This document shows, piece by piece, positions 1 to 64,000 of a DNA stretch of 64,000 bases. Origin of the DNA: Promethearchaeia archaeon (GTDB lineage Archaea; Asgardarchaeota; Lokiarchaeia; Sigyniarchaeales; SOKP01); contig JAHQWG010000033.1 of the NCBI GenBank assembly GCA_029856045.1, forward strand, positions 32,001 through 96,000. The letters run 5' to 3'. Numbering within the stretch: the stretch's first letter is position 1; each line of letters begins with the position of its first letter. Both the position numbers and the translations under genes were made by a program. The notes under the pieces are model-generated. The model did no database searches. It saw nothing but the letters and a program-made list of their open reading frames with translations, and had not been told where the DNA came from.

Positions 1-2
1 AG

Positions 3-857
3 AAAATCGGTTTCTCAAAGATTGTAACGCTAGGGAACAAGATTGATGTCGATGAAATTGACATGATAGAATATTTTGAAAATGATCCAGATACTAAAGT
101 GATAACAATATACTTAGAAGGAGTAAAGAGAGGCAATGATTTTATCAAAGCCTTAAAAAAAATAACGAAACCAATCATAATTCTTAAAAACGGGAGAAGT
201 GAACTAGGATCTAACGCAATTAAAAGTCATACTGGGTCATTGGCTGGTAATGATCGGATATTCGACGCTATCTTTAAGCAATATCCATGTATTTTTCGAG
301 TAGAAAATTTTTATGAAATGTTTAATATTGCCCAAGTTTTTGCAACACAACCTTTACCTAGGGGAAATAATGTAGCCATTATAACCGGCTCTGGTAGTAT
401 CGGGATTTTGGCATGCGATGAGATAGAAAGACAGGGACTTATTCTAGCTAAACTTAGGGAAGATTCAATTCAATCGATGAAATCAGTGGCTCCTGATTGG
501 GTGTCATTAAAAAATCCGGTAGATTTAGGACCATCTCAAATGATTACTCTTAATCCTGTATTAAAGGCAATTTTCAACGATAATAATGTTGATAGTGTAT
601 TGTTCCTTTTTACTGTACCAAGATTACCCTTAGAATTTCTAGGTGTAAGCATTATGCCATCATTAAGACTTATAAAAAATCTTTCCTCTAAACTCAAAAA
701 GCCTTGCATTATTTGTGTTTTTGGTTCTCGGTGGGTTTTTGATTTTATATTAAAACCAGCATTGAGATTTCAAATTCCAGTAATGAACCGAGTAAAAGAA
801 GCTATATTGGCTTTAAAAATGATGTATGAATATAATCAATTTATTTCATCTCAATAA
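3..857 (+). CDS. Acetate/acyl-CoA ligase (ADP-forming) alpha subunit, 5'-truncated by the window edge
   Basis: Frame is open from base 3 (KIGFSKIVTLGNKIDVDE). Motifs IYLEG, SHTGSLAG (phospho-His loop), TGSGSIG and NPVDL are typical of the AcdA/succinyl-CoA ligase-like family. Confidence 0.9.
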   Translation, partial: KIGFSKIVTLGNKIDVDEIDMIEYFENDPDTKVITIYLEGVKRGNDFIKALKKITKPIIILKNGRSELGSNAIKSHTGSLAGNDRIFDAIFKQYPCIFRVENFYEMFNIAQVFATQPLPRGNNVAIITGSGSIGILACDEIERQGLILAKLREDSIQSMKSVAPDWVSLKNPVDLGPSQMITLNPVLKAIFNDNNVDSVLFLFTVPRLPLEFLGVSIMPSLRLIKNLSSKLKKPCIICVFGSRWVFDFILKPALRFQIPVMNRVKEAILALKMMYEYNQFISSQ

Positions 858-888
858 CTTAAAAAATTCTCGTTGATTTAGAAAAATT

Positions 889-1974
889 ATGATAATTACA
901 GATGTTCAAACACATGTATTGCAATTAGATTTTAAGATTAAAATTGGTGCGATGCCATCCCTAAAAGCTACTGGTTTATATGTAAATATAAAAACCGATG
1001 AAGGTATTGATGGATGGGGGTTATCTCATTGGAATTTATCAAATAGTGCCCAAAAGCGCTTTATTGATGAGGCTTTAAAACCTCTATTATTAAAAAAAGA
1101 TCCTTTTATGATTGAGGATATCTTTCATACAATTTACCATACAAGTAATAGAATTTTATTTGGTATTCCTATGGCTACATCGGTCATACAAGTAGCTCTC
1201 TGGGATTTGGTAGGAAAAGCTGTAAAGACTCCTATTTATCGTCTTTTAGGAGGGATGAAGAAAAAGGTAAGGGCTTATGCATCATTGTTTAGACCATACA
1301 AAAATCCTAGGGCTGCTGTAGGCGCAGTTCAAGCTGCATTAGATTTGGGGGGGTTTAATGCAGTCAAGTTAAGGATTGGAAAAACTCCTGAAAAGGATGA
1401 GGCACTCATAAAGACGGTAAGAGATGTTTTTCCAGATATTGAAATAATGGTTGATGCGAATTCAGGTTATGAAACTGTTAATGAAGCTCTAAAAATCACA
1501 AAGATTTGTGAAAAATATAATATTACATGGCTTGAAGAACCATTAACCTCTGATAATCTTAATGGACTTGCCGAATTAAGGAGGAAATCACCAGTAGAGA
1601 TTGCTGGTGGAGAAAATGATTTCGGGATGTATCGATTTGATGAAATTCTTACTAAAGGAGCGTATGATATAATTCAACCTGATGTAACTCGTAGTGGAGG
1701 TTATTTACAGATGAAAAAGATTGATGCGATGGCGGAAGTAAAAGGAGTCCGTTGTATCCCCCATGTTTTTGGTATGGGGCACATTTTGGCAGCCAATATT
1801 CATTTCGTAATGGCATCAAGATGTCCATGGTTAGAATATCCATTTATTCCTGATGAATATCAAATACTTGAAGAACCAATTAAGGTTGAAAAAGGAATCG
1901 TAAAAGCGTTGGAAAGACCAGGTCTAGGCGTCGAGATAAATCATAAAATGTTCGAGGAAAATGTAATTGAATAA
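889..1974 (+). CDS. Mandelate racemase/muconate lactonizing enzyme family (enolase superfamily) protein
   Basis: TDEGIDGWG, ALWDLVGK, metal ligands MVDAN/WLEEP/GGEN, IIQPD, PH, RPGLG. Confidence 0.9.
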   Translation: MIITDVQTHVLQLDFKIKIGAMPSLKATGLYVNIKTDEGIDGWGLSHWNLSNSAQKRFIDEALKPLLLKKDPFMIEDIFHTIYHTSNRILFGIPMATSVIQVALWDLVGKAVKTPIYRLLGGMKKKVRAYASLFRPYKNPRAAVGAVQAALDLGGFNAVKLRIGKTPEKDEALIKTVRDVFPDIEIMVDANSGYETVNEALKITKICEKYNITWLEEPLTSDNLNGLAELRRKSPVEIAGGENDFGMYRFDEILTKGAYDIIQPDVTRSGGYLQMKKIDAMAEVKGVRCIPHVFGMGHILAANIHFVMASRCPWLEYPFIPDEYQILEEPIKVEKGIVKALERPGLGVEINHKMFEENVIE

Positions 1975-2026
1975 TCTTATTTAAAAATCAAAAAGATGAT
2001 ATTAAATTAATATTAAAAAATCTTAA

Positions 2027-2872
2027 ATGAAAAATGGTGTTTCCAAAGTGAAAATTGAAGATTTTAGAGATATTATATATGAAAAAGAAGAAAATGGTAT
2101 TTGTACACTTACTTTCAACAGACCTGAAAGAAAGAACGCATTATCTTTTTTAACCTTCTTAGAAATTTACACTGTGTTGGATGATATGGAAAAAGATAGC
2201 AATGCAAAAGTCTTAATAATGACTGGATGTAAAGAAGCAAATGCTTACTCCTCGGGTGGCTATTTCAATTTGAAATTTCTAGATGAAATTCCTCCCGAAA
2301 TTAAAAAGGAACTTAATTTGATGGATATTGCCCAAAAAAAAGTGTGCATGAAATTTTGGAATTTTACTAAGCCAGTTATTGCAGCTATTAATGGTTTAGC
2401 TGTGGGGGCAGGCATAACAATGTCATTAGTTGGAGCAGATTTGATTTATATGTCGGAAGATGCTTGGTTAGGGTTTTATTTTGTAAAAAGAGCTGCTATA
2501 CCCGAATTTGGAATGAATTTTATTTTACCTTTTTATTTGGGATTTCAAAAGACTAAAGAAATTATCTTTTTTGGAGATAAAATAACAGCTCAACAAGCAT
2601 ATGAAATGGGTTTAGGTATTAATAAAGTTCTTCCGCCGGTTGAATTAATGCCATACACTAGAGACATTGCTTTGAGATTGATACCTCCGAAAGGTCCAAG
2701 TTTATCAATAAAATTGATGAAAAAAACTATGCATTCTTATTTTAAAGATATATTAGAAAAAACTTTGGATTTAGAAAATAGAGGATTGAGAAAAGCCATG
2801 ACTTCTTATGATCTTAAAGAATCAATGCAAGCATTAAAAGAAAAACGAGATCCAGTATTTGAAGGACATTGA
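2027..2872 (+). CDS. Enoyl-CoA hydratase/isomerase (crotonase) family protein
   Basis: LTFNRPERKNAL, KPVIAAINGLAVGAG, C-terminal EKRDPVF. Confidence 0.92.
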   Translation: MKNGVSKVKIEDFRDIIYEKEENGICTLTFNRPERKNALSFLTFLEIYTVLDDMEKDSNAKVLIMTGCKEANAYSSGGYFNLKFLDEIPPEIKKELNLMDIAQKKVCMKFWNFTKPVIAAINGLAVGAGITMSLVGADLIYMSEDAWLGFYFVKRAAIPEFGMNFILPFYLGFQKTKEIIFFGDKITAQQAYEMGLGINKVLPPVELMPYTRDIALRLIPPKGPSLSIKLMKKTMHSYFKDILEKTLDLENRGLRKAMTSYDLKESMQALKEKRDPVFEGH

Positions 2873-2999
2873 ATAATTTAATAAAAAATGAGTTTAAATT
2901 CTATACTAATTTTAACTTATTCTTTTTTAATTAAAATAAAATTGTTTAGGAGGAGATTGTATTTTTTGTAAAATTGATGGAGAAGATATTCCACTTGTT

Positions 3000-3677
3000 A
3001 TGACGGGAACTTCTCCATTTATAGGTGCTGGTCAATTCGGATCTAATGCCACGGTATGGCGCAGAAAATTCTTAAATCACACAGATGCTATGCTTGAAAT
3101 TTTAGAAGCATGTTATAAAGCTGGAGGTCGTGGTATTGAAGCAATACCCGCTGGAAAAATTTGTGAAGTTGCTAAAATAATGAAAGAAACATACAATGAT
3201 TATGTAATTACCGGTTCTACATTTCCAGGGACTGATCCCTTAATTGAAGATTTAATTGATATTGGTGTAAGGCTGATTTTTGTTCATGGAATGGTTGCAG
3301 ATAATAAAAATAGCAAATTAATTAACCTATTAGATGAGATCTCCTCCCGAGGTGTAATTCCAGGAATAGCTGCTCATAACCCCATTTCCACTCTAACATA
3401 TGCTTTTGAAAATTCATTAAATGTTAAAGCATTTTTAATTCCCTTTAACACAAATGGGATGTTCATGGATGATCAAAAAAAGCTAGAAGCACTTATTAAT
3501 CAAAATAAAAATTACTCTTTTTTAGGAATGAAAACTTTAGCGGCAGGAAAAATAGAACCACAAAAAGCTTTTGAATATATTTCTAAACATAATATTTGTT
3601 CTGTAGCAATAGGTATGGTTAGTGTTGAGCAAGCAAAAATTTCTACAAAAATTGCTTTAAATGCATTACAAAAATGA
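3000..3677 (+). CDS. Aldo/keto-reductase-like TIM-barrel protein (true start probably ~2961)
   Basis: GTSPF near the N-terminus, IPGIAAHNP, LGMKTLAAGKI, AIGM. The frame extends upstream behind an AGGAGG site. Confidence 0.6.
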   Translation: MTGTSPFIGAGQFGSNATVWRRKFLNHTDAMLEILEACYKAGGRGIEAIPAGKICEVAKIMKETYNDYVITGSTFPGTDPLIEDLIDIGVRLIFVHGMVADNKNSKLINLLDEISSRGVIPGIAAHNPISTLTYAFENSLNVKAFLIPFNTNGMFMDDQKKLEALINQNKNYSFLGMKTLAAGKIEPQKAFEYISKHNICSVAIGMVSVEQAKISTKIALNALQK

Positions 3678-3836
3678 TGTGAAATCCAGTTTTTAAACCA
3701 AAATTATTAATAATCATGCAAAAGGAAAGTCAGTAAAAGATCTCTTTGAAAATTTATATTTTATAAAGTAAAAATATTAAAAATGAAATAAATCTTTATT
3801 ACTTAGAGTTTGAATTTCAGACATACGTGAAATATC

Positions 3837-4124
3837 TTGAGTGTTACTTTAATATTTGCAGATCCATTTACTACAATTATGCAACGATGGGATATGGAGA
3901 TCAAATTAGATAAACCCATTACTCTAAGAGAATTACTTCTAGATTTGATAGAAAAAAACGGAGAACCTTTAAGAGAAATACTTTTTAAAGAAAATATGGA
4001 AGAAATGGTAGAAGACTTAGTTTTAACAATTAATGGTATCCATTTTAGGTTCCAGGGAGGGCTTGATGCTGAATTGAAAGACGGTGACCGCCTGAACTTT
4101 ATGTGGAACTATTATGGTGGTTAG
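3837..4124 (+). CDS. MoaD/ThiS/SAMP ubiquitin-like beta-grasp protein
   Basis: 95 aa with TLRELL, INGIH...GLDAELKDGDRL and a C-terminal GG. Confidence 0.85.
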   Translation: MSVTLIFADPFTTIMQRWDMEIKLDKPITLRELLLDLIEKNGEPLREILFKENMEEMVEDLVLTINGIHFRFQGGLDAELKDGDRLNFMWNYYGG

Positions 4125-5490
4125 GTTTTCTTATTTTTTCATAAATTTGTTGTGTTTTTTCTTTCCATTCTTCAAATTTTTCCATTATTTTTGGAAATTT
4201 TTTATAATGATTTGAGATCTTATTCATATTAATTCTCACATAATTTAAATCTAATAACAACTTAGGTTGAGAGATACCTTTAATCGCCTTAGAGATTAAA
4301 TCAAACAGAGATAACTCAACCTTTCCCGTTGAGGCTATCTCTAATATTTCGTTCCCAGTTAATAAATCACGTTCTAAACCAAAATTTAAATCTTCATTAG
4401 AAAGATTTTGTAAAATAATTCTTAACAGGTCAAGAGCGGCAAATTCTGCACCAAAAGTTGTCATTACATTATAATTATAATTCCATAATGCATTTATAGA
4501 ATAGTCTTCGCTTTCAATTGCATCTTTTGCACTAACTGCAGAATAATATCCTCCTCGCATTGAAGGGTCAATCCCTCCTCCATGAAGTGGACTGACTTGA
4601 CATGCAGCATCTCCAATAAACATAATGCCATTGTCTGCACAAGACCAAATTGGCCTTCTTACAGGAGCAACACCACCTCCCGAAGAGATTATCTTATATT
4701 CAGAAGTTTTAATGAAATTTTCAAATACATTTTTTCGGTATAATTCTTTAACTTTACCTTTAAAATCCATAAATACCCCTAATCCTATATTAACTGAGTG
4801 TTCATTTTTCGGGAAATACCAGATATAACCTCCAGGTGCCTTTTCTTGGTCTAAAATAATTGAAATATATTCTGGATCATTTACTTTTGGGTTTTCAGGA
4901 CCGAAATCAACAATCTCTCTATAACATAAAATTGAATCCTTCTTAGAAATTTCCTTTTCAATTATTAAACTTTCTATATTTCTTCTCAAGGGAGAATAGA
5001 ATCCGCTCGCATCAATTATTATTTTTGAGTGTAGATCGGTTTTTTCTCCATTGCTCAATTTAACTTTTATTCCATTTACGGTTCCATTTTCATATAGTAA
5101 ATCTAATGCCATAGTATTATCTAAAAATTGCTTCACTCCTGCATCAATTGCCTCATTTAATAATCGTTGACCGAATTCTAATCGATTAACAACATAACCT
5201 GCTAGCTTTGGGTCTTGCATTATTATGCATTTTTTTAAATTTGGAGAATATAATTTAGCGCCTTTTATATGGCATGCTAATTCTTTTCCTTCTGGTGGAT
5301 TAATATTCAGGAATTCAAAAATTTGAGTTCCAATTCCATCCCCACAGATCTTATCTCCAATTTTATCCTTTTTTTTGCTGTCAATCAAACACACATCGAG
5401 TCCGTATTGAGCTGCAAATCGAGCTGCAGTACTTCCTCCGGTTCCTGCTCCGACGACTATTACATCATATGATTTAGGTAAACTTTCCAT
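4099..5490 (-). CDS. Geranylgeranyl reductase family (digeranylgeranylglycerophospholipid reductase)
   Basis: GAGTGG FAD motif, KICGD, PGGYIWYFPK, IGDAA...PLHGGGI. Divergent from the GGGP synthase gene. Confidence 0.92.
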   Translation of the reverse strand: MESLPKSYDVIVVGAGTGGSTAARFAAQYGLDVCLIDSKKKDKIGDKICGDGIGTQIFEFLNINPPEGKELACHIKGAKLYSPNLKKCIIMQDPKLAGYVVNRLEFGQRLLNEAIDAGVKQFLDNTMALDLLYENGTVNGIKVKLSNGEKTDLHSKIIIDASGFYSPLRRNIESLIIEKEISKKDSILCYREIVDFGPENPKVNDPEYISIILDQEKAPGGYIWYFPKNEHSVNIGLGVFMDFKGKVKELYRKNVFENFIKTSEYKIISSGGGVAPVRRPIWSCADNGIMFIGDAACQVSPLHGGGIDPSMRGGYYSAVSAKDAIESEDYSINALWNYNYNVMTTFGAEFAALDLLRIILQNLSNEDLNFGLERDLLTGNEILEIASTGKVELSLFDLISKAIKGISQPKLLLDLNYVRINMNKISNHYKKFPKIMEKFEEWKEKTQQIYEKIRKPNHHNSST

Positions 5491-5621
5491 TACTACATCA
5501 ATTAAAAGTAATTATATTTGTTAAAATATAAATTACATCAATCCTCTTAATATATTTCACAAAAATAATATTCGTATTGATTTTAAAAGCTTTTAAAATC
5601 TTTAATTGTTTTACAATATGA

Positions 5622-6443
5622 TTGATAATGGATACAGTTGTAAAAGAATCTGAAAAGCAAACGACATATGGATATATCATTAATAAAATTAATGATGATG
5701 GGGCTCTTCACTTTTCTCTTATAGATCCTGACCCTCTACGTCAAACTCCTTCACGGGCAGCAAAGATGGCTAAATATGCTGAAGATGCTGGAACCGATGC
5801 AATTTTAGTGGGTGGGAGCACTGCATTTGACCAAGTATTTATAGATAAAACAATTGAATCAATAAAGAGTAAAGTAGATATACCTGTTATCATCTTTCCA
5901 GGAGGAATAAGTAATATTTCTCCTAAAGCGGATGCGATTTTATTTATGTCTTTATTGAATTCAAAAGATCCTTATTTTATTGTTGGTCAACAGGCTCTCG
6001 CATGTTTGCCAATTAAATTAGCTAAAATTGAAAGCATATCTATGGCATATTTAATAATAGAACCAGGTTCAACAGCAGGGTGGATTGGAAATGCAAAATT
6101 ATTACCAAGGAATAAGCCAGAATTAACTACAGCTTATGCATTAGCAGCAGAATTGTTTGGATTCAAATTAATCTATTTGGAATCTGGTTCTGGTTCTGAA
6201 AAAATACCTGTAAAGATTATCAAAATGGCATCAAATCATTTAAAAATTCCCATAATCGTTGGTGGGGGAATTAATAATAAAGAAGATGCAAGAAATTTTA
6301 TTGAAAATGGTGCAGATATAATCGTTATGGGCACTTTTCTTGAAAATAATACTTTTAATGATAAAGGAACCTCACTGAAAGAAATTATTGATGAGATTAA
6401 AACTTGTGGTAAGCTTTACGAAAAAAATTATGAAAAAAATTAG
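5622..6443 (+). CDS. Geranylgeranylglyceryl phosphate (GGGP) synthase
   Basis: HFSLIDPD, DAILVGGS, PVIIFPG, LFMSLLNS, IYLESGSG, IVGGGI. Confidence 0.95.
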   Translation: MIMDTVVKESEKQTTYGYIINKINDDGALHFSLIDPDPLRQTPSRAAKMAKYAEDAGTDAILVGGSTAFDQVFIDKTIESIKSKVDIPVIIFPGGISNISPKADAILFMSLLNSKDPYFIVGQQALACLPIKLAKIESISMAYLIIEPGSTAGWIGNAKLLPRNKPELTTAYALAAELFGFKLIYLESGSGSEKIPVKIIKMASNHLKIPIIVGGGINNKEDARNFIENGADIIVMGTFLENNTFNDKGTSLKEIIDEIKTCGKLYEKNYEKN

Positions 6444-6459
6444 TTAAAACAAACATAGA

Positions 6460-7341
6460 GTGATAGTCATGAAATTCAAGGATGCCATCGAAATATTAAG
6501 ACCCATAAATTGTATTATGGGAACACTTACAGTAATAATAGGTATTTTAAACACCCGAACAGGAATATCAATCGATATAATACTTATAAATTTAATATTA
6601 GGTATATTGACCTATTTCTTTATTGCAGGTTCAGGGATGGTAATTAATGACATATATGATATCGAAATTGATAAAATTAATCGCCCAGAACGTCCTATTC
6701 CAAGAGGATCAATAACTCTAAGCCAAGCAAAAATATTTTTTTTTGTAGTATTGACTATTGGAGTAGTACTATCTATCATTCATAGTATAATTTTTAACTT
6801 AGGTTTTCTCAATATATTTTTTGCTATTTTTTTCGGCTTTTTAGGATGGGTGTATGCTAAATGGGGTAAAAAACAAGGTTTTCTAGGAAATTTAGTTGTT
6901 AGTTTATCATTTTCAATAGGATTAATATATGGTGCGATTTTGAATAGTTCAATAATTCCACTATACATTTATTATTTCTTTTTAACCTGTTTTTTTCTTT
7001 TACTTTCTCGCGAGATTATAAAAGGATGTGAAGATATTGAAGGAGATAAACAATATGGAATAAAGACTTTAGCAATTCAGATTGGAATTGAAAAAACCGC
7101 TAAATTCTCTGTAGTCTGTGATATTTTGGCTATAATCTTTTTTATTTTACCTATATTTACACCAATTTTAAATCCCATTTTGTTTTTTATTTCAATGATT
7201 TTTGGTATAATTATCGTTATTTATGCGTTAATATTATCTATTAAAAGTGATCTACAGACCGCTGATTTTAAAAAAATAAGCTTATTCTTAAAATTAGGGG
7301 CTTTTCTCGGCTTAATTGCTTTTATATTTGCGAGTATATAA
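6460..7341 (+). CDS. Digeranylgeranylglyceryl phosphate (DGGGP) synthase, UbiA family
   Basis: LRPIN, NDIYDIEIDKINRPERPIPRG, REIIKGCEDIEGD, multiple TM segments. Follows the GGGP synthase gene. Confidence 0.93.
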   Translation: MIVMKFKDAIEILRPINCIMGTLTVIIGILNTRTGISIDIILINLILGILTYFFIAGSGMVINDIYDIEIDKINRPERPIPRGSITLSQAKIFFFVVLTIGVVLSIIHSIIFNLGFLNIFFAIFFGFLGWVYAKWGKKQGFLGNLVVSLSFSIGLIYGAILNSSIIPLYIYYFFLTCFFLLLSREIIKGCEDIEGDKQYGIKTLAIQIGIEKTAKFSVVCDILAIIFFILPIFTPILNPILFFISMIFGIIIVIYALILSIKSDLQTADFKKISLFLKLGAFLGLIAFIFASI

Positions 7342-7490
7342 CTTTTTATTATAATTTCTATAAGAGAAATTCGAATAAATTATAATTTTTAATATTATGA
7401 AACTTCGGAAAACCTTTTTAATAAAATAATAACGAGAATTTAATAATCAGAAAATAACCCTCTTAATTTTCTTGAATGAAATTTTAGTTA

Positions 7491-8504
7491 TTGACTAAAA
7501 TGACTAATATCTTAATAACTGGTGGCACTGGATTTATTGGTGTTCATTTGGTTAAACGTTTATATGAATTAGGACAAAATTTAAAACTTCTTATAAGAGA
7601 AAATAGCAATATTGAACCATTTAAAGATCTAAAAAATATTGAATATATTATTGGGGATGTTCGGGATATCGATAGCCTTTATCAATCTATAGAAAATGTT
7701 GATTTAATTTATCATCTCGCAGCATATACTGAAATATGGGCTAAAAATAAATCTATTTACGAAGAAATTAATATCAATGGCTCCGAAAACATTGCGAAAG
7801 TAGTACTAGAAAAAAAAAAAAAACTAATTTACGTTAGTTCATTTTTTGCTATTGGACCTTATCTTGTTGGCAATGAAGTTCCTAATTTCGAAACTTATGA
7901 ACGTAATAATGATTTTTTTATAGATTATGAGAGATCAAAATATTATAGTACAAAAAAAATCAAAGAATATAAAGAACAAGGACTTAAAACAATCATATTT
8001 TATCCAGGATTTGTTTACGGTCCTGGTGATTTCAATTTTTATGGAAAACTAACAATAGATGTTATTTTAGGAAAACTTCTAGGAATTCCTAAGACATCAG
8101 TTTCTCAATTTAGTATGGCTTATGTAAAGGATATTATTGAACCAATGGTAAATGTTATTGACAGAGATGATTTAATTGGTGAAGAATTTTTTATTGGCGG
8201 TGAATTTATCTCAACTAAAGATTATCTTAATTTAATTGCAGAAATAGCCGAAGTAAAAAAACCACGGCAATTTCCAATGTGGCTGGCTATGTTTTATGGA
8301 TGGTTATGCGAAATTAAAGCAAAAATGACTAAAAAAATACCCTATATGACTCGAGCACTAATGAGAATGGCAACATATAATTGGGCATATTCATCACAAA
8401 AAGCTATTGATAAATTAGGATATAAAATTACTCCTTTTGATAAAGGTTTGGGAGAAACTGTCACATGGTATAAAGAATATTTAGAAAAAAATAAAGAAAA
8501 TTAA
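7491..8504 (+). CDS. NAD-dependent epimerase/dehydratase (extended SDR, dihydroflavonol-reductase/HpnA-like)
   Basis: TGGTGFIG, YHLAA, YERSK (YxxxK), VYGPGD. Confidence 0.9.
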   Translation: MTKMTNILITGGTGFIGVHLVKRLYELGQNLKLLIRENSNIEPFKDLKNIEYIIGDVRDIDSLYQSIENVDLIYHLAAYTEIWAKNKSIYEEININGSENIAKVVLEKKKKLIYVSSFFAIGPYLVGNEVPNFETYERNNDFFIDYERSKYYSTKKIKEYKEQGLKTIIFYPGFVYGPGDFNFYGKLTIDVILGKLLGIPKTSVSQFSMAYVKDIIEPMVNVIDRDDLIGEEFFIGGEFISTKDYLNLIAEIAEVKKPRQFPMWLAMFYGWLCEIKAKMTKKIPYMTRALMRMATYNWAYSSQKAIDKLGYKITPFDKGLGETVTWYKEYLEKNKEN

Positions 8505-8534
8505 CTGGTTAATAAAAATAAATGAGGTTTTTAT

Positions 8535-10055
8535 ATGAAATTAGATGTTTTAAATAAATATACAGGGGAGGTAATAGAATCTATTGAAGCAGATACTGAA
8601 GATACAATTCACAATAAGATTAGAAGAACAGTTCAGTGGGAAAAAAGACTTTTAAACACCACATTAGAAGAAAGAATTGATGTAATCAAAGATATTGCTA
8701 ATGTATTACTTAAAGAAAAGAAAAAAATTAAAGATATCATAGTTGCTGAAGGAGGATTACCCATTCGCTATTCAGAATGGGAATTTGCTATGATTGAAAA
8801 GGGATATTCTTATGTTGATTGGTTTATCGATCTAATAAAAGACAGAACACAACGTGATCTTGAAAGTGGACAAGTTTCACTCATAAAATATCAACCTATG
8901 GGATTAACTATAGGTATAACTCCCCGTAATACTCCTATGAGTTTGCCAATGTACTTTTGGGGATCAAGCTTCATGGCAGGAAACCCTGCTATTATAAAGC
9001 CTTCCACAGCTTGCCCCTTGACAATGAAATATTGTATAGAAAGAATTAATGAGAGTGATTTTCCATTTAATGAAGCATATGATTTAGTCATTAGTCCTGG
9101 CAACTATGCAACCAAAATTTTTATTGAATCAAAATTAATTAAAAATATTATTTGTGTAGCCGCTTCTCATACAGCAAAACAGATTCTGATGGATTACGCT
9201 GAAGTTTTAAAAAAACATACCCAGAAGTTTCTTGGAGTTAATATGATCAATTTTCCATTCAAAAATTTTGTATTCGAAAGTGCCGGAAATGATGCAGGAA
9301 TCGTAATGCCCGGAGTAAATTTAGAATTAGTAGCTAAATGGAATATAATTGCTTCCTATACAAATTCAGGACAACAATGTTTTTCAATGAAGCGAATAAT
9401 TGTACATCAGGATATATATGATGAGTATATTGAATTATTGCTTAAAGAGATTGAAAAATTAAAGATAGGAGACCCCAGAGATATGTCCACAGATATTGGA
9501 CCTCTTGGATCTCGGAGAATATTAATGATGATGGAAGTAATGGTTGGTGAAGCCACAAAACATAAGGGTGTAAAAATATTATGTGGTGCTGAAAAAATAG
9601 ATACCGGGAAAAGCTATGGCCTTTTTTATCAACCAACGTTAGTAGAGATTCCTCGCGAAAATATACTTGATTTTGATAAAGCTCCTTTTCTGTGGCGTGA
9701 AGAAGCTTTTGGTCCTGTAAGAAGTGTAACTAAAGCCAAAAATATTGATGATGCTATTTTTCTCGCAAATCATTCTAACTATGGAATGCGTGCTGTTGTC
9801 TACACACCTCCAGAAAATATTGAAAGATTTGTTAACGAATTGCAGGCAGGAAGCATATATATTAATAATGAACCGATGCAGGCTAATATTAGTACAGCTT
9901 TAGGGGGTTGGAAAGATAGTTCATATCCTCCTGGAATAAAATATTATCCTTCTGAGATGGTGATCTCTAAGATTATATACAATGGTTCACTTAATACTTC
10001 CAAACATCTTTTTATTGAAGCAACTCAACCTGTTTTGAAAGATGTAGTTGATTAG
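8535..10055 (+). CDS. Aldehyde dehydrogenase family protein (divergent)
   Basis: AGNPAIIKPS, catalytic NSGQQC, EEAFGPV, ANHSNYGM, GGWKDS. Confidence 0.88.
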   Translation: MKLDVLNKYTGEVIESIEADTEDTIHNKIRRTVQWEKRLLNTTLEERIDVIKDIANVLLKEKKKIKDIIVAEGGLPIRYSEWEFAMIEKGYSYVDWFIDLIKDRTQRDLESGQVSLIKYQPMGLTIGITPRNTPMSLPMYFWGSSFMAGNPAIIKPSTACPLTMKYCIERINESDFPFNEAYDLVISPGNYATKIFIESKLIKNIICVAASHTAKQILMDYAEVLKKHTQKFLGVNMINFPFKNFVFESAGNDAGIVMPGVNLELVAKWNIIASYTNSGQQCFSMKRIIVHQDIYDEYIELLLKEIEKLKIGDPRDMSTDIGPLGSRRILMMMEVMVGEATKHKGVKILCGAEKIDTGKSYGLFYQPTLVEIPRENILDFDKAPFLWREEAFGPVRSVTKAKNIDDAIFLANHSNYGMRAVVYTPPENIERFVNELQAGSIYINNEPMQANISTALGGWKDSSYPPGIKYYPSEMVISKIIYNGSLNTSKHLFIEATQPVLKDVVD

Positions 10056-10140
10056 TAAAATTTAAAACAATTTTAATTCTTTTTCTTTTGAACTCTTTTA
10101 TTAAAGAAAATCTAATTATCTTTTAACAATCATAATTATT

Positions 10141-11427
10141 GTGATAAGAATGAAAGTTGAAATTTCAAATGATGATTCCGAATATATGTATAATGTTATA
10201 AAAGATATTATAGAAAAATTTGGACCAAGAATGCCATGTAGTCCTGCAGAAGCACAAACAGCTGAATATATTAAAAAAAAACTTGAAAAGACATGTAATG
10301 AAGTTATTGTTGAACCATTTAAGTGTCACCCACGGGCTTTTTTGGGGTGGATAAGGATTGACATTTTATTAATTAGCATCTCAATTTTAAACTTTTTATT
10401 AATGCCATTTATTGCACCAAATTTGCTCTCACGTATATTAGTAATTACTATCGCTGTGATTCTTAATATTTTTGCATTCTTGATACTTTGGAACGAATTT
10501 TTTAATTATAGAGAGTTTATAGATAAATTATTTAAAGAAAGGAATTCGCAAAACGTCGTAGGAAAGATTAAAGCAAAAGAAGAATTGAAAAAAATTATTG
10601 TTTTTTCAGGACACCATGATAGTGCTCTACAATTTAACCTTTTACGATATTTAAAGTTTGGGTATGTGATTATTATTTTTCTGGGATTAAGTGTATTGTT
10701 TATATGGATAATAGGTTCAATAATTATATTTATCATAATATTTTTTAACTTGGAATATGCGTTATTGTATAATTTTACTGTTATTCTCTTTATAATCGGC
10801 ATCCCTGCTTTTATTGGGTTATTTTTTTTCGTATCAAGTGGCGAAAAAGCGAATAAAGTCCCAGGAGCTATTGATAATCTTAGTGCTGTTGCTGTTATAT
10901 TAGGTCTCGGAAAATATCTTAAAACTCATAAACAAATTATTCCAAATAACACAGAAATTCGTTTAATCTCATTTGGATGCGAGGAAGCTGGCTTAAGAGG
11001 TGCTTATCGATATGTTGCACGTCATTTTGAAGAATTAAAAAAAAAAGATGCAGAAATAATAAATATGGATGGCATTCAGAGTGATGAAAAATTTTATATA
11101 ATAGAATATGAACCTACGACAAGAACGAGACATTCACCAGAAATAGTGCAAAAAATAAATAAATCCGCAGATCTGGTTGATCTTAATATTAAACCATTTG
11201 GTTCTGGTTTTATAGAGAAACTTATAGGACAAATTAGTGGGGGAACTGACGCAACTGCATTTTCAAAAGTTAAAATTAAGGCAGCAACTTTTGCGTCAAT
11301 GAATTTCAGCAAATTTTTGTCTTTCTATCATCAACCCACAGATAATATAGAAATAGTAAATAAGATTGCACTCACAAATGCACTAAAGATTTGTATCGGT
11401 TATTTGATTAATGAATCGAATTATTAA
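10141..11427 (+). CDS. Membrane-embedded M28 family metallopeptidase
   Basis: SGHHDS, GAIDNLS, GCEEAGLRG, NMD, GTDA, YHQPTD, with hydrophobic hairpins inserted. Confidence 0.88.
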   Translation: MIRMKVEISNDDSEYMYNVIKDIIEKFGPRMPCSPAEAQTAEYIKKKLEKTCNEVIVEPFKCHPRAFLGWIRIDILLISISILNFLLMPFIAPNLLSRILVITIAVILNIFAFLILWNEFFNYREFIDKLFKERNSQNVVGKIKAKEELKKIIVFSGHHDSALQFNLLRYLKFGYVIIIFLGLSVLFIWIIGSIIIFIIIFFNLEYALLYNFTVILFIIGIPAFIGLFFFVSSGEKANKVPGAIDNLSAVAVILGLGKYLKTHKQIIPNNTEIRLISFGCEEAGLRGAYRYVARHFEELKKKDAEIINMDGIQSDEKFYIIEYEPTTRTRHSPEIVQKINKSADLVDLNIKPFGSGFIEKLIGQISGGTDATAFSKVKIKAATFASMNFSKFLSFYHQPTDNIEIVNKIALTNALKICIGYLINESNY

Positions 11428-11732
11428 TTTATTAAAATTTTTCTTTATATATTTTCATCAATTTTGGGAAATCTATCTACTTAACAAATGATAATTAATA
11501 TTGGGAATTTAGTGGGATTTCTACCATAAAATTGATCAATCTCCTAAATACCTCTGAATTTTTATAAAAATTTAATTAGAAATTTTTATATCCCCATAAA
11601 TGGTAAAAATTTTTAATGAATTTCAGATAAAAATATTGATTTTTGATTAAAATGTGATAATATTTAAATAGAGATAAAATGAATATTAAATCGATATAAC
11701 AATAAAAAATTTTTTAAAAAGTGATATGAAAA

Positions 11733-13118
11733 ATGGAAACAAAAACTAGAAATATAATTATTGTCGTTGTAATAATTGCTATAATCGCTGGTGTAGGTAT
11801 TCCACTTGGAATGGTGTTTTTAGGACCTAAATATGGAGCAGTTCAACCAGGCGTCCTTCTTACTCCAGGAGCCCCAGCTGATGTTGCAAGCAATCGAATA
11901 ATTAAAATCGGAGTATTGGGTTCATTAACTGATATACAAGGTGAAGGTCAATGGAATGGAGTATATATGGCAGCAGATGAGATAAACACCGATGGTGGAG
12001 TTGATATCGGAGGAGTAACGTATTATTTTGGAATTGTAGGTGAGGATACCTTTGAATCCGATGCCCAGCTCGATATAACCAAGGGAACGACTGCCGCAAC
12101 GAAAATGATGACACAACATGAACCCAACTTTTGCATTGGTGGATTCAGAACGGAATCGTTATTAGCATACCAAGAAATTGTAATGGATGAAAAAATTGTC
12201 TTTATTAATACAGGTGCGTCTACAGATTGTTTCGCCCAACAGGTTCTTGATGACTACGATACATATAAATATATGTTCAGAACGATGCCTATCAACTCAT
12301 CGGCCTTAGGAGCACAAATTATTACTCTTTTTGGAGCATTTGCAGCGGTTTTGCCAGCAACCTTAGGTAAACCAGTTAATAAAGTTGTGATTGTAAGAGA
12401 GGATCTTGACTGGACACTTCCAATGGACGCTGCTCTAAACTATTACTTACCTTTATTCGGTTATACGATCTTGGATGATATAGCTTATCCAATCACTGCT
12501 ACATCCGAAGATTTCGCCACAATATGGCAAAGCATTCAAGATCAAGGAGCCCAATTAGTTATTCCCGTAATATCTGGAACGACAGGGATTACTTTTACCA
12601 CTCAATATGCACAAATTCAACCAAAATGTCTTATTGCTGGTATTGATGTTCAAGCACAGTTGGATTCTTACTGGGCTGATACGAATGGAGGTTGCGAACA
12701 CGAAATTATAATGCAAACATTATGTCGTACGAATAAAACACCAACTTCACTTGCATTTTGGGATAGATGGCTAGCTAATTTCGGTGAATCACCTCTTTAT
12801 ACGGCTGTAGGTTCCTATGACAGCGTATATATGATGAAAGACGTGATTGAAGCATGTGATTCCATTGATTCTGATGACCTTGTGGCTGAAATGGAGAAAA
12901 TCACTCCTGAAAATCCGAGTCTTATTTCAGTAGCGACATTAGAATTTGGATGGACAAAATCTCATGATGTAATGGCAGGTTGGCCATATGGAACCACCTT
13001 ATTCGTTCAATGGCAAGCGGGCGGAGCAAAAGAGTGCATAACAACTGGTGGTGCTCTTTATCCAGACTCTATTGTAACAGCACCTATGACGTTCCCATCT
13101 TGGGGTATAAACGATTAA
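11733..13118 (+). CDS. ABC transporter substrate-binding protein (LivJ/K-like, periplasmic binding protein type 1), N-terminally anchored
   Basis: N-terminal TM, IKIGVLGSLT, ADEINTDGG, IGGFRTE. Lies upstream of livHMGF. Confidence 0.9.
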   Translation: METKTRNIIIVVVIIAIIAGVGIPLGMVFLGPKYGAVQPGVLLTPGAPADVASNRIIKIGVLGSLTDIQGEGQWNGVYMAADEINTDGGVDIGGVTYYFGIVGEDTFESDAQLDITKGTTAATKMMTQHEPNFCIGGFRTESLLAYQEIVMDEKIVFINTGASTDCFAQQVLDDYDTYKYMFRTMPINSSALGAQIITLFGAFAAVLPATLGKPVNKVVIVREDLDWTLPMDAALNYYLPLFGYTILDDIAYPITATSEDFATIWQSIQDQGAQLVIPVISGTTGITFTTQYAQIQPKCLIAGIDVQAQLDSYWADTNGGCEHEIIMQTLCRTNKTPTSLAFWDRWLANFGESPLYTAVGSYDSVYMMKDVIEACDSIDSDDLVAEMEKITPENPSLISVATLEFGWTKSHDVMAGWPYGTTLFVQWQAGGAKECITTGGALYPDSIVTAPMTFPSWGIND

Positions 13119-13146
13119 ATTTAACAAGAAAAACAAATTTAACTCT

Positions 13147-13158
13147 ATTTTTTTTTTT
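13147..13158 (+). terminator. Oligo-T tract after the substrate-binding protein gene (archaeal-type terminator candidate)
   Basis: A run of about 12 T roughly 30 nt after the stop codon. Confidence 0.4.
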
Positions 13159-13539
13159 AAAATTAATAATATCAACTATTCTTTTTACCCATTTTTATTA
13201 ATTTATCTATCTTAAAATCAGAATTTAGGTTCAAAAATTTAAAAAAATTAGATGATCTCAAAAGAGATGAAATTTTATTATCTATTACAATTTATTGTTT
13301 AACTTTTTTATATCCTTAAAATTATTTATTTAACGATTAAAAATAATTTTTATGAAAAGTAAGAGTGTTATTAGTAAATATAAACGAATTTGTAAAAGAA
13401 TTATTTTATAATCTCAATGAATTATAATAAATTCTTGAATTAGAAAAAGAAACGTTTTTAAAGAATTAAGTTTAATAAAAAATAATAAAAATAATATCAG
13501 ATTTTACTCTAAATAATGTTTAAATGAGCATGAATTGAT

Positions 13540-14403
13540 ATGATATTTCAAATTGAGAATGTATTAATTTTTGGAACAGTGCAAGGGTCAGTTTTAGCGC
13601 TGCTTGCTTTAGGTTTTTCTCTGGTTTTTGGGGTAGGGGGTGTTTTGAATTTAGGTCACGGTGCTTTTTATTTAATTACTTGTTATGTATTTTATTTAAT
13701 CTGGAGGGTTTTATTTTTTGATCTCATAATTAGTATAATACTCTCATTAATTATTGCAATAATTGTAGGAGGTGTTGTATATCTAGCTTTGATAAAACCT
13801 TTACAAGATTCTCACATAGGAATTGTGATTGTTACATTTGCATTTGCCGTTTTCATGCAGGAGTTTGTAAAAGTAATAGCTGGAATTAAACCACATTATA
13901 TTTCTCCTTTTATTTTCGGTAGCGTAGAGTTTTTAGGAGTTACATTCCCAATTCAGTTCGTTTTTGTAATAATTGGATCTTTAATTCTTGTATTTCTAGT
14001 TGGATTATTTATTAGCAAAACAAAGATAGGAAAATCAATTCGTGCAGTTTCCCAAGATCGTGAGGCAGCGTTGCTTATGGGTATTAATGCAGATAGAATC
14101 CTTATGATAACTGTTATGATCTCTGCTTTTCTAGCGGGTATGGCTGCAATTTTATATGCTCCCACTTCTGCTATAACAATTGATATGGGATGGAGTTTTC
14201 TATTAAGCGCTTTTGCAGTTTCTGTTTTTGGAGGTATGGGAAGTACCTCAGGATGTGTCCTTGGAGCCTTTATTATGGGTTATGCAAAAACTTTTTGTAG
14301 TGTTTTTATTAGTCCAACTTTAGCTACAGTATTTCCACTTTTAGTTATAGTAGTCATGCTTTTAGTTAGACCTCAAGGTTTGCTAGGAAAGAAGGAGGTG
14401 TAA
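13540..14403 (+). CDS. livH: Branched-chain amino acid-type ABC permease LivH
   Basis: ALGFSLVFGVGGVLNLGHG, GKSIRAVSQDREAALLMGIN, GGMGS, RPQGLLG. Confidence 0.93.
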   Translation: MIFQIENVLIFGTVQGSVLALLALGFSLVFGVGGVLNLGHGAFYLITCYVFYLIWRVLFFDLIISIILSLIIAIIVGGVVYLALIKPLQDSHIGIVIVTFAFAVFMQEFVKVIAGIKPHYISPFIFGSVEFLGVTFPIQFVFVIIGSLILVFLVGLFISKTKIGKSIRAVSQDREAALLMGINADRILMITVMISAFLAGMAAILYAPTSAITIDMGWSFLLSAFAVSVFGGMGSTSGCVLGAFIMGYAKTFCSVFISPTLATVFPLLVIVVMLLVRPQGLLGKKEV

Positions 14404-14410
14404 TAAAAAA

Positions 14411-15508
14411 TTGCCTAAAAAAATTAGAAGCAAAGTTTCTAATACTGTATCGGGTACTAAAAATTTTTTTCTAGGAATACCAAGAGCAACTAGAAATTTA
14501 TATAAAGAAATTCCTCATCAAGTAAAAAGTTTTAAAGAGTGGATATTTACTTTCAGAGGAAGCTTGACTATATTATGTTTAATTGGTACGATTCTTGTTC
14601 CACTGATTACTATGGATGATTATATAATGACTATTTTAATTTCTTTTTTGGTTTTTTCAATTTTTGCTGCCAGTTGGGATCTCTTAGCGGGATATACAGG
14701 ACAAGTCAGTTTTGGGCATTCCGTTTTTTTCGGAATAGGGGCTTATGTCGCAGCAGCTTTTGTTAAAATGGCTGGATTACCTTGGTTTTTTTCTATGATC
14801 ATTGGGGCTGTTGCGGCTATATTAGTTGGTTTGATTATAGGCATTCCCTGTCTTAGGTTAAAAGGACCATATTTAGCATTAGGAACCCAAGCATTTAGTT
14901 TAATTTTGTTTAATTTATTTATGTCGGGGGAATTAAAGGACATTCTTGGAAGCACCGAAGGAATCTCAGCACTTCCTGCAATGTCAGAAGCCCATATTGT
15001 GACTTTCTTCTTTATTTTGATTATTATGGTAATATCCTTTATCATTTTGACTATTATAGTTAAATCAAATATTGGAACTATATTTAAAGCAATCCGTGAT
15101 GATGAAACCGCAGCGGATGCCTCAGGTATCAATACCACGAAATATAAATTAATCGCATTTATGATTAGTGGTTTTTTTGCTGGGATTGCTGGTGGACTTT
15201 TTGCGTTGAATTCAAGGGCTGTAAATCCTTCTGTTTTTCTAGCCCTCTACTCATTTTACGCAATTGTTATGGTAGCATTAGGTGGAATCGCTACAATCTC
15301 TGGTTCTGTTGTGGGAGCTTTTATCTATTGGGTTATACTTACTGAATTATTTAAACCTATGGGAGCCTTGGGGACAATTTTTCTGTATTTTCCAACATTA
15401 ATTTCTGCTCTCATCTTAATAATTATGATCCGTTTTGCTGATCAAGGAATATTAAAACCAGCCTTGGAGCATATTAGAGAATTTTATGATTTCTTATTAG
15501 GAAGATAA
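14411..15508 (+). CDS. livM: Branched-chain amino acid-type ABC permease LivM
   Basis: GYTGQVSFGH, RLKGPYLAL, AIRDDETAA. Confidence 0.93.
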   Translation: MPKKIRSKVSNTVSGTKNFFLGIPRATRNLYKEIPHQVKSFKEWIFTFRGSLTILCLIGTILVPLITMDDYIMTILISFLVFSIFAASWDLLAGYTGQVSFGHSVFFGIGAYVAAAFVKMAGLPWFFSMIIGAVAAILVGLIIGIPCLRLKGPYLALGTQAFSLILFNLFMSGELKDILGSTEGISALPAMSEAHIVTFFFILIIMVISFIILTIIVKSNIGTIFKAIRDDETAADASGINTTKYKLIAFMISGFFAGIAGGLFALNSRAVNPSVFLALYSFYAIVMVALGGIATISGSVVGAFIYWVILTELFKPMGALGTIFLYFPTLISALILIIMIRFADQGILKPALEHIREFYDFLLGR

Positions 15509-15553
15509 AAAGTTATTTAAATTAAAAAAATATAAACAATGTTGATTTAGAAA

Positions 15554-16294
15554 ATGGGAGTAATTTTGGAAGTTAAAAATTTAACGAAAAAGTTTGGAGG
15601 ATTAACAGCGGTTAACGACTTCAGTTTTGAAATAAAACGAGGAGAATTTGTAGGACTTATTGGTCCAAATGGTGCAGGCAAAACTACTGTTTTCAATTTA
15701 ATTTCTGGATTTGAAAAACCAAACTCGGGCTCAATCAGATTTGATGGGATGGATATTACTGGGTTAAAACCTTACCAAATTGTAAATTTGGGTCTTGTGA
15801 GAACATTTCAGTTAGTTAGATCATTTCATTATATGTCAGTGCTTGATAATGTTTCTGTTGCATGTCTTTCACCAAGAGGTAAGAAGGCTTCCGAAAAAGT
15901 AGGACTCGACAAGTATGCAAGTAGAATTCTTTCCGAAGTGGGACTTATAGATAAAGCTAGGTTCCCCCCAGTTATATTACCTCATGGTGATTTAAGAAGA
16001 CTTGAGATTGGTAAAGCTGCTGGTACTAACCCTCAGATACTTCTTCTTGATGAGCCATTTAGTGGTCTCTCTTATGAAGAACAGGAACATATACATGCGT
16101 TAATAAGACGATTAAGTAATGAAGGTGTTACAATTTTTATTACAGGGCATGTATTACGCGAATTAATGAATTTAGTTCCAAGAGTGATTGCTATGCATCA
16201 AGGTAAATTCATTACTGATGGTTCCCCTCAGGAGGTTGCCAATCATAAACTTGTACTGGAAGCATATTTAGGTAGAGGTGGTGGAATTGCTTGA
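15554..16294 (+). CDS. livG: ABC ATP-binding protein LivG
   Basis: FGGLTAV, GPNGAGKTT, RTFQ, LLLDEP. Confidence 0.93.
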   Translation: MGVILEVKNLTKKFGGLTAVNDFSFEIKRGEFVGLIGPNGAGKTTVFNLISGFEKPNSGSIRFDGMDITGLKPYQIVNLGLVRTFQLVRSFHYMSVLDNVSVACLSPRGKKASEKVGLDKYASRILSEVGLIDKARFPPVILPHGDLRRLEIGKAAGTNPQILLLDEPFSGLSYEEQEHIHALIRRLSNEGVTIFITGHVLRELMNLVPRVIAMHQGKFITDGSPQEVANHKLVLEAYLGRGGGIA

Positions 16295-16991
16295 GATTAG
16301 AAAAATTTACCATTATTATGATAAAGCAAAAGCCCTTGAAGAGATTAACTTAACAGTTGAAGAAGGATCATTAGATGCTGTTATTGGTCCAAATGGTGCA
16401 GGTAAATCAACTCTACTCCGAGTAATATCCCGTTTAGAGGAACCTGATAGAGGGAAAGTTATGTTTATGGGTGAAAGGATCGATGAATTGGAAGCTTATC
16501 AGATTGCTAGAAAGGGCATAGCACATTGCCCAGAGCGTCGAAAACTATTTTATGATATGTCCGTTCTTGAAAACCTTGAAATGGGAGCTTATTCACTTAA
16601 AGATAAGAAAAAATTTCATGAACTACTAAACTTTATATTCGAAATATTCCCACGTCTTAAAGAACGCAAAAAACAGCGATCAGGAACCCTCAGTGGGGGT
16701 GAGCAACAAATGCTTGCAATAGGTCGCGCATTGATGGCTAATCCAAAGCTTCTTTTAATGGATGAACCTTCTTTAGGATTGGCTCCAAAAGTAAAAACAA
16801 AGATTTTCGAAGCTATTGAAAAAATAAAACATGAAGGTACAACCACTTTATTAGTTGAACAAGACGCAGTATTAGCTATGGCTGTAGCCGAGAATATTTA
16901 TGTTCTTGAAGAAGGAAAAATCGAAATTAGAGGTACTAAAGAAGAACTTGAAAGAGAACCACGAATAAAAAAGGTTTATTTAGGAATATAA
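16278..16991 (+). CDS. livF: ABC ATP-binding protein LivF
   Basis: GPNGAGKST, FPRLKER, LSGGEQQMLAIGRALM, DEPSLGLAP. Confidence 0.95.
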   Translation: MVELLEIRKIYHYYDKAKALEEINLTVEEGSLDAVIGPNGAGKSTLLRVISRLEEPDRGKVMFMGERIDELEAYQIARKGIAHCPERRKLFYDMSVLENLEMGAYSLKDKKKFHELLNFIFEIFPRLKERKKQRSGTLSGGEQQMLAIGRALMANPKLLLMDEPSLGLAPKVKTKIFEAIEKIKHEGTTTLLVEQDAVLAMAVAENIYVLEEGKIEIRGTKEELEREPRIKKVYLGI

Positions 16992-17002
16992 GGAGGTTAA
17001 AA

Positions 17003-18343
17003 ATGTCAGCACCTATAGAAAAATTGTTAAGAGATGCTAAAGTTGATTTAGTGGTTGCACGGGTTGAAAAAGATCCATCGGTTATAAATGATATAATCGG
17101 ATATTTAAAAAGTGAGATTAGATCAATTCGATTTAATGCTGTATTAGCACTAGGTAAAGTTGGTCAAAAAGCCACCGTGGGAGTATCCAATCTAGCGGAA
17201 TGTTTAGCAGATGACGATTGGAGTATATGTCGTGAAGTTGCGCGATCATTAGGAAAAATAGGAGCTCCGGCAAAAGATACCATCCCCGAGTTATGTAGGT
17301 ATATTAATAATAAAGAAATGTCGATTCGAAAAGAAGTTGTGATTTCTCTTGGGAAAATCGGTTTCGCAAGTCAAGAATCAATATCTAATTTAATTAATAG
17401 TCTAAATGATGAAAATGAAGAAATTCAAACAGAAGCCGCTAAATCACTTGGAATGATAGGTCCTGATGCCTATAATGCTATTCCCCACCTAATGAATAGC
17501 CTTAAAGATATAGGTTGGACTGTTAGAAATGCATCTGCTCAAGCAATAAGTAGAATTGGCGAAGGTTCTACAAGAGCAATTCCATCTCTTATAACGGCAC
17601 TTGAAGATCAAGATTGGAGAGTGCGATATCGAGTTATTGATACCCTTGCAGTGATGGGGCAAGAATCAGTTCCAGCCATTTTGGAAGTTATAAATTCTAA
17701 AAACCCTATCGTTAGAAAGGGAGCAATTGAGGCTTTAGGAGAATTAAAACTTGCTAATCCTGAAATCCTTGAAAAATTATCATTTTTACTGCATGACAAG
17801 GTTGAATATGTTCATGGAAAAGCTGCTGATGCACTTCGTAGTATAGGTAAAGAAGCAATTCCTGCTTTAATCAAAGAACTTAAAGTAGCAAATAAGGAAA
17901 TGAGAATTCTTATTATTTCTGCAATTGGGGGAATAGGTATTGATGCAACAGCTGCAATTCCAAGTTTGATTGAATCATTAAAGGATTCAAAAAGTTCAGT
18001 TCGGGTAGAAGCTTCAAGAGCATTAGGAAGAATAGGTCTAAATTCAGAAGATGCTATAATTGCTCTACAAGAAGCTCTAAATGATTCAAAAAGTATAGTA
18101 AAACGAGAAGCGGCACTTTCTCTGGGGAATATTGGTCTATTTGCTGCTAAAACAGTTCCTGCTTTAATTGAGTCATTAAAAGATAAGAAACCTGACGTTA
18201 GATGGAGAGTTTCTGAAGCCTTAGGAAAAATAGGAATTGATAATCCGAAAGTTATCGCAGCTCTAAAAAGTTTAGAACATGATAAATACGACTATGTGAG
18301 TGAATCTGCTTTAAATGCGCTTGATAATATCACAGAAAAATAA
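17003..18343 (+). CDS. HEAT-repeat (PBS-lyase-like) alpha-solenoid protein
   Basis: About 13 tandem ~31-34 aa repeats of the type AIP.LI..L.D....VR..AA.ALG.IG. An AGGAGGT SD overlaps the livF stop codon. Confidence 0.92.
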   Translation: MSAPIEKLLRDAKVDLVVARVEKDPSVINDIIGYLKSEIRSIRFNAVLALGKVGQKATVGVSNLAECLADDDWSICREVARSLGKIGAPAKDTIPELCRYINNKEMSIRKEVVISLGKIGFASQESISNLINSLNDENEEIQTEAAKSLGMIGPDAYNAIPHLMNSLKDIGWTVRNASAQAISRIGEGSTRAIPSLITALEDQDWRVRYRVIDTLAVMGQESVPAILEVINSKNPIVRKGAIEALGELKLANPEILEKLSFLLHDKVEYVHGKAADALRSIGKEAIPALIKELKVANKEMRILIISAIGGIGIDATAAIPSLIESLKDSKSSVRVEASRALGRIGLNSEDAIIALQEALNDSKSIVKREAALSLGNIGLFAAKTVPALIESLKDKKPDVRWRVSEALGKIGIDNPKVIAALKSLEHDKYDYVSESALNALDNITEK

Positions 18344-18454
18344 TAAAAATATTTAATTATTGATATAAAGAAAACTATTTATGTGCCTTTAATTAAATAA
18401 AATTAATGTTTATTATTTAAGAAGATGTAAAATGTTAGAGGTAAATATTGAAAA

Positions 18455-20146
18455 ATGAGTGAAAACCCTTATGCTAAGAAACCCTGGTTAAAATCATATG
18501 ATAAAGAAGTACCTCCACATATAGATTACCCAGAACATAATATTTATAAATTTCTTGATGATAATGCTAAAGATTTTGGACGAAGAACTGCGATTTGGTT
18601 CATGAAGAGGAAAATAACATATAATGAGTTTAAAGATGTCGCTGACAGGCTCGCTACAGCTCTTGTAGATTTAGGTGTAAAAAAAGGAGATGTCGTAGCT
18701 ATTATGATTCCAAATTTTCCTCAATTTCTTTTTAGTTTTTATGGTATCCAAAAAGCAGGTGGGATCGTTACAGCATGCAGTGTTCTTCAGACAGAACCTG
18801 AATTAGCATACCAATTAAATGATTCTGGTACAGAAATAATTATTGCGTGGGATGGACAGCTTGATAAAATTAATAAAATAAGAGACAAAACAAGACTTAG
18901 GCATGTAATTATTACAAATGCAATGGATTATATTCCAAACGCTTCTAGGGATCCTCCAGAAATAGCTGGAACTATACAATTTGTAAAATTAGTAAATAAT
19001 ACAAAACCAAACCCTCCAAAATTTGAGACTAATGCTAAAGAAGATATTTGTGTGCTCCAATATACTGGAGGAACAACCGGTCTACCAAAAGGAGCAATGC
19101 TTACACATTATAACCTTGTATCGAATTCTATTGTTGTTAATAAATGGGTAGGTTCAGAAGTAGAGAGGGGGAAAGATACGGGATTAACCAATTTACCGTT
19201 ATTCCATATTTATGGTATGACTGTTTGTATGAATTCACTGATTTTTAATGCTTCTACTCTCGCATTAAATCCAGACCCTCGAGATGAGAAATCATTATTT
19301 GAAATAATAAAAGCAACAAAACCTGCTCTGTTTCCTGGAGTGCCTACTATGTTTATGCATCTATTAGAGAGGGATGACCTTGAAGATTATGCTAAAGATC
19401 TAAGGTCCATCAGAATTTGCAATACAGGTGCCGCTGCTATGCCGCCTGAAGTTCTTAAAGAGTTTGAAAAAAGAACAGGTGGAAAAATAATTGAAGGATA
19501 TGGACTAACTGAAACATCCCCTGTTGCCACCACAAACCCAATAAATGGAATAAGAAAAATTGGTTCTATTGGTATACCAATTCCAGATACCGAGTTAAAA
19601 ATTGTTGATGTCGATGATTATACAAAGATTATGCCCTTAGGAGAAGAAGGAGAGATAATGATAAAAGGTCCTCAAGTCATGAAAGGATATTGGAATAAAC
19701 CTGAGGAAACGGCTAATCAAAAAAAGGGTGATTGGCTTTTAACAGGAGATATAGCCAAAATGGACGAAGATGGATATTTTTATATAGTTGATAGAAAAAA
19801 AGATATGATCGATGTTAGTGGATTTAAAGTCTATCCACGAGAAGTTGAAGATATCTTATTTGAGCACGAAGCCATCGCAAATGCAGCTACAATAGGAATT
19901 CCTAATCCTGACCTTCCTGGTAGTGAAAAGGTAAAATCATATGTTGTGTTAAAAGATGGTTATAAGGAAAGCGATGAATTAATAAGGGAAATAAGAGAAT
20001 TCTGCCGCAAAAGTCTTTCTCCATATAAAGTCCCCAAAATCATTGAATTTCGAAAGGAACTCCCAGAATCTTTAGTAGGTAAAGTACTCAGAAAAGAACT
20101 AAAGGATATAGAAGCTAAAAAAAGAGGAGAAGATGAAATTTATTAA
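18455..20146 (+). CDS. Long-chain fatty acid--CoA ligase (FadD/LcfA-like)
   Basis: QYTGGTTGLPKG, EGYGLTE, TGDIA, IVDRKKDMI, GKVLRK. Confidence 0.95.
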   Translation: MSENPYAKKPWLKSYDKEVPPHIDYPEHNIYKFLDDNAKDFGRRTAIWFMKRKITYNEFKDVADRLATALVDLGVKKGDVVAIMIPNFPQFLFSFYGIQKAGGIVTACSVLQTEPELAYQLNDSGTEIIIAWDGQLDKINKIRDKTRLRHVIITNAMDYIPNASRDPPEIAGTIQFVKLVNNTKPNPPKFETNAKEDICVLQYTGGTTGLPKGAMLTHYNLVSNSIVVNKWVGSEVERGKDTGLTNLPLFHIYGMTVCMNSLIFNASTLALNPDPRDEKSLFEIIKATKPALFPGVPTMFMHLLERDDLEDYAKDLRSIRICNTGAAAMPPEVLKEFEKRTGGKIIEGYGLTETSPVATTNPINGIRKIGSIGIPIPDTELKIVDVDDYTKIMPLGEEGEIMIKGPQVMKGYWNKPEETANQKKGDWLLTGDIAKMDEDGYFYIVDRKKDMIDVSGFKVYPREVEDILFEHEAIANAATIGIPNPDLPGSEKVKSYVVLKDGYKESDELIREIREFCRKSLSPYKVPKIIEFRKELPESLVGKVLRKELKDIEAKKRGEDEIY

Positions 20147-20339
20147 ATTTTCTCAAAAAACATTCTTATAAGTCTTTTTTTTAAAATCTCTTATTTTTTA
20201 ATCAGATTCAAAATCGTTTAATTTACTTTAATTTTTAAAATACAATAAGATTTTGATGTTGACTTCTTACCTAAAATAATACTTATCTAAATATATTCAA
20301 AATAAAAAAATAAGAAAAAAATAAAAATAAAAGAAAAAA

Positions 20340-20837
20340 TTATTTTGACTCTTCCAACATTTCAGATAATAGCCTCTTGACTGCGTCTATCCGGTTCTCA
20401 TCCCCAATTTGATCGACTGATTTTAGTGAAATAGCTTCTCTTGGGCATAATTCTATGCACTGAGGTTCATCGTATTCTGTAGATTCGCATAAATCGCAAA
20501 TTAAAACAATTCCTGATTCAGTACTTAAAGATATTGCTCCAAATGGACATGCACGAATACAAAAAGCACACCCAGTACATTTATCTTCATTTACTTTAAT
20601 TGAACCTGTTTTTTCATCTTTTTCTAATGCTTTTTGTGGGCACGCATTTACGCAATCAGGATCTTCACATTTTTGACATGATAAGGCAATATTTACTATC
20701 GGCTCAATACGAACTCTTTTTATCCTAGATAGAAGAGGGTTAAAAACTCCTTCATGAACAAAACTACACACGCTTTCGCATATTTCACACCCAATACACA
20801 AATCTGGGTCAACTACAATAAATTCATGTCTTGGCAT
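20340..20837 (-). CDS. 4Fe-4S dicluster electron-transfer subunit (AOR-associated)
   Basis: Multiple CxxCxxCxxxC motifs. Its start overlaps the aor stop. Confidence 0.93.
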   Translation of the reverse strand: MPRHEFIVVDPDLCIGCEICESVCSFVHEGVFNPLLSRIKRVRIEPIVNIALSCQKCEDPDCVNACPQKALEKDEKTGSIKVNEDKCTGCAFCIRACPFGAISLSTESGIVLICDLCESTEYDEPQCIELCPREAISLKSVDQIGDENRIDAVKRLLSEMLEESK

Positions 20838-22708
20838 TATTTCTTGCCTCCTGGTAGTTTTCCAATTACGAAATCTAATCCTAATCTTTTGAGTGTTTCG
20901 TCAGTTGGAATACCTTCTTTAGTCCACCCTCTTGCTTCATAATAGCCTTCTAAGATTGATGTATAACCCTTTTTATCAAGTGTAACTCCTTTAGCGGGTC
21001 CTATCGTAGGCGGTTCAGTAAAAAACCTTTCTGGTGGATAGTCATCTGCTTTTGTTGCACCTTCTCTTATGTTAAAGCATTTTGCTAGATTATGTATTGC
21101 TTCACCATTGTTTAAAAATTGTTCTGTTGTCATTTCATATCCGGATACATATTTATACATATCACAGTATTCTTGATTATTCTCATAAATTCCCCTTGTA
21201 AATTTACAAACAATAAGTGAATCAATTAAACAATACTCATCTTCTGTTTTTTTAATTGCTTTCCCTCTTTCTAAAGGTTTCTCATACCCAAAACGATCAA
21301 ATTTACCTTTAGCGTCCAGTCCATATGCTCCATTTCTCAAATGGCATGCACCTCTTATAGAAACGCTTGCTCCAACGGCAAAACTAGACATGCCATGAAT
21401 TTCATACATTGGGAACTCAAGCCCTTTAACTTGCATAGAATATTTCATTGCATCTCCACCCAATTTTTCGGCTGCTGCTCTACTCCCATCTGCTAGAATA
21501 TCTCCAATTTTTGAACTTCTATTTCCCATTTCTTCTAAAATTCGTATCATTGATTTGTAATTACCAAAAGATAAATCATATCCTAAATCTTTTTTTGTGA
21601 TGATTCCTTTCTCAAAGCACTCCATAGCAAAGGCTACAGTTGCTCCAGCTGAAATACCGTCCATTCCTAAGGTGTCACAAATTTCGATACCTTTCATAAT
21701 TGCAGGCCAATCAGAATGACCGCAATCACAACCCATGGAATAAATATTTTCAATATCCATGCTTGCAACGGTTCCAGCCCAATCAGGGTGATCATTTGGT
21801 ACTCTTGCTAAATGATCGCACGCTATCGTACATTGACTACAACCACACGTTTTCACAACATAATGATCATTTAAATATTGTCCGTTAAGAATATCTATGT
21901 CTTTCCAATATCCCTCTCTAAAATTATAATTTGCAAGCATTCCCATATCATTATATGAAGCAAGACCATTTGGTGTCCCATTTTCTCTATATTTTGTTGT
22001 AGCTGTACCGATTGAGCGCTTAATTAATTCTTTTGCTTTTTCATAGAATTCTTTTGGGTATGCAATTTTGACGCTTTTAGTCCCTCTAAAGCATAAAGCC
22101 TTTAAATTCTTTGAGCCCATTACACCACCCATACCGGTTCTTCCTGCTTGCCTATTCCTGTCATTAGTAACACATCCCATTCTCGAAAGTTTTTCTCCTG
22201 CAGGACCAATTGCAGCAACAGAAAGCCTTGAATCATTATAATGCTCTTTCAAGATCTCATCTGCTTCCCAACATCCTTTTCCCCACAAATCTAATTCTTT
22301 ACAAGGTATAATATTGATATCATCGTCATCAAACATGATGAAAACGGGTTCTTCCGCTTTGCCATAAAACACAATCATATTATGACCTGCTCTTCTGGCT
22401 TGCTGTGCGATACTACCTGAAGATATAGACATTCCAAATAGTCCAGTTTGCGGTGATTTTGCAAAAAGTCCATATTTTGAACTTGTGGGTATAATCGTGG
22501 TGGGATATGGTCCTATTGCCCATACTAAAATATTATCAGGACTAAAAGGATCAATATCGAGTTTTAATTCATCCCACAGCACTTTAGCACCAAAACCATA
22601 GCCTCCAATCCATTTAGTGCAAAAATCCTCATGAATGGTACTAATATCGATTTTTTCAGTATCTAAATGAATATTTACTCTTTGTTGTGTGTATCCTTCT
22701 AAAGTCAT
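20837..22708 (-). CDS. aor: Tungsten-type aldehyde:ferredoxin oxidoreductase
   Basis: KSPQTG, IGPAGE, GRTGMGGVMGSKNLKA, CSQCTIAC, GMDGIS, RGACH, YYEARGW. Confidence 0.93.
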   Translation of the reverse strand: MTLEGYTQQRVNIHLDTEKIDISTIHEDFCTKWIGGYGFGAKVLWDELKLDIDPFSPDNILVWAIGPYPTTIIPTSSKYGLFAKSPQTGLFGMSISSGSIAQQARRAGHNMIVFYGKAEEPVFIMFDDDDINIIPCKELDLWGKGCWEADEILKEHYNDSRLSVAAIGPAGEKLSRMGCVTNDRNRQAGRTGMGGVMGSKNLKALCFRGTKSVKIAYPKEFYEKAKELIKRSIGTATTKYRENGTPNGLASYNDMGMLANYNFREGYWKDIDILNGQYLNDHYVVKTCGCSQCTIACDHLARVPNDHPDWAGTVASMDIENIYSMGCDCGHSDWPAIMKGIEICDTLGMDGISAGATVAFAMECFEKGIITKKDLGYDLSFGNYKSMIRILEEMGNRSSKIGDILADGSRAAAEKLGGDAMKYSMQVKGLEFPMYEIHGMSSFAVGASVSIRGACHLRNGAYGLDAKGKFDRFGYEKPLERGKAIKKTEDEYCLIDSLIVCKFTRGIYENNQEYCDMYKYVSGYEMTTEQFLNNGEAIHNLAKCFNIREGATKADDYPPERFFTEPPTIGPAKGVTLDKKGYTSILEGYYEARGWTKEGIPTDETLKRLGLDFVIGKLPGGKK

Positions 22709-22950
22709 ATTTCTACACTTTTTTTATTTTCTTAACAAATGTTATTAACTTAGACATTTCTCTATAAAAGAATGTCGTATGATAATAATTTACATTTGAA
22801 ATATATAATAATTAAGATTTATTGTTAATCATTATTAAATTAAATTAATTTTTACAAAAGACTAATTTGTTAATTATATGGTAAAATAAGGTTTTTCCTT
22901 GCAAATTTTTGATTAATAGGAAATATTAAGAAAGGAAAATAGAGAAATAA

Positions 22951-25716
22951 TTAATAACGGTATACCATACCAAGGAAAGTGATTAAACACATTAATTTAA
23001 GGTCTATTGCAGGGTTTTCATGTAAATAGCAATTAAAGTGAGTTAAACATTTTGGGCAATTAAAAATCATATATTTTGCTCCCGTTTCAATAGCTTGATT
23101 AATTCTCTCGCCTTGTATTTTTTTTGAGTAAATATTGCAAGACAAATTAGCAGCGACACCACAACAAAGAGCATCCTCTTTATTGTTTTTCATTTCTATT
23201 AATTCGACAAATGGAATTTTATTCAATATTTCACGGGGAGCATCATATACTTTACTCATTCTGCCAAGTCTACAAGGATCATGGTAAGTAACTAAAATTT
23301 TATCAGAATTAGAGAGTTTTAAATTATCTAATAATCCTTCTTTTAGAATATATTCACTAATATGATAGACTTCAAAATTAAAATCATTATTTTCTTTAAA
23401 AAGATTTTTATATACAAATTTCCACATATAATATCCTTCTGCGCAATTGCAAATTATAGTTTTTACTCCAGCATTTTTAAATAATTGAACATTATGTTTT
23501 GCAAGTTTTTCGAAAGTATCCATATCACCTGTCCAATAATTATCATGTCCACAACATTTTTCATCCTCTAAAACTACAGGAATTATTCCATTTTGATTTA
23601 AAATACCTATTAAGGTTTTTGGAACTCTTAAATAATCTATTTTATCAGAAGAATGATAAAATGATTGTTTCCCATAAACACATTTAAATTTCTGCCCCTT
23701 TTCAATTGATTCTTGTAATAATTCATGAGGTAAATCACAATTAGAACACATATTACATAAAACACATCTATGAGCTTCTTGAATTGCGTCTTCTTCCGAA
23801 AGTCCAATTTCACATTCATTAAAAGATTTTATTCTTTCTTCTACTGGAATTATTGGCATCTCTCTTCTTTGGGTGATTTCAATTTGCTTTTTAGGCATTG
23901 CAGCAGGTCTTAAATCTTCCCTAAAGAACCTATCTTCTTTTAGATCAACATCTCTGAGATATCGATCGATTGAAATTGCTGCTTCGTATCCATTCGCTAT
24001 TGCTCTAATGACTATTCCCTCACCACCTATTATATCTCCTCCAGCAAAAACACCAGGAATATTTGTCTGTAAAATTAATTTATCGGTTCGAACACTACCT
24101 CTTTTATCAATTGCTATTTTATGTTCAGCAGCTAATAAAGGTTCATGGTCAGCTGCCTGACCTATTGCAAGTATTAAAACATTAACTTTCATTTTGATTT
24201 CAGAACCTTCAATAGGAATAGGTCTTCTCCTACCTGAACTATCTGGTTCTCCAAGTTTCATCCGGATGCATCCAACTTCAGAAAGATTACCATTTTTATC
24301 ACCTAAAATTCTTATTGGATTAGTTAAAAATTGAAATTCAATATTTTCTTCTTTTGCCATCTCAATCTCTTCTTTTGATGCGGGCATTTCTTTTTCAGAT
24401 CGACGATAAATTAGGATTACTTGTTTTGCACCTAATCTTACAGATGTTCTTGCAGCATCCATAGCGACATTTCCGCCACCTACAACTCCAACTATTTTAT
24501 CTTTAACTTTCACTTCAAATTTTTTTGTGGTTTTATCTGATAATTTATAATTTTTAAGATATTCTATACCTCCGATAACATTTTTAAGATCATCTCCCTC
24601 TATTCTCATTCTTCTGCTATGTTGAAGTCCTATTGATATAAAAATTGCTTTATAACCCATTTTTTTTAAGTCGTTAAACGTTAAGTCTGGTCCTATAGGT
24701 GTATTTGTTTTAATTTCAACACCATTTTTTTCGATATATTCAATTTCATAATCTAAGATTCTTTGAGGTAAACGATATTCAGGAATACCAAATCTTAACA
24801 TTCCACCTTTAAATGGTGATGATTCAAATACTGTAGGTTTATATCCCTTCTTTGCGAGATAATATGCAGCGGTCATACCAGATGGCCCTGAGCCAATAAT
24901 TGCAACTTTTTCTTTAGTCTGTTTAGGTGGGATAATATTCTTTAAAGGGGCATTTTTTATTTCCCAATCAGCAACAAATCTTTTTAGTGCTTTAATGGCA
25001 ACAGGTTTATCTATATTCCCACGATTACAAACATCTTCACAAAGAGCAGGGCAAATTCGCCCACATACACCCGGAAAGGGAATTCTCTTTCTTATTAGAC
25101 AAAGCGCTTCTTGAAATTTACCTTCTCTAATAAATGAGATATAACCTTGTATGTCTACACCTGCTGGACACGCTCTTCTACATGGAGATATTTTATCAAT
25201 ATATGGAATACAACCAACGAAATATGCAATATCTCCCTTATCAGCAATTTTTAAATCTGTATCATCCAAATAACCGAGTTTATTCTCGAATTCTATTTGA
25301 TTATTTGCCATTAAATAAGGTAAATTTGCATATAACCTACCATGTGTTGTATAGTCCAATTTTTCCTCTTTCAATTTTTCTGATTCCGTAGCGATCTTCC
25401 GAAGATTCAAAATAATATCAAAAAAATTGACGCCAATATTATCTTTTGTCATTGGACAATATTCGATACATTGCCCACAAGTTAAACAACTCCAAATATT
25501 AGAATTATTAATTACATCTTCAACTGAGTAAGTAGAAAAGTCGCTGACTAATTGTCTTGGATAAAAAAGCCCAAATTTTGAAACAGGACAAACATTCACG
25601 CACCTATTACAATCATAACAGTAATTAGCCGATCTCACCAATTCTGCGATTCTTTCAAGATCTTTTTTTTCAATTTTTAAACTAATTTCTGGTGAAATTT
25701 CCTCTTTTGCTTTCAT
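22951..25716 (-). CDS. HdrD-like (4Fe-4S dicluster + 2 CCG domains) protein with an inserted GltD/NfnB-like FAD/NAD(P) oxidoreductase module
   Basis: CYDCNRCVNVCP and CLTCGQCIEYCP; YFVGC; then SPCRRACP, CGRICPALCE, IGSGPSG, GGGNVAMDAAR, FAGGD; then KCCG, TYHDPCRLGR, LCCG, CPKC. Confidence 0.85.
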   Translation of the reverse strand: MKAKEEISPEISLKIEKKDLERIAELVRSANYCYDCNRCVNVCPVSKFGLFYPRQLVSDFSTYSVEDVINNSNIWSCLTCGQCIEYCPMTKDNIGVNFFDIILNLRKIATESEKLKEEKLDYTTHGRLYANLPYLMANNQIEFENKLGYLDDTDLKIADKGDIAYFVGCIPYIDKISPCRRACPAGVDIQGYISFIREGKFQEALCLIRKRIPFPGVCGRICPALCEDVCNRGNIDKPVAIKALKRFVADWEIKNAPLKNIIPPKQTKEKVAIIGSGPSGMTAAYYLAKKGYKPTVFESSPFKGGMLRFGIPEYRLPQRILDYEIEYIEKNGVEIKTNTPIGPDLTFNDLKKMGYKAIFISIGLQHSRRMRIEGDDLKNVIGGIEYLKNYKLSDKTTKKFEVKVKDKIVGVVGGGNVAMDAARTSVRLGAKQVILIYRRSEKEMPASKEEIEMAKEENIEFQFLTNPIRILGDKNGNLSEVGCIRMKLGEPDSSGRRRPIPIEGSEIKMKVNVLILAIGQAADHEPLLAAEHKIAIDKRGSVRTDKLILQTNIPGVFAGGDIIGGEGIVIRAIANGYEAAISIDRYLRDVDLKEDRFFREDLRPAAMPKKQIEITQRREMPIIPVEERIKSFNECEIGLSEEDAIQEAHRCVLCNMCSNCDLPHELLQESIEKGQKFKCVYGKQSFYHSSDKIDYLRVPKTLIGILNQNGIIPVVLEDEKCCGHDNYWTGDMDTFEKLAKHNVQLFKNAGVKTIICNCAEGYYMWKFVYKNLFKENNDFNFEVYHISEYILKEGLLDNLKLSNSDKILVTYHDPCRLGRMSKVYDAPREILNKIPFVELIEMKNNKEDALCCGVAANLSCNIYSKKIQGERINQAIETGAKYMIFNCPKCLTHFNCYLHENPAIDLKLMCLITFLGMVYRY

Positions 25717-25927
25717 TTTAAAGTACTTTTTAAATTTTAATTAAAATTAAATTTAAGCAGATTATTTACTGATTCGTGTTAATCAATATTGTAAATGATT
25801 TTTCAATTTTTAATGTTTATTATTATTTTGTATAACCATTTAGTTGTTTTTGCTGAATAAATAAAATGAGTTAAAAAATTAATTTTGATATTGAAATCTA
25901 AGAATATTATTGTTTTTCCTTACTTAT

Positions 25928-27415
25928 TTAATGAAATTCATCACACCATGATTTAAAGAAATTTCTCCATTTTTGATTTTGAATTTTATTGTATAGTTTA
26001 CCCCCTCTCTCATTCAAATATAGAATTTTATTATACTCAGTAAAATAATCAAAAATCATATCTTCTTTGGAGTAACCTCTTGAAGGTCTTATTACTGAAC
26101 TTTTTAATGGATTTAAATTGTCAATTTTCCAGTATTCATCTATAAATTCTATTCCATAATTTGTAACATATTTATCTTTATGTTGATATACAAATGAGTT
26201 TGGGTATATTGAATAAAGCGTTGGGCCTATATCAATCAAATTATGAATTGAATCATTATTTATATAATCTACAGTTTCAAATAATGTCTCTTTTGTCTCT
26301 CCTGGATAACCTATTAATAAATTTAATCTGCATCTTACCTTAGCGTGCTGTTTGTAAAATTCTATTATCTCATGAGTTTTTTTTATGTAAGAATCTACTT
26401 CTTTTATGGATATTTTATTCATTCTAACCAACATTTCTTTGGAAATAGACTCAAGTCCATATCCTACAACCATATTTGCTTCCTGAAATTCTTTTAACAT
26501 CTTTTTACTAAAATAATCGATTCTCGCTTGACAAGAGAACTCCATTTCCTCATTTAATTTATTCTCTTTTATTAATTCAAGCCATTTATATTTATCCTTT
26601 AGTGCATTAAAGCATTGATCTGAGAAATTAAATCTTTTAACACCATTTTTTTGAGCAATATTATATAATTCTGCAAAAAATAATCTAGCTTTGTTATATT
26701 CTAGATTTCTGAATCTAAAATTACTACCACAGAAATAACAATTACCTGGGCATCCTCTTGATACAAAAAGTTCAAAACTCATTTTTGAGCTAAAATCGGG
26801 ATACATATCTAAATATCCAAGATAGTCTGGGAATGGTAAGGAGTTTATATCTATTGGTTCAGGTATTACAACTCTCGTCTTTGGAGTTTTAATTATATTA
26901 CCATTCCTTAATAAATCTAAAAAAAATCTCTCTCCTTCGTCTCTTATCACAAAATCAAACGGTGAATTTTGGAATAAAAAGTCATTTGGAACTGCAGAAG
27001 GATGATATCCACCAACAACTATTTTTAAATCAGGTTTTAATTCTTTTAAAATAGAAGCAATTAATTTAGTTTGTAAATATGCGGCAGAAGTATAGCAACT
27101 TAATGCAATTATTTCATTTTCGAGTAGATTATATTTATCAATAATTTTTTTAAAAAACTTTTCAAATTCTTCTTTTTTATATTCGGAAATTTTATATCCG
27201 TCGGGATTTAATTCTTCCTCACGTCGGATGTCAATAATTAATGGTATATTTTCTTTTATTAATTTTCTCTCTACTAATAGAGATATTATTTGTAATGGTC
27301 CGATTGGAAAATTATAATAATAAATAGGTTTTTGATAATCTTCATCAATATTGAAGAAACTTGGAATTACCATTACAAACTTAATTGGAGTTTTTTCATA
27401 TTGATTAGCGTTCAT
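25928..27415 (-). CDS. Cobalamin-binding radical SAM protein
   Basis: PIGPLQI, VVGGYHPS, DEGE, SRGCPGNCYFC, GLES, IGYPGET. Confidence 0.92.
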   Translation of the reverse strand: MNANQYEKTPIKFVMVIPSFFNIDEDYQKPIYYYNFPIGPLQIISLLVERKLIKENIPLIIDIRREEELNPDGYKISEYKKEEFEKFFKKIIDKYNLLENEIIALSCYTSAAYLQTKLIASILKELKPDLKIVVGGYHPSAVPNDFLFQNSPFDFVIRDEGERFFLDLLRNGNIIKTPKTRVVIPEPIDINSLPFPDYLGYLDMYPDFSSKMSFELFVSRGCPGNCYFCGSNFRFRNLEYNKARLFFAELYNIAQKNGVKRFNFSDQCFNALKDKYKWLELIKENKLNEEMEFSCQARIDYFSKKMLKEFQEANMVVGYGLESISKEMLVRMNKISIKEVDSYIKKTHEIIEFYKQHAKVRCRLNLLIGYPGETKETLFETVDYINNDSIHNLIDIGPTLYSIYPNSFVYQHKDKYVTNYGIEFIDEYWKIDNLNPLKSSVIRPSRGYSKEDMIFDYFTEYNKILYLNERGGKLYNKIQNQKWRNFFKSWCDEFH

Positions 27416-27635
27416 TAAATGATCTTCCTAAAATTATATTCTTTATTTTCTATCTTATTTTGCATATATAAAATGCTTTTTTTCCGATTTATTTTTTTTT
27501 AATAAAGTGATTAGTAAATACTCCCAGATCAAAATAATTTTATATAAATTATTCAATAAATTCCTTAATCACAACATTTTAATATAAATTATAAAATGTA
27601 ATATTTTTAAAATTAAAAATATAGGCTAGAATTAT

Positions 27636-28046
27636 ATGTCAATAGAGGAGTTAAGAACCAAAATAGCAGAAAGAGAAAGTGAGAAAGGTAAAGTTGAAGC
27701 TGAGGCACTAACTAAGACTACAGCTACAGAGTCTGAAATCAATTCTACTTTTGATCCAAAAATCTCAGAATTAAAGGGGCAAATGAGTATAGCACAAGAA
27801 GAGGTTGAAAATGCTCAAAAACTTTTGAATGAGGTAAGAACTAAACTTGGAAATGCTAAAGATAATGTAAAAAAAACATCTAATGACATAAAAATGAATG
27901 AAAGAAAAAAAGCCACTGCATTAAGAGATAAAATCAGAGAAATTCAAGTTAATAAAAAAGCAAAATTAAAATATCTAAATACAAAAATAAAGGAACTTTA
28001 TTCTCAAATTAGAGAAATTGAAAAAGAACAAGCTGTTGCCCGGTAA
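27636..28046 (+). CDS. Hypothetical all-helical coiled-coil protein
   Basis: 136 aa, K/E-rich with a heptad pattern, and followed by a terminator-like hairpin. Confidence 0.7.
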   Translation: MSIEELRTKIAERESEKGKVEAEALTKTTATESEINSTFDPKISELKGQMSIAQEEVENAQKLLNEVRTKLGNAKDNVKKTSNDIKMNERKKATALRDKIREIQVNKKAKLKYLNTKIKELYSQIREIEKEQAVAR

Positions 28047-28058
28047 TTCTTTTATGGA

Positions 28059-28094
28059 AACGATTTAATATTTCGGTAATCGTTATTTTTTTTT
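28059..28094 (+). terminator. Hairpin + T-run terminator candidate
   Basis: aacgatt (28059-65) pairs with aatcgtt (28078-84), followed by a T9 run, between convergent genes. Confidence 0.5.
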
Positions 28095-28207
28095 ATTTAA
28101 TTTTCAAATCTTTAATAATTCTATTAGGATTTGCACTTTTTTATTTTGAGAAAAATTAGGTAAGATTTTCTTGAAAGATAAAAAAGAAAAAGTAAAAATT
28201 AATTTTA

Positions 28208-29062
28208 TTAAAGAACAGGAATTTTCTCTGAATTGTATATTTTGAGAGCTTCTTCTATTGATTTTCCTTTAAAAATAGCTTTATATCCCAGAGCTTTGTT
28301 TATTGGTTTAGGATCTTGAAAAATATTCCTACCTATTGCCATTCCATCCAGAACGTGAACAATTTCACTTGCAGTTTTATATGCTTGTTCAACAGTATCT
28401 AATTTAGCACCTCCTGCGATTAAGCAATACATCCCTTGAGCATATTCTTTTATTTTTTTAAGACCATTCTCTCCTCTTGGATAATAAAGTTTTACCATAT
28501 CTGCTCCAAGTTCAAATGCAACTCTTGCACCATATCTTACATTTTCCCAATAACCTTCCTCATCTTTTTTCCGGGGATGTTGCCTTATATATGACCACAC
28601 AATTACTGGAACTTGAAATATCCTTGCCTCTCTTATAATATCCGCAAGTTCAGTTAATTGGGAAGTCTCATCCTGTCCTCCTACATAAAGACTGTATCCT
28701 ACAGCACATAACGTTGGACATAATGCCAAAGCTTCATCAACAGAACAATCAAGTCCTCCTCTTGGACTACGATTATCACTATATAATTCAGTCTTGCCAT
28801 TGAGTTTTATTACCATTGGGAGATTTGGATGACGATCAGCATATCTAATATATAATCCTTTATGTAAGATGAGTGGAATTCCAGCTTTATCTGCAACTGT
28901 CATAACATAATCTGGATTTGCCGCTTCTGGAATGGTAAAATCTGAGCGATGTTCAAACCCTTGATCGACTGCAAGAAATAAAGCTTTTTCTCCTAATTCT
29001 CCTTTAAATAGCATTTTTTCCATTCGAATTTTAAAACCGGTAAATGGATTTTTTAGACTCAT
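28208..29062 (-). CDS. Class I fructose-bisphosphate aldolase (DhnA/FbaB family)
   Basis: LAVDQGFEH, IKLNGKT, WSY, GADMVK (Schiff-base Lys), AGG, AIGRNIFQ. Confidence 0.9.
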   Translation of the reverse strand: MSLKNPFTGFKIRMEKMLFKGELGEKALFLAVDQGFEHRSDFTIPEAANPDYVMTVADKAGIPLILHKGLYIRYADRHPNLPMVIKLNGKTELYSDNRSPRGGLDCSVDEALALCPTLCAVGYSLYVGGQDETSQLTELADIIREARIFQVPVIVWSYIRQHPRKKDEEGYWENVRYGARVAFELGADMVKLYYPRGENGLKKIKEYAQGMYCLIAGGAKLDTVEQAYKTASEIVHVLDGMAIGRNIFQDPKPINKALGYKAIFKGKSIEEALKIYNSEKIPVL

Positions 29063-29243
29063 AATAAATCACAAAAGGATAATAATATAATTAATATTTA
29101 TTATTTTTGCTTATTACCTTTAATTTATATTTATTTTTTGTTAGAATAATGAACATATTATTAAATAATAGTTAAGTTAAATTAAAATTAATAAAAATTC
29201 AAAATGAAAATTATAATAACTGAAAAGTAGCGTGATTTAGGAA

Positions 29244-30266
29244 ATGTTAGAAGGAGATAAATGTAAAAGTTGTGAAACACAGAGTTGTTTAATGAAGTGT
29301 CAATTTATTGATATAAGTAAGGAAGATGCTAAAGTTGAGATTATGAAAATGGTTAATGGAGAGAATTCACGGATTTTAAGTGAATGTGTAACATGTTTTG
29401 CGTGTCAAGAATACTGTGAATTAAACGCAAGGCCATTTGATAGGATTGTAGAATTACAAGAAAAATATAATTCATTAAATATTCCTTCCGATATGATTGA
29501 AAGGGGAGTAAATCAATATGCTCCTCACTCTGAATTAAGAATGAAAGAAATCGACCCAGAGAAGCCAGTTTTAGACAAATGTACCTTTAGGAATATGAGT
29601 AAAAACGAGATGCAAGGACAAATGTTCGATAATCTTCAATACTTAAGCGGTACTGACTTTTTCTGTAATTTATTGTTTCATCATATGGCAAGAGATTCCG
29701 TAGTTAAAGAGAGAGCTCCTCTTATTATTAATAATTTCAAAAGACACGGAGTAAAAGAATTAATTTGTTGGCATGATGAATGTTATGGGTTTTTTGCATC
29801 GTATTGTCCAAGAAATGGTATTGAAGTACCATTTAAAGCAATTCATCTTTTTGAATATCTCCATAATTATCTAAAGGACCATGAGTCAGAAATAAATAAA
29901 TTAAATATGAAAATTGCTTACCTGCGTAATTGTTCAAATAGATTCATACCTAAAACTGATCAATGGGTTGATAAAATATGCGAATTAATTGGTGTTGAGA
30001 GGGTTGCAAGAAAATACGACAGAGAAAACGCTTTATGTTGTGGAGGTGGCATGGAGGCGATACCAGGCAAGAAAAATTTACGTAGAGAAACTCAAAAGAA
30101 AAATGTTCAAGATATGGTAGATCATGAAGCAGAAGCTTGTGTATTTAATTGCCCCATGTGTAAAAATATGATTGGCTCATTAGCTGAGAGAAATGGTTTG
30201 AAATTATATCTATTAAGTGATTTATGTCGGCTTGCCTTAGGAGAAACATTAGATTACATTAAATAA
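29244..30266 (+). CDS. (Fe-S)-binding CCG-domain oxidoreductase (GlpC/HdrD-like)
   Basis: CKSC...CLMKC, CVTCFACQEYC, HDECY, RNCS, LCCGG, CPMC. Confidence 0.85.
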   Translation: MLEGDKCKSCETQSCLMKCQFIDISKEDAKVEIMKMVNGENSRILSECVTCFACQEYCELNARPFDRIVELQEKYNSLNIPSDMIERGVNQYAPHSELRMKEIDPEKPVLDKCTFRNMSKNEMQGQMFDNLQYLSGTDFFCNLLFHHMARDSVVKERAPLIINNFKRHGVKELICWHDECYGFFASYCPRNGIEVPFKAIHLFEYLHNYLKDHESEINKLNMKIAYLRNCSNRFIPKTDQWVDKICELIGVERVARKYDRENALCCGGGMEAIPGKKNLRRETQKKNVQDMVDHEAEACVFNCPMCKNMIGSLAERNGLKLYLLSDLCRLALGETLDYIK

Positions 30267-30373
30267 GAAATTTCAAAATTTTTATTCTCTTTTTCTTATT
30301 TTTTATATCATTCAAGAGATCTCATGCATGTTAAGTAAATATTATATAAATAAAATACTATATTTTTATGTAA

Positions 30374-30793
30374 ATGGAAAATAATATTTCGAAAAAAATC
30401 AAAGTAATTCTTTCTAAAATTAAAAATATTAATAATCAATATTCTGATTTTTTTGATTCTTTGGATGAATTAGAAATTCCTTCTAAGGATGCGTTGATTG
30501 AAGATATCTACAATAATAATCTTCTAAAAAATGAATTCTTTTCAGAGTTTACTCAAATCAGTAGTAAGACAATAATGAAACTTGAAAAAGAACAAATTTT
30601 TGAAAGAATCATTTCTCAAATTAATAATAATCCTAACCAAAAAGACATTTATATCCAACAATTTTTAGAATTGTTTAAAGATATTTCCCCTCAAGATAAA
30701 AAGGTGATGATACAATCCTTTTTAAAATTAGATGAACAAGGGCTTAGAGATCAAATGACTAGTTTGATGTCTATTTTAAAATTTAAAACATAA
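30374..30793 (+). CDS. Hypothetical helical protein
   Basis: 139-aa ORF filling the gap between genes, with a TATA-like sequence upstream. No recognisable motif. Confidence 0.6.
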   Translation: MENNISKKIKVILSKIKNINNQYSDFFDSLDELEIPSKDALIEDIYNNNLLKNEFFSEFTQISSKTIMKLEKEQIFERIISQINNNPNQKDIYIQQFLELFKDISPQDKKVMIQSFLKLDEQGLRDQMTSLMSILKFKT

Positions 30794-30855
30794 CTTCTAA
30801 TTAAAAAATAAAAAGAATTTTTATTAAAAGATATTAATTAATTAAAATTTTATTT

Positions 30856-31239
30856 CTATAGTGCCATAAGTTTCCCAAATATTGTCAATTTTTTCAATCC
30901 ACGCAACTTTATTTTCCTTGTGATCCATTTTTTCAATAAAGTGCCTGTAGATAACCCCTCCTCAAAAACCTTAGCTAATAGATTAAAGGGGCCTTCAAAT
31001 AAGCCATCATATTTTAAACTTTTCAAGGTTTCTTTGTCGTTTTTAACATCTTCAACATCTATAGTACCTTTATCAATTTTTATTAGAGCAGCACGTTTTT
31101 GATCTTTAGGATTAACTAATATCTTAACTTCAACTTCTGCAAATTCTTCTATAAATTCTTCCATGGTATTCAAGGGCTCAACCAGCTTCCATACAATACC
31201 TGCAAATCCTTTCATTCTTTTAGGTTTTTCTTCAGACAT
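30856..31239 (-). CDS. SCP2 sterol/lipid-carrier-like protein
   Basis: ALIKIDKGTIDVE...DGLFEG...WITRKIKLRG matches the SCP2 C-terminal pattern. Confidence 0.6.
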   Translation of the reverse strand: MSEEKPKRMKGFAGIVWKLVEPLNTMEEFIEEFAEVEVKILVNPKDQKRAALIKIDKGTIDVEDVKNDKETLKSLKYDGLFEGPFNLLAKVFEEGLSTGTLLKKWITRKIKLRGLKKLTIFGKLMAL

Positions 31240-31395
31240 TTAAAATCGTTAAAATAATTAATTTAAATAAATATTCATTATTTTGAATTAAACTTTTTAA
31301 TTTAAATAATCTTTTTATTTCAGATTGAAATAAAATTATGCTAAATAAATGAAGAAGAAGTTAACTATTAATAATCTTCAACCTAGAGACATGAA

Positions 31396-31659
31396 TTAGT
31401 ATGTCGGATTCTCAGTTTTACCAAAAAATTCTTCAAAAGCTTTTCTATCATCTTCAGAGATTTTTTTACGTCGTTCAGATTCCTCCACGATAATAGGGGC
31501 CTTTTCACTCTCTGAATGTTGAATTTTTTTAATTATTTTATATTCATCTTTGCTTGTAAATTTATATTCACAATCACATGCTCTACAGTATAGAATCTTT
31601 TTCCCCTTTTTTGGAATCAAAATATTATTGCATTTTGGGCAAAATTGCACTTGTACCAC
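31396..31659 (-). CDS. RpoM/TFS (Rpb9-like) N-terminal zinc-ribbon protein lacking the C-terminal ribbon
   Basis: FCPKCNNILIP...LYCRACD, then a linker and an acidic helix. No second CxxC pair and no ADE motif. Confidence 0.75.
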   Translation of the reverse strand: MVQVQFCPKCNNILIPKKGKKILYCRACDCEYKFTSKDEYKIIKKIQHSESEKAPIIVEESERRKKISEDDRKAFEEFFGKTENPTY

Positions 31660-31905
31660 CTAATTTTTGTAATATTGTTTTCTTTTTTTCATCCACAATA
31701 ATTATTTCAACAAATTTACTTAACTTACTTTTTATATAAATAATTGTTTTTAAATTTATCTACTACAAACCATAAAATTTTTAACCTAAAAAATTTTTAT
31801 AATAAATCCGGTATATAAAATTTGCTATTTTTTATTAATTACTGATTGACTATATTCTAATTTGAATTAATAAAATTTTTAATAATCATTTCTTTATTTT
31901 TATAT

Positions 31906-32685
31906 ATGTTAGTTATGGCACATAGAGGTGCAAGTTCTGAAGCTCCAGAAAATACATTAATTGCTTTTTCTAAAGCTGTAGAAATTGGGGCTGATTATAT
32001 TGAATTTGATATTCGTTTAACCAAAGATAATGAAATTATCATAATGCACGATGAAAATACTAAAAGAACTACTGGTTATGATGGATTAATTAAAGATATG
32101 ACACTCAGTGAATTAAAAAAATTAAATTGTGGTAATGAAGCAATAGATGCTGAAATTCCTACACTGGAAGAAATCATCAATCTCAAGAGGGGAAATACAA
32201 AATTACAAATAGAAATGTGTTCCCTTGGATTGATTGAGCCATTATATAGTCTTCTAAAAAAGTATGATTTAATGGATTTAGTATTAGTAAGTTCATTTAG
32301 ATTGGAAGAATTATTAAAATTACAACGTTTAAATCCAGATTTAAAATTAGCTTCACTTCATACGGCGCAACCTGGGGTTTTCGAAGAATTAAATCCCAAT
32401 TTAAAATCAGAAACACTTAAAATAACTAAGTCTGGATGGGTTTTGGACTCCAAATATCGGAAAGCAATAGTTGATTTTGCAGTTAGACATAAATTTTATG
32501 CGATTAATCCTTATTTTTTTTTTGCTGATGAGGAAATGATTAACTATGCTCATGAAAATAATATTTTATTCAGCATATGGACAGTAAATAGAAAAATGTC
32601 ATTTAAAAAGTATATTAAAATGGGAGTAGACGGAATTTTTACAGATAATCCTAGACTCTTAATAAAATTATTAAAAGAAATTTAA
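31906..32685 (+). CDS. Glycerophosphodiester phosphodiesterase (UgpQ/GlpQ-like)
   Basis: AHRGAS, PENTL, IEFDI, MHD, WTVN, GIFTDNP. Confidence 0.95.
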   Translation: MLVMAHRGASSEAPENTLIAFSKAVEIGADYIEFDIRLTKDNEIIIMHDENTKRTTGYDGLIKDMTLSELKKLNCGNEAIDAEIPTLEEIINLKRGNTKLQIEMCSLGLIEPLYSLLKKYDLMDLVLVSSFRLEELLKLQRLNPDLKLASLHTAQPGVFEELNPNLKSETLKITKSGWVLDSKYRKAIVDFAVRHKFYAINPYFFFADEEMINYAHENNILFSIWTVNRKMSFKKYIKMGVDGIFTDNPRLLIKLLKEI

Positions 32686-32827
32686 AATGATAAATAATTT
32701 CATTGAAACACTGAGACGGAAAACCAGATTTTCTAATATATTTAAATATCTTATACTTTTAAGATAAATGCAAGTAATTAATTTTTTATGTTTTATTACT
32801 CAAATTAAGGTAGGTTGATGGATCATT

Positions 32828-33196
32828 ATGAAAAAAATACTTGTTGTTGATGATGAACGCGATACTGTAAGGCTCACAAAAAAGATTCTCGAGGATGATG
32901 ACTTCGAAGTTATACCTTCATATGATGGAGAAGAAGCATTAGAAATAATTGAACAAAAATACAGTGATATTGATCTAATCCTCTTAGATATTATGATGCC
33001 AATAAAATCTGGTTTTTCTGTGTTAGAAGAATTAAAAAATGATGAACGATTTAAAAATATCCCCGTCATTTGTTTTACAATAAAAAATTTTAATGAGGAT
33101 ATTCAAAAAGCTAAAAAATTGGGTGCTTGTGGATATTTAGTCAAACCATTTTCAGGGAATCAATTAATTACGTACGTGAAAAATAAACTTCAATGA
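32828..33196 (+). CDS. Stand-alone response-regulator receiver (CheY-like)
   Basis: ILVVDDE, LLDIMMP, T, KPF. Confidence 0.95.
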   Translation: MKKILVVDDERDTVRLTKKILEDDDFEVIPSYDGEEALEIIEQKYSDIDLILLDIMMPIKSGFSVLEELKNDERFKNIPVICFTIKNFNEDIQKAKKLGACGYLVKPFSGNQLITYVKNKLQ

Positions 33197-33238
33197 TTGT
33201 TATGGAAGATAAACCCAGAAGTTAATCTAAAAAATTCA

Positions 33239-34042
33239 TTATCTTTCTATTTCTTCTATTCCCTTATAGGTTCCAGTAAGTGGCTTCCCGGGGGATCCTT
33301 GATAAAAGAGCTCATTCAATTTCCCTTTCCAATGCTTGTGAATTACCGTATTTGGAAAAATTACATAATTTTTATCAATTAAAGCTCCACATCCTGAGAT
33401 ATTTCCTGGATAAATTACTGAATTTTCATTGATTTTAACTACAAACATATTAAGCCAGCCAAAAATTGAATTGACTGAATGAGACGACACTGCCGTTGAA
33501 GGATACATAAAAACATTATCTTGAATATCAGTAAATTCTAATCCCACAAAGACATCTTCCATTATAACATTTTTACCAATTTTATTATGACCGATTCTTC
33601 TTAAAGCCCTATTGAGTAACCAAGGAAATGGAGATTTCCCAGATAGCCACACAGGAAATTTAATTATAAATCCTCTTAAATGATAATATTTAATTAAACG
33701 AGTTTCAGGAGTTTCTTTATCTAGAAACATTCTTGGAAAAACTCCTTCTTGAGGGGGACTTTTTTTATTCCATTTCCTAACTAAAATTGCAGCAAATTCA
33801 ATTAATAAAATAATATAAATATAAAGAAGCAATAAAAACAAGGGGGGTAAAAATAAAAATATCCAAATTATATCTACTGACAATTTAATCATTATGAAGA
33901 GAAATAAAAGAAAGAGTCCCATACAAGGATAAAGTGGAATTACAAAACTAAGCATATTTAATCCAAAAAATGTTGAAACTGGTAAATCTACTGTTTGTTC
34001 CTTTTGTTCTACTTCATTACTTTCTTCGCTTCTGTTTTCCAT
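33239..34042 (-). CDS. Membrane-anchored left-handed beta-helix (hexapeptide acyltransferase-like) protein
   Basis: Two N-terminal TMs, then KIGKNV, DIQDNV, SSH, KINENSVI, and a terminal GSPGK. Confidence 0.7.
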   Translation of the reverse strand: MENRSEESNEVEQKEQTVDLPVSTFFGLNMLSFVIPLYPCMGLFLLFLFIMIKLSVDIIWIFLFLPPLFLLLLYIYIILLIEFAAILVRKWNKKSPPQEGVFPRMFLDKETPETRLIKYYHLRGFIIKFPVWLSGKSPFPWLLNRALRRIGHNKIGKNVIMEDVFVGLEFTDIQDNVFMYPSTAVSSHSVNSIFGWLNMFVVKINENSVIYPGNISGCGALIDKNYVIFPNTVIHKHWKGKLNELFYQGSPGKPLTGTYKGIEEIER

Positions 34043-34147
34043 TGAATATATTTTATTAGCAAATTTTAAAATATTTTCTATTTTTTAATTTTATTCAATT
34101 TGGAGTTTTTATAAAATATTTTAAACATTCCAACCCTATCAATTATC

Positions 34148-35101
34148 ATGATCGACCCTTTCACCATATTTTCTGGAATTACTTTATCAATTATAGCAGC
34201 TTTTTGTTTTAATTATTCAATTATTTTAAATAAGAAAGGACTTTTGCAAGGATTACCTGATATCAACTTTGATCAAGGAGTAAAAAGTGTTGTAAAATCA
34301 TTTATTTCTTTTTTTAAAAATAGAGATTGGGCAATTGGATTCTTCTTAGGTATTATTGGATACCTACCGTATCTTATTTCTCAGAGTTTAGTGGGTATTG
34401 TTGTTACACAACCAATAACAAGTGTTGGTTTAATTATATTAGTTTATTTTGCTCATAAAAAGTTGAATGAAAAAATTGGATATATTGAAATTATTTCATT
34501 TATATTAATGATTGGAGGTATTATTCTGATTGCTTTTGCTCAAGTCTCAGATATTTTTATTGACATTTTAAACATCGCATTACTATTAATTCTTTTTAAC
34601 TTAGTATTAATCGGGATTTCAATAGGACTTTTTTTTATGGCATTAAGGAATAAAGGAAAAGGTATTGAAAGTGTTTTAATAATGATAATTGCTGGGTTAA
34701 TAACTTCGATTGGTTCAATACTCTCGGGTGCTTTAGTATTAACATTAAATAGTGGTGAATTCTTTACAATTCCTCTATTAGGAATTTTTGAAATTTTTTT
34801 TGGGATATTTTGGTTCGAAACTTACCATATTTGGGCATTTATTTGCTTTTGGGGATTAATTATCTTTAATATAATTGGATATACATTTGTTCAAGCAGGA
34901 TTACAGAGAGGAAAAGCTGTATTAACATTTCCCATATCAAATACCACAAATTTGATTGTTCCTTTAATTGCTGGATTATTTATATTTCAGCAATCTTTTC
35001 AAAATTACTTCTTATTTTTTATAGGAGCAATCTCAATTACGATTGCGACAATTATTTTATCAAGATTCCAAGCAAAAATCGAAAAAATTGAAATGCTCTA
35101 A
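34148..35101 (+). CDS. DMT-superfamily (NIPA/EamA-like) membrane transporter
   Basis: About 9 TMs, with VTQPI, LNEKI and QAGLQRG. Confidence 0.7.
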   Translation: MIDPFTIFSGITLSIIAAFCFNYSIILNKKGLLQGLPDINFDQGVKSVVKSFISFFKNRDWAIGFFLGIIGYLPYLISQSLVGIVVTQPITSVGLIILVYFAHKKLNEKIGYIEIISFILMIGGIILIAFAQVSDIFIDILNIALLLILFNLVLIGISIGLFFMALRNKGKGIESVLIMIIAGLITSIGSILSGALVLTLNSGEFFTIPLLGIFEIFFGIFWFETYHIWAFICFWGLIIFNIIGYTFVQAGLQRGKAVLTFPISNTTNLIVPLIAGLFIFQQSFQNYFLFFIGAISITIATIILSRFQAKIEKIEML

Positions 35102-35130
35102 AAAGAAAAGGAATAGAAATATAAATCTCA

Positions 35131-37209
35131 TTATATAATATATTTTTTTCCATATTCTGGAATTACAATTTTTATATCATTTAGTTTCAATGATAAAAAT
35201 AAATTAGGATATTGTGTGTGAATTGGAAAAACAACTTTTGGTTTAATTTGATTAATAATATATTCTAGATCTTTTATTCTTGCATGTCCGGAGCAATGTA
35301 CTTGATAAAAGTTCCTCTCTTCGATTTTAAACAATTTCAACCAACTCATTAGTTTTTCATGTTCTAATTCCATTTCCGGTTCAAAAGGTTCCGATTTTGA
35401 ATGAATGAAAACACTTCCTGGAACGGGACGTAAATCTATCAAACTAAAAAGCGACCAGAAAGGTAAATAAATTACATATAATCCTTGATTGTTTGCGATA
35501 TCGTCGATAGTAATTGGCTTAACTTGATTATTTATTTCAAAATCTTGTTTTGTTTCCTCTTCAAACATATTCTTACTTGCAGGAGAATATGTATAATCTT
35601 CTTTCTCATATAGTCCCCAACCTTTCCTTGAGAGGTAAGGAACTAAATCCATATCTAAAGGTGGAATATTCGAATAATCTCCCTTTATATTATATTTCTT
35701 ATCTTTTAGAGCGTAATTTAATCTTTCAATTAATTTATAAGTATTTGGCATAATTGCTAATTTTCTTCCATTATTTTTAGCTGCTTTAAAAAATGAATTA
35801 ATTCGACTTAAATCTCTCAAGGAACAAGCAAACATAACTAAACCATTTGTTTCTTCAATTATTTTTGTAATTTTCTCTTCTAATATATCCTCACTTTCAA
35901 CCTCTCCCATCTCTCTTGAGCCACTAATATTAGTTCCTTCACATATTAGAACATCTGGCTCGAATTTTCTTCCAATCTCTATAAAATTTAATGTTTTTTG
36001 TTTTAAATTCGATGGGCCATGCATTCTAATATCTCCTGTATATATTATACGTTTATTATTTTCAATATCTTCAATTAAATATGCTCCAGCTCCAGAGGTT
36101 GAATGATCTACTTCATGGAATTTTATTTTAAATGCCCCATTAACTTTTTTTTCACCTAAAAAATAATCCAAAGTTAATTCTTCATTTGAATTTAAAGTAA
36201 TAAAGCTCCTCTCTTTCATTTTAATATCTCTTTTATATCCTCTCCTAAGCTTAGTAAAATCTGCTCTATATGGAACCAAAATAAAATTCTCCATATATTG
36301 AGTAATACCAGAAAAAGTATCACTTTGAATAAATTCAAAATGATCGAGAAATTCCTTAGAGATTTTACTACTAACATTAATCACTCGGGGATCTATAATC
36401 TTTATATCCGAAACATGATCAGAGTGAGAGTGAGTTATTAACACATGACTAATTTGAGATTCACCTATTGGGTTATAACCAAATCTTTTATTCCAAATTT
36501 CATAATTACGTTGATATTTTTGTTTAGAATCATATTTTTTTTTAGTTACTTCACCTGTAATATTGAAAATATACCATTTTTCATTAAAAAAACTACAATC
36601 TATTTTAGCTAATTTATCTCCAAATGCTTTAATAATTGTATTCAATGACTCCTTAACTTCCTCTGCACCATCAAGTCCCGCTTTCGATATAAGAGTAAAT
36701 AAATTGTCTTCATCAATTTTAAAAAATGTAATAAATTTATCTAAATGTTTTTCTGTTAGATTTATTATTTCTCGTATCCCTCCATACTCAATACTGAATG
36801 TTATGCTAATGTTATAGCCAAATTGTGGATTTCCATAATATTTTGTTTCAAGAATATCAATATTTTTGCAAGGGATATGTATGTTTAGAAATTTGTTATC
36901 ATCTGATTCAATTATTCCTAATTCTCTTACTTTTGTAGCAATACCTACTTTTTGTTTTAAAAAATATAAATCCTCTCTATAAAGACCATGAAATGGCGTA
37001 CCGGGTTTAGGTTCCGGGATAAACCCTAAAGTTATATAATCCTCAATAATATTGAATTTTCGAGGATTTAAAAAAGTGTCAAGATATTGATTACTAAAAT
37101 CTTTTCCAAAATCAAGTAGAATAGACTTTTTATTTTTATTTTCAGGAGAAACAAGAATTTTATTGCCACCGATTTTTCCAACTCCACCCCAAAATGAAAT
37201 TGTTGTCAT
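35131..37209 (-). CDS. Metallo-beta-lactamase/beta-CASP nuclease (RNase J-like) with a ~140-aa insertion
   Basis: GGVGKIGGNK, LDFG, THSHSDH, VDHS, YTGDIRMHG, EGT, HCSGHA, PIHT. Confidence 0.88.
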   Translation of the reverse strand: MTTISFWGGVGKIGGNKILVSPENKNKKSILLDFGKDFSNQYLDTFLNPRKFNIIEDYITLGFIPEPKPGTPFHGLYREDLYFLKQKVGIATKVRELGIIESDDNKFLNIHIPCKNIDILETKYYGNPQFGYNISITFSIEYGGIREIINLTEKHLDKFITFFKIDEDNLFTLISKAGLDGAEEVKESLNTIIKAFGDKLAKIDCSFFNEKWYIFNITGEVTKKKYDSKQKYQRNYEIWNKRFGYNPIGESQISHVLITHSHSDHVSDIKIIDPRVINVSSKISKEFLDHFEFIQSDTFSGITQYMENFILVPYRADFTKLRRGYKRDIKMKERSFITLNSNEELTLDYFLGEKKVNGAFKIKFHEVDHSTSGAGAYLIEDIENNKRIIYTGDIRMHGPSNLKQKTLNFIEIGRKFEPDVLICEGTNISGSREMGEVESEDILEEKITKIIEETNGLVMFACSLRDLSRINSFFKAAKNNGRKLAIMPNTYKLIERLNYALKDKKYNIKGDYSNIPPLDMDLVPYLSRKGWGLYEKEDYTYSPASKNMFEEETKQDFEINNQVKPITIDDIANNQGLYVIYLPFWSLFSLIDLRPVPGSVFIHSKSEPFEPEMELEHEKLMSWLKLFKIEERNFYQVHCSGHARIKDLEYIINQIKPKVVFPIHTQYPNLFLSLKLNDIKIVIPEYGKKYII

Positions 37210-37335
37210 CTTTAAATACCTCTTATCAAATATATTTATAAAATCTAATTATTTATTAAATTAAACATTAAATGATTAACAAATCTTCACAGACTAATAA
37301 TTTATTAAAAAATTTCGCATTAATTAAAAATCAAA

Positions 37336-39519
37336 ATGAGTAAAGACAAGGACTCTAAAGATCTTTCAGAAGAGTTTATATTTGAATTTTTTGAGGAGGT
37401 TGAAGATACTTCTGTAAACGGTAAGGAACTGATAAAAAAATACTATACAATTAATTTTGAACAAGAACTAAATGAGGAGCAGCTTGAGATAGTAAATAAT
37501 ATTAAAGGTCCAATGCTAGTAATCGCCGGAGCGGGTTCAGGTAAGACAAGGACTATTGTTTATTCTGTAGCTAGATTATTATTAAATGGAGTTCGCCCCT
37601 CTGAAATAATGCTTGTTACCTTTACTAATAAAGCAGCTCAAGAAATGATTAAACGTGTGGAAAAATTACTTGGCAAAAGACCGAAAGGAATATGGGCTGG
37701 AACTTTTCATTCCATGGCCAATCGATTTATTCGAATATATACCAAAACTCTTAGCTTGAAACCAAATTATACAATAATGGATGAATCTGATGCAAATGCA
37801 CTTATGAAGTTGGCAACTGATGAAATAAATATGAAAGAAATTGAAGAACGGTTTCCAACTTCTAAAATATGTAAGAATATATTGTCATATTCGATTAATT
37901 GTAATAAATCTATTCAAGAAGTTATTCTCTGGAAATATCCGCAATTTGATAGTAATAAAATACTCACGAAATTAAATGATACTTTTGAGATATACAAAAA
38001 GAAAAAAGCAAAAGATAATTTGGTTGATTTTGATGATTTATTAGTCTATTGGAATCTATTATTAGATGAAAGATCATTTGCTCAACGTATTGCAAAAAAT
38101 ATAAAATATATTTTAGTTGACGAATATCAAGATACAAATTATATCCAAGACGAGATTATTCATAAGATTACTATTCAAAATCCCGAACATAATATTATGG
38201 CTGTTGGAGATGATGCACAAAGTATTTACGCATTTCGAGGAGCAAATTTTCAGAATATTTTAAATTTTTCAAAAAAGTTTAGTAATTGTAAAGTTTATAA
38301 AATCACTTATAATTATCGCAGCATTCCTGAAATTCTTGATCTAGCAAATAATTCAATTCAATACAATAAAAAGCAATACAAAAAAGATATGAAAACCACT
38401 CGACGTAATGGAGTAAAACCTTATCAAGTTAATGTAGGAGACGATGAAGATCAGGCAAAATTCATTGCCAACCAAATTTTAACATTGCGTTCAAAAAATT
38501 TTAAATTAAATGAAATGGCTGTCCTTTATCGTGCTGGGTTTCATTCTATGAAGATTGAATTAGAACTCCAAGCCAAAAATATACCGTATGAAGTACGATC
38601 AGGTGTATCATTTTTTGAAAGGGCGCATATAAAAGATTTGATTGCTCACTTACGAATAATTGAGAATCCTTATGATGAGTTATCATGGTCTCGAATTTTT
38701 TCTATGATCCCGGGATTTGGGACAATTTCTGGTTCAAAAATTTTTAGTGTCATATCTCAGACTGAGCATCCCATCGAATCTATATTAAATAAAACATTTT
38801 TTTCAGGAAAATTGAAAGGAGAAAGAATTCCAAAAGATGGACTAAGAAATCTAAGAGTTCATATAAAACAATTAATTACACTTTCCCGTGAAGATAATCC
38901 TTCTGAAGTGATATTGAATCTTACTGAATTACTTGAAGATCGACTAAAATCAAAATATTCCGATTGGTATGATCGCTTAGATGATTTAAAACAACTTAGT
39001 ATTTATGCTACAGATTTCAAAACAATTCAGCTATTTTTAGAGCAAATGAGCTTAAATGTATCCGAATTAGATTCAAGAACTACATCATTAGGTTCTAAAA
39101 AAAAAGATGAAAAACCGTTAGTTCTTTCAACTATCCATCGAGCAAAAGGTCTAGAATGGCGAGTTGTCTTTATTCCTATGCTATCTGAAGATTATTTTCC
39201 ATCTCATAGAGTAGTGGGTGATGAGAATGCTTTTGAGGAAGAACGAAGAGTATTTTATGTAGCAGTGACTAGAGCAAAAGATCAGTTATTTATGATATCT
39301 CCCTCTGTTATTTCTGGATTTAAGGGAAAACAAACAGCAAGACTATCCCAATTTGTATCCGAGTTAAATCCTAAATATTATTTAAAATCAAAAGTTCGGT
39401 TTAAATCAACTCCGATTGAATATAAAAAAGGCAGAAAAAGGCAGAAAAGGCATTATGATACTAGCTCTTCGTTTATCTCAGCTGATACTCTATTAGATGA
39501 TAAAAAGAAGAAAAAATGA
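37336..39519 (+). CDS. UvrD/PcrA/Rep family SF1 DNA helicase
   Basis: AGAGSGKT, TFTNKAA, GTFHS, VDEYQDTN, VGDDAQSIYAFRGA, NYRS, STIHRAKGLEW, EERRVFYVAVTRAK. Confidence 0.96.
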   Translation: MSKDKDSKDLSEEFIFEFFEEVEDTSVNGKELIKKYYTINFEQELNEEQLEIVNNIKGPMLVIAGAGSGKTRTIVYSVARLLLNGVRPSEIMLVTFTNKAAQEMIKRVEKLLGKRPKGIWAGTFHSMANRFIRIYTKTLSLKPNYTIMDESDANALMKLATDEINMKEIEERFPTSKICKNILSYSINCNKSIQEVILWKYPQFDSNKILTKLNDTFEIYKKKKAKDNLVDFDDLLVYWNLLLDERSFAQRIAKNIKYILVDEYQDTNYIQDEIIHKITIQNPEHNIMAVGDDAQSIYAFRGANFQNILNFSKKFSNCKVYKITYNYRSIPEILDLANNSIQYNKKQYKKDMKTTRRNGVKPYQVNVGDDEDQAKFIANQILTLRSKNFKLNEMAVLYRAGFHSMKIELELQAKNIPYEVRSGVSFFERAHIKDLIAHLRIIENPYDELSWSRIFSMIPGFGTISGSKIFSVISQTEHPIESILNKTFFSGKLKGERIPKDGLRNLRVHIKQLITLSREDNPSEVILNLTELLEDRLKSKYSDWYDRLDDLKQLSIYATDFKTIQLFLEQMSLNVSELDSRTTSLGSKKKDEKPLVLSTIHRAKGLEWRVVFIPMLSEDYFPSHRVVGDENAFEEERRVFYVAVTRAKDQLFMISPSVISGFKGKQTARLSQFVSELNPKYYLKSKVRFKSTPIEYKKGRKRQKRHYDTSSSFISADTLLDDKKKKK

Positions 39520-39653
39520 AAATGCAAAATGCTATATTTACTATTAATTAATTTCTTATTCTATTATCTGATAAGTGCATTTAATAATTGCAATCCCTTA
39601 ATATTTAAAACTCTTTTAATAAGTTTTTTAAATTAAATAATAAGCTTTAAATT

Positions 39654-42600
39654 ATGGCTGAAAAAAATCTCTTCTATAAAGATAAATATTTTATGATTAA
39701 TGGAGAACCGTGTTTTCTTTTTGGTGGAGAAATGCACTATTCTCGAATCCCAAGAGGATTATGGGAAGATCGGTTAAATAAAATGAAACAATGCTTTCTT
39801 AATACATATAGCTCATATTCTTTTTGGAATTATCATGAAAAGGAAAGGGGAAACGTAAATTTAGCAGAATTAGAAGATATTCTAGGTTTAGCTCATAATA
39901 TAGATTTACATGTTATTGTACGCTGCGGTACTTATGCATGTGCAGAATGGGATTGTGGTGGATATCCACATTGGCTTCTAACAAGTAATTTTCAGTTCAG
40001 AGATTTTAATAAACAATATTTAATGTTAGAAAAAGATTGGCATGGTAAATTTTCAAAAGTAGTAATCCCTTATCAGTTTCCACAAGGTCCGGTTATTTTA
40101 TATCAGGTTGAAAATGAGTTTTTCTGGCATGATAGGAAATACCTCCCGTATTTATATAAAATGGCCAGAGATTTAGGAATAACAATTCCAATTTTCGTTA
40201 ACGAAAATTTTGAAGTAGAAGATATATGTCCTTTAATAAATGCAATTGATTTGTATCCCGGAGAATGGGACTTTTTTGAACCTTCTTTTTGGATGTTTAA
40301 ATATATGCGAAAAAATCATGACAAACCTCGATTCATAGCAGAATTAGAAGGAGGTTGGTTTAGTCGGTATGGAGGACAATTACCAACCCAGAGAGGAAAA
40401 TGGGATCCTAATTGGACCGAAGTGCTTACAAAATTTTTTATTGCAACAGGTTTAAACGGAACAATAATGTATATGTTTGATGGGGGCACAAACTTTAATT
40501 ATTGGCCTTCTGGTGGTGATGCTAGGTTAACTACTACTTATGATTATGATGCCTGTATAAGAGAGTCTGGAGGATTACATGAGAGATACTATCGAATGAG
40601 ACTAATTGGTGGGTTTATCGACACTTTTGGAAAAATCTTGGTCCAAATGAAACCAAAATTAAATTACTTTAAATTGCTTTTCTTTGGGATAAAGAGGATT
40701 TTTAATAAAAAAAGACCTGTCGCATTCATCAGATCTTTAAATGAATCCCAATTTTCATTCATTTTAAACGATAATCCAAATAAAATTAAGAATAAGGAAA
40801 TAAATTTTAAATTAGAAAATATTGAAGAAAAGAAGAAAATTAGTGTCATAATTCCTCCAAAATCTCTTAAAATAATTCCTATTAATATTAAAATTAGTGA
40901 AAAGGTGAAAATAGAATACTGCACGGCTGAAATTTTCCGAATAACAAGTGAGAAAATTGCAGATAAAAATATAATATTTCTCATCTGCTACGATAAAAAA
41001 AACATCAAGAATGAAATATCTATTAAGATTGAAAATGAATCTGACTCGAAAATATTACAACTTGATCACAGCATCCCTATATGCGAAGTATTAAATATTA
41101 GTGACAAGAATAAATTATGTGTAATATCAATCAATAAAGATCTTGCTAAAAAAACTCAATTTTTTAATGGAATCCCAATTATCTCAAATATATACTTTGC
41201 TGAACCTCAAATCCTGCAAACTTCTAGAAATGAACTAAATATTGAATTAGATTCCAATAAAATAATTTTATGGATTCCAGAAATTGCTTCTATAAATTCT
41301 ATAAAACTTAAATTACTTGATGGAACTGATAATACCTATGAAATAAATCCCAAATCAATTAAAAATGGATTAAAATATTTTGAAATTAATGATTCTAATA
41401 TAAAGGAATTTAACCAATTCGAAAACCCCAAAATTGAATTTAATAAATTGAAATATAAATCAGATAGTGAGCCCCTACTAATAGATTATAATGATAACAA
41501 CTGGAAAAATATGGACCACATAATCTCTTTAGAAGAATCTGGATTTTATAAAAATGGTTTCTATATATACAGAGTAAAGTTTTCTACTCCTGATATAATC
41601 TCGCAAGAATCTTTTGAAATAATTCTTAATTTAGGGATAAGAGGACATTCTTTAGTGATTTTGAATGGAATTTCTTTTGGATTAGGAAGAGGGGTGCGTT
41701 TATTAAATATTGCAAAGCTTCTTAAAAAAGGAGATAACAAAAATACATTAATAATACTAGTAGAGAATGATGGGCATCGTCATTTCGCTAACGTCTGGGA
41801 GAGAAGTGGGCTTACAAGAACTCCAATTCTTATGTTTGGAAAAGAAAACTCTTTAAAAATTCGTTTTACTAGAACTCGTAAATTAAAGGGGGATAAAATT
41901 CCATTAAAATTAAAAAGAGCTCTATTTTTACCCGCTAACATCATTTCAAAACCTTTAGATAAATTAAAGGCAATGGTAGGCGAAGGAATGACTTTAAGTG
42001 GGATATTTGGTCTTTTTTCTGTCTATTTAAATATAAAAAATGAAGGATACCTATGGTATAAATCTACTTTCTATTATGAAGAAGAAAAAATTGAAGAATT
42101 TAAAAAAACAAATAAACGATTATGGTTAATGATGGATAAGGTGGGACAGAATTGTAAAATATGGCTAAATAATACCGTTATCGATACTCTATATAATCGA
42201 AAGAATGCAAATGGATTCGATATAACAGATTTGTTAAAACCAGGAAAAAATGTATTACTTGTTGCAATGAATTTAAGAGGAGGCTACACAATACTTTCAA
42301 ATGTATATCTAACTGAAGGGTATGAATTAACTGATTTTAAAATTCAATACGGATTTAATGGGCAAATTGGTAAATATTTCTTACCCGAAATTAATACTGA
42401 CGATTGGCAAACGATTGAGGATAAATCCTTTATGTTTGTTCAGAAAGAACCAGTTGGTTGGTTTAAAATACAATTTAAAATTAAAGAAAAGAAATCTGAT
42501 ATCATATGTCCTTTAAAACTAATAATCCCTAAGGAAATTAAAGGAACTGCCTTAATATTTCTAAATGAAAAACATATCGGACGATATGAAGATATTGGCC

Positions 42601-42764
42601 CTCAATTTGAATATTATTTGCCAGAACCATGGTTAAAATGGAATGGTGAGATTAATGATTTAACAATTTTAGTTGTTTCATTCAAGAAAAATACAGTCTT
42701 ACATCCTGACTTTAAAATAAAACCATACTTTACTCATAAAAAAGTTCAATTAAATTTTCTCTAA
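39654..42764 (+). CDS. Glycoside hydrolase family 35 (beta-galactosidase-like), multidomain
   Basis: GGEMHYSR, YACAEWDCGGYP, QVENE (acid/base), AELEGGWF (nucleophile), YMFDGGTNF, TTYDYDA, C-terminal GRY..IGPQ..YYLPEPWL. Confidence 0.92.
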   Translation: MAEKNLFYKDKYFMINGEPCFLFGGEMHYSRIPRGLWEDRLNKMKQCFLNTYSSYSFWNYHEKERGNVNLAELEDILGLAHNIDLHVIVRCGTYACAEWDCGGYPHWLLTSNFQFRDFNKQYLMLEKDWHGKFSKVVIPYQFPQGPVILYQVENEFFWHDRKYLPYLYKMARDLGITIPIFVNENFEVEDICPLINAIDLYPGEWDFFEPSFWMFKYMRKNHDKPRFIAELEGGWFSRYGGQLPTQRGKWDPNWTEVLTKFFIATGLNGTIMYMFDGGTNFNYWPSGGDARLTTTYDYDACIRESGGLHERYYRMRLIGGFIDTFGKILVQMKPKLNYFKLLFFGIKRIFNKKRPVAFIRSLNESQFSFILNDNPNKIKNKEINFKLENIEEKKKISVIIPPKSLKIIPINIKISEKVKIEYCTAEIFRITSEKIADKNIIFLICYDKKNIKNEISIKIENESDSKILQLDHSIPICEVLNISDKNKLCVISINKDLAKKTQFFNGIPIISNIYFAEPQILQTSRNELNIELDSNKIILWIPEIASINSIKLKLLDGTDNTYEINPKSIKNGLKYFEINDSNIKEFNQFENPKIEFNKLKYKSDSEPLLIDYNDNNWKNMDHIISLEESGFYKNGFYIYRVKFSTPDIISQESFEIILNLGIRGHSLVILNGISFGLGRGVRLLNIAKLLKKGDNKNTLIILVENDGHRHFANVWERSGLTRTPILMFGKENSLKIRFTRTRKLKGDKIPLKLKRALFLPANIISKPLDKLKAMVGEGMTLSGIFGLFSVYLNIKNEGYLWYKSTFYYEEEKIEEFKKTNKRLWLMMDKVGQNCKIWLNNTVIDTLYNRKNANGFDITDLLKPGKNVLLVAMNLRGGYTILSNVYLTEGYELTDFKIQYGFNGQIGKYFLPEINTDDWQTIEDKSFMFVQKEPVGWFKIQFKIKEKKSDIICPLKLIIPKEIKGTALIFLNEKHIGRYEDIGPQFEYYLPEPWLKWNGEINDLTILVVSFKKNTVLHPDFKIKPYFTHKKVQLNFL

Positions 42765-42768
42765 TTTT

Positions 42769-43806
42769 TCATAATTTAATTTTTAAGTCATAATTACAAT
42801 TAGCACATTTTCCATCTTTAGTTAAATTTTCTTTATCTATATCGAAAATATATCTTTTAATAACGAGTTTTCCACAATTAGGACAATAAGTATTTTCATA
42901 CTTATGCCCCGGAACATTTCCAATATAAATATAATCTAATCCAACCTGTTTTCCCATTTCATATGCACTTTCGAGAACTTTCACTGGTGTAGCTTCTTTT
43001 ATTCCATATTCGAGTGATTTATAGGCTGGATGGAATCTCGTTATATGCCAGGGGGTTTCATATCCTAAATCTTTATATATTCTTTCAGCAATCTCTTTAA
43101 AGGTGTCATGGTCAGAATTCATCCCTGGAATAACTAATGTTGTAATTTCTATATGCATTCCTAAATCTTTTGCTAACTTTGCATTTCTCCATATTTTCTC
43201 AACATCGGTTTTGCAATATTTCTTAATAAATTCTTGATTTCCTTTAATATCGATATTTAATGCATCTAAACCATTTTCAACAAGAGATTTAAGAACCATT
43301 TCGGTCATATATCCATTAGTAACATATGTATTATAAAGACCTTCTTTTTTAGCCAATTTAAAGACTTCCAAAGAATACTCAAATAATAACGTTGGTTCAT
43401 TAAAGGAAATTGAAGTGCCTTCACTTAATCTTGATTTTGCTAATTTAATTAATTCCTTAGGAGAAATAAAGAGATCTTTTGAATTAAAATTGTCCGGGCT
43501 TTGTTTTGAAATATCCCAATTTTGACACCAAAAACAATCAAAGTTGCAACTATAAGTTCCAATAGTTATTGCAGTGGTTCCCGGATGAAAATGGAAAAAT
43601 GGTTTCTTTTCAATTGGGTTATAAGAAAGAGATGATATCTTTCCAAATACAGTGGTATAAATTACACCTTTAATATTTTTTCTTGTTTTACATATTCCAA
43701 TATTTCCCTCCGATATTATACAACGATGTTCGCAAGTTAAACATTGGGAAATTTTTTTCCCTATCTCCTTCTGAAATATTCCTTTTTTAATGAATTCTGA
43801 GTTCAT
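42769..43806 (-). CDS. amrS: AmmeMemoRadiSam-system radical SAM enzyme (PflA-like)
   Basis: CLTCEHRC...GICKTR, PIEKKPFFHFHPG, CNFDCFWCQNWDIS, HITRFHP, NTYCPNC. Confidence 0.9.
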   Translation of the reverse strand: MNSEFIKKGIFQKEIGKKISQCLTCEHRCIISEGNIGICKTRKNIKGVIYTTVFGKISSLSYNPIEKKPFFHFHPGTTAITIGTYSCNFDCFWCQNWDISKQSPDNFNSKDLFISPKELIKLAKSRLSEGTSISFNEPTLLFEYSLEVFKLAKKEGLYNTYVTNGYMTEMVLKSLVENGLDALNIDIKGNQEFIKKYCKTDVEKIWRNAKLAKDLGMHIEITTLVIPGMNSDHDTFKEIAERIYKDLGYETPWHITRFHPAYKSLEYGIKEATPVKVLESAYEMGKQVGLDYIYIGNVPGHKYENTYCPNCGKLVIKRYIFDIDKENLTKDGKCANCNYDLKIKL

Positions 43807-43895
43807 TTTGATGATAATAATTATAAAATTCTTTTTAAAAAAGATTATCCTATTAAATTATTTTTAACGGATTTAATTTATCCAACTAATAAATT

Positions 43896-44726
43896 TTAGG
43901 GAAGAAAAACAAAACCATTCATTTGCATAATAATTAGAGTAATGAAATAAATAAGAAGGAAATTTCCCATTAAAATTCCAACATCTTTTACGCCCTTTGT
44001 GGATCTCGTGGGATGTCTGAATGTATATAATGTACCGATTGGGAAAAGAACAAATGGTAAAAAGTAGACTATAGGATAAACAATGAATGTGCAGATTGCC
44101 ACTATTAATGTGATTATTGATGATACCCAGATTATTTTCTGTTGAGTTTTTAAAGAAAATCTTGTAATACTATCCCCATCTATAACCTCATGAACAAATT
44201 GACCTGTTATTGCGAAAGTAAAAAATGCAAACATTAAAAACCATTCAAATTCGCTCATAAGTGGTTCAGTTAATGGAATACCAATGTGATCTATTTTTAT
44301 CATAAAATATGGTAATACGATATGAGAAGCTCCGAGTAAGATGTGATTCAATATTGGAACTGATTTATATTTTACACAGTATAATAAAACCAGTATGATT
44401 ATAACAATAAGAAGGATGCCATTAATCCATTTTTCAATACATGTTCTTATTAGTAGTGTAAGCCCTAAAACAAATGTAACCAAACCTATTGTAAATATTT
44501 CCTTCCAATGATACCCCTCAACTCTTTCAATTGTCTCTATTTCATTAGGATCTCTCATATCCACTACATCATTCCAAGTATTACCCGTGATTGCGAGCAT
44601 TACAAATCCTACTATAATATCGATATGGTTCCAAATTAGGTATTTATTGATAAAAATTGCGATAAGAAGGGGAACAATGACCGAAAAAGTGTAATCAAGT
44701 CTTAATAAATCAATCCTGCGGGACAT
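43896..44726 (-). CDS. UbiA prenyltransferase family protein (divergent)
   Basis: LLRL, GNTWNDVVDMRD, HEVIDGD, about 8 TMs. Confidence 0.7.
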   Translation of the reverse strand: MSRRIDLLRLDYTFSVIVPLLIAIFINKYLIWNHIDIIVGFVMLAITGNTWNDVVDMRDPNEIETIERVEGYHWKEIFTIGLVTFVLGLTLLIRTCIEKWINGILLIVIIILVLLYCVKYKSVPILNHILLGASHIVLPYFMIKIDHIGIPLTEPLMSEFEWFLMFAFFTFAITGQFVHEVIDGDSITRFSLKTQQKIIWVSSIITLIVAICTFIVYPIVYFLPFVLFPIGTLYTFRHPTRSTKGVKDVGILMGNFLLIYFITLIIMQMNGFVFLP

Positions 44727-44808
44727 TTACATCACTTTTTATATTTAATTAGAAATTAAACTATTATATTATTAGTACTTTATGGTATTCATATAGAAAA
44801 CTCTATTC

Positions 44809-45612
44809 CTAAGGAAAAAACATTCTTATTGAACCAATTAATAAAACAATTGCTAAAATTATTGTTAGTTTTTTTCGAGATATTTTTTGAGATATTTTTG
44901 CACCAAAATATGCACCAATTAGACCTCCCGTCCCCATTAGAATTCCGATGATGAAATCAATCTTTCCCAACACTGATTTAACCATTACATTATAAATTGA
45001 AGTAAAAAAAATAATTCCTGTTGAATTTGCAGTTGCATAATAGATTGGAAATTGAAACATATAGTGTAAAGTTGGTGTATTAACAATTCCTCCTCCAATT
45101 CCCAATAAATTTGCAAGAAATCCTGCCAAAAGAAATAAAGGTATCCCTTTTTTTAAAATCTTTTTATGATTTTTAAACTCTAGGGAAAAATTCTCGCTTG
45201 CATTTGCACTTTCATTTGAATTGTTATTTGCTGGATCTTTTCTGAATATTAAGTTGATTGATACATAAATCATTACGCACGCAAAAATCAACCTCAATAG
45301 ATAATTATCTATTGGAGATATGATAAATAAAATAGTAGAGATTAAACTTCCTATAATAGTGAATATTGAACATATTAAACATAATCTTATGTTTATCCTC
45401 TTTTGTCTCTTGAGTAAAATAAATCCAAAGCCTGAGGAAATGAGAATAATTAGAGAGCTGGTTCCTACGGCGATATCTTCACTCACCGCAAAAATTATAG
45501 TCATCAATGGGACTGCTATTACGCCTCCCCCAATCCCTGATAAAACTGCGATTGTGCCTATTAGAATTCCAATTAAAAAGAGTAAGAGAAGAGTATACCA
45601 ATAATAGTCCAT
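44809..45612 (-). CDS. Sulfite exporter TauE/SafE (TSUP) family protein
   Basis: Two GIGGG..VP/TP motifs, AVGTS, GAYFGA. Confidence 0.9.
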   Translation of the reverse strand: MDYYWYTLLLLFLIGILIGTIAVLSGIGGGVIAVPLMTIIFAVSEDIAVGTSSLIILISSGFGFILLKRQKRINIRLCLICSIFTIIGSLISTILFIISPIDNYLLRLIFACVMIYVSINLIFRKDPANNNSNESANASENFSLEFKNHKKILKKGIPLFLLAGFLANLLGIGGGIVNTPTLHYMFQFPIYYATANSTGIIFFTSIYNVMVKSVLGKIDFIIGILMGTGGLIGAYFGAKISQKISRKKLTIILAIVLLIGSIRMFFP

Positions 45613-45666
45613 AACTCGTTAAGTGATTCTTTTCTTTTATGGTTTCTTAATCTTTATAATAAAGCT

Positions 45667-46458
45667 TTAATCATTTTTTTGGAAAAACATAGATATGTTC
45701 ATAACACTTCTTAAAGGACGATATGTAGCATCTATTTTCATCAAAATCGAACTGAATTTAATAAACTTTTTCCAAAAACTTCTAAAAACTAGGTTATCGT
45801 TATATTTTGTTCGTAATTTAATTAAATTTTTTTCAACTTTATCTGGATTTACTGCTTGAATTTCAGAAATTTTCATCAATTGTCCGTAAATTCCAAAAGT
45901 TCTAATTTCTTTAAAGCCATTAACTTCAAACATATCTTTCAATTCTTTTATTTCATATCTACGATAATGACCAATAATTTTATCTTGTTGAGTATAATAC
46001 TTTTTTCGGTGAGGTACAGTAATTACGACAATTCCTTTGGGTTTTATTACCCTACTAATTTCTTTTATGGCAGCTTTATCATTTTTTATATGTTCAAGCA
46101 CATCTAAAGCAATAATTAAATCAAATTGATTTGCTTGATATGGCAGCTGAACCATATCAACGCAAATTGGATGCATTTTATAATCAGGTTTATTTTGCAA
46201 TTTTCTATTTATTGTTATATATTGTTTTAAGGGAGTTATAGCTATATCTAAAAATGATTTATGAATAATCATTTCACAAAAATAAAGAAATGAATCGCCA
46301 GAACATCCAATTTCTAAAGCATTAGTAAATTTCCTTTTTGATCCCAAATTTTTAAGAAGTAAATCGAATTTACATCTTATACCTGGAGATAGATAATATT
46401 CTGATGATGTTCTCAATGAAAAATTTTTGTGACCTTCATAAAATTCTTTATATTTCAT
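45667..46458 (-). CDS. Class I SAM-dependent methyltransferase
   Basis: LEIGCSG, FDLIIALDVLEH, KPKGIVVITVP, GHYRRY. Confidence 0.9.
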   Translation of the reverse strand: MKYKEFYEGHKNFSLRTSSEYYLSPGIRCKFDLLLKNLGSKRKFTNALEIGCSGDSFLYFCEMIIHKSFLDIAITPLKQYITINRKLQNKPDYKMHPICVDMVQLPYQANQFDLIIALDVLEHIKNDKAAIKEISRVIKPKGIVVITVPHRKKYYTQQDKIIGHYRRYEIKELKDMFEVNGFKEIRTFGIYGQLMKISEIQAVNPDKVEKNLIKLRTKYNDNLVFRSFWKKFIKFSSILMKIDATYRPLRSVMNISMFFQKND

Positions 46459-46585
46459 TATTTACCAAAAAAATTTCCTCTCAATTAATATAGAAAAATG
46501 ATATATTAATTTTGTTTAAAATTTTTGATTAATACTAATAATTTTTCCAAAAATTCTTTAACTCTGAGTAATTCATTCAGTTATA

Positions 46586-47455
46586 ATGCTAATTGGGGAT
46601 GAATTTGCTTTTCTTGCGATTTTTTTTGGTCTCGGTATAGGAATTATCGCGTCAATGGTTGGTCTAGGTGGTGGCATTCTAATTATACCTACTTTTATAT
46701 TTATTTTTGGATTTCCTGTTAAAGATTCTATTGTTATCTCACTATTCTTTATGACTGGGACAGTAATAAGCGCGTCAATTAGGTATATGAAATTTAAATT
46801 GGTTAATTATAGACTAGCGTTATTATATAGTATTTGGGATGTTCCAGGGGTGATAGTCGGCGGCCTTATTACTTTAGTAGTAACTAACAATATTTTAGCT
46901 TGTCTTTGTGGCTTAGTAATAATGATTTTGAGTATTTTGCTCTTTAGAAGAAAGGAAATTGAAGTGAGTACTCAGCATATCTCTAAAAACAATGAATCTA
47001 TAAATGTATTGCCTAAGAATTCAAATGATAGATTAAAATCAACAACTACAATTAAGGGGAAAAAAAATCGTGTGGAAAGTTTTGCTTTTGCCTCTTTTAG
47101 TTCATTTTCTGGCGGATTAATTTCGGGGCTTGTAGGTTTAGGTGGTGGCACTGTTGATACCACTTCAATGATACTTCTCGATTTAGAACCAAAAGAAGCT
47201 GCTGCTACAGGTACATTAGGTAATATAGTGAGTCCATTTTCTGGATTAGTTGTTCATCTCTTATTGGGCTCTTACACAAGTTCATGGTTATGGCCAATTT
47301 TAGGGACATTAGGAGGAATTGTTGGTGCTCAAATTGGAGTATATTTAACCTCTCGAGTTAAAGGTAATGTAATACGGAAAATACTTGCTTGTTTAGCGTT
47401 TTATACGGGAATATTGATGATCTTTTCATTTTTTGGAATAAGTTGGATCCAATAA
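46586..47455 (+). CDS. Sulfite exporter TauE/SafE (TSUP) family protein
   Basis: GLGGGILIIP, GLGGGT, GAQIG. Confidence 0.9.
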   Translation: MLIGDEFAFLAIFFGLGIGIIASMVGLGGGILIIPTFIFIFGFPVKDSIVISLFFMTGTVISASIRYMKFKLVNYRLALLYSIWDVPGVIVGGLITLVVTNNILACLCGLVIMILSILLFRRKEIEVSTQHISKNNESINVLPKNSNDRLKSTTTIKGKKNRVESFAFASFSSFSGGLISGLVGLGGGTVDTTSMILLDLEPKEAAATGTLGNIVSPFSGLVVHLLLGSYTSSWLWPILGTLGGIVGAQIGVYLTSRVKGNVIRKILACLAFYTGILMIFSFFGISWIQ

Positions 47456-47533
47456 AACTGAATAACAATGATTTAAATTAAATAATCCCGTAATAAAGAA
47501 ATATATCAATAAAAAATATGTGAGTTTTAAATT

Positions 47534-48076
47534 ATGAAGTGTCCTCATTGTGATGCGGAAATAGGCGAGGATTTGGATGAATGTCCTTTCTGTTATGCTG
47601 ATTTAACTGCACCTCCAGTTGCACAAGATATCTCTCAGGTAGGTGTATCAACGTTAGATTCATATTCAATTGGTCATGTTGCAATGGGTGTAATGGCATG
47701 GTTGATTATTTCTTTAGGATATTCTATTTATCAATATTATGGTCTTCCCCCACTTTTTGAATTATGGGTTGTTTTTCTTTTAACATTATTATTTGCCGTT
47801 GTTTGGGAATTATTTGAAAATGTTATTCTATTTAAAGCTGGATTAAAATTCGAAAGTCGCAGGGATTCTATACTAAATAGTATTTGGGATATTCTTTTTG
47901 TAGTTTTGGGAGCAGTAATATTCTGGATTTTTTGGTATTTTTATGTAGAAGTAGCTAAAAATGCTGGACGTTGGTATTATTTAATTGGCTTTATAACGTT
48001 CACACTCTTAGTAATAATCTTTATATTTTCACTCAAATTCATAAAAAAAACTTCTGAAAAGAAGTGGATATCATAA
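47534..48076 (+). CDS. Zinc-ribbon-containing membrane protein (possible membrane metallohydrolase fold)
   Basis: N-terminal CPHC...CPFC, then a TM bundle with D.YSIGH, WELFEN and DSILNSIWD. Confidence 0.7.
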   Translation: MKCPHCDAEIGEDLDECPFCYADLTAPPVAQDISQVGVSTLDSYSIGHVAMGVMAWLIISLGYSIYQYYGLPPLFELWVVFLLTLLFAVVWELFENVILFKAGLKFESRRDSILNSIWDILFVVLGAVIFWIFWYFYVEVAKNAGRWYYLIGFITFTLLVIIFIFSLKFIKKTSEKKWIS

Positions 48077-48520
48077 CATAAATTTAATTAATTCTTTTTT
48101 ATTTTAATTTCCAAATTAATGTTATATGAAAAATTAGATATCTATAACCGAAAAAACTAAAAGATTTGCTTTTTTCTCTAGAAATAATTTAAATTTTCTT
48201 CATAAATCATATAAAATTTATTTTCCTCTAAATTATGAAAAATTATAAGGATTAATAATGCGTTAATAAACCAACCCATTTTCTCGAAAAATCGAAAATT
48301 ATGAATCAAAATAAAAACAAATTTAAAATTCAAAAAAACTTCGATTTTTGTCTGCAGTAAACTTAAAAAAAAATTTTTATATTTCTTAAGAATTATGGAT
48401 TATTTTCTTTTTTTCTTTAATTTATTTGAATTTATATAAAAATACTCTATTTTAATTCAATTAATTTTGAAATATAATTACTATTTATTCTCTAATCATT
48501 TCAAACATTCATATTTTTTG

Positions 48521-48536
48521 GAGAAAAGTTTATATA
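48521..48536 (+). promoter_or_regulatory. Archaeal BRE + TATA box with no downstream CDS
   Basis: gagaaaag followed by TTTATATA (48529-36). A TG initiator lies at 48558/59, placing the TATA at -30..-23. Confidence 0.55.
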
Positions 48537-48558
48537 TAGATTGGGATATAGATATAAT

Positions 48559-48700
48559 GTAAGAAATTTTATAAAAAAAAATTGGAATGCATTGGAAATA
48601 ATGGATTTTTTGCCATAATTTATTCCTCCGCTAATATTGAATGGTAATTGATCATTAATTTATAATTCCTTTTTCCTCTTGCATTCCAATCCTTTCTTAC
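48559..48700 (+). ncRNA. Candidate structured small RNA (~142 nt), unknown family
   Basis: 5' gtaagaaa pairs with 3' tttcttac; a perfect 11-bp stem attggaatgca/tgcattccaat; two inner hairpins; starts at the predicted TSS. Confidence 0.45.
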
Positions 48701-48934
48701 TTTCCAGATTTATATTATCGAAATTTTTAATATTATTTAAATATAAAAATTAAAATCCTATTTCAATTTCTTTTAAAATTCTATTTAATTTTTAAAGAGT
48801 TAATTTGGAAATGTAAGACAATTTTAATAATTTCATTGAAAATTTTTAAAGTACAGATAATTTTGCATTATTATAACTTACATTTATTCAAATGATTAAA
48901 AAAGGAGTCGATAAATATTCGAAAAAGGTTAAAA

Positions 48935-49450
48935 TTGGGTTTAATTCAACTATATTTTGGTAGAGGAAAAGGAAAAACTACTGCTGCGATAGGTCTCGGC
49001 TTACGCGCTTCAGGACATGGATTCAAAGTAAATATGATTCAATTTATGAAAGGAAACACAAAGTACGGAGAATTAAATGCCGTCAAAGGAATTGAAAATT
49101 TTGAAATACACCAGTTTGGAAGAATGGATCTAATAATGGAACCTGAGAAAATTGATATCGAAGAAGGCAAAAAAGCCCTAAAATACGCAGAAGAAATTAT
49201 TATGAGCGATAACTATGATCTCGTGATACTTGATGAAATTGGAGTTGCTCTTGAAATGCATATAATCAAGATTGATGATGTGATGAATTTAATTGAAAAA
49301 AAACCTGAAAAAGTTGAATTAATTTTAACTGGTGGGCAAAAAATCCATCCCAAAATAAAAGAAATAGCAGACCTAATAACTGAAATGAAGATGGTAAAAC
49401 ATTATTTTTCAACAGATGGAATACAAGCTCGCCTTGGAATTGAATTCTAA
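48935..49450 (+). CDS. cobO: Cob(I)yrinic acid a,c-diamide adenosyltransferase (CobO/BtuR)
   Basis: GLIQLYFGRGKGKTTAAIG, IQFMKG, LVILDEI, ELILTG, KHYF...ARLGIEF. Confidence 0.93.
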   Translation: MGLIQLYFGRGKGKTTAAIGLGLRASGHGFKVNMIQFMKGNTKYGELNAVKGIENFEIHQFGRMDLIMEPEKIDIEEGKKALKYAEEIIMSDNYDLVILDEIGVALEMHIIKIDDVMNLIEKKPEKVELILTGGQKIHPKIKEIADLITEMKMVKHYFSTDGIQARLGIEF

Positions 49451-49482
49451 CTGGAATATTAAAAGGATTACTAATTAACAAA

Positions 49483-50658
49483 ATGCTATATCATAAACAT
49501 ACCTATTTAATATGGTTATTAAGTCTCTCAACTATTCTAACTTCTTTTTATTTGCTCCAAATTGGAAAATCATATGCTCCAAATATTTCTTTTTTTAATA
49601 ACAATAATTATTTTCAATTTAATTCTACAAATGCATATAATATAATTGAAACCCAACTTAATTTTGGATTTCGAATTCCAGGAACTGAATCTAGTAAAAA
49701 TTGTGGAGATTATTTTATTGAACACATCAATACAATATCACCCACGCTTCCAATTTTTCAACATAATTTTAGTGTAAATACAATAAATTGTCGGAATTTT
49801 CTTATAACTATTAATCCCAATAACCCTCGCATAATAATCCTCGGAGCACATTATGATAGTAGAGCAATCTCTGAAAAAGATCCTACTGTAGATAAAAGAA
49901 ATGAACCATGTCCGGGAGCAAATGATGGAGCAAGTGGAGTTGCCACACTCTTGGAATTGATTAGAATTTTCTATGAAAAAAGAGAATCCCTAAATTGTTC
50001 AATATGGATTTTATTATTTGACGCTGAAGACCAAGGTAATGGAGCCTTGTCTGGTTGGGATTGGTGTGAAGGATCAAAAAAATTTGTTGAAAATATTAAT
50101 AATTATTATAATCCTGAAACCCAATCAATTGAAGCAATGATTTTGTTAGATATGGTTGGTGGGATAAATTTAGAATTTATTAATGAATTGAATTCGAATA
50201 TGCTATTACTTGGTGAATTATTTGAAATTGGAAGATCTTTAGGATTTTTAGATGCATTCCCATCTGATCCGGTATCTAACGCAATAACTGATGATCATTT
50301 ACCGTTTAAAGAACTTGAAATACCAGTAGCTGATTTGATTATTAACTTTTGGAGTCCATCAAGTCCCTGGCCTTATCATCATACAACATCGGATAATATC
50401 AGTCATATTTCACTAGGAAGTCTTGAAATAACAGGAAAAACGGTCGAAAAATTTATCTACAATCATTATTTCAACAGCCCCGAATATGAAAATGACTCAG
50501 GATATTATCCATGGAAAGATATCAATGGAAATTTCAATTTAGATATCACATATTATATTATTTTTTTTGTATTAATTGTTGGAATAGGAATTTCACTAAT
50601 AATTATCAAAAAGAGAAATAAATTTCAAAAACCTAATAATAAGATAAAATTGAAATAA
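49483..50658 (+). CDS. Secreted, C-terminally anchored M28 peptidase (glutaminyl-cyclase-like)
   Basis: Signal peptide, GAHYDSR, GANDGASG, FDAED, LLDMVG, DDHLPF, HHTTSD, C-terminal TM + KKR. Confidence 0.9.
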   Translation: MLYHKHTYLIWLLSLSTILTSFYLLQIGKSYAPNISFFNNNNYFQFNSTNAYNIIETQLNFGFRIPGTESSKNCGDYFIEHINTISPTLPIFQHNFSVNTINCRNFLITINPNNPRIIILGAHYDSRAISEKDPTVDKRNEPCPGANDGASGVATLLELIRIFYEKRESLNCSIWILLFDAEDQGNGALSGWDWCEGSKKFVENINNYYNPETQSIEAMILLDMVGGINLEFINELNSNMLLLGELFEIGRSLGFLDAFPSDPVSNAITDDHLPFKELEIPVADLIINFWSPSSPWPYHHTTSDNISHISLGSLEITGKTVEKFIYNHYFNSPEYENDSGYYPWKDINGNFNLDITYYIIFFVLIVGIGISLIIIKKRNKFQKPNNKIKLK

Positions 50659-50750
50659 TTCTAATTATTATGATAAATTAAAATCGTATTAGTTATACTT
50701 TAAATTCCAGAAATTTAATTTTTATTTAAAATGGAATAATTGTTGAGATT

Positions 50751-51503
50751 ATGGAAAATAATAAAAAGATTTCCAATTCTGAAAATGGAGAATTGAAGAA
50801 AAAAAAGTTATCTAAAAGAATCATAATTGGCATATTAATAGTTGTAATTGGATTTGGAAGCCCTTTTATTATAAATTTCTTAATGCAAGCCATTCTTCAA
50901 ACTCAACACCCACTTGTTGTAGTAGTATCTGATTCTATGAATCCAGCAATTTATCGAGGCGATTTATTGATCTTGCAAGGAAAAAATCCCATAGATATCG
51001 TAAATGGAACAATCGAGGGAAAAAATGGCGATATAATTGTGTATGATGCACATGGGGTATGGGATGAATGGCCAAATGGTCAAGTTCCGGATGAACCAAT
51101 AGTTCATAGAATAGTTAATAAATGGTTTGATAATTCTACTGGAAAATGGATGTTCTATACTAAAGGAGATAATGATGTTACAAATACTAATATTGACCCA
51201 CCTGATGGATATTCTCAATTTGATTATAAATATCCAGTTCCAGAAGATAAGATACTTGGTGTTGTTATTGGACGAGTTCCATATATTGGCTATTTTAATA
51301 TTTTCTTATCAGAAAATAATATATTTCTATATCTGATAATCGGGATTCTTGGCACTTTATTAATAATTTCTGTTTTATGGGATATTATAAGCCCCGAAAA
51401 AGAGAAAGAGAAAGAAAAAGAATCTAAACTTATAAAGGAAAAAGATAAGGAACGACGATTAAATTCTGAAAAAATCATAATTCAAGATGAATTTGAAGAA
51501 TAG
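50751..51503 (+). CDS. sec11: Signal peptidase I, archaeal/eukaryotic Sec11 type
   Basis: VVVSDSMNP, RGDL, PIVHRI, TKGDN, RVPYIGY. Confidence 0.93.
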   Translation: MENNKKISNSENGELKKKKLSKRIIIGILIVVIGFGSPFIINFLMQAILQTQHPLVVVVSDSMNPAIYRGDLLILQGKNPIDIVNGTIEGKNGDIIVYDAHGVWDEWPNGQVPDEPIVHRIVNKWFDNSTGKWMFYTKGDNDVTNTNIDPPDGYSQFDYKYPVPEDKILGVVIGRVPYIGYFNIFLSENNIFLYLIIGILGTLLIISVLWDIISPEKEKEKEKESKLIKEKDKERRLNSEKIIIQDEFEE

Positions 51504-51693
51504 AAGAATAAATTTTTTTGAATTATTTTACATCAATATTGGATATAAAAGAAAAATTTTAAAATTAATATACTTTTTTTGAATATAATGTTCTTTTGAA
51601 CATTATTAATTGATTAATAACATAAAAAACTCTGCACACGCAGAATTACTATTAAACAATAAAACGAGAATAAATTAAAGAGAGGTTAAAAAA

Positions 51694-51978
51694 ATGGCTG
51701 GAAATGATCAACAAAATGCTGTCTTCGTTGGACGAAGGCCCACAATGAATTATGTCATGGCTACAATGATGGTACTTAACAGAGGCGATGAATGCACAGT
51801 AAAGGCACGAGGAAGAGCAATTTCTCATGCTGTAGATGTTTGCGAAATCCTTCGCAACCGATTCTTAAAGGGAACAGAATACGGAGATATTATCTTGGGC
51901 ACAGAGGAATTAGAAGGTGAAGGTGGGCAAAAAAATAATGTAAGTTCCATCGAAATTACATTGAAACCACCAAAATAA
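51694..51978 (+). CDS. albA: DNA/RNA-binding protein Alba
   Basis: VFVGRRPTMNYV, VKARGRAISHAVDVCE, VSSIEITL. An AGAGGT SD lies upstream. Confidence 0.97.
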   Translation: MAGNDQQNAVFVGRRPTMNYVMATMMVLNRGDECTVKARGRAISHAVDVCEILRNRFLKGTEYGDIILGTEELEGEGGQKNNVSSIEITLKPPK

Positions 51979-52251
51979 AATACCTAAACTAGAAAACGTC
52001 GTTACATCGACAATACTTATCTACTTTTTTTTTTTATTTTAACCCAAAATGATTATTTTAATTAAATCTCTATATTAAATGTTCATTTTTAATAAATAGT
52101 TATTTGTATCGTAATTAGAATATTTAAATCAAGCCCATCCTGTACAAAATCTCAAACCAGGGGTAATCTCTATATGATAATAAAAAATTTAGCATAAATT
52201 TATAGAAAATATATAAATATGTTTTTATATTTTTTATAATTTATATATAAT

Positions 52252-52581
52252 ATGACAACCCGAACTACAGTAGCAATTGATAAAGAATTAAGAAAAAGGC
52301 TTAGAAAATTATCTGCATGGCTTGATATTACGCAAGCTGAGGTTATTAAACGTGCATTATCATTATTTGAAAAAGAAATTATTCAAAATATGCAAACACC
52401 TAAAAAGCAAAATTATAATAAAAAATCTGAATCCGATATAGAAAAAATACTAAAAGATGCAACAAAAGTTATTTGGGAAAAAGACCCAGAAAGAAGGACT
52501 TTACAACGGAAATTATCTGCCGGACCTGAAATAATTGATGATTTTATTCTAGATAATTGGTATACGGGATTGGAAGAATGA
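52252..52581 (+). CDS. Ribbon-helix-helix antitoxin (VapB-like)
   Basis: RTTVAIDKELRKRLRKL...TQAEVIKRAL. Its stop overlaps the PIN gene ATG (ATGA at 52578-81). Confidence 0.75.
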   Translation: MTTRTTVAIDKELRKRLRKLSAWLDITQAEVIKRALSLFEKEIIQNMQTPKKQNYNKKSESDIEKILKDATKVIWEKDPERRTLQRKLSAGPEIIDDFILDNWYTGLEE

Positions 52582-53018
52582 TATTACAAAACACAACAAC
52601 AAAATTAGATAAAAATAAAAATTGGTTAGCTCTCGATTCTAACGTATTTAGGAATCTAGATTTTATTAACTTTTTAACTCTAAAGAAATTAGAGTTTCAT
52701 ATTTTTATGCCTACTATTGTTCAATTAGAAGTGGGATACTATTATAAAGCGCGAGGAATTACATGGGAAGAATTTAAAAAAGACATACAAAAATTTGGTG
52801 GCATTTTCATACAATGGGATAATAAATTAATTCCAGAAGCAATTCGATTTGCCTTTATTGAAAAAAAACATCTCCCCTTCAAAAAACACTTTCGAGATTT
52901 TTTAATAGGTGTTGAGTGTAAAAATATTCCCACTCCATTAATTACATATAATAAAAATCATTTTACTTGGTTGAAAGATATTAATATCTATACACCAGAA
53001 GAATATCTCCACAAATAA
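52578..53018 (+). CDS. vapC: PIN-domain toxin (VapC-like)
   Basis: ALDSNVF, PTIVQLEV, FRDFLIG, LITYNKNHF, IYTPEE. Translationally coupled to the RHH gene. Confidence 0.85.
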   Translation: MILQNTTTKLDKNKNWLALDSNVFRNLDFINFLTLKKLEFHIFMPTIVQLEVGYYYKARGITWEEFKKDIQKFGGIFIQWDNKLIPEAIRFAFIEKKHLPFKKHFRDFLIGVECKNIPTPLITYNKNHFTWLKDINIYTPEEYLHK

Positions 53019-53157
53019 AACTTAAATAGGGATTAATTTTTTATTTTGATAGATTTTTTTTAAAAAAACCTAATTATAGTAGATTTAAAATTAATAATAA
53101 TTTTAAAATTGATTAGATTATTTCATAAAATAGGTTTTTAAAAGGATTTGAAAAATT

Positions 53158-54300
53158 ATGTCAGAAGAAAAATATAAAAAAGCCGCAAGAATAATTGTAA
53201 AAGCAGGATTTCTTCCTTTTCCAATTAGTGACACTTTACTTGAAATATCGAAGTTATTAATTAATGAAAATGAATTGGATTTAATTTTTGCTTTTAAACG
53301 GCAAGTTTCTCAAACTATGGAGCAATTAAAAAAGAGTAGCAAAATGGATGTTGATGAAATATTAAAAAATATAGAGTCTTTAGCCAAAAAGGGTTTAATT
53401 TTCGATCAACCAAGTTCTAAAGGTGTTATGGTTTATAGACTACTACCTTTATTGAATGTTGGCGTTTTTGAATATACTTTTATGAAAAAGCTTGAGTACT
53501 CAGAAAAGGAAAAGAAATTTGCAATCTTATTTGAGAAATTATTTAGTGAATATAAAGATTTTGTTCAAGATAATTACGATTCAATTGTACCATTTCTTCA
53601 GACAATGCCTCCTGTTGATCGTACAATTCCAATAGTAGAAAAAAATGTGGAAGGTAAAGATATTGAAATATCCGTTAATGAAGAGTTAGAAGCACCCCAG
53701 GAAGAAGTCTTGCTCGCACAGAACGTAGAAGAAATAATTAATAAATTTGATGATATTGCGGTTGGATTTTGTTATTGCCGACATCATAAAGATTTACTGG
53801 GCGATTCGTGCAAAATTAATGCACCACGAGAGAATTGTTTCACTTTTGGAAAGTCAGCTAGATTTACTACTAAACAAGGTTTTGCTAGAATGGTTACAAA
53901 AGAAGAGGCATTAAAAATATTAAGGGAGGCTGAAGAATATGGATTAGTACATAAAGCATTCCATCCACATTCAGATATATATAAAGCTGAAACTTCAATT
54001 TGTAACTGTTGCACTTGCTGCTGTGAAACTTTTGATCAATTTAGGAAAGGTGCTTTGCCTATAATTAATGTAACCAATTATTTATCGTGTGTGAATCCTG
54101 ATCTTTGCATAGGCTGTGGAACATGCATAGAAAAGTGTCCCATTGGTGCAATATCATTAAATGATGAAAATATCGCTGAAGTGAATGATTCTTATTGTAT
54201 TGGATGCGGAATATGCGCTCATTTCTGTCCAGAAACAGCAATATCCTTATTAGAAGGGAGAAGGACTGTTTATATCCCTCCTCCAAGATTAAAATCTTAA
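53158..54300 (+). CDS. 4Fe-4S-binding protein with N-terminal winged-helix-like region
   Basis: CYCRH, ENC, GLVH, ICNCCTCCC, CIGCGTCIEKCP, CIGCGICAHFCP. Confidence 0.88.
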   Translation: MSEEKYKKAARIIVKAGFLPFPISDTLLEISKLLINENELDLIFAFKRQVSQTMEQLKKSSKMDVDEILKNIESLAKKGLIFDQPSSKGVMVYRLLPLLNVGVFEYTFMKKLEYSEKEKKFAILFEKLFSEYKDFVQDNYDSIVPFLQTMPPVDRTIPIVEKNVEGKDIEISVNEELEAPQEEVLLAQNVEEIINKFDDIAVGFCYCRHHKDLLGDSCKINAPRENCFTFGKSARFTTKQGFARMVTKEEALKILREAEEYGLVHKAFHPHSDIYKAETSICNCCTCCCETFDQFRKGALPIINVTNYLSCVNPDLCIGCGTCIEKCPIGAISLNDENIAEVNDSYCIGCGICAHFCPETAISLLEGRRTVYIPPPRLKS

Positions 54301-54425
54301 TATCATTAAATAAATTTTGTTTTCTTTTTATTTTTAAGAGAAAATATTTACAAATCCAATTATTTAAGATTATTTAGGTTGATTTTTCCCTTTTGGAATT
54401 ATTATTTAGAAAGATTCATATAAAA

Positions 54426-54782
54426 TTAATAAAATTGAGTTCGCAACTTAGAAATCAAAAGACCCTTATCCAATACTTGAATACCATTGTTTTTTCCAAA
54501 TTTTTCTGAAAATTCACTAGATTTACTACAAATCATAACTCCCCCCTCAATATCATCAATATCATTGCAAGCTTTATTTAATTGACGAATCTGAGTTATT
54601 GAGATTTCTCGTTTCCAATCTCGAATAAAGACTCCAAATTTTCCGTTGTCTAATATTAATGCGTCAAATTTCCAAACTTTTCCTGATTTACCTCGAAATG
54701 TTTTTTCTTCATCTATATATCGATAATTCGCAGAAAATAAAATTTTTGCTAATTCTCGCAGGTTTTTATCTTTTAAATCCAA
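54426..54782 (-). CDS. Small Mrr-like PD-(D/E)xK-fold protein, probably catalytically degenerate
   Basis: GKSGKVWKFDA, DWKREISITQIRQL, GGVMIC...FS...GIQVLD. Confidence 0.7.
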   Translation of the reverse strand: MDLKDKNLRELAKILFSANYRYIDEEKTFRGKSGKVWKFDALILDNGKFGVFIRDWKREISITQIRQLNKACNDIDDIEGGVMICSKSSEFSEKFGKNNGIQVLDKGLLISKLRTQFY

Positions 54783-54920
54783 TTCACATGCACATTTTTT
54801 TTCTTTTTTAGCGAAATATTGAGATGGTATCTAAATCTAGTTTATTTTTAAAAAATATTTAACATAATATAATATTGAGAAAGTATATCAATTTTTGTCG
54901 GATTTCCATTTTTTATTAAT

Positions 54921-55130
54921 TTAATCTAACTTGATTAATGAATCATCTCTGATATTTGAATCAATTTCTTTCGAATAATTTTTAAAAATTTCATCAAAAT
55001 TTTTTACTAAATTATTTGCTAAGACTTCACATCTATTAGAGAATTCAATTTTTTCTATATCTGTTTCTCGATATCTTTCGATTGATAGTATTTTTGCTAA
55101 TTCTCTCAGATTTTTTTCATTTATATCCAA
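54921..55130 (-). CDS. Short paralog or remnant sharing only the N-terminal ~24 aa with 54426..54782
   Basis: MDINEKNLRELAKILSIERYR versus MDLKDKNLRELAKILFSANYR, plus a shared upstream 13-mer. Confidence 0.5.
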   Translation of the reverse strand: MDINEKNLRELAKILSIERYRETDIEKIEFSNRCEVLANNLVKNFDEIFKNYSKEIDSNIRDDSLIKLD

Positions 55131-55237
55131 TTAAATTTCACAACTTTTAATTTCAATTTGTTAAATATTATTAGTATAGTATCTAAATCTACATCTGTGG
55201 GATATTTAATACATTGTGATATCTGCGGAATATCCTT

Positions 55238-56086
55238 CTAAAAAAAAGCACTAATTTTTATTAGAGGATAATCTCCTTTATTAGGACCAAATTTTTCTAA
55301 ATATAAATCCAAGATGCTTTTAAAAAAGTTTATTATATTAATCGCAACTACTTCACAAATATTGTTACAATCAAAGTAATTATCTAGAAGCAAAGGACAT
55401 CTTGGATTAAATTTTTTACAATATTTTTTCATTTGGAGTGAAAATCCTTCTGCTTGAAGTGTTTCAAAATAATTCCATGAGTCTTTGAATCCAGCAAACT
55501 CACAAGGCTTTATTTCTTGAAGTCTCTCTTCTAAAGATTTTTTATTGAATTTGAATTTTAAACGGTGTTTTATTTTTTTCAATTCAATAGCAAATTCTGC
55601 TTGACTCCAATTACTATACATCTGGAGTAAAGCTTCAGCTTTTATAACCTTTTCAGGTGAAATTATTCTCCAACCATCTGCTCTTTTACATTTAATATTT
55701 TTATTTTCAAAATTATCAAAATTAGTCGGATATATCCAACACTGAGGAGGTTTAAGACCTGTGGAATGGAGTTTACATCCATTTATCTTTTTATCATAGA
55801 ATGAGCACTTTGCTGTTTTGTCATCAATCCTTATTTGAAATGAAAAAACATCTCCTCTAATAAAATCTTTTTCTTTACCTAATCTTTGTCTTATAATTTC
55901 TTCAGCTAATATTTTTGGGACATCGATAAATATAGAGCAGCAATCAGCATGGCAAATATTTGGGTTTGTACAATCAGGACCTGTTATTCCCTCTTTCATT
56001 AATTTATTGTAATTCCTGATAATTTCTAATATATCCTTTTCAAGGATATTTTGATTTTCTTCTCTATTCAGTTCATTTACTTTCAA
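55238..56086 (-). CDS. YkgJ/CxxCxxCC cysteine-cluster protein
   Basis: C....CHADCC, CSFYD...GCKLH...KPPQCWIYP. Confidence 0.8.
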   Translation of the reverse strand: MKVNELNREENQNILEKDILEIIRNYNKLMKEGITGPDCTNPNICHADCCSIFIDVPKILAEEIIRQRLGKEKDFIRGDVFSFQIRIDDKTAKCSFYDKKINGCKLHSTGLKPPQCWIYPTNFDNFENKNIKCKRADGWRIISPEKVIKAEALLQMYSNWSQAEFAIELKKIKHRLKFKFNKKSLEERLQEIKPCEFAGFKDSWNYFETLQAEGFSLQMKKYCKKFNPRCPLLLDNYFDCNNICEVVAINIINFFKSILDLYLEKFGPNKGDYPLIKISAFF

Positions 56087-56322
56087 ATTTCTTCATTTAT
56101 TATAATAAAAGGGGATTAAGCAAAAACATAGCGGTAATTTCTAATATCATTCAAAACGTATCGAAATTAAATTTATTTTGTTTTTTAATATTAAAAATTA
56201 TTTAAGAATTCAATTTTTTATTTAAGAATTACTATAAATTATTTATTACATAATTTATATTAAATCTATAAGAAACATCATACAATACCCCTAATTAATT
56301 AAAATTTTAAGGTATAAGTTAA

Positions 56323-58485
56323 ATGAGTGATACAGAATTTAAAAAAAATTTATTAATTGTAATTGATATAACCGAAAAAGAAAATACTATTCTCAACGAT
56401 TTAGGAAATATTAAAGAAATAAGTGGAAACGGAAAATTAATTATAAAAAATCCGTCTGATAAAAGTCGATTGTGGAACATTACATGTGATCTAAAAGAAA
56501 CGGTAAAAACTTCATTTTCTGCACGTGAAATAAAAATAGATACTCTAGACCCGTTAAAGGATTTTTCTTCCAATTATACAATTTCTAACATAAAAGAACC
56601 TCTTTTAACAGTTACTGAAAAATTCGATACTTTATCAGATTTTTCAGATCGAGAAAATAACACGTTTTTATTTGCTCAAGATACTAAATGTCAGTTAAAA
56701 CTCCATTTAACAAATCAAATAAGTGGAGATATTATCAATATTAAACTTATTAAAGAGATTCCTCCTATACTTAAAGATATTGAGCTCGTTCCACCTAATA
56801 ATGGAACAGCTTCAATGAAAGAAGAAGAAGGTTCGAATAAAATATTTTGGGAATTAAACTCTTTAGGTGTTGGTCAATCGGCTGAATTAGTAGTAAATTG
56901 TATTGGATTAGCAAATTCCGTAGAAATGCAACCACTTGGAGAAATAAGTGCTACATATCTAGTAAACAATAGAATATTAACAATGATTGATCCAGATATA
57001 GTTGCAATAACAGATTCGATGAGTGGAGTAACAAGGGATGAAGGTAGCAAACCAGGGGTATGGGATTGTAATGTTGAATTCATTAATGAATCTGAATTTC
57101 AAGTAAAGTTAAATGATGTAAGAGTAGAACATAATATTATTACTGGGAAAGAAATTGTAGTATCCCAAGCACCCGGAAAGATTTTAAACAGAGACCAAGC
57201 ATGGGATTATGATTTCATTGTTGAATCTAAAGAAGTCCCTCAATTAGAACCAACTTTCGAATTCACTACTTTATTTACAGTGATAAAACGAGTTGAGGGA
57301 ACTATATATAAAGAACCATTATATTATCCCGTACTTCGGGCAGAAGTTTCAAAAGATATTAAACCAAATGAGGTAGGAGCTTATGCAAATACTGATATGG
57401 AAATCTTTAACACTATTTTTAATAAAGGATCAGCTCCAATCGATAAATTACTGATTACAGATGAAATAAACGAAGATTTTGAACCTCCAGACCTGAATAA
57501 AATTAAACTCTTTGCAAAAACTGGTGGGGAATTAAAAGGAATTTTCGGTAATGAATATGTTAAGGTATTTCAAATTACCCCGGATAATAAGGACTTGACA
57601 AAATCTCATAGAATAGAAATTGAACTATTTAATATGGCAAATGACTTATCATCAGATAGTACTTTAGAAATTTCTTATCCAATAATTGCTCGAAATCCAA
57701 AACCTGATAAATCGTATCAAATTCCAATTACTGTTCAGTTAAATACGAAAATTGAAGGAAAACCCTATATTATTGGCCCAAGTGAAACACCGGAAATAAG
57801 AATTAAATATATTGCTAGAAAATTTAAGACTCTTAAAAGTATTAAGCCAGGTAGTGCAGCGGGGGAGTTTATTGTAAGTATTCGACTCCAAAATCAAGGA
57901 AATGTTGAATTAGAAAATATTCTATTTAAGGATAAAATTCCAGTCAATTTTGAATTGATAAGCTTTTCTCCAATGGAATTGAAATATGAGTTAAATAAGA
58001 TTGAAAATGAATCTGAATTAGTTGTAAGAATTATAGAGTTAAAAGCTGATACTGTATTGAAGATCGAATATCAATGTTCTGGTATTGGTGAATACCCACG
58101 ACATGAACCAGTAGTTATTGTTGAAGGAAGGAAAGACGTCATTTCTCAGCCTGAAGAAAATGTAGAACCAACTGTAAGTAGAACACCCGAATCATCAATA
58201 AGTTCCTTTGCAGAAAACATATCATTCTCAATTAAATCACAAATTATTGATGAGATTATTAATCTTGAGAAAAAAATTACCCCTGGATTAAAATCAGTGG
58301 ATGTTGCCAATATGATTGAATATATGAGAGATCTTATTGCTAACATTGCGAGAGTTGGTCCCTTTATTCATGAAATTGGACAAATTGCAAAAGAGTTTAA
58401 AGATCTAGGAGAAAAAACCGTTGTTGGTGAATCTCACGATAAAATTACCAAAAAAATCAAAGAATGGAAAGCTAAATTTTCATAA
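56323..58485 (+). CDS. Cytoplasmic multi-beta-sandwich protein: mu-homology (adaptin mu/delta-COP)-like domain + Ig-like domains + C-terminal Vps28-like helical bundle
   Basis: No signal peptide or TM. IDITEKENTILNDLGNIKEISGNGKLII and IPP...G......KIFWELNSL..GQSAEL...EISATY resemble MHD strands. K.I.P...V.I...N.G..L.NI...D.IP are DUF11-like Ig repeats. The last ~80 aa are helical. The CDS is certain; the domain calls are inference. Confidence 0.6.
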   Translation: MSDTEFKKNLLIVIDITEKENTILNDLGNIKEISGNGKLIIKNPSDKSRLWNITCDLKETVKTSFSAREIKIDTLDPLKDFSSNYTISNIKEPLLTVTEKFDTLSDFSDRENNTFLFAQDTKCQLKLHLTNQISGDIINIKLIKEIPPILKDIELVPPNNGTASMKEEEGSNKIFWELNSLGVGQSAELVVNCIGLANSVEMQPLGEISATYLVNNRILTMIDPDIVAITDSMSGVTRDEGSKPGVWDCNVEFINESEFQVKLNDVRVEHNIITGKEIVVSQAPGKILNRDQAWDYDFIVESKEVPQLEPTFEFTTLFTVIKRVEGTIYKEPLYYPVLRAEVSKDIKPNEVGAYANTDMEIFNTIFNKGSAPIDKLLITDEINEDFEPPDLNKIKLFAKTGGELKGIFGNEYVKVFQITPDNKDLTKSHRIEIELFNMANDLSSDSTLEISYPIIARNPKPDKSYQIPITVQLNTKIEGKPYIIGPSETPEIRIKYIARKFKTLKSIKPGSAAGEFIVSIRLQNQGNVELENILFKDKIPVNFELISFSPMELKYELNKIENESELVVRIIELKADTVLKIEYQCSGIGEYPRHEPVVIVEGRKDVISQPEENVEPTVSRTPESSISSFAENISFSIKSQIIDEIINLEKKITPGLKSVDVANMIEYMRDLIANIARVGPFIHEIGQIAKEFKDLGEKTVVGESHDKITKKIKEWKAKFS

Positions 58486-58560
58486 AAATCTAATTTTTAT
58501 ATATATCTTTTTTTATTATTAATTGAAATGAAGTTATAGAAAGCACAGATTTATTGCTTT

Positions 58561-59694
58561 TTACTCATCATCTGCTTTTGGAATTTTGGGAAGTATCCTT
58601 CCAGAAACTTTAATTGTTTTAGGTTTAGTTTGATTATCTTTAGTTGTTCCTAAAGTGTCTTTCTTTGCACTCGATGTCTTAGATATGACCTTTTTAGCTG
58701 TTTTTTTTGTAGGTGTTTTTTTACTTATCGTTTTAGTGGATATTTTTTTAGCTGGCGTTCTAGAGGTTGTTTTTTTTACCGGAGTTCTAGTTGATGTTTT
58801 ATTATTTCTTATTGGAGTCTTTTTATCTAATGTTAATACTTCAATCCCTTTTATTATAGCACGTTCCTCATCAATATAAACCTTTATCTTATTATTTTCT
58901 AGGTCAATTATTCCACTAGGAAATTTTTTAATTCTTTCCCATTCTATATCCTCAACTTCCTCTCCAAGAACAGTAGTTATCTTAGAGACCGCTCCATATA
59001 AATAGTTCCCCATTATGATATTTTGCCGTTTATATCCAGCTGGAATTTCATTTTTTAAAATTTCATTCAAAATTCTTTTAACTTGATCTTGAGAAAAAGA
59101 TGATTTTTTAGTAGTGTATCCAGGACTTATACTTGATGGAGTTATTGGAATAGGTTTAGAAGTTACTTTTTCATTTACTTGAGGTTTAAAAACAGGAGAT
59201 ACTAGAGTAGATTCCATAGCATTCCCATTAAAACTACCTAAAGCTGGGGAATAATAATCTGTACTTTCTACTTTCTTCGAAACCGGATCTGCATCCAGAA
59301 TTATCCCTTGAATCTTACCATCTCTTTCTATATTTCTAATATATCTCATATCTGGTAATCTTTCAGTTACTTCCATCGATTCTAGACCAAACACATTCAA
59401 AAATTCGACCAATTCATCGCCTTGATCGATTGATTTTATTATACATCGATGAAATCCTGCTGATTTTATTAATTCATTTTGCAGTTCTTGGGCAACTCGT
59501 GAAGATATGAATCTCTTCCGAACTGGAGACTTAGAACCTTTCCAAATAAAAATTCTCCTTAGATCTTCCCTAACTATCACAAATACCTGATTAGGATCTA
59601 AAATTGATCCTAATTCTTCAGAAGATATATTCAGTTCATTTCTATTTCCATCATCTAATAATTCAAAAGCCATAAATTCCTTGTATTCAGTCAT
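58561..59694 (-). CDS. Gelsolin-domain protein (Asgard 1DGelX-like) with a basic K/T-rich tail
   Basis: LDPNQVFVI....RIFIWKGSKS....RF...A...IDQGDE..EFL is the gelsolin-repeat signature. A second domain starts IPAGYKRQNII.GN.LYG. The tail is low-complexity. Confidence 0.82.
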   Translation of the reverse strand: MTEYKEFMAFELLDDGNRNELNISSEELGSILDPNQVFVIVREDLRRIFIWKGSKSPVRKRFISSRVAQELQNELIKSAGFHRCIIKSIDQGDELVEFLNVFGLESMEVTERLPDMRYIRNIERDGKIQGIILDADPVSKKVESTDYYSPALGSFNGNAMESTLVSPVFKPQVNEKVTSKPIPITPSSISPGYTTKKSSFSQDQVKRILNEILKNEIPAGYKRQNIIMGNYLYGAVSKITTVLGEEVEDIEWERIKKFPSGIIDLENNKIKVYIDEERAIIKGIEVLTLDKKTPIRNNKTSTRTPVKKTTSRTPAKKISTKTISKKTPTKKTAKKVISKTSSAKKDTLGTTKDNQTKPKTIKVSGRILPKIPKADDE

Positions 59695-60043
59695 TATTCT
59701 TCTTTATACTTGTCTCAAATTAAAAGCAATTTTCTCTATAACCTTTAGATAAAAGCTCTCTTATTTGAATATTTTTATTTTTAATTTTGTCTAAATCTAC
59801 AAAAACTAATATATTCATATAATATCTATATATATTTTTATCCATCTTCATGTTTTAGATTAATACTATAGGATAATTATGATCTAATCGAAAATAATTC
59901 TATAACGACCATTAAACTCTCGTCTAGCAACCAAATTATCTTAATTTAATCAAAAATATTAATACAAATTTAACAATAATTATATAAATCTTTATTCTCA
60001 TATTGTTATTAAATTAAATTAATCAATTTCATTATTAAAAGGT

Positions 60044-60736
60044 TTGAATAAAATGGGAGTAAATTTTTGCCCAAGTTGTGGTGATCCTTTACAACCTGGT
60101 CAGAAGTTCTGTGAAAAATGCGGTGCTAAAATTGATGACTCTGCACCAGTACCTTCTCAAACTAAAAGTGCTACCAGCCCCGTTCGAAGTGGTGGAATCT
60201 TTGATATTAACAGAAACTACTATGTCTTGAAAGAGAAATACTGGGATTGGGGGTCTGGCGATATTCTTGATGAAAAGGGGCAACCCATCGGGAGAATGCA
60301 TCGAAAAATAATTTCACTTAGAAGGAAAGTTGAGCTTATGGAATTGGATGGTACTATCCAAGCAACAATTCATGCTAAGATTGTTAGTGCAAGAGGATCT
60401 CAAGATTTGAAAGATCCAGAGGGAAATATGATCGCTAGAATCAAAAAATCAATAACTAGTGTTTTTCGCCCTAAATTTTACTTAGAATCTCCTGATGGAG
60501 ATAAATGGTATGAAGCTCAAGGTAAATTCATGGGTTGGTCCTACAAAGTCACAAATTTTAAAACTGGTGAGTTAGTTGCAGAAATCGAGAAAGCTGATCG
60601 GTGGAGGGATGTTTTTTTGGGTGGTATGTTCGATTTTAAGGACACATACGCCTTACGGATTCATGATAATAAAACTGATAGGCGTATTTTAGTGGGGTTT
60701 GTTCTTTCAATTGATAATGTCTTGCATGATAAATAA
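60044..60736 (+). CDS. Zinc-ribbon + LURP-one/scramblase (Tubby-C-like) protein (likely ATG at 60053)
   Basis: FCPSCG...KFCEKCG, then YVLKEK..WG..DILDEKGQPIG, I.DPEGNMIARIKK, GELVAEIEK...DTYALRI and a terminal hydrophobic helix GFVLSID. Confidence 0.85.
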   Translation: MNKMGVNFCPSCGDPLQPGQKFCEKCGAKIDDSAPVPSQTKSATSPVRSGGIFDINRNYYVLKEKYWDWGSGDILDEKGQPIGRMHRKIISLRRKVELMELDGTIQATIHAKIVSARGSQDLKDPEGNMIARIKKSITSVFRPKFYLESPDGDKWYEAQGKFMGWSYKVTNFKTGELVAEIEKADRWRDVFLGGMFDFKDTYALRIHDNKTDRRILVGFVLSIDNVLHDK

Positions 60737-60919
60737 TATTTAATTCTTTTTTTTTCTTAACTTCTTTTTTCAAAAATAGTGATAAAAATGATATCATTTT
60801 TAGGAACCCTATTTAACTAGTACAATTTATTCAAACCTAAAGTAATTATTGAAAGATATTTTATTTTAATTAAGAAGATATTTATATAAATAAGTAGAAA
60901 TAATAATAGGTTTTTTACA

Positions 60920-61708
60920 ATGAGTATGATTCGTCTCTTAAAATTAAAGGATTACATCACTCTTTCAGGGACAATTTGTGGGATTTTTGCTTTAATGATT
61001 GGAATTATAATTAAAGATTTAGCTTTGGGATTTTTTTTAATTATGATTTGTCAAGGGACAGATCTGTTAGATGGATATGTAGCAAGAAAATTAAATCAAA
61101 AAAATGAAATTGGAAAAGAAATAGATTCATTAAATGATTTATTTTGTTTTGGAGTTGTTCCTGCAATGTTAATTTTTATTAACTATTGTGATGATTTGCC
61201 CTTTGAATTAATTTTTTACATTCCAGCGATCATTATATTCATTTTGTGTGCTCTACTTAGATTAGCAAGATTTAATATTATGGATGCAAAGGGATATACA
61301 GGGATAGTAACTCCTTTATCCGGTTTAATGGTGACCTTCTTTTATTATATAGATTATTTTAGTATTCAAACTTTTGAAGAAAATAATTTTATTTCAATTT
61401 GGGTTCAATTACTATTTCCATTTTTATTAGGATTTTTGGGTTACTTAAATATTACTACTTTTATTATATATGGTGAAGAGATAAAGAAAAAGTCTGGTAA
61501 CTTAAAATATGTCTTTATTATCGGAGGCATTCTCACAATCGTAATCGGTATAATTGGACTAACTTTTCCAAAACAGTTGGCGGCTCTACCTTTACTTATT
61601 ATATTTATAGGATCTTTTGTATTAGGATGGTTTTATATTTTTATTGGTTTTAAAAATTATTTAAATTCAAGAAAGAATATTAAAAAGGAACTTAATTCAA
61701 CTAACTAA
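60920..61708 (+). CDS. pssA: CDP-alcohol phosphatidyltransferase, PssA-type (archaetidylserine synthase-like)
   Basis: DLLDGYVAR...GKEIDSLNDLFCFGVVPA and LRLARFN...GI.TP, characteristic of type II PS synthases. Confidence 0.8.
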   Translation: MSMIRLLKLKDYITLSGTICGIFALMIGIIIKDLALGFFLIMICQGTDLLDGYVARKLNQKNEIGKEIDSLNDLFCFGVVPAMLIFINYCDDLPFELIFYIPAIIIFILCALLRLARFNIMDAKGYTGIVTPLSGLMVTFFYYIDYFSIQTFEENNFISIWVQLLFPFLLGFLGYLNITTFIIYGEEIKKKSGNLKYVFIIGGILTIVIGIIGLTFPKQLAALPLLIIFIGSFVLGWFYIFIGFKNYLNSRKNIKKELNSTN

Positions 61709-63204
61709 TTTGCCAATCTTTCAATCCAATTTTTAATTCGATTTTTCAGTACTTTTTGTACATCCTCATCAAGCTTTCCTTTATTTTTGACATCTGTTAT
61801 CCAACGGCGTATATCATTTAGTATTACAGAGAAGCCTTTATTTTCAAGAATATAGTCATTTAATTCTTCTAAATGTTTTGCAATTACATTTCCATTTTTA
61901 CTATCTAATTCTTCTGAAATTGCGATAAATCGAGAGCCAATCTCGGTCAATTCTCCCTTTAGAACTCCACTTTTAAGAATTTCATCTTTAATGGATTTCA
62001 ATGGTGCTTTTTCTTTCTTTTCTTCAATGACCTCAATAATTTTTTCCTTTTCTTCAATAAATGTAGAAATTGTATCGATTTCTTTACCAATTGGCTCTTT
62101 CTTCTCAGCAATTTCTCCAGATGGAGGAGGAATTTTTATTTCTTCAGATTTTTTTATGATTTTAATTGGCATTTGTTTTGTTTTTTCAAACAGAAATTGA
62201 AATGCCTGATTATTTTGGTGAATTGGTGAAGACATAAAGTTAAAAACGTTTGCTAATAATTCAAATATTTTTTGGCTAAGAGATTCATCAAAAATGGAGA
62301 ATTTTTCTTCTTCTTTTTCTAAGACCATATTAAAAGTTTTCTCTTGATCACTAATAGTTTGTTCATACTCGTACATTAAATCAAATAAACTCATTCGAAT
62401 CTCATTTTCAATTTTCCCAACTTGAGAAGATATTTCATTAATGTTTTGCTGTAAGATCTCTGAATTTTTTTTAAACACATCAGGTAATTTTTCATTGAAA
62501 CTTTCTTTAATTTCATTAATTTTATTATCAATAATTTTATCTACTAATAATTTTATATCTTTCTGCTTTTTTTTAAGGTTAAATTCTTCGAGATTTTCCA
62601 TAATTTCTTGTTTCGTATTCTCGATTTGTTTTACAAAATTTTGAAAATGTAAATTGAAAACGTTCTCTACCATTTTATAAAATTTACTGGTATTGTTTAA
62701 TAATAGATTTAATTCAGGGATTAATGAAACTCCATCTTCATAATCCGCTTTTATTAAACTTAAATTTGCTACAATTGTGGTTTTTGCTTCTTGAAAATTC
62801 TTAATATAATTTTTTAAATTTAATAAAAATCCAGATTCTTCTTTAATCTCATTAAAAATTTTGGATATTTTATCAGGTAATTCATTGGCCATTTGATTTG
62901 ATTTAACATCAAATTTCTCATAATAATTTAAAAATGCACGATATGGGGGTATAGCGTAATAATAAGGTGTAATTTCCTCGGAAGATTCTGAGTTAGAAAT
63001 ACACAAACCTTTAGTTAAAAGCTCTTCGATTAAACTTTTATTTAATTCTTCATTTGTAGTTTCTGTAATTGATGAGATTTCTTCCATTGTTAAGGGAGGT
63101 CTCCCAATAATTTTTAAATAAAGGTCAAGACTATCATGTGAAAGATCCAATTCATTTAATAATTGAGTTAAAAAATCTTTATCATTATTATTTGCCATAA
63201 TCAA
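61705..63204 (-). CDS. TrmB-like winged helix + long coiled-coil + C-terminal Vps28-like helical bundle protein
   Basis: N-terminal L.L......LYL.......LT.EEIS.......L..L..KGL......YYAIPP, about 240 aa of heptad helices, an E/K/P linker and an 80-aa four-helix C-terminus. Confidence 0.65.
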   Translation of the reverse strand: MIMANNNDKDFLTQLLNELDLSHDSLDLYLKIIGRPPLTMEEISSITETTNEELNKSLIEELLTKGLCISNSESSEEITPYYYAIPPYRAFLNYYEKFDVKSNQMANELPDKISKIFNEIKEESGFLLNLKNYIKNFQEAKTTIVANLSLIKADYEDGVSLIPELNLLLNNTSKFYKMVENVFNLHFQNFVKQIENTKQEIMENLEEFNLKKKQKDIKLLVDKIIDNKINEIKESFNEKLPDVFKKNSEILQQNINEISSQVGKIENEIRMSLFDLMYEYEQTISDQEKTFNMVLEKEEEKFSIFDESLSQKIFELLANVFNFMSSPIHQNNQAFQFLFEKTKQMPIKIIKKSEEIKIPPPSGEIAEKKEPIGKEIDTISTFIEEKEKIIEVIEEKKEKAPLKSIKDEILKSGVLKGELTEIGSRFIAISEELDSKNGNVIAKHLEELNDYILENKGFSVILNDIRRWITDVKNKGKLDEDVQKVLKNRIKNWIERLAN

Positions 63205-63361
63205 GCACTATTAGTGAGTAATGATTTTTATAATATTTGATTTGATTTTATATCTTTGTTTGTAGTTTTGATTAGGAGTTTTAAAATTATATAAATTCTA
63301 AGGTTCTTTTAAAATAATAATAAAAAAAAAGATTAAGTTAAAAATGTGAGTATTGGTAATA

Positions 63362-64000
63362 ATGGAGATTGATAAGATATCAATTGGAACCGAAGCAACT
63401 TTCCTTCCACCTTTTGAAAATGGCATTAAGACGGTAAAAAGACTTGAAGAAACCGGATATGCTTCTTTATGGTGGGCAGACCACTTAATGGGTTGGATAC
63501 CCGAATCTATCTGGACTCCAGATATTATTAATGTAGCAGCTTATCAGAAAACACCCCATTTTTTCTTTGAAGCTTATACTACGATTGCTGTTGCGGCTTG
63601 GAATACCGAAAGAGTAAAATTGGGCACATCTGTTACTGAAACTTTTAGGAGACATCCTGCTGTACTTGCACAGTCCTTTTTAACTTTAGATCATCTCTCT
63701 AAAGGCAGAGTAATTCTTGGTATCGGAGCTGGTGAAGGTGAAAACGTCATTCCATATGGAATTGAATGGAATAAACCAGTGAGTAGATTGGAAGAAGCGA
63801 TTAAAATTATTAAACTTCTTTGGAAAAATGATAAAAAAGTGGATTTCGATGGAAATTTCTGGAAATTAAAAGATGCAATTCTTGCAATGGGTCCCTATAA
63901 AAATGGGGAATATCCTCCAATATGGATTGGGGCACACGGACCTAAAATGCTTGAATTAACAGGAAAATTAGGAGATGGGTGGTTACCTGCAAATCTAGAT
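63362..64000 (+). CDS. LLM-class (luciferase-like, probably F420-dependent) oxidoreductase, 3'-truncated by the window edge
   Basis: Translated by hand: GYASLWWADHL, LGTSVTE...RHPAVLAQ...TLDHLSKGRVILGIGAGE, PPIWIGAHGPKML...GDGWLP. Absent from the ORF track because it has no stop in the window. Confidence 0.9.
   Translation, partial: MEIDKISIGTEATFLPPFENGIKTVKRLEETGYASLWWADHLMGWIPESIWTPDIINVAAYQKTPHFFFEAYTTIAVAAWNTERVKLGTSVTETFRRHPAVLAQSFLTLDHLSKGRVILGIGAGEGENVIPYGIEWNKPVSRLEEAIKIIKLLWKNDKKVDFDGNFWKLKDAILAMGPYKNGEYPPIWIGAHGPKMLELTGKLGDGWLPANLD

Follow-up and report, generated by a model that had tools for sequence, protein, structure and literature searches.

A candidate family of Asgard small RNAs complementary to the translation starts of histone genes

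Masking of the ribosome-binding site (RBS) has been proposed for the intergenic RNAs sRNA41, sRNA154 (with glnA2) and sRNA162 of Methanosarcina mazei (PMC5867862; for sRNA162, PMC3510493). The locus reported here resembles them as a trans-encoded archaeal sRNA gene, with its own promoter and a proposed translational repression acting over the RBS of its targets. It differs from them in that it has no sequence or Rfam relationship to them, belongs to another phylum, and has histone genes as putative targets, for which no experimental data are available here. The complementarity is also far longer: its 25-41 nt begin upstream of the Shine-Dalgarno sequence (SD), reach the coding region, and resemble a copy of the target. 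The novelty lies in the family, the lineage and the target class, as the kind of regulator is already known from the RBS-masking sRNAs proposed in M. mazei.

In bacteria, sRNAs of the RsaE/RoxS type carry C- or CU-rich anti-SD sequences that act as short seeds on many mRNAs, and antisense RNAs of the CopA/CopT type, encoded in cis opposite their target, initiate pairing through a loop. The RNA predicted here shares with these types an anti-SD placed in a hairpin loop, and pairing is expected to start from single-stranded loops and then to spread. Unlike them, it is trans-encoded and yet has a complementarity of nearly cis-like length. Plant miRNA genes originate by inverted duplication of their target genes, and the present hairpin, in which an antisense copy of the target 5′ end is folded on a degenerate sense copy, offers an analogy, but no more than that: the domain of life is another one, there is no Dicer-type processing, and the likeness is one of origin, not of mechanism. 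A full-text literature search revealed no publication dealing with Asgard sRNAs or with archaeal histones under sRNA control. To our knowledge, regulatory sRNAs have yet to be described in Asgard archaea, and little is known about the control of histone levels in archaea.

The element lies in the window, i.e. the whole 64,000-nt stretch of Promethearchaeia DNA that was analysed (contig JAHQWG010000033.1, positions 32,001 to 96,000). It sits inside a gene-free region of 858 bp (48077-48934), flanked by a DUF2585-like gene (47534-48076) and by the corrinoid adenosyltransferase gene cobO (48935-49450). A preliminary description, made from the letters alone, had placed there an orphan promoter followed by a structured RNA of about 142 nt with CU-rich segments. 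All its coordinates proved correct: the length of the gap, the promoter (48521-36), the position of G48559 at 30 nt past the first T of the TATA box, the 8-bp stem gtaagaaa (48559-66)/tttcttac (48693-700), the 11-bp stem attggaatgca (48581-91)/tgcattccaat (48680-90), and the CU-rich stretches tcctcc (48624-29) and ttcctttttcctct (48666-79). The 3′ end of the predicted RNA remains uncertain, and would fall at about 48693-48705, in a T-rich stretch. The features are as follows.

48250 to 48410, no strand assigned: upstream blocks conserved across genera, from sequence comparison.
48521 to 48536, plus strand: BRE/TATA promoter, gagaaaag followed by TTTATATA, homologous to the family-wide block CGAAAnnTTTATTA and aligned with other genera.
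48559 to 48700, plus strand: predicted sRNA of ~142 nt, with the 5′ end deduced from the promoter distance and the 3′ end uncertain.
48559 to 48566, plus strand: 5′ arm of stem P1, GUAAGAAA, with its partner at 48693-48700.
48581 to 48591, plus strand: 5′ arm of stem P2, AUUGGAAUGCA; family consensus GUAGUGGAAUG.
48606 to 48636, plus strand: anti-initiation-region module, whose best duplex partners in its own genome are five histone genes.
48610 to 48647, plus strand: inner hairpin of the minimum free energy (MFE) structure, pairing 48610-16 with 48641-47 and 48621-24 with 48633-36.
48613 to 48629, plus strand: CCAUAAUUUAUUCCUCC, invariant across genera, comprising an anti-AUG (48613-15, within CCAU), an anti-spacer and an anti-SD (48625-29).
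48625 to 48632, plus strand: apical loop CCUCCGCU of the MFE inner hairpin; the equivalent in other genera is P3/P4 with the loop CUCCAC.
48646 to 48684, plus strand: genus-specific insert including the second CU-rich run (48666-79), not found in other genera.
48680 to 48690, plus strand: 3′ arm of P2, UGCAUUCCAAU; family consensus CAUUCCAUUAC.
48693 to 48700, plus strand: 3′ arm of P1, UUUCUUAC, inside the T-rich zone of probable termination.
48568 to 48629, minus strand: GGAGG, 7-nt spacer, ATG and an ORF of 15 codons, the mirror image of the anti-initiation module; rejected as a gene.

The stability of the fold was confirmed with RNAfold, which gave -31.5 kcal/mol for 48559-48700, against -18.6 +/- 3.0 for dinucleotide shuffles (z -4.25, none of 200 shuffles equal). 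The minus strand of the same segment folds equally well (z -4.48), so that folding energy alone selects no strand, and merely reveals a nested inverted repeat. The shape that had been drawn could not be retained. In the MFE structure, the 8-bp and 11-bp stems close one long, irregular hairpin instead of a multibranch fold, for which there is no conservation; the motif ccat, supposed to pair with an upstream atgg, pairs in the MFE structure with the downstream atggt. The same applies to the hairpin aatggt/atcatt and its G-U pair, thought to indicate the plus strand, as this hairpin is not conserved, is consumed in the MFE structure, and is weakened in genome G001. In that genome, P2 carries the change A48586G, which gives a G.U pair on the plus strand. 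As for the second CU-rich segment, once taken for a further anti-SD, it is genus-specific and has no outstanding target in the window's genome. A scan for sigma-70 promoters and intrinsic terminators was uninformative, the organism being an archaeon.

No known class of RNA accounts for the element. Comparison of the window with Rfam 15 by Infernal returned no family match (best E=3.1, 17 bits for a gathering threshold of 37), and nothing relevant was found in Rfam for four typical loci with their flanks. As initially stated, the element contains no tRNA (the ARAGORN scan for tRNA and tmRNA found none) and no C/D boxes, neither RUGAUGA nor CUGA occurring within 48559-48700; a match to snoU31b was at chance level. 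An H/ACA sRNA was discarded, as the 3′ flank of most members is UUAC followed by a U-run, with ACA in some lineages only. A cobalamin riboswitch or cobO leader was discarded in view of the lack of any Rfam match and of an adjacency to cobO confined to genus g1, the window's genus. Finally, a MITE or other repeat was discarded, since the 3.34-Mb genome contains 48559-48700 in full length just once, and other genomes likewise have a single copy. Short matches to 48606-29 in the genome correspond to the starts of other genes (SD and ATG GCA AAA).

Within the genus, the 142-nt element is 96-99% identical across three congeneric genomes that are only ~92% identical overall. It varies in just 5 columns, for flanking genes that are 87-92% identical. 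Covariation within the genus is uninformative, since the four sequences are near-identical (99%). The whole 858-bp gap is kept at 95-96%. Upstream of the sRNA promoter, ~300 nt are conserved across genera (about 1170-1446 in loci L054, L057 and L096). They include a palindrome, TTATTAAG-N2-CTTAATAA, with a homologue in the window at about 48252-72, and an A/T block ending in TTAAATTTATGAGC, found in the window at about 48362-410. RNAalifold detected no shared RNA structure in these 300 nt, and hence no second RNA there. Lacking shared structure, the blocks are probably regulatory DNA of the sRNA gene, which would explain why the entire gap is conserved within the genus.

Homologues were sought with covariance models. 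A first model, R1, built on the two outer stems, was run on 100 genomes of the same Promethearchaeota family and found matches of 98-122 nt in two other genera, with GGAAUG...CCAUAAUUUAUUCCUCC...CAUUCC in common; a synteny-guided search with R1 upstream of cobO in other genera gave chance matches only. A second model, R2, matched 104 of 135 genomes of the family, nearly always with one copy per genome, and in 11 of its 13 genera (11-12 for the covariance models together). A third one, R3, derived from a structure-blind MAFFT alignment (A7) of 30 short members, matched 103 of 131 family genomes, and none of the 19 genomes of three sister families of the same order. When 185,579 species genomes were scanned for the exact pattern, mainly Promethearchaeota MAGs were recovered, together with chance bacterial matches having other spacings. 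The window copy is the divergent member of the putative sRNA family.

Signals lying outside the search models are common to the homologues. A BRE/TATA block (consensus ...ATTGACGAAACATTTATTA...) is present 30 nt upstream, and in other genera the first bases of the RNA, AGAAAA, lie 30 nt past the first T of TATA, the same distance as from TTTATATA to G48559 in the window. Directly after P2, other genera have a T-run of 5-10 T. Promoter and T-run are both present in about 50 distinct loci; the sequence past the T-run is not conserved, and no conserved promoter is found on the other side. Of 49 distinct leaders, 44 also form a local 5′ hairpin with 6 bp or more, whose stems vary by lineage: A-run/U-run, AGAAAAU/AUUUUCU with a UUCG loop, GAUGAAAA/UUUUCAUC, GACGA/UCGUC, and CGAAAAA/UUUUUCG. 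This predicted hairpin covaries across the homologues. They further have in common the long hairpin GUAGUGGAAUG/CAUUCCAUUAC, with a G.U pair that can form on the plus strand alone.

Gene order was compared in 38 loci taken from L053-L148. cobO adjoins the sRNA gene only in genus g1, and is 10-60 kb away in the others. Flanking genes vary between genera, which makes the sRNA an independent unit. A trans-encoded sRNA is expected to have a promoter and a terminator of its own, untied to a neighbouring gene, and such is the case here. The initial proposal of an undescribed Asgard sRNA with its own promoter is therefore supported by the family-wide, single-copy occurrence of the gene, the conserved BRE/TATA and the T-run. 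Regarding neighbours, an ETF-alpha gene is convergent with the sRNA, ~140 nt downstream, in 22 of the 38 loci, and a DUF2585-like membrane gene is found ~600 nt upstream in 11 of the 38, inverted in the window.

In its usual form the RNA is ~100 nt long and reads, in order, 5′ hairpin, P2, UUUG, P3, internal loop, P4 with apical loop, and U-tail. The long hairpin consists of three helices, P2 (GUAGUGGAAUG/CAUUCCAUUAC), P3 (UUUUUAG/CUAAAAA) and P4 (UUUAUUC/GAAUAAA), with the internal loop (G/C)CCAUA between P3 and P4 and the apical loop CUCCAC on P4. The window's genus departs from this scheme: it has no local 5′ hairpin, the 5′ end of the RNA pairing instead with its 3′ end through the 8-bp stem, and it has an extra, sense-like stretch at 48592-48605. 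From P3 to the loop, the 5′ strand is nearly invariant, whereas the opposing strand varies by lineage and even shifts register. Such a strand, invariant while its intramolecular partners vary, must be kept for its sequence and not for folding alone.

Covariation gave mixed results. On a 70-sequence alignment, none of 500 shuffles and none of the slid controls scores as well as the structure; P2 reaches 92% pairing and has three pairs in which both sides have changed. Limited weight can be given to this result, because the sequences were aligned by fitting them to the model and the outer helix is rich in A and U; closure of the 5′ and 3′ ends can likewise be counted family-wide, but only on that alignment. 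With the structure-blind MAFFT alignment of 30 sequences, covariation was no higher than in shuffles. The main hairpin offers little covariation, since its 5′ strand and the two arms of P2 hardly vary. The fourth pair of P2 bears on the strand. It is G.U in 50 of 57 distinct sequences and A-U in the other seven; in the wider A6 alignment, U-A (window's genus) and U-G (one sequence) are found as well. On the minus strand, the prevailing G.U would be a C.A mismatch, which favours the plus strand. Over all helices, 94 cells are G.U, against 15 A.C.

Read on its complement, the invariant strand is an SD, a spacer and ATGG, and the genes first matched in the window's genome encode histone-fold proteins (PF00808). 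All histone paralogues were then listed in ten genomes of seven genera, for comparison, one by one, with the sRNA encoded in their own genome. Seven genomes have a histone gene start to which the reverse complement of their own sRNA can be aligned over 25-41 nt; the alignment begins upstream of the SD and extends into codons 4-8, and its score is reached by none of 300 shuffles. Target scoring with RNAduplex was done on the 4035 SD-led start regions of the window's genome only. With 48606-48636 as a query, the five histone paralogues take ranks 1-5 of 4035. A 47-nt core places first the lysine-tailed histone on C15 (-42.0 kcal/mol, z -6.3, the next being at -33.5), and all five histone genes are within the top 13 rows. 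Cores taken from three other genera again put the C15 histone first (-43 to -48, z about -7, the next near -35). As the histone paralogues are related, their joint top ranking does not amount to five independent events. BLAST agrees in other genomes: once self matches are set aside, the sRNA of G063 has its two best matches at histone gene starts, in antisense, and for that of G072 histone starts rank second, fourth and sixth, also in antisense, behind the start of an actin homologue.

A trans-encoded sRNA should also expose a conserved single-stranded seed against the SD or AUG of mRNAs encoded elsewhere. The invariant 17-19 nt, with CCUCC in the apical loop, agree with this, as do the histone ranks and the antisense alignments given above. 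The anti-AUG triplet varies in 7 of 57 distinct sequences, five of which (three with CGU, two with UAU) can still pair with AUG by wobble. Agreement between sRNA and histone genes is partial, the wobble position of codon 2 agreeing in about 5 of 10 genomes, and spacer indels of the sRNA having no counterpart in the histone genes. Moreover, the sRNA's own helices sequester much of the antisense strand. Some histone paralogues contain in-frame stops, TGA at G000:C36:302799-303014 and TAA at G139:C7:137239-137499 and G139:C6:146572-146778; these may be pseudogenes, assembly errors or split genes.

The proposal that the RNA masks SD sites is supported, and can be made sharper. The CCUCC in the conserved apical loop speaks for it; the complementarity is not to SDs in general, but to the whole initiation region of histone genes, SD, start codon and first codons included. 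Our preferred reading, which we consider slightly likelier to be right than wrong, is that of a trans-acting antisense sRNA that blocks histone translation, expression, pairing in vivo and the direction of the effect being inferred. The sRNA would be transcribed from its BRE/TATA promoter and end at the T-run. The whole 5′ strand of its long hairpin is complementary, in antisense, to histone mRNA, starting ~12 nt before the SD and reaching about codon 8. Pairing would be nucleated by the anti-SD (CUCC) of the apical loop and the anti-start codon (CCAUA) of the internal loop, and the duplex would spread across SD and AUG, thereby blocking 30S binding. The histone mRNA may also be exposed to decay, and the outcome would be less histone synthesis. 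Without expression data, the transcript itself, its ends and its strand remain inferences too, drawn from a conservation, a promoter, a terminator, a structure and a complementarity that are directly observed.

Should histone dosage indeed be set by such an sRNA, this would be the first RNA described as regulating chromatin proteins in archaea, as well as the first functional sRNA to be proposed in the Asgard group. The candidate is defined in sequence, comes with about 100 natural variants, and has a conserved and probably regulated promoter. Its predicted target set is specific, 4-6 histone paralogues and especially the lysine-tailed one, and it allows a connection between RNA regulation and chromatin to be tested among the prokaryotes closest to eukaryotes.

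Other explanations have to be weighed. The RNA may act against initiation regions in general, by titrating or repressing any mRNA with the strongest SD-spacer-AUG consensus, histones, actin and small winged-helix (wHTH) proteins among them. In genus g2, the start of an actin-homologue gene (MEELKFNRAIILDNGTG...) is a perfect 19-nt complement of the invariant strand (L072 and L073, around position 1500; G072:C64:151921 and G046:C46:9974). It is a better match than histone and, as seen above for G072, the top non-self one in that genome, so that targets other than histones are possible. The 17-mer complement GGAGGAATAAATTATGG is exactly this actin start in two g2 genomes, and is within 1-2 mismatches of the starts of 84-aa wHTH genes in g2 and g6. 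However, in the sole genome that was fully ranked, the histones come ahead of everything else, with ribosomal, actin and other abundant genes far behind, and pairing extends into histone codons 2-8, which a generic anti-SD RNA would not need. We thus regard a general role as unlikely, albeit worth keeping in mind. Somewhat less credit is due to the idea of a structured plus-strand RNA with another role, such as protein binding or an RNP scaffold, in which the likeness to histone genes would be a relic of origin. Conservation of both P2 arms in sequence, and not in pairing alone, fits a protein-binding site, and the incomplete co-variation with histone genes also points that way. Yet it is the antisense 5′ strand that is invariant, its intramolecular partners being lineage-specific, and a relic free of pairing should not keep 17-19 nt unchanged over 11 genera. 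An 84-aa winged-helix-like protein (…TPIQNNLIKTLQ.IGPSTRR.LV…) was also seen at loci L075, L076 and L083, around position 1500, in g6 and g2, its start region being one mismatch at most away from the 17-mer.

The minus strand could be the one that matters, as a decoy initiation region or mini-ORF (ATG-GSC-TAA), or as the 5′ fragment of a histone gene undergoing decay, and its perfect GGAGG, 7-nt spacer and ATG, with a fold as good as that of the plus strand, made this worth considering. A small protein or type I toxin encoded there was rejected because neither the SD-led micro-ORF nor its ATG is conserved: the ORF comprises just 2 codons in most genera, as opposed to 15 aa in the window and 21 aa in g2, and its ATG is missing from 7 of 57 distinct sequences. 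The mismatch that replaces the prevailing P2 pair, the conserved promoter and T-run on the plus strand with nothing conserved past the T-run, and the absence of a consistent downstream gene on the minus strand all contradict a minus-strand product, which we deem highly improbable. We have just as little faith in an element acting at the DNA level, be it a palindrome for a transcription factor, a MITE remnant, an origin-like repeat, or a B12-linked leader of cobO. The nested inverted repeats and the long AT-rich gap beside cobO recall such elements, but the sequence is single copy in the genome, cobO is remote from it in other genera, neither a cobalamin riboswitch nor any other Rfam family is matched, and the repeat arms differ in ways that are tolerated in RNA, by G.U pairing, and would be needless in a DNA palindrome.

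Returning to the antisense repression of histone genes, the hairpin reads as an antisense histone 5′ end set against a degenerate sense copy, which makes it likely that the sRNA gene arose by an inverted duplication. Its source would most likely have been a partial copy of the 5′ end of a histone gene, and it would be a clean example of an sRNA gene seemingly copied from its own target. The broader proposition, that histone dosage in one Asgard lineage is set post-transcriptionally by a dedicated, family-wide sRNA born in this way, we judge evenly balanced between true and false. In the genus-specific part of the window copy, the insert 48646-48684 looks like a degenerate second copy of the anti-initiation (anti-TIR) module. 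The 5′ leader 48563-48586, GAAAUUUUAUAAAAAAAAAUUGGA, is identical at 23 of 24 positions, in sense, to the 5′ UTR of a histone gene on C27 (C27:474168-474191), a likeness suggesting that a histone locus was the source of the genus-specific 5′ part as well.

Follow-up and report, generated by a model that had tools for sequence, protein, structure and literature searches.

A conserved gelsolin-like, LOR, lipid-synthase and winged-helix gene neighbourhood and a Vps28-CTD-like end-domain family in Asgard archaea

Forerunners of eukaryotic trafficking are being sought in Asgard archaea. In a 64-kb stretch of Lokiarchaeia-type Asgard DNA (hereafter the window), we found that four adjacent genes, encoding a gelsolin-like protein, a Zn-ribbon LOR protein, a PssA-type lipid synthase and a winged-helix/coiled-coil protein, belong to a neighbourhood kept across at least eight genera. 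The last of these proteins and the product of a fifth gene, a mu-homology-domain (MHD) protein encoded at the other end of the locus, both end in one Asgard four-helix domain family (hereafter the CTD). By fold, this domain comes nearest to the C-terminal domain of Vps28, and its sequence family is distinct from Vps28.

Gene content of the locus

The five consecutive genes claimed in the first-pass annotation were all confirmed as real genes at 56323-63204, on strands +, -, +, + and -. Genes 4 and 5 are convergent and their stops overlap by 4 bases; given this and the mixed orientations, the five genes are separately transcribed and do not form one operon, as the same annotation had cautioned.

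Gene 1 (P0001; 56323..58485, +; 720 aa) encodes an MHD (residues 8-332; 56344..57318, +), two Ig-like beta-sandwiches of the DUF11 type (residues 339-497 and 499-601; 57337..58125, +) and the four-helix end domain (residues 626-719; 58198..58482, +), with helices at residues 635-651, 658-675, 679-694 and 703-719. The predicted structure was all-beta plus a helical end, with a model pLDDT of 84 (76-91 in the end domain), and as modelled the N-terminal domain is a true mu-homology-domain fold, supporting the earlier reading of this cytoplasmic protein as a mu-homology adaptor type. Pfam Adap_comp_sub (PF00928) matched 7 of the 34 members of the gene 1 family, at best with 3.7e-9, and P0001 itself gave no match. 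Compared with the AP mu subunits, COPI delta and the muniscins (PF00928), gene 1 has no F-BAR domain, no tetrameric partners and no longin domain, its MHD beginning at residue 8 with no preceding domain; moreover, the MHD stands at the N-terminus and is joined to Ig domains and the CTD. Fusion of the MHD to a Vps28-CTD-like bundle was seen in two families. Asgard adaptor-protein domain homologues, MHD included, have been called sparsely distributed (Eme et al.); in contrast, the gene 1 family (about 700 aa) was present in 59 of the 61 genomes sampled from the class, so that this high-confidence MHD protein family is not sparse and occurs in nearly every genome sampled.

Gene 2 (P0002; 58561..59694, -; 377 aa) consists of a gelsolin-like N-terminal domain (residues 19-105; 59380..59640, -), a second conserved domain at about residues 200-300 and a Lys/Thr-rich polybasic tail read from the translation (about residues 290-377; 58564..58827, -), which is probably disordered. 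The score against Pfam Gelsolin was below the cut-off (E 0.015, 15.6 bits, cut-off 21 bits). The gelsolin assignment nevertheless holds at the sequence level through the Asgard gelsolin-like chain 7c2f_B (E 1.1e-5). The N-terminal domain of gene 2 is like that of the Asgard gelsolin-like proteins of Akil et al. 2020 (PDB 7c2f, 7whf), to which gene 2 adds the second domain and the long tail.

Gene 3 (P0003; 60044..60736, +), for which ATG 60053 is the likely start and whose alignment to its orthologues begins at residues 6-8, encodes a Zn ribbon (Pfam Zn_Ribbon_1, 4.7e-8) and a LOR/DUF567 domain. The match to Pfam LOR (PF04525; residues 74-221) reached 4.1e-10 and 40 bits, above the cut-off of 24.5, which places the protein in the scramblase/tubby-like kind, but Pfam Scramblase (PF03803) scored only 8.7e-4 and 19.1 bits, under the cut-off of 25.4. 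The earlier term "scramblase-like" may thus be kept as a superfamily-level assignment, and not as membership of the scramblase family itself.

Gene 4 (P0004; 60920..61708, +; 262 aa) matched Pfam CDP-OH_P_transf with 7.3e-16 and 59.3 bits, and its PDB matches comprised only the M. jannaschii CDP-diacylglycerol--serine O-phosphatidyltransferase (PS synthase; 7pow/7b1k, 4e-18), in agreement with the PssA-type assignment made before. The best NCBIfam model was pssA, at 97.8 bits, 9 under the equivalog cut-off of 107. Gene 4 is a probable archaetidylserine synthase of the PssA type, in the same CDP-alcohol phosphatidyltransferase family as the M. jannaschii archaetidylserine/phosphatidylserine synthase (7pow), from which it differs by about 60 additional residues at the C-terminus; its head-group specificity is putative.

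Gene 5 (P0005; 61705..63204, -; 497-499 aa) likely starts at ATG 63198, because a database record identical over the whole length has 497 aa. As the earlier description of a wHTH-coiled-coil protein implied, a TrmB-like winged helix-turn-helix (residues 7-84; 62953..63186, -) is followed by a long helical coiled-coil region (residues 88-343; 62176..62943, -; model pLDDT 55-75), then by a disordered linker and a four-helix end domain with a Vps28-CTD-like fold (residues 415-499; 61708..61962, -). TrmB and TrmBL2 proteins likewise have an N-terminal wHTH and then a long helix, but in gene 5 the helical region is far longer, the domain at the effector position has been lost in the source genus, and the bundle has been added. 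The TrmB-like head suggests DNA binding. Between 3 and 7 paralogues of the gene 5 type occur per genome.

The shared end domain and Vps28

The mutual similarity of the two helical ends of about 80 aa, noted in the first reading, was confirmed with sensitive profile comparison. BLASTP between the two CTDs was non-significant (E 0.29), and HMMER profiles of the gene 1 and gene 5 CTDs gave no cross-match. However, the hhalign probability rose with alignment depth from 53% to 91% and 97.3% (P 2.6e-11, 79 columns), and the alignment paired the same segments as had been quoted before. Of the 149 representatives that the gene 5 CTD profile retrieved, more than 15 were also matched in their CTD region by the gene 1 CTD profile. 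Both models have four helices of similar lengths, and in both a bridge joins loops 1-2 and 3-4.

The CTD is a separate, mobile Asgard module. The family comprises 220 clusters, with protein lengths of 56-1080 aa, and is widespread in Asgard; it also occurs on short coiled-coil proteins and, in 25 proteins, as tandem arrays of 3-5 copies. About five CTD-family genes are present in the source genome, and the chance of finding two of them within 5.5 kb is about 3% by estimate; such juxtaposition occurs only in the source genus. Another copy in the same genome lies between a longin-Arf-like GTPase fusion and a Rab-like GTPase, the latter read from sequence.

Whether these ends are "Vps28-like" was answered differently by structure and by sequence. 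In a fold search of 48,161 chains, the Vps28 CTD (2j9u_A) came first, giving the lowest rmsd (2.0 Å) over an alignment that took in 85 of 94 residues, and the modelled ends are C-terminal four-helix bundles with the Vps28-CTD fold, although the structural margin over generic four-helix bundles was about 1 Z unit and sequence identity to 2j9u was 15%. At the sequence level, the two proteins are not members of the Vps28 family. Pfam VPS28 (PF03997) did not match protein 1 or 5 at E <= 1, and none of the 34 gene 1 CTD members; across the whole genome its matches were confined to two proteins, the canonical Vps28 (212 aa) and a PCI/wHTH protein of 789 aa. A Vps28 HMM found 0 of the 149 CTD representatives, and a PDB search run with the family-level CTD profile found no Vps28 chain. 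With hhalign, the CTD reached at most 42% against the Loki Vps28-C, over 26 columns only. Unlike the eukaryotic ESCRT-I Vps28, whose CTD (2j9u) shares the four-helix fold, both proteins lack the N-terminal Vps28 core/steadiness box, their N-termini being the MHD (gene 1) and the wHTH/coiled coil (gene 5).

It is quite possible, if short of probable, that the CTDs are generic up-down four-helix bundles, analogous rather than homologous to the Vps28 CTD and with no ESCRT connection. Every sequence test against Vps28 failed, and the Atlas structural neighbours of the gene 1 CTD included Hpt domains, and Pfam VPS28 was carried by none of the clusters among them. Against this stand the first rank and close superposition in the fold search. 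In addition, hhalign gave only 6% for a true pair, the Loki Vps28-C and the Pfam-positive 789-aa protein, so the failure of sequence comparison between the CTD and Vps28 is weak evidence. Vps28-C-like domains on multidomain proteins are, moreover, an established pattern in Asgard archaea. As described in the main text of Makarova et al. 2024 (PMC11188069), many such proteins, mainly in Lokiarchaeia and Helarchaeia, carry Vps28-C beside adaptin-appendage, Ig-like and HTH/PCI domains; the proposal there is that they work as ESCRT-0-like adaptors and dock on ESCRT-II. Genes 1 and 5 resemble them in joining a C-terminal Vps28-like bundle to adaptin-type, Ig-like or HTH heads, but they fail Pfam VPS28 and their end domain is its own sequence family; the MHD head of gene 1 is not named in that main text. 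Earlier publications have described Asgard MHD domains, gelsolins and multidomain Vps28-C proteins, whereas the definition of the CTD family appears to be new by comparison with the same main text. As Pfam VPS28 misses the CTD family, surveys built on that model undercount such proteins.

Gene order in related genomes

By our own count, the genes of the gelsolin-like, PssA-type and gene-5-like families fell inside 8 kb of a single contig in 38 of 50 family genomes, from 8 genera, and the scramblase-fold LOR gene lay between these three in 32. The LOR gene is inverted in the source genus; genus g3, the g7 genome and one of the two g5 genomes have it outside the cluster. The MHD gene was adjacent in 4 of 4 genomes of the source genus and in no other genus. 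The proposal of a linked five-gene block therefore stands for four genes, and the bracketing by two Vps28-like proteins is not a lasting arrangement but a recent one. In a literature search for Asgard, gelsolin and scramblase together, no report was found, and a gelsolin beside lipid genes was unreported there; the conserved lipid/actin neighbourhood appears to be new.

We consider it somewhat doubtful, though clearly open to argument, that this is an inherited neighbourhood without shared function, produced by slow gene-order change, with the MHD gene landing by chance rearrangement in one genus. Unrelated flanking genes, metabolic ones among them (DeoC aldolase, DUF711 and FlpD-type), also kept their place beside the core, in 6-7 of 12 loci, so part of the linkage is plain inheritance. 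Linkage fades at the class level (families f3-f5 and G038 were unlinked), and the mixed orientations and the restriction of the MHD adjacency to one genus point the same way. However, the core was the most persistent part, retained in 12-13 of 13 loci compared with 6-10 for the flanks, and in several genera rearrangement breakpoints recurred right beside the core and not inside it. Even in the sister family, 3 of 4 genomes had the gelsolin and PssA genes at a distance of 1.5-2.5 kb, and the functions concerned would plausibly meet at an anionic membrane.

Possible role

Our tentative preference is for a membrane-cortex set in which the CTD serves as a docking bundle, rather than for a proven endocytic machine. 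The CTD would be a portable protein-docking bundle that plugs different heads into a shared partner, which may be ESCRT-II-like or another hub; one head would be an MHD that binds membrane or cargo motifs, the other a stalk of winged helix and coiled coil in dimeric form. The gene 4 synthase would make anionic archaetidylserine on the cytoplasmic leaflet, where the tubby/scramblase-fold protein and the polybasic gelsolin-like protein might act, the latter working on Asgard actin.

It is unlikely that gene 5 and its paralogues are instead TrmB-family DNA-binding regulators that control their neighbours outside ESCRT-like trafficking, with the coiled coil dimerising gene 5 and the end domain sensing a partner or signal. 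In favour of such a role, TrmBL2 (E 0.013) and MarR-type regulators were top Foldseek matches of the N-terminus, Pfam TrmB is present in most members (83-100%) of 9 of the 10 Atlas neighbour clusters listed (33% in the nearest), orthologues keep a middle domain where the TrmB effector domain sits, and in other genera gene 5 relatives are divergent beside two conserved genes. Against it, the Pfam TrmB (PF01978) score of 17.3 bits fell short of the cut-off of 25.6, the helical stretch, at about 250 residues, exceeds what is usual for a regulator, and winged helices are also protein modules in ESCRT-II (PMC11188069). The same CTD is found on the MHD protein, short coiled-coil proteins and tandem arrays, and for such varied proteins a docking role fits better than a ligand sensor.

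A stronger form of the docking proposal seems improbable to us. Here, Lokiarchaeia would use the CTD to dock an MHD cargo adaptor and a coiled-coil scaffold on a single hub, be it ESCRT-II or a small-GTPase system, and would in this way couple the two to serine-lipid synthesis and to a gelsolin-type actin regulator; if true, the adaptor-ESCRT-actin-lipid coupling at eukaryotic budding sites would have a forerunner in prokaryotes. Even if the genes are functionally unrelated, the MHD-family and CTD-family results still stand as annotation gains, the CTD bundle being an Asgard domain family in its own right, found widely and in some proteins as tandem repeats. That genes for a serine-lipid synthase, a scramblase-fold protein and a gelsolin-like actin regulator are kept as neighbours hints that anionic lipid may be linked to the control of actin in these archaea.

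The five genes and their conserved neighbourhood

The window (G000:C32:32001-96000) was drawn from a 3.34-Mb assembly of 55 contigs with about 29% G+C, whose relatives in the database carry the label Promethearchaeota, the Loki-type Asgard group. The five open reading frames reported in the first-pass annotation were recovered with exactly matching coordinates and strands: gene 1, a mu-homology-domain (MHD) protein (56323-58485, +, 720 aa); gene 2, a gelsolin-like protein (58561-59694, -); gene 3, a Zn-ribbon LOR protein (60044-60736, +); gene 4, a PssA-type synthase (60920-61708, +); and gene 5, a winged-helix (wHTH)/coiled-coil protein (61705-63204, -, 497-499 aa). As the immediately flanking genes encode an Fe-S protein, a CxxCxxCC protein and a luciferase-like monooxygenase, the eukaryote-like block is sharply bounded. 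In-frame stops flagged in some orthologue matches occurred where the matches end, ahead of the start or within the low-complexity tail, and were taken as alignment read-through rather than recoding.

The N-terminus of gene 2 matched the gelsolin-like chain 7c2f_B (E 1.1e-5), consistent with its original designation as a gelsolin protein. Beyond it lie another conserved domain and a tail rich in Lys and Thr. Gene 3 carries a Zn ribbon and Pfam LOR above the cut-off, whereas Pfam Scramblase fell under its cut-off, so that the description "scramblase-like" holds as a superfamily statement only. Gene 4 is a CDP-alcohol phosphatidyltransferase with pssA as the best NCBIfam model (97.8 bits; cut-off 107) and the M. 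jannaschii serine enzyme as its only PDB relative, which points to a PssA-type lipid synthase, as had been proposed. Some genomes of one genus have a tandem duplication of the LOR gene, or a short LOR-only companion paralogue of ~183-186 aa, either within the cluster or adjacent to it (G011:C15:7327-8894; G013:C75:13285-13704; G025:C479:1496-1924; G060:C110:253-672).

The proposed linkage of the five genes was checked by locating their proteins across 61 genomes from the class. By our own count, 38 of the 50 genomes of the family, spanning 8 genera, have the gelsolin, PssA and gene-5-like genes together within 8 kb on a single contig, and in 32 the LOR gene lies between them; family genomes outside the 38 were mostly interrupted by contig ends. 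The usual order of this four-gene core was gene-5-like (+), PssA (-), LOR (+) and gelsolin (+), as at G033:C171:20765-25709, G052:C9:30332-35303 and G007:C7:102146-107185, with the LOR gene inverted in the genus studied here. Of four sister-family genomes, three still had gelsolin and PssA genes 1.5-2.5 kb apart, and farther out the link was lost. The MHD gene adjoined the core only in its own genus (4 genomes), so the proposed linkage stands for four genes and not, beyond that genus, for the fifth. A literature search returned no paper joining Asgard, gelsolin and scramblase.

In 12 loci from other genera, two ~440-aa paralogues were located divergently upstream of the gene-5-like gene (10 of 12), and genes for a HEAT protein, a DeoC aldolase, DUF711 and an FlpD-type protein were found downstream. 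The metabolic flanking genes were retained in 6-7 of the 12 loci, and much of the linkage may therefore be plain inheritance; an inherited neighbourhood lacking shared function is a rival reading. However, the core was the most persistent part of the neighbourhood, and breakpoints recurred right beside it. The ~440-aa paralogues (L085-L096, e.g. L086:3305-6139, -) belong to no Pfam family, and one has a Zn ribbon end. A single homologue is left in the genome studied here (G000:C32:97581-98555), 1.6 kb past the window end; 2.4 kb separates it from gene 5, and in this genus two further genes have been inserted in that interval. The 417-aa gene next to the own-genome paralogue showed no similarity to the pair of ~440-aa genes that adjoin gene-5 orthologues and was rejected as a gene of that type.

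Architectures of the gene 1 and gene 5 proteins

The gene 1 family (~700 aa) is highly conserved (235 matches, E down to 1e-180, 43-48% identity) and was present in 59 of the 61 genomes sampled from the class. In an AlphaFold2 model built from 34 sequences (mean pLDDT 84), residues 8-332 form an MHD; MHDs were 10 of the 11 best matches among 48,161 PDB representatives, and Foldseek concurred. The model thus favours the earlier mu-homology adaptor reading at the level of fold, while the lack of a longin domain indicates that gene 1 is not an AP mu orthologue. Gene 1 itself (P0001) had no match to Pfam Adap_comp_sub, which recognized 7 of 34 relatives (best 3.7e-9). Eme et al. (2023, PMC10307638) had already counted the mu C-terminal domain as one of the Asgard domains with a sparse distribution, a pattern that seems to come from the limits of the Pfam model. 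No paper pairing Asgard with "mu homology" was found in a literature search covering Latin-letter spellings.

The MHD is followed by two Ig-type sandwiches (339-497 and 499-601), a disordered linker and four helices (635-719) forming the C-terminal end domain; in whole-model fold searches, matches were taken up by the beta domains rather than by this end. Orthologues of the MHD protein in the more distant families within the class are ~600 aa and stop short of the end domain; in those families, gene-1-type end domains occur on other proteins of 297 and 475 aa (G002:C99:17380-17706 and G008:C129:14003-14332), indicating that the domain was shuffled between proteins. A small LOR-only paralogue (177-198 aa) and the orthologue of the MHD protein are separated by 10-12 kb in one genus (G007:C15, G048:C58, G059:C19, G027:C79, G047:C1), an arrangement that may be ordinary synteny.

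Close orthologues of gene 5 were confined to the genus, the family having 3-7 paralogues per genome. In the model, a wHTH (7-84) is followed by long helices (88-343) and then by disordered sequence, and residues 419-498 make up a four-helix end (pLDDT 85-91), in line with the predicted wHTH-coiled-coil protein of the first-pass annotation. A TrmB-type regulator is a rival reading of gene 5: its N-terminus resembles TrmBL2 and MarR, and Pfam TrmB was found in most members of 9 of the 10 listed Atlas neighbour clusters, the nearest cluster standing at 33%. The Foldseek matches listed against PDB covered the wHTH and coiled coil only. Syntenic orthologues from other genera are 643-708 aa and retain a middle domain (~160 aa) that has been lost from gene 5 in this genus; it is also kept in a 737-aa paralogue on contig C16 of the genome studied here.

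The shared end domain and its relation to Vps28

The end domains of genes 1 and 5 had been called mutually similar. Their pairwise BLASTP comparison was not significant (E 0.29), and HMMER profiles of either domain searched against the own genome gave no cross-match and no Vps28 match; a weak A3 match (C32:18973-19179) corresponded to the end of an ABC ATPase and was set aside. In hhalign comparisons, the score climbed steadily with the depth of the gene-5 alignment, from 53% with 6 sequences to 91.3% with 25 (P 9.6e-7) and 97.3% with 124 (P 2.6e-11, 79 columns). The gene-1 profile also matched the end-domain region in more than 15 of 149 representatives retrieved by the gene-5 profile. These results indicate that the two end domains are homologous, bearing out the similarity at the level of sequence profiles.

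When 1.84 billion representatives were searched with a profile of 25 end domains, 220 clusters matched at E <= 1e-3, in proteins of 56-1080 aa, 25 of which carry 3-5 tandem copies. Such tandem copies, seen in the 560-1080-aa proteins P0132, P0136, P0138, P0139 and P0156, are unexpected for a domain thought to be a single C-terminal dock. In a language-model look-alike search, the gene-1 end gave nothing usable and the gene-5 end a weak match (0.75) to a 163-aa Asgard cluster, which also appeared among structural neighbours of the gene-1 end and is a lead only. Elsewhere in the genome, a 188-aa coiled-coil protein (G000:C25:128286-128852; L032:1787-2353, +) has a C-terminal end domain of the same family (E 3.7e-6 and 9e-14); its neighbours are a 294-aa fusion of longin with an Arf-like GTPase and, on the other side, a 192-aa Rab-like small GTPase, which is a trafficking-type context. 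A further match to the end-domain profile in this genome (E 7e-5), at G000:C25:66280-66597, lies within a 338-aa open frame.

The first-pass annotation had named both ends Vps28-like, and only the structural part of this claim stood: the models show a Vps28-CTD-like fold, and sequence methods gave no link. In the own genome, Pfam VPS28 matched the canonical 212-aa Vps28 and a 789-aa PCI/wHTH protein and neither gene 1 nor gene 5, and the same two types were VPS28-positive in 55 of 61 relatives. Across 34 gene-1 end domains and 56 short proteins of the family, Pfam found neither VPS28 nor any recurrent family. A Loki Vps28 HMM recovered none of the end-domain representatives, and end-domain profiles against PDB sequences gave chance-level matches only, with no Vps28 chain. 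By hhalign, end-domain families reached at most 42%, over 26 columns, against the Vps28-C of Loki Vps28 and of the 789-aa protein, a weak negative from an underpowered test, as a true Vps28-C pair scored 6%. We read the end domain as a distinct family with a Vps28-CTD-like modelled fold, for which common descent with Vps28-CTD is possible; a generic bundle fold is the rival reading.

The ~789-aa protein (G000:C36:77934-78206, L002) has PCI/winged-helix repeats (Pfam E3_UFM1_ligase, PCI), a beta-sandwich-like stretch read from sequence and a C-terminus that passes Pfam VPS28; most genomes of the family have one such protein of ~790-830 aa besides the canonical Vps28. Makarova et al. (2024, PMC11188069) describe many Asgard multidomain proteins joining Vps28-C to adaptin-appendage, Ig-like and HTH/PCI domains, and the architectures of genes 1 and 5 fit the same pattern.

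Proposed mechanism and meaning

The analysis establishes the domain architectures, the homology between the ends of genes 1 and 5, their Vps28-CTD-like fold and the synteny of four genes within the family; the mechanism built on these is a proposal. The end domain would serve as a docking bundle, and the MHD protein could use the same dock as a cargo or membrane adaptor. The PssA-type synthase would produce an anionic serine lipid, and the LOR protein and the polybasic gelsolin-like protein may act at the resulting membrane. The original observation was confirmed, and its interpretation was supported in part. The five-gene locus is a variant within already known Asgard kinds, and the main value of the finding lies in a near-universal MHD family, a newly delimited end-domain family and a conserved lipid/actin neighbourhood.

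Follow-up and report, generated by a model that had tools for sequence, protein, structure and literature searches.

An Asgard archaeal protein that joins a mu-homology-like domain with an Ig-like insert to a C-terminal module probably related to Vps28

In the present study, we found that one gene of an Asgard (Promethearchaeota/Lokiarchaeia-type) archaeon encodes a protein in which a mu-homology domain (MHD) with an inserted Ig-like domain is followed by two further Ig-like domains, a linker, and a C-terminal helical module. Both parts, an MHD and a Vps28-like tail, are known from Asgard archaea, and the present combination arose in one lineage only. We consider it rather probable that the product is a soluble, cytoplasmic, modular adaptor-type protein that would act as an ESCRT-0/ESCRT-I-like accessory adaptor.

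The MHD is the cargo- and motif-binding fold of the AP mu subunits, delta-COP, and the muniscins. The adaptor-complex and ESCRT parts of Asgard archaea are central to the debate on the origin of eukaryotic membrane trafficking and, to our knowledge, almost none of them has been functionally tested. The Asgard mu-homology protein described here is no sparse oddity, as it belongs to a near-universal family of about 600 aa with a conserved Ig insert that is mostly missed by Pfam. Its tail represents a distinct and widespread Vps28-CTD-like C-terminal module, below Pfam detection, which caps several different proteins per genome.

The gene lies in a stretch of 64,000 nucleotides, here called the window, and its reading frame is open and encodes 720 aa (Table 1). 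The databases contain at least 168 full-length relatives with 42-94% identity, and the conservation of the family over its full length is far beyond chance. An earlier note on this DNA, made from the letters alone, had proposed a cytoplasmic polypeptide with an MHD-like region, an Ig insert, two DUF11-like domains, a linker, and a helical bundle, and this domain order was found. A hydrophobic segment of transmembrane grade and a signal-peptide-like N-terminus were looked for in the 720-aa protein, and neither was found; thus, its cytoplasmic location can fairly be assumed. A phmmer search of the PDB with the 720-aa sequence alone gave no match, and the sole PDB match of the full-length family profile was a spurious one to an adhesin (E 0.4). 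The structures used for the protein and for its tail are predictions. The DNA also occurs in metagenomes from marine sediment and salt marsh, in about 15 studies, and no RNA data set is among the sequencing runs listed for it.

Table 1. Features of the 720-aa protein gene and of a neighboring gene, in window positions
Feature	Position	Strand	Basis
Whole gene	56323..58485	+	720 aa plus stop codon; full-length homologs, 42-94% identity
MHD, first segment (aa ~8-225; subdomain A strands and subdomain B)	56344..56997	+	
Inserted Ig-like beta-sandwich (aa ~226-305), borders approximate	56998..57237	+	DSSP strands 233-301
MHD closing strands (aa ~306-345)	57238..57357	+	Strands 308-316 and 318-330; MHD alignments reach model residues 331-334
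Ig-like domain, DUF11/CARDB class (aa 346-~495)	57358..57807	+	Atlas neighbors DUF11/CARDB; weak CARDB match in one homolog
DUF11 Ig-like domain (aa ~496-600)	57808..58122	+	PF01345, TIGR01451
Predicted disordered P/S/E/T-rich linker (aa 601-621)	58123..58185	+	pLDDT <50 at tail-fragment residues 2-21; poorly conserved
C-terminal helical module (aa 622-720), remotely Vps28-CTD-like	58186..58482	+	Short helix and four-helix bundle
Neighboring 499-aa gene	61705..63204	-	Weak TrmB-like wHTH match, then long helical region, coiled coil by eye
Module in the 499-aa neighbor (last ~95 aa)	61708-61992	-	hhalign with broad module profile

The N-terminal all-beta region (aa ~8-345) was modeled with AF2 at a pLDDT of 88.6 and a pTM of 0.78. 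In a Foldseek search with this model, almost all of the top ~50 matches were MHDs of mu1-4 and delta-COP (E 1e-10 to 1e-9), and the MHD matches spanned model residues 7-332 with about 225 aligned positions. The predicted structure has the bipartite all-beta MHD fold, with subdomains A and B and with C-terminal strands that close onto the first. The domain begins at about residue 8, with no longin domain or other sequence before it.

At the sequence level, the Pfam model of the MHD, PF00928 (Adap_comp_sub), did not match the 720-aa protein itself at E<=10 (gathering score 31.6 bits) or anything across its own genome at E<=1. Within the family, PF00928 matched 7 of the 38 close members and 13 of the 23 diverse ones; the best score, in one homolog, was 36.7 bits against the cut-off of 31.6 (E 3.7e-9), with aa 51-216 aligned to profile positions 70-227. 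When 151 Asgard genomes were searched, PF00928 reached its cut-off in 9 and E<=1e-3 in 40, and all of its matches fell within ORFs of the MHD-Ig family or its paralogues. The reverse search, with the MHD-only profile of the family against 177,635 PDB sequences, gave 22 matches at E<=10, of which 20 were mu chains of AP-3 (best E 0.005) or AP-2 (E 0.12-0.28) and one was the AP-1 gamma ear. This match, by profile comparison, is weak but specific. As the sequence searches in both directions agree with the predicted fold, the MHD-like reading of the N-terminal region is supported. Conserved residues in the first strands (D15, E20, K42, N43, and S48-R49-L50-W51-N52) and in the closing strands (R323 and G326) are candidates for a YxxPhi- or Trp-motif-binding pocket.

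About 100 residues of the model (~226-305) lie outside the aligned MHD positions, which fits a beta-sandwich inserted before the closing strands, as the earlier note had supposed. The insert is the best-conserved part of the whole protein, and T230, S232, S234, G235, P244, G245, W247, C249, N255, S257, F259, and Q260 are invariant in it. The two DUF11-like Ig domains were also present, at aa 346-600. In the ESM Atlas, both the structure and the feature neighbors of the first of them (aa 346-~495) are DUF11/CARDB proteins. For the second, PF01345 gave 19.2 bits at aa 513-556 of the 720-aa protein, below its cut-off of 24.6, and TIGR01451 gave 24.6 bits against a cut-off of 24; PF01345 matched all 38 homologs, with a best E of 5e-13. 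The P/S/E linker that had been noticed is present at aa 601-621 and is predicted to be disordered.

DUF11/CARDB domains such as those of the Atlas neighbors are typical of surface proteins, and the protein might accordingly be read as an extracellular or S-layer-associated adhesin built of DUF11/CARDB Ig repeats, with the MHD likeness as an artefact of generic beta-sandwiches. The Pfam and PDB similarity to mu subunits is largely limited to subdomain B, an Ig-like sandwich, and the MHD profile weakly matches the protein's own DUF11 domain; both observations suit such an adhesin. However, the protein carries no signal peptide, transmembrane segment, or anchor, and its C-terminal module is shared with coiled-coil and wHTH proteins of cytoplasmic type. 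We therefore regard an adhesin as very improbable.

The model of the C-terminal module consists of five confidently predicted helices, the last four of which form a bundle; the earlier note had put the four-helix bundle at 58237-58485 (aa 639-720), in approximate agreement with the model. PF03997 did not match the 720-aa protein or any of the 38 homologs at E<=1, and in a genome-wide scan it matched only the Vps28 on C37 (46.5 bits) and a 789-aa protein on C36 (26.3 bits). Direct hhalign comparison of the tail with Asgard Vps28 gave probabilities of 0.7-1.2%, and successively broadened tail profiles gave 38% and then 76% with the Asgard Vps28-CTD. The family tail aligned with a family of ~200-aa module proteins at 97.9% (E 3.3e-13; reversed control 16%, E 1.6e-3). 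This ~200-aa family in turn aligned with Asgard Vps28-CTDs at 86.6-93.6%, including 89.0% with the canonical Asgard Vps28-CTD and 93.6% (E 2e-7) with a combined CTD profile. A merged module profile gave 88.0-93.4% (E down to 2e-7), over the full length and in register. Reversed-profile nulls in hhalign were 0.1-7.5%, with one at 10.8%, and the positive control was 94.3%; the 88-93% values are the end of a transitive chain through broadened profiles and are below the usual 95% level. The similarity is confined to the CTD, as the module profile gave 0.5% with the N-terminal part of Vps28 and the ~200-aa family aligned to Vps28 over the CTD only.

In the structural comparison, Foldseek found no match to the tail model at E<=0.001; the Vps28-CTD was the single best structural match, tied with generic bundles. 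The ESM Atlas gave no usable match to the tail by features, and by structure there was no VPS28-labelled cluster among the matches listed, the nearest of which were Asgard clusters with no common Pfam family, followed by HPt and M24 peptidase clusters. The Vps28 likeness proposed in the earlier note is thus made probable by the broadened profiles and not by PF03997 or by direct alignment. We conclude that the module is a probable, not a proven, divergent relative of the C-terminal four-helix bundle of Vps28.

The bundle could also be seen as a histidine-phosphotransfer (HPt)-like signaling domain, since all close family members share H683. However, this position is occupied by N, Y, R, W, or F across the wider module family, no Hpt Pfam match was obtained for the 720-aa protein or the 38 homologs, and the profile similarity favors the Vps28-CTD. 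An HPt function was rejected as extremely improbable.

At least four other proteins of the same genome end in this module as well, and it forms the very C-terminus of several architectures unrelated to one another (coiled-coil, wHTH, and ~200-aa proteins). A 190-aa protein on C25 is one carrier, and another is the 499-aa neighbor in the window, the tail of which matched the broad module profile in hhalign at 89.7% (E 1.9e-6). An E of 1.1e-18 for this tail (C32:93711-93980) is expected by construction, because the tail itself had been added to the module alignment. BLASTP (E 0.46) and the narrow family HMM gave no link between the tails of the 720-aa and 499-aa proteins; the broadened profile alone recovered it. 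The 789-aa Vps28_C protein on C36 was considered as a paralogue of the 720-aa protein and rejected, as BLASTP gave no meaningful similarity and its domains differ (DDRGK/UFL1/PCI).

The MHD-Ig core was detected in 123 of the 151 Asgard genomes searched and in 46 of 52 genera, usually without the tail. Orthologs outside the window's own family/order are ~585-630 aa long, with the second DUF11 domain as their last; thus, the fusion is a lineage-specific addition to a pan-Asgard core. This distribution does not support the suggestion that the fusion hints at an ancestral direct link from cargo to ESCRT: being confined to the window's family/order, the fusion is derived, and it is better described as an evolutionary experiment than as an ancestral state. 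As the core alone is widespread and older, it must have a function that does not depend on the tail.

Every taxonomic family with the module also has EAP30/Vps22, and none of the four EAP30-less families (8 genomes) has the module; however, EAP30 is nearly universal (136 of 151 genomes), so this phyletic fit is weak. In most lineages whose ESCRT set is complete, the core protein has no tail. In family f12, which has a full set, the module occurs in 0 of 19 genomes and Vps28 in 18. Conversely, family f7 has the module in 24 of 26 genomes, PF03997 Vps28 in none, and EAP30 in 25. In family f17, 4 of 5 genomes have the core, and Vps28, EAP30, and the module are missing. The combination in f7 of the module with no Vps28 was at one point taken as evidence against a link to ESCRT, and this argument was withdrawn because of the EAP30 in f7.

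The gene neighborhood varies. No ESCRT gene is adjacent to the MHD-Ig gene; C36 and C37 carry the core genes of ESCRT, and the proteins with the module are encoded on C32 and C25. The upstream neighbor is a CxxCxxCC gene in the window's family and an MBL-fold gene elsewhere. A 'trafficking locus' inferred from the neighborhood was rejected, as the gelsolin (GelX) neighbor is kept only within the genus and homologs of the LOR/scramblase-like, CDP-alcohol transferase, and 499-aa genes were absent from the ~1.5-kb flanks of the homolog loci. As for other adaptor subunits, PF01217 (sigma/small chain) had no match in the own genome or in the controls, and so had no positive control; for the large (beta/gamma) subunits, PF01602-like HEAT-repeat proteins are present in the genome, and that model also matches non-Asgard controls.

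In a rival reading, the domains are as described, and the protein is unrelated to ESCRT. Its MHD-Ig core would then be a general cytoplasmic scaffold for protein-protein contacts, and the bundle a lineage-specific handle for docking to or oligomerizing with another shared partner, or for self-association; its likeness to the Vps28-CTD would reflect very old ancestry or convergence of four-helix bundles. The tail-less core of most Asgard families, including f17, the lack of linkage to ESCRT genes, the lineage-dependent context, the distribution of the module in f12 and f7, and the tie with generic bundles all agree with it. On the other hand, the HH probabilities to genuine Vps28-CTDs with low reversed nulls, the rank of the Vps28-CTD as single best structural match, the restriction of the module to EAP30-bearing families, and the published Asgard precedent of Vps28_C fused to adaptin-like and Ig domains argue against it. 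We consider such a scaffold possible, although less likely.

In the preferred reading, as an accessory adaptor, the beta-sandwich part (the MHD with its conserved insert) would recognize the ligand, either short peptide motifs in other proteins or a membrane surface. The bundle on its tether may serve as a handle through which different heads (MHD-Ig, coiled coils, and wHTH) dock to a partner that they share. If the Vps28-CTD is taken as a guide, this partner would most likely be ESCRT-II (Vps22) or ESCRT-III, and with such a handle the 720-aa protein would resemble ESCRT-0 or ESCRT-I in its role. A bolder proposal, which we regard as decidedly speculative and improbable as a whole, is that in one Asgard order a motif-binding MHD, tethered to an ESCRT-II-docking handle of Vps28-CTD type, picks membrane-protein cargo and delivers it straight to the budding machinery of ESCRT, with no need of ubiquitin or ESCRT-I, while coiled-coil, wHTH, and ~200-aa proteins, as further heads on the same handle, compete with it for that ESCRT entry point. 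If true, coat-adaptor and ESCRT logic would be connected by a plug-in adaptor system, and we know of no system of this kind in eukaryotes.

Among known systems, the AP mu subunits and delta-COP have an N-terminal longin domain that anchors mu in the tetramer core. Unlike in delta-COP and the mu subunits of AP-1 to AP-4, the MHD here is itself N-terminal; lacking a longin domain, the 720-aa protein cannot enter a tetramer as mu subunits usually do, and so is no orthologue of that kind. Its design is nearer to that of the muniscins (FCHo/SGIP1/Syp1) and stonins, in which the MHD is a free module. In contrast to eukaryotic MHDs, it contains the ~80-aa Ig-like insert and is followed by DUF11 Ig domains.

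The N-terminal hairpin of Vps28, in the steadiness box, builds the ESCRT-I headpiece; no such hairpin is present in the 720-aa protein, so its incorporation into the headpiece is not expected. Compared with the Vps28 CTD (yeast 2J9U/2J9W; PF03997), the tail has no PF03997 match and a direct HH similarity of about 1%, and it has an extra short helix before the bundle. A Y2H interaction with Vps22 has been published for lokiarchaeotal ESCRT-I (Vps28 and/or Vps23; PMC9192718).

Asgard AP domains, including mu-C-terminal domains, have been described as sparse in their distribution and 'not fused to each other' (Eme 2023, Nature, PMC10307638), and our search found no other literature on a mu homology domain in Asgard archaea. 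The mu domains of that study almost certainly belong to the family described here, because all PF00928 matches in the 151 genomes lie in this family or its paralogues. Whereas the Pfam cut-off is reached in only a few genomes, the family is in fact found in most genomes and genera, and the full architecture, with the Ig insert, the DUF11 domains, and an optional Vps28-CTD-like tail, is described here.

Two reports (Liu et al. 2021, bioRxiv 10.1101/2020.10.19.343400; Makarova et al. 2024, bioRxiv 10.1101/2024.02.06.579148) describe Asgard multidomain proteins in which Vps28_C or the steadiness box is fused to adaptin-appendage, longin, Ig-like, PCI, or UFL1 domains. A role as ESCRT-0 analogues in contact with ESCRT-II has been suggested for such proteins, the contact being a direct one in the proposal of bioRxiv 10.1101/2024.02.06.579148. 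If the tail is accepted as Vps28-C-like, the 720-aa protein resembles them in joining an adaptin-related or Ig-like beta domain and a Vps28-C-type bundle in one Asgard-specific polypeptide. Compared with the proteins that the text of those reports describes, it differs in that its adaptin-related part is a mu-homology (cargo-binding) domain, not an appendage or ear, and in that its tail, which the Pfam VPS28 model does not detect, is part of a divergent module family of its own. The published type is found in the same genome as well, as the 789-aa DDRGK/UFL1/PCI...Vps28_C protein on C36.

The target gene is an intact open reading frame encoding a protein of 720 amino acid residues (P0001), as the earlier note had read it. 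On its own, P0001 matched only DUF11-type repeat models in Pfam and NCBIfam (PF01345, 19.2 bits; TIGR01451, 24.6 bits), and the PDB sequences gave no match. The family is well conserved, with at least 168 database proteins of about 700 residues showing 42-94% identity across the full length; all come from Asgard metagenome bins (labelled Promethearchaeota, Loki-, Thor-, Hod-, Hermod- or Odin-) and are annotated as 'hypothetical'. Since neither a transmembrane-grade hydrophobic stretch nor a signal-peptide-like N-terminus was found in P0001 or its homologs, the cytoplasmic location that had been claimed can reasonably be inferred. The same absence counts against an extracellular adhesin, a reading that is largely excluded and that we consider highly improbable.

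The N-terminal part had been taken for an adaptin mu-homology domain (MHD), and this assignment was supported. When homologs were scanned singly, the MHD family model PF00928 (Adap_comp_sub) matched 7 of 38 close family members, one of them, P0099, above the Pfam cut-off (36.7 versus 31.6 bits, E 3.7e-9), with its residues ~50-216 on profile positions 70-227 of 259. Of the 23 members of alignment A4, which is limited to the MHD and samples the family more widely (identity as low as 28%), 13 matched at E<=0.01. In the reverse search, the A4 profile gave 22 matches at E<=10 among 177,635 PDB sequences: 20 of these were mu chains from AP-3 or AP-2, the best at E 0.005, and another was the AP-1 gamma ear. 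The AlphaFold2 model of residues 1-350, built from family sequences as the sole input and no templates, was confident and all-beta (pLDDT 88.6, pTM 0.78), and nearly all of its Foldseek matches in the PDB were the MHDs of mu1-mu4 and delta-COP (E 1e-10 to 1e-9).

The Foldseek alignments span model residues ~6-334, yet cover only ~211-228 residues. These uncovered residues and the strand map of the model fit an extra beta-sandwich at about residues 226-305 that interrupts the domain ahead of its closing strands (~306-345), close to the Ig-like insertion proposed at ~230-315. The insert holds the densest run of family-invariant residues (T230, S232, S234, G235, P244, G245, W247, C249, N255, S257, F259, and Q260) and is probably functionally central. 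The two DUF11-like Ig domains and the P/S/E linker of the note were likewise found: residues 346-600 form two DUF11/CARDB-type Ig-like domains, according to Pfam/NCBIfam and to ESM-Atlas neighbours by features and by structure, and residues 601-620 are P/S/E/T-rich and predicted to be disordered.

The remaining tail (residues 622-720; hereafter, the module) is predicted to form a short helix and the expected four-helix bundle (pLDDT >90). Its proposed likeness to Vps28 did not hold in direct comparisons and emerged only with broadened profiles. PF03997 matched neither P0001 nor its 38 homologs at E<=1; in a genome-wide scan it found two proteins only, a canonical 214-aa Vps28 on contig C37 and a 789-aa DDRGK/UFL1/PCI protein ending in Vps28_C on contig C36. 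An HMM of the family tail detected nothing in the genome besides the target itself, Foldseek on the tail model gave nothing significant, and hhalign gave HH probabilities of 0.7% against 31 Asgard Vps28 proteins and 1.2% against the C36-type Vps28_C (positive control, C36-type Vps28_C versus Vps28: 92-94%).

A search of 1.84 billion representative proteins with the tail profile (A5) yielded just 31 matches at E<=0.001. Other architectures were among them: short proteins, MHD-Ig proteins of greater divergence, and coiled-coil proteins whose linkers are rich in Pro. The module invariably lay at their extreme C-terminus. A phylum-wide search revealed proteins of ~200 aa that form a widespread family; they consist of a helical N-terminus, a linker, and the module, and are encoded at loci distinct from canonical Vps28 genes. 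The P0001-family tail matched this family at 97.9% (E 3.3e-13; reversed control 16%, E 1.6e-3). The ~200-aa family in turn aligned with the whole C-terminal domain (CTD) of canonical Asgard Vps28 and nothing beyond it, scoring 86.6% between full lengths and 89.0% for module versus CTD; with a combined CTD profile as the target, the score was 93.6% (E 2e-7). A profile that merged the modules scored 88.0-93.4% against Vps28-CTDs. Reversed-profile nulls were 0.1-0.4% for the ~200-aa family and 0.7-7.5% for the merged profile, with one earlier null of 10.8%. Because the signal grew steadily with profile diversity, was collinear across 80-95 columns, and agreed with the top structural match, we consider the module likely to be a divergent Vps28-CTD-like bundle. 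The alternative that it is an HPt domain is largely excluded, being even less probable than the adhesin.

At least five proteins of this genome carry the module, with quite different N-terminal parts; an iterated profile found three of them on contig C25 (see the table).

Coordinates of the target gene, its neighbours, and related genes (window positions unless a contig is named)
Feature	Position	Strand	Remarks
118-aa gene, no known family	54426-54782	-	Adjoins target in 10-11 loci of the window's taxonomic family
CxxCxxCC gene, 282 aa	55238-56086	-	PF03692-like, E 0.001; divergent from target
Target gene	56323-58485	+	Intact ORF, 720 aa
377-aa gelsolin-type gene	58561-59694	-	Gelsolin-like N-terminal domain by eye; KKT-rich basic tail
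Zinc-ribbon + LOR/scramblase-fold protein	60044-60736	+	PF04525, E 4e-10
CDP-alcohol phosphatidyltransferase	60920-61708	+	PF01066, E 7e-16
499-aa neighbour gene	61705-63204	-	Module at C-terminus; broadened profile, hhalign 89.7%, E 1.9e-6
463-aa ORF	17087-18295 (C32:49087-50295)	+	Adaptin_N (PF01602) matches of HEAT/ARM type; summed score 53.9 bits
190-aa module carrier	C25:128280-128849, outside window	+	Profile; belongs to widespread Asgard ~200-aa family
471-aa module carrier	C25:81304-82716, outside window	-	Profile; module at end
338-aa module carrier	C25:66274-67287, outside window	-	Profile; module at end
789-aa protein	C36:77904-80270 (L033:205-2571), outside window	-	DDRGK, UFL1-like, PCI/wHTH, PF03997-positive Vps28_C

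The 499-aa protein also shows weak similarity to a TrmB-like wHTH (E 0.004) and contains a long helical region, coiled-coil by eye. Other module-bearing proteins of 635-720 residues occur on various contigs in the window's taxonomic family, in which the 789-aa protein is kept at ~790-800 residues.

The P0001 family was present in 123 of 151 genomes sampled phylum-wide (46 of 52 genera). Outside the window's taxonomic family, orthologs of ~585-630 residues align to residues ~7-600 and end directly after the second DUF11 domain; a genome of the same order has a 689-aa form. Because these orthologs stop there, the MHD-insert-Ig-Ig core is, by sequence comparison, an old, pan-Asgard unit and the putative Vps28-CTD-like tail a lineage-specific addition. 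This argues against the ancestral cargo-to-ESCRT link suggested in the earlier note. Paralogues in the window's own family (~720-780 aa) align only to residues ~127-593, with 24-31% identity. Of the 151 genomes, only 9 had a PF00928 match at the Pfam cut-off and 40 had one at E<=1e-3, every match lying in an ORF of the P0001 family or a paralogue, mostly across subdomain B; hence the sparse distribution reported by Eme et al. (2023; PMC10307638).

The module itself was found in 87 of the 151 genomes. EAP30/Vps22 occurs in every taxonomic family having the module, and the module is missing from the four families (8 genomes) that lack EAP30; family f12 has Vps28 and EAP30 and no module (0/19). 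This co-occurrence is compatible with an ESCRT-II connection and carries little weight, since almost all genomes have EAP30 and related genomes do not count as independent cases. In family f7 (module 24/26, EAP30 25/26, PF03997 Vps28 0/26), the module resides in proteins of ~300-425 aa, which might be divergent Vps28 counterparts. In family f17, the core protein is present in four of five genomes and Vps28, EAP30, and the module are all absent; thus, the function of the core is independent of ESCRT.

The genomic neighbourhood showed no ESCRT linkage, as C36 begins with a cluster of Snf7, Vps4, and Vps22, C37 carries Vps28, and the module carriers are on C25 and the window's contig, C32. Within the window's family, 16 loci keep the CxxCxxCC gene beside the target gene; the gelsolin-type gene, whose product had no match in a Pfam scan, is kept there within the genus only. 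In other lineages (loci L069-L079), 10 of 11 loci have a co-directional MBL-fold gene (PF13483, Lactamase_B_3; ~230-250 aa) immediately upstream of the gene for the MHD-Ig core; the closest homolog of that MBL-fold gene in this genome lies unlinked on contig C14. A conserved 'trafficking locus' is therefore unsupported. The only locus-level support is that two neighbouring genes, the target and the 499-aa gene, 3 kb apart on opposite strands, share the module. The LOR/scramblase-fold and phosphatidyltransferase genes lie between them, and no homologs of either were found within the ~1.5-kb flanks of the homolog loci. The PF01602 matches of the 463-aa ORF may be generic HEAT-repeat similarity, because the model also matches in non-Asgard control genomes.

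We suggest that the MHD with its conserved insert would be the ligand-recognition end and that the flexible linker would present the Vps28-CTD-like handle. The attachment of this handle to such different N-terminal parts argues for a common docking handle for one shared partner. The leading candidate would be ESCRT-II or ESCRT-III, given the probable Vps28-CTD homology, the ESCRT-I-Vps22 contacts detected by Y2H in Lokiarchaeota (PMC9192718), and the proposal of Makarova et al. (bioRxiv 10.1101/2024.02.06.579148) that Vps28_C fusions contact ESCRT-II. The overall picture, an adaptor-type MHD-Ig protein with a Vps28-CTD-like docking handle, is moderately likely; a specific cargo-to-ESCRT bridge is rather doubtful. 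The main rival, the same architecture with a handle serving a non-ESCRT partner or self-association, is clearly less probable than the overall picture.

Asgard mu C-terminal domains were already published by Eme et al., and Liu et al. (2021; bioRxiv 10.1101/2020.10.19.343400) and Makarova et al. (2024) describe fusions of Vps28_C or steadiness boxes with adaptin-appendage, longin, Ig-like, PCI, or UFL1 domains. What appears to be new here is that the P0001 family is near-universal in Asgard archaea although Pfam detects it poorly, that a separate, Pfam-invisible family of putative Vps28-CTD-like modules caps multiple architectures, and that the MHD-module fusion is limited to one lineage. The interest is moderate, mainly since the family offers clean, testable soluble domains.

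P0001 differs from strict mu-subunit orthologues, which have a longin domain before the MHD, in that nothing precedes its MHD; a free MHD is likewise found in the muniscins. The module is not a member of PF03997 and lacks the steadiness-box half of Vps28. The 789-aa protein belongs to the fusion type described by Liu et al. and Makarova et al.; the adaptin-related part of their fusions is an appendage, whereas that of the P0001 family is, as a further apparently new point, an entire MHD bearing a conserved insert.
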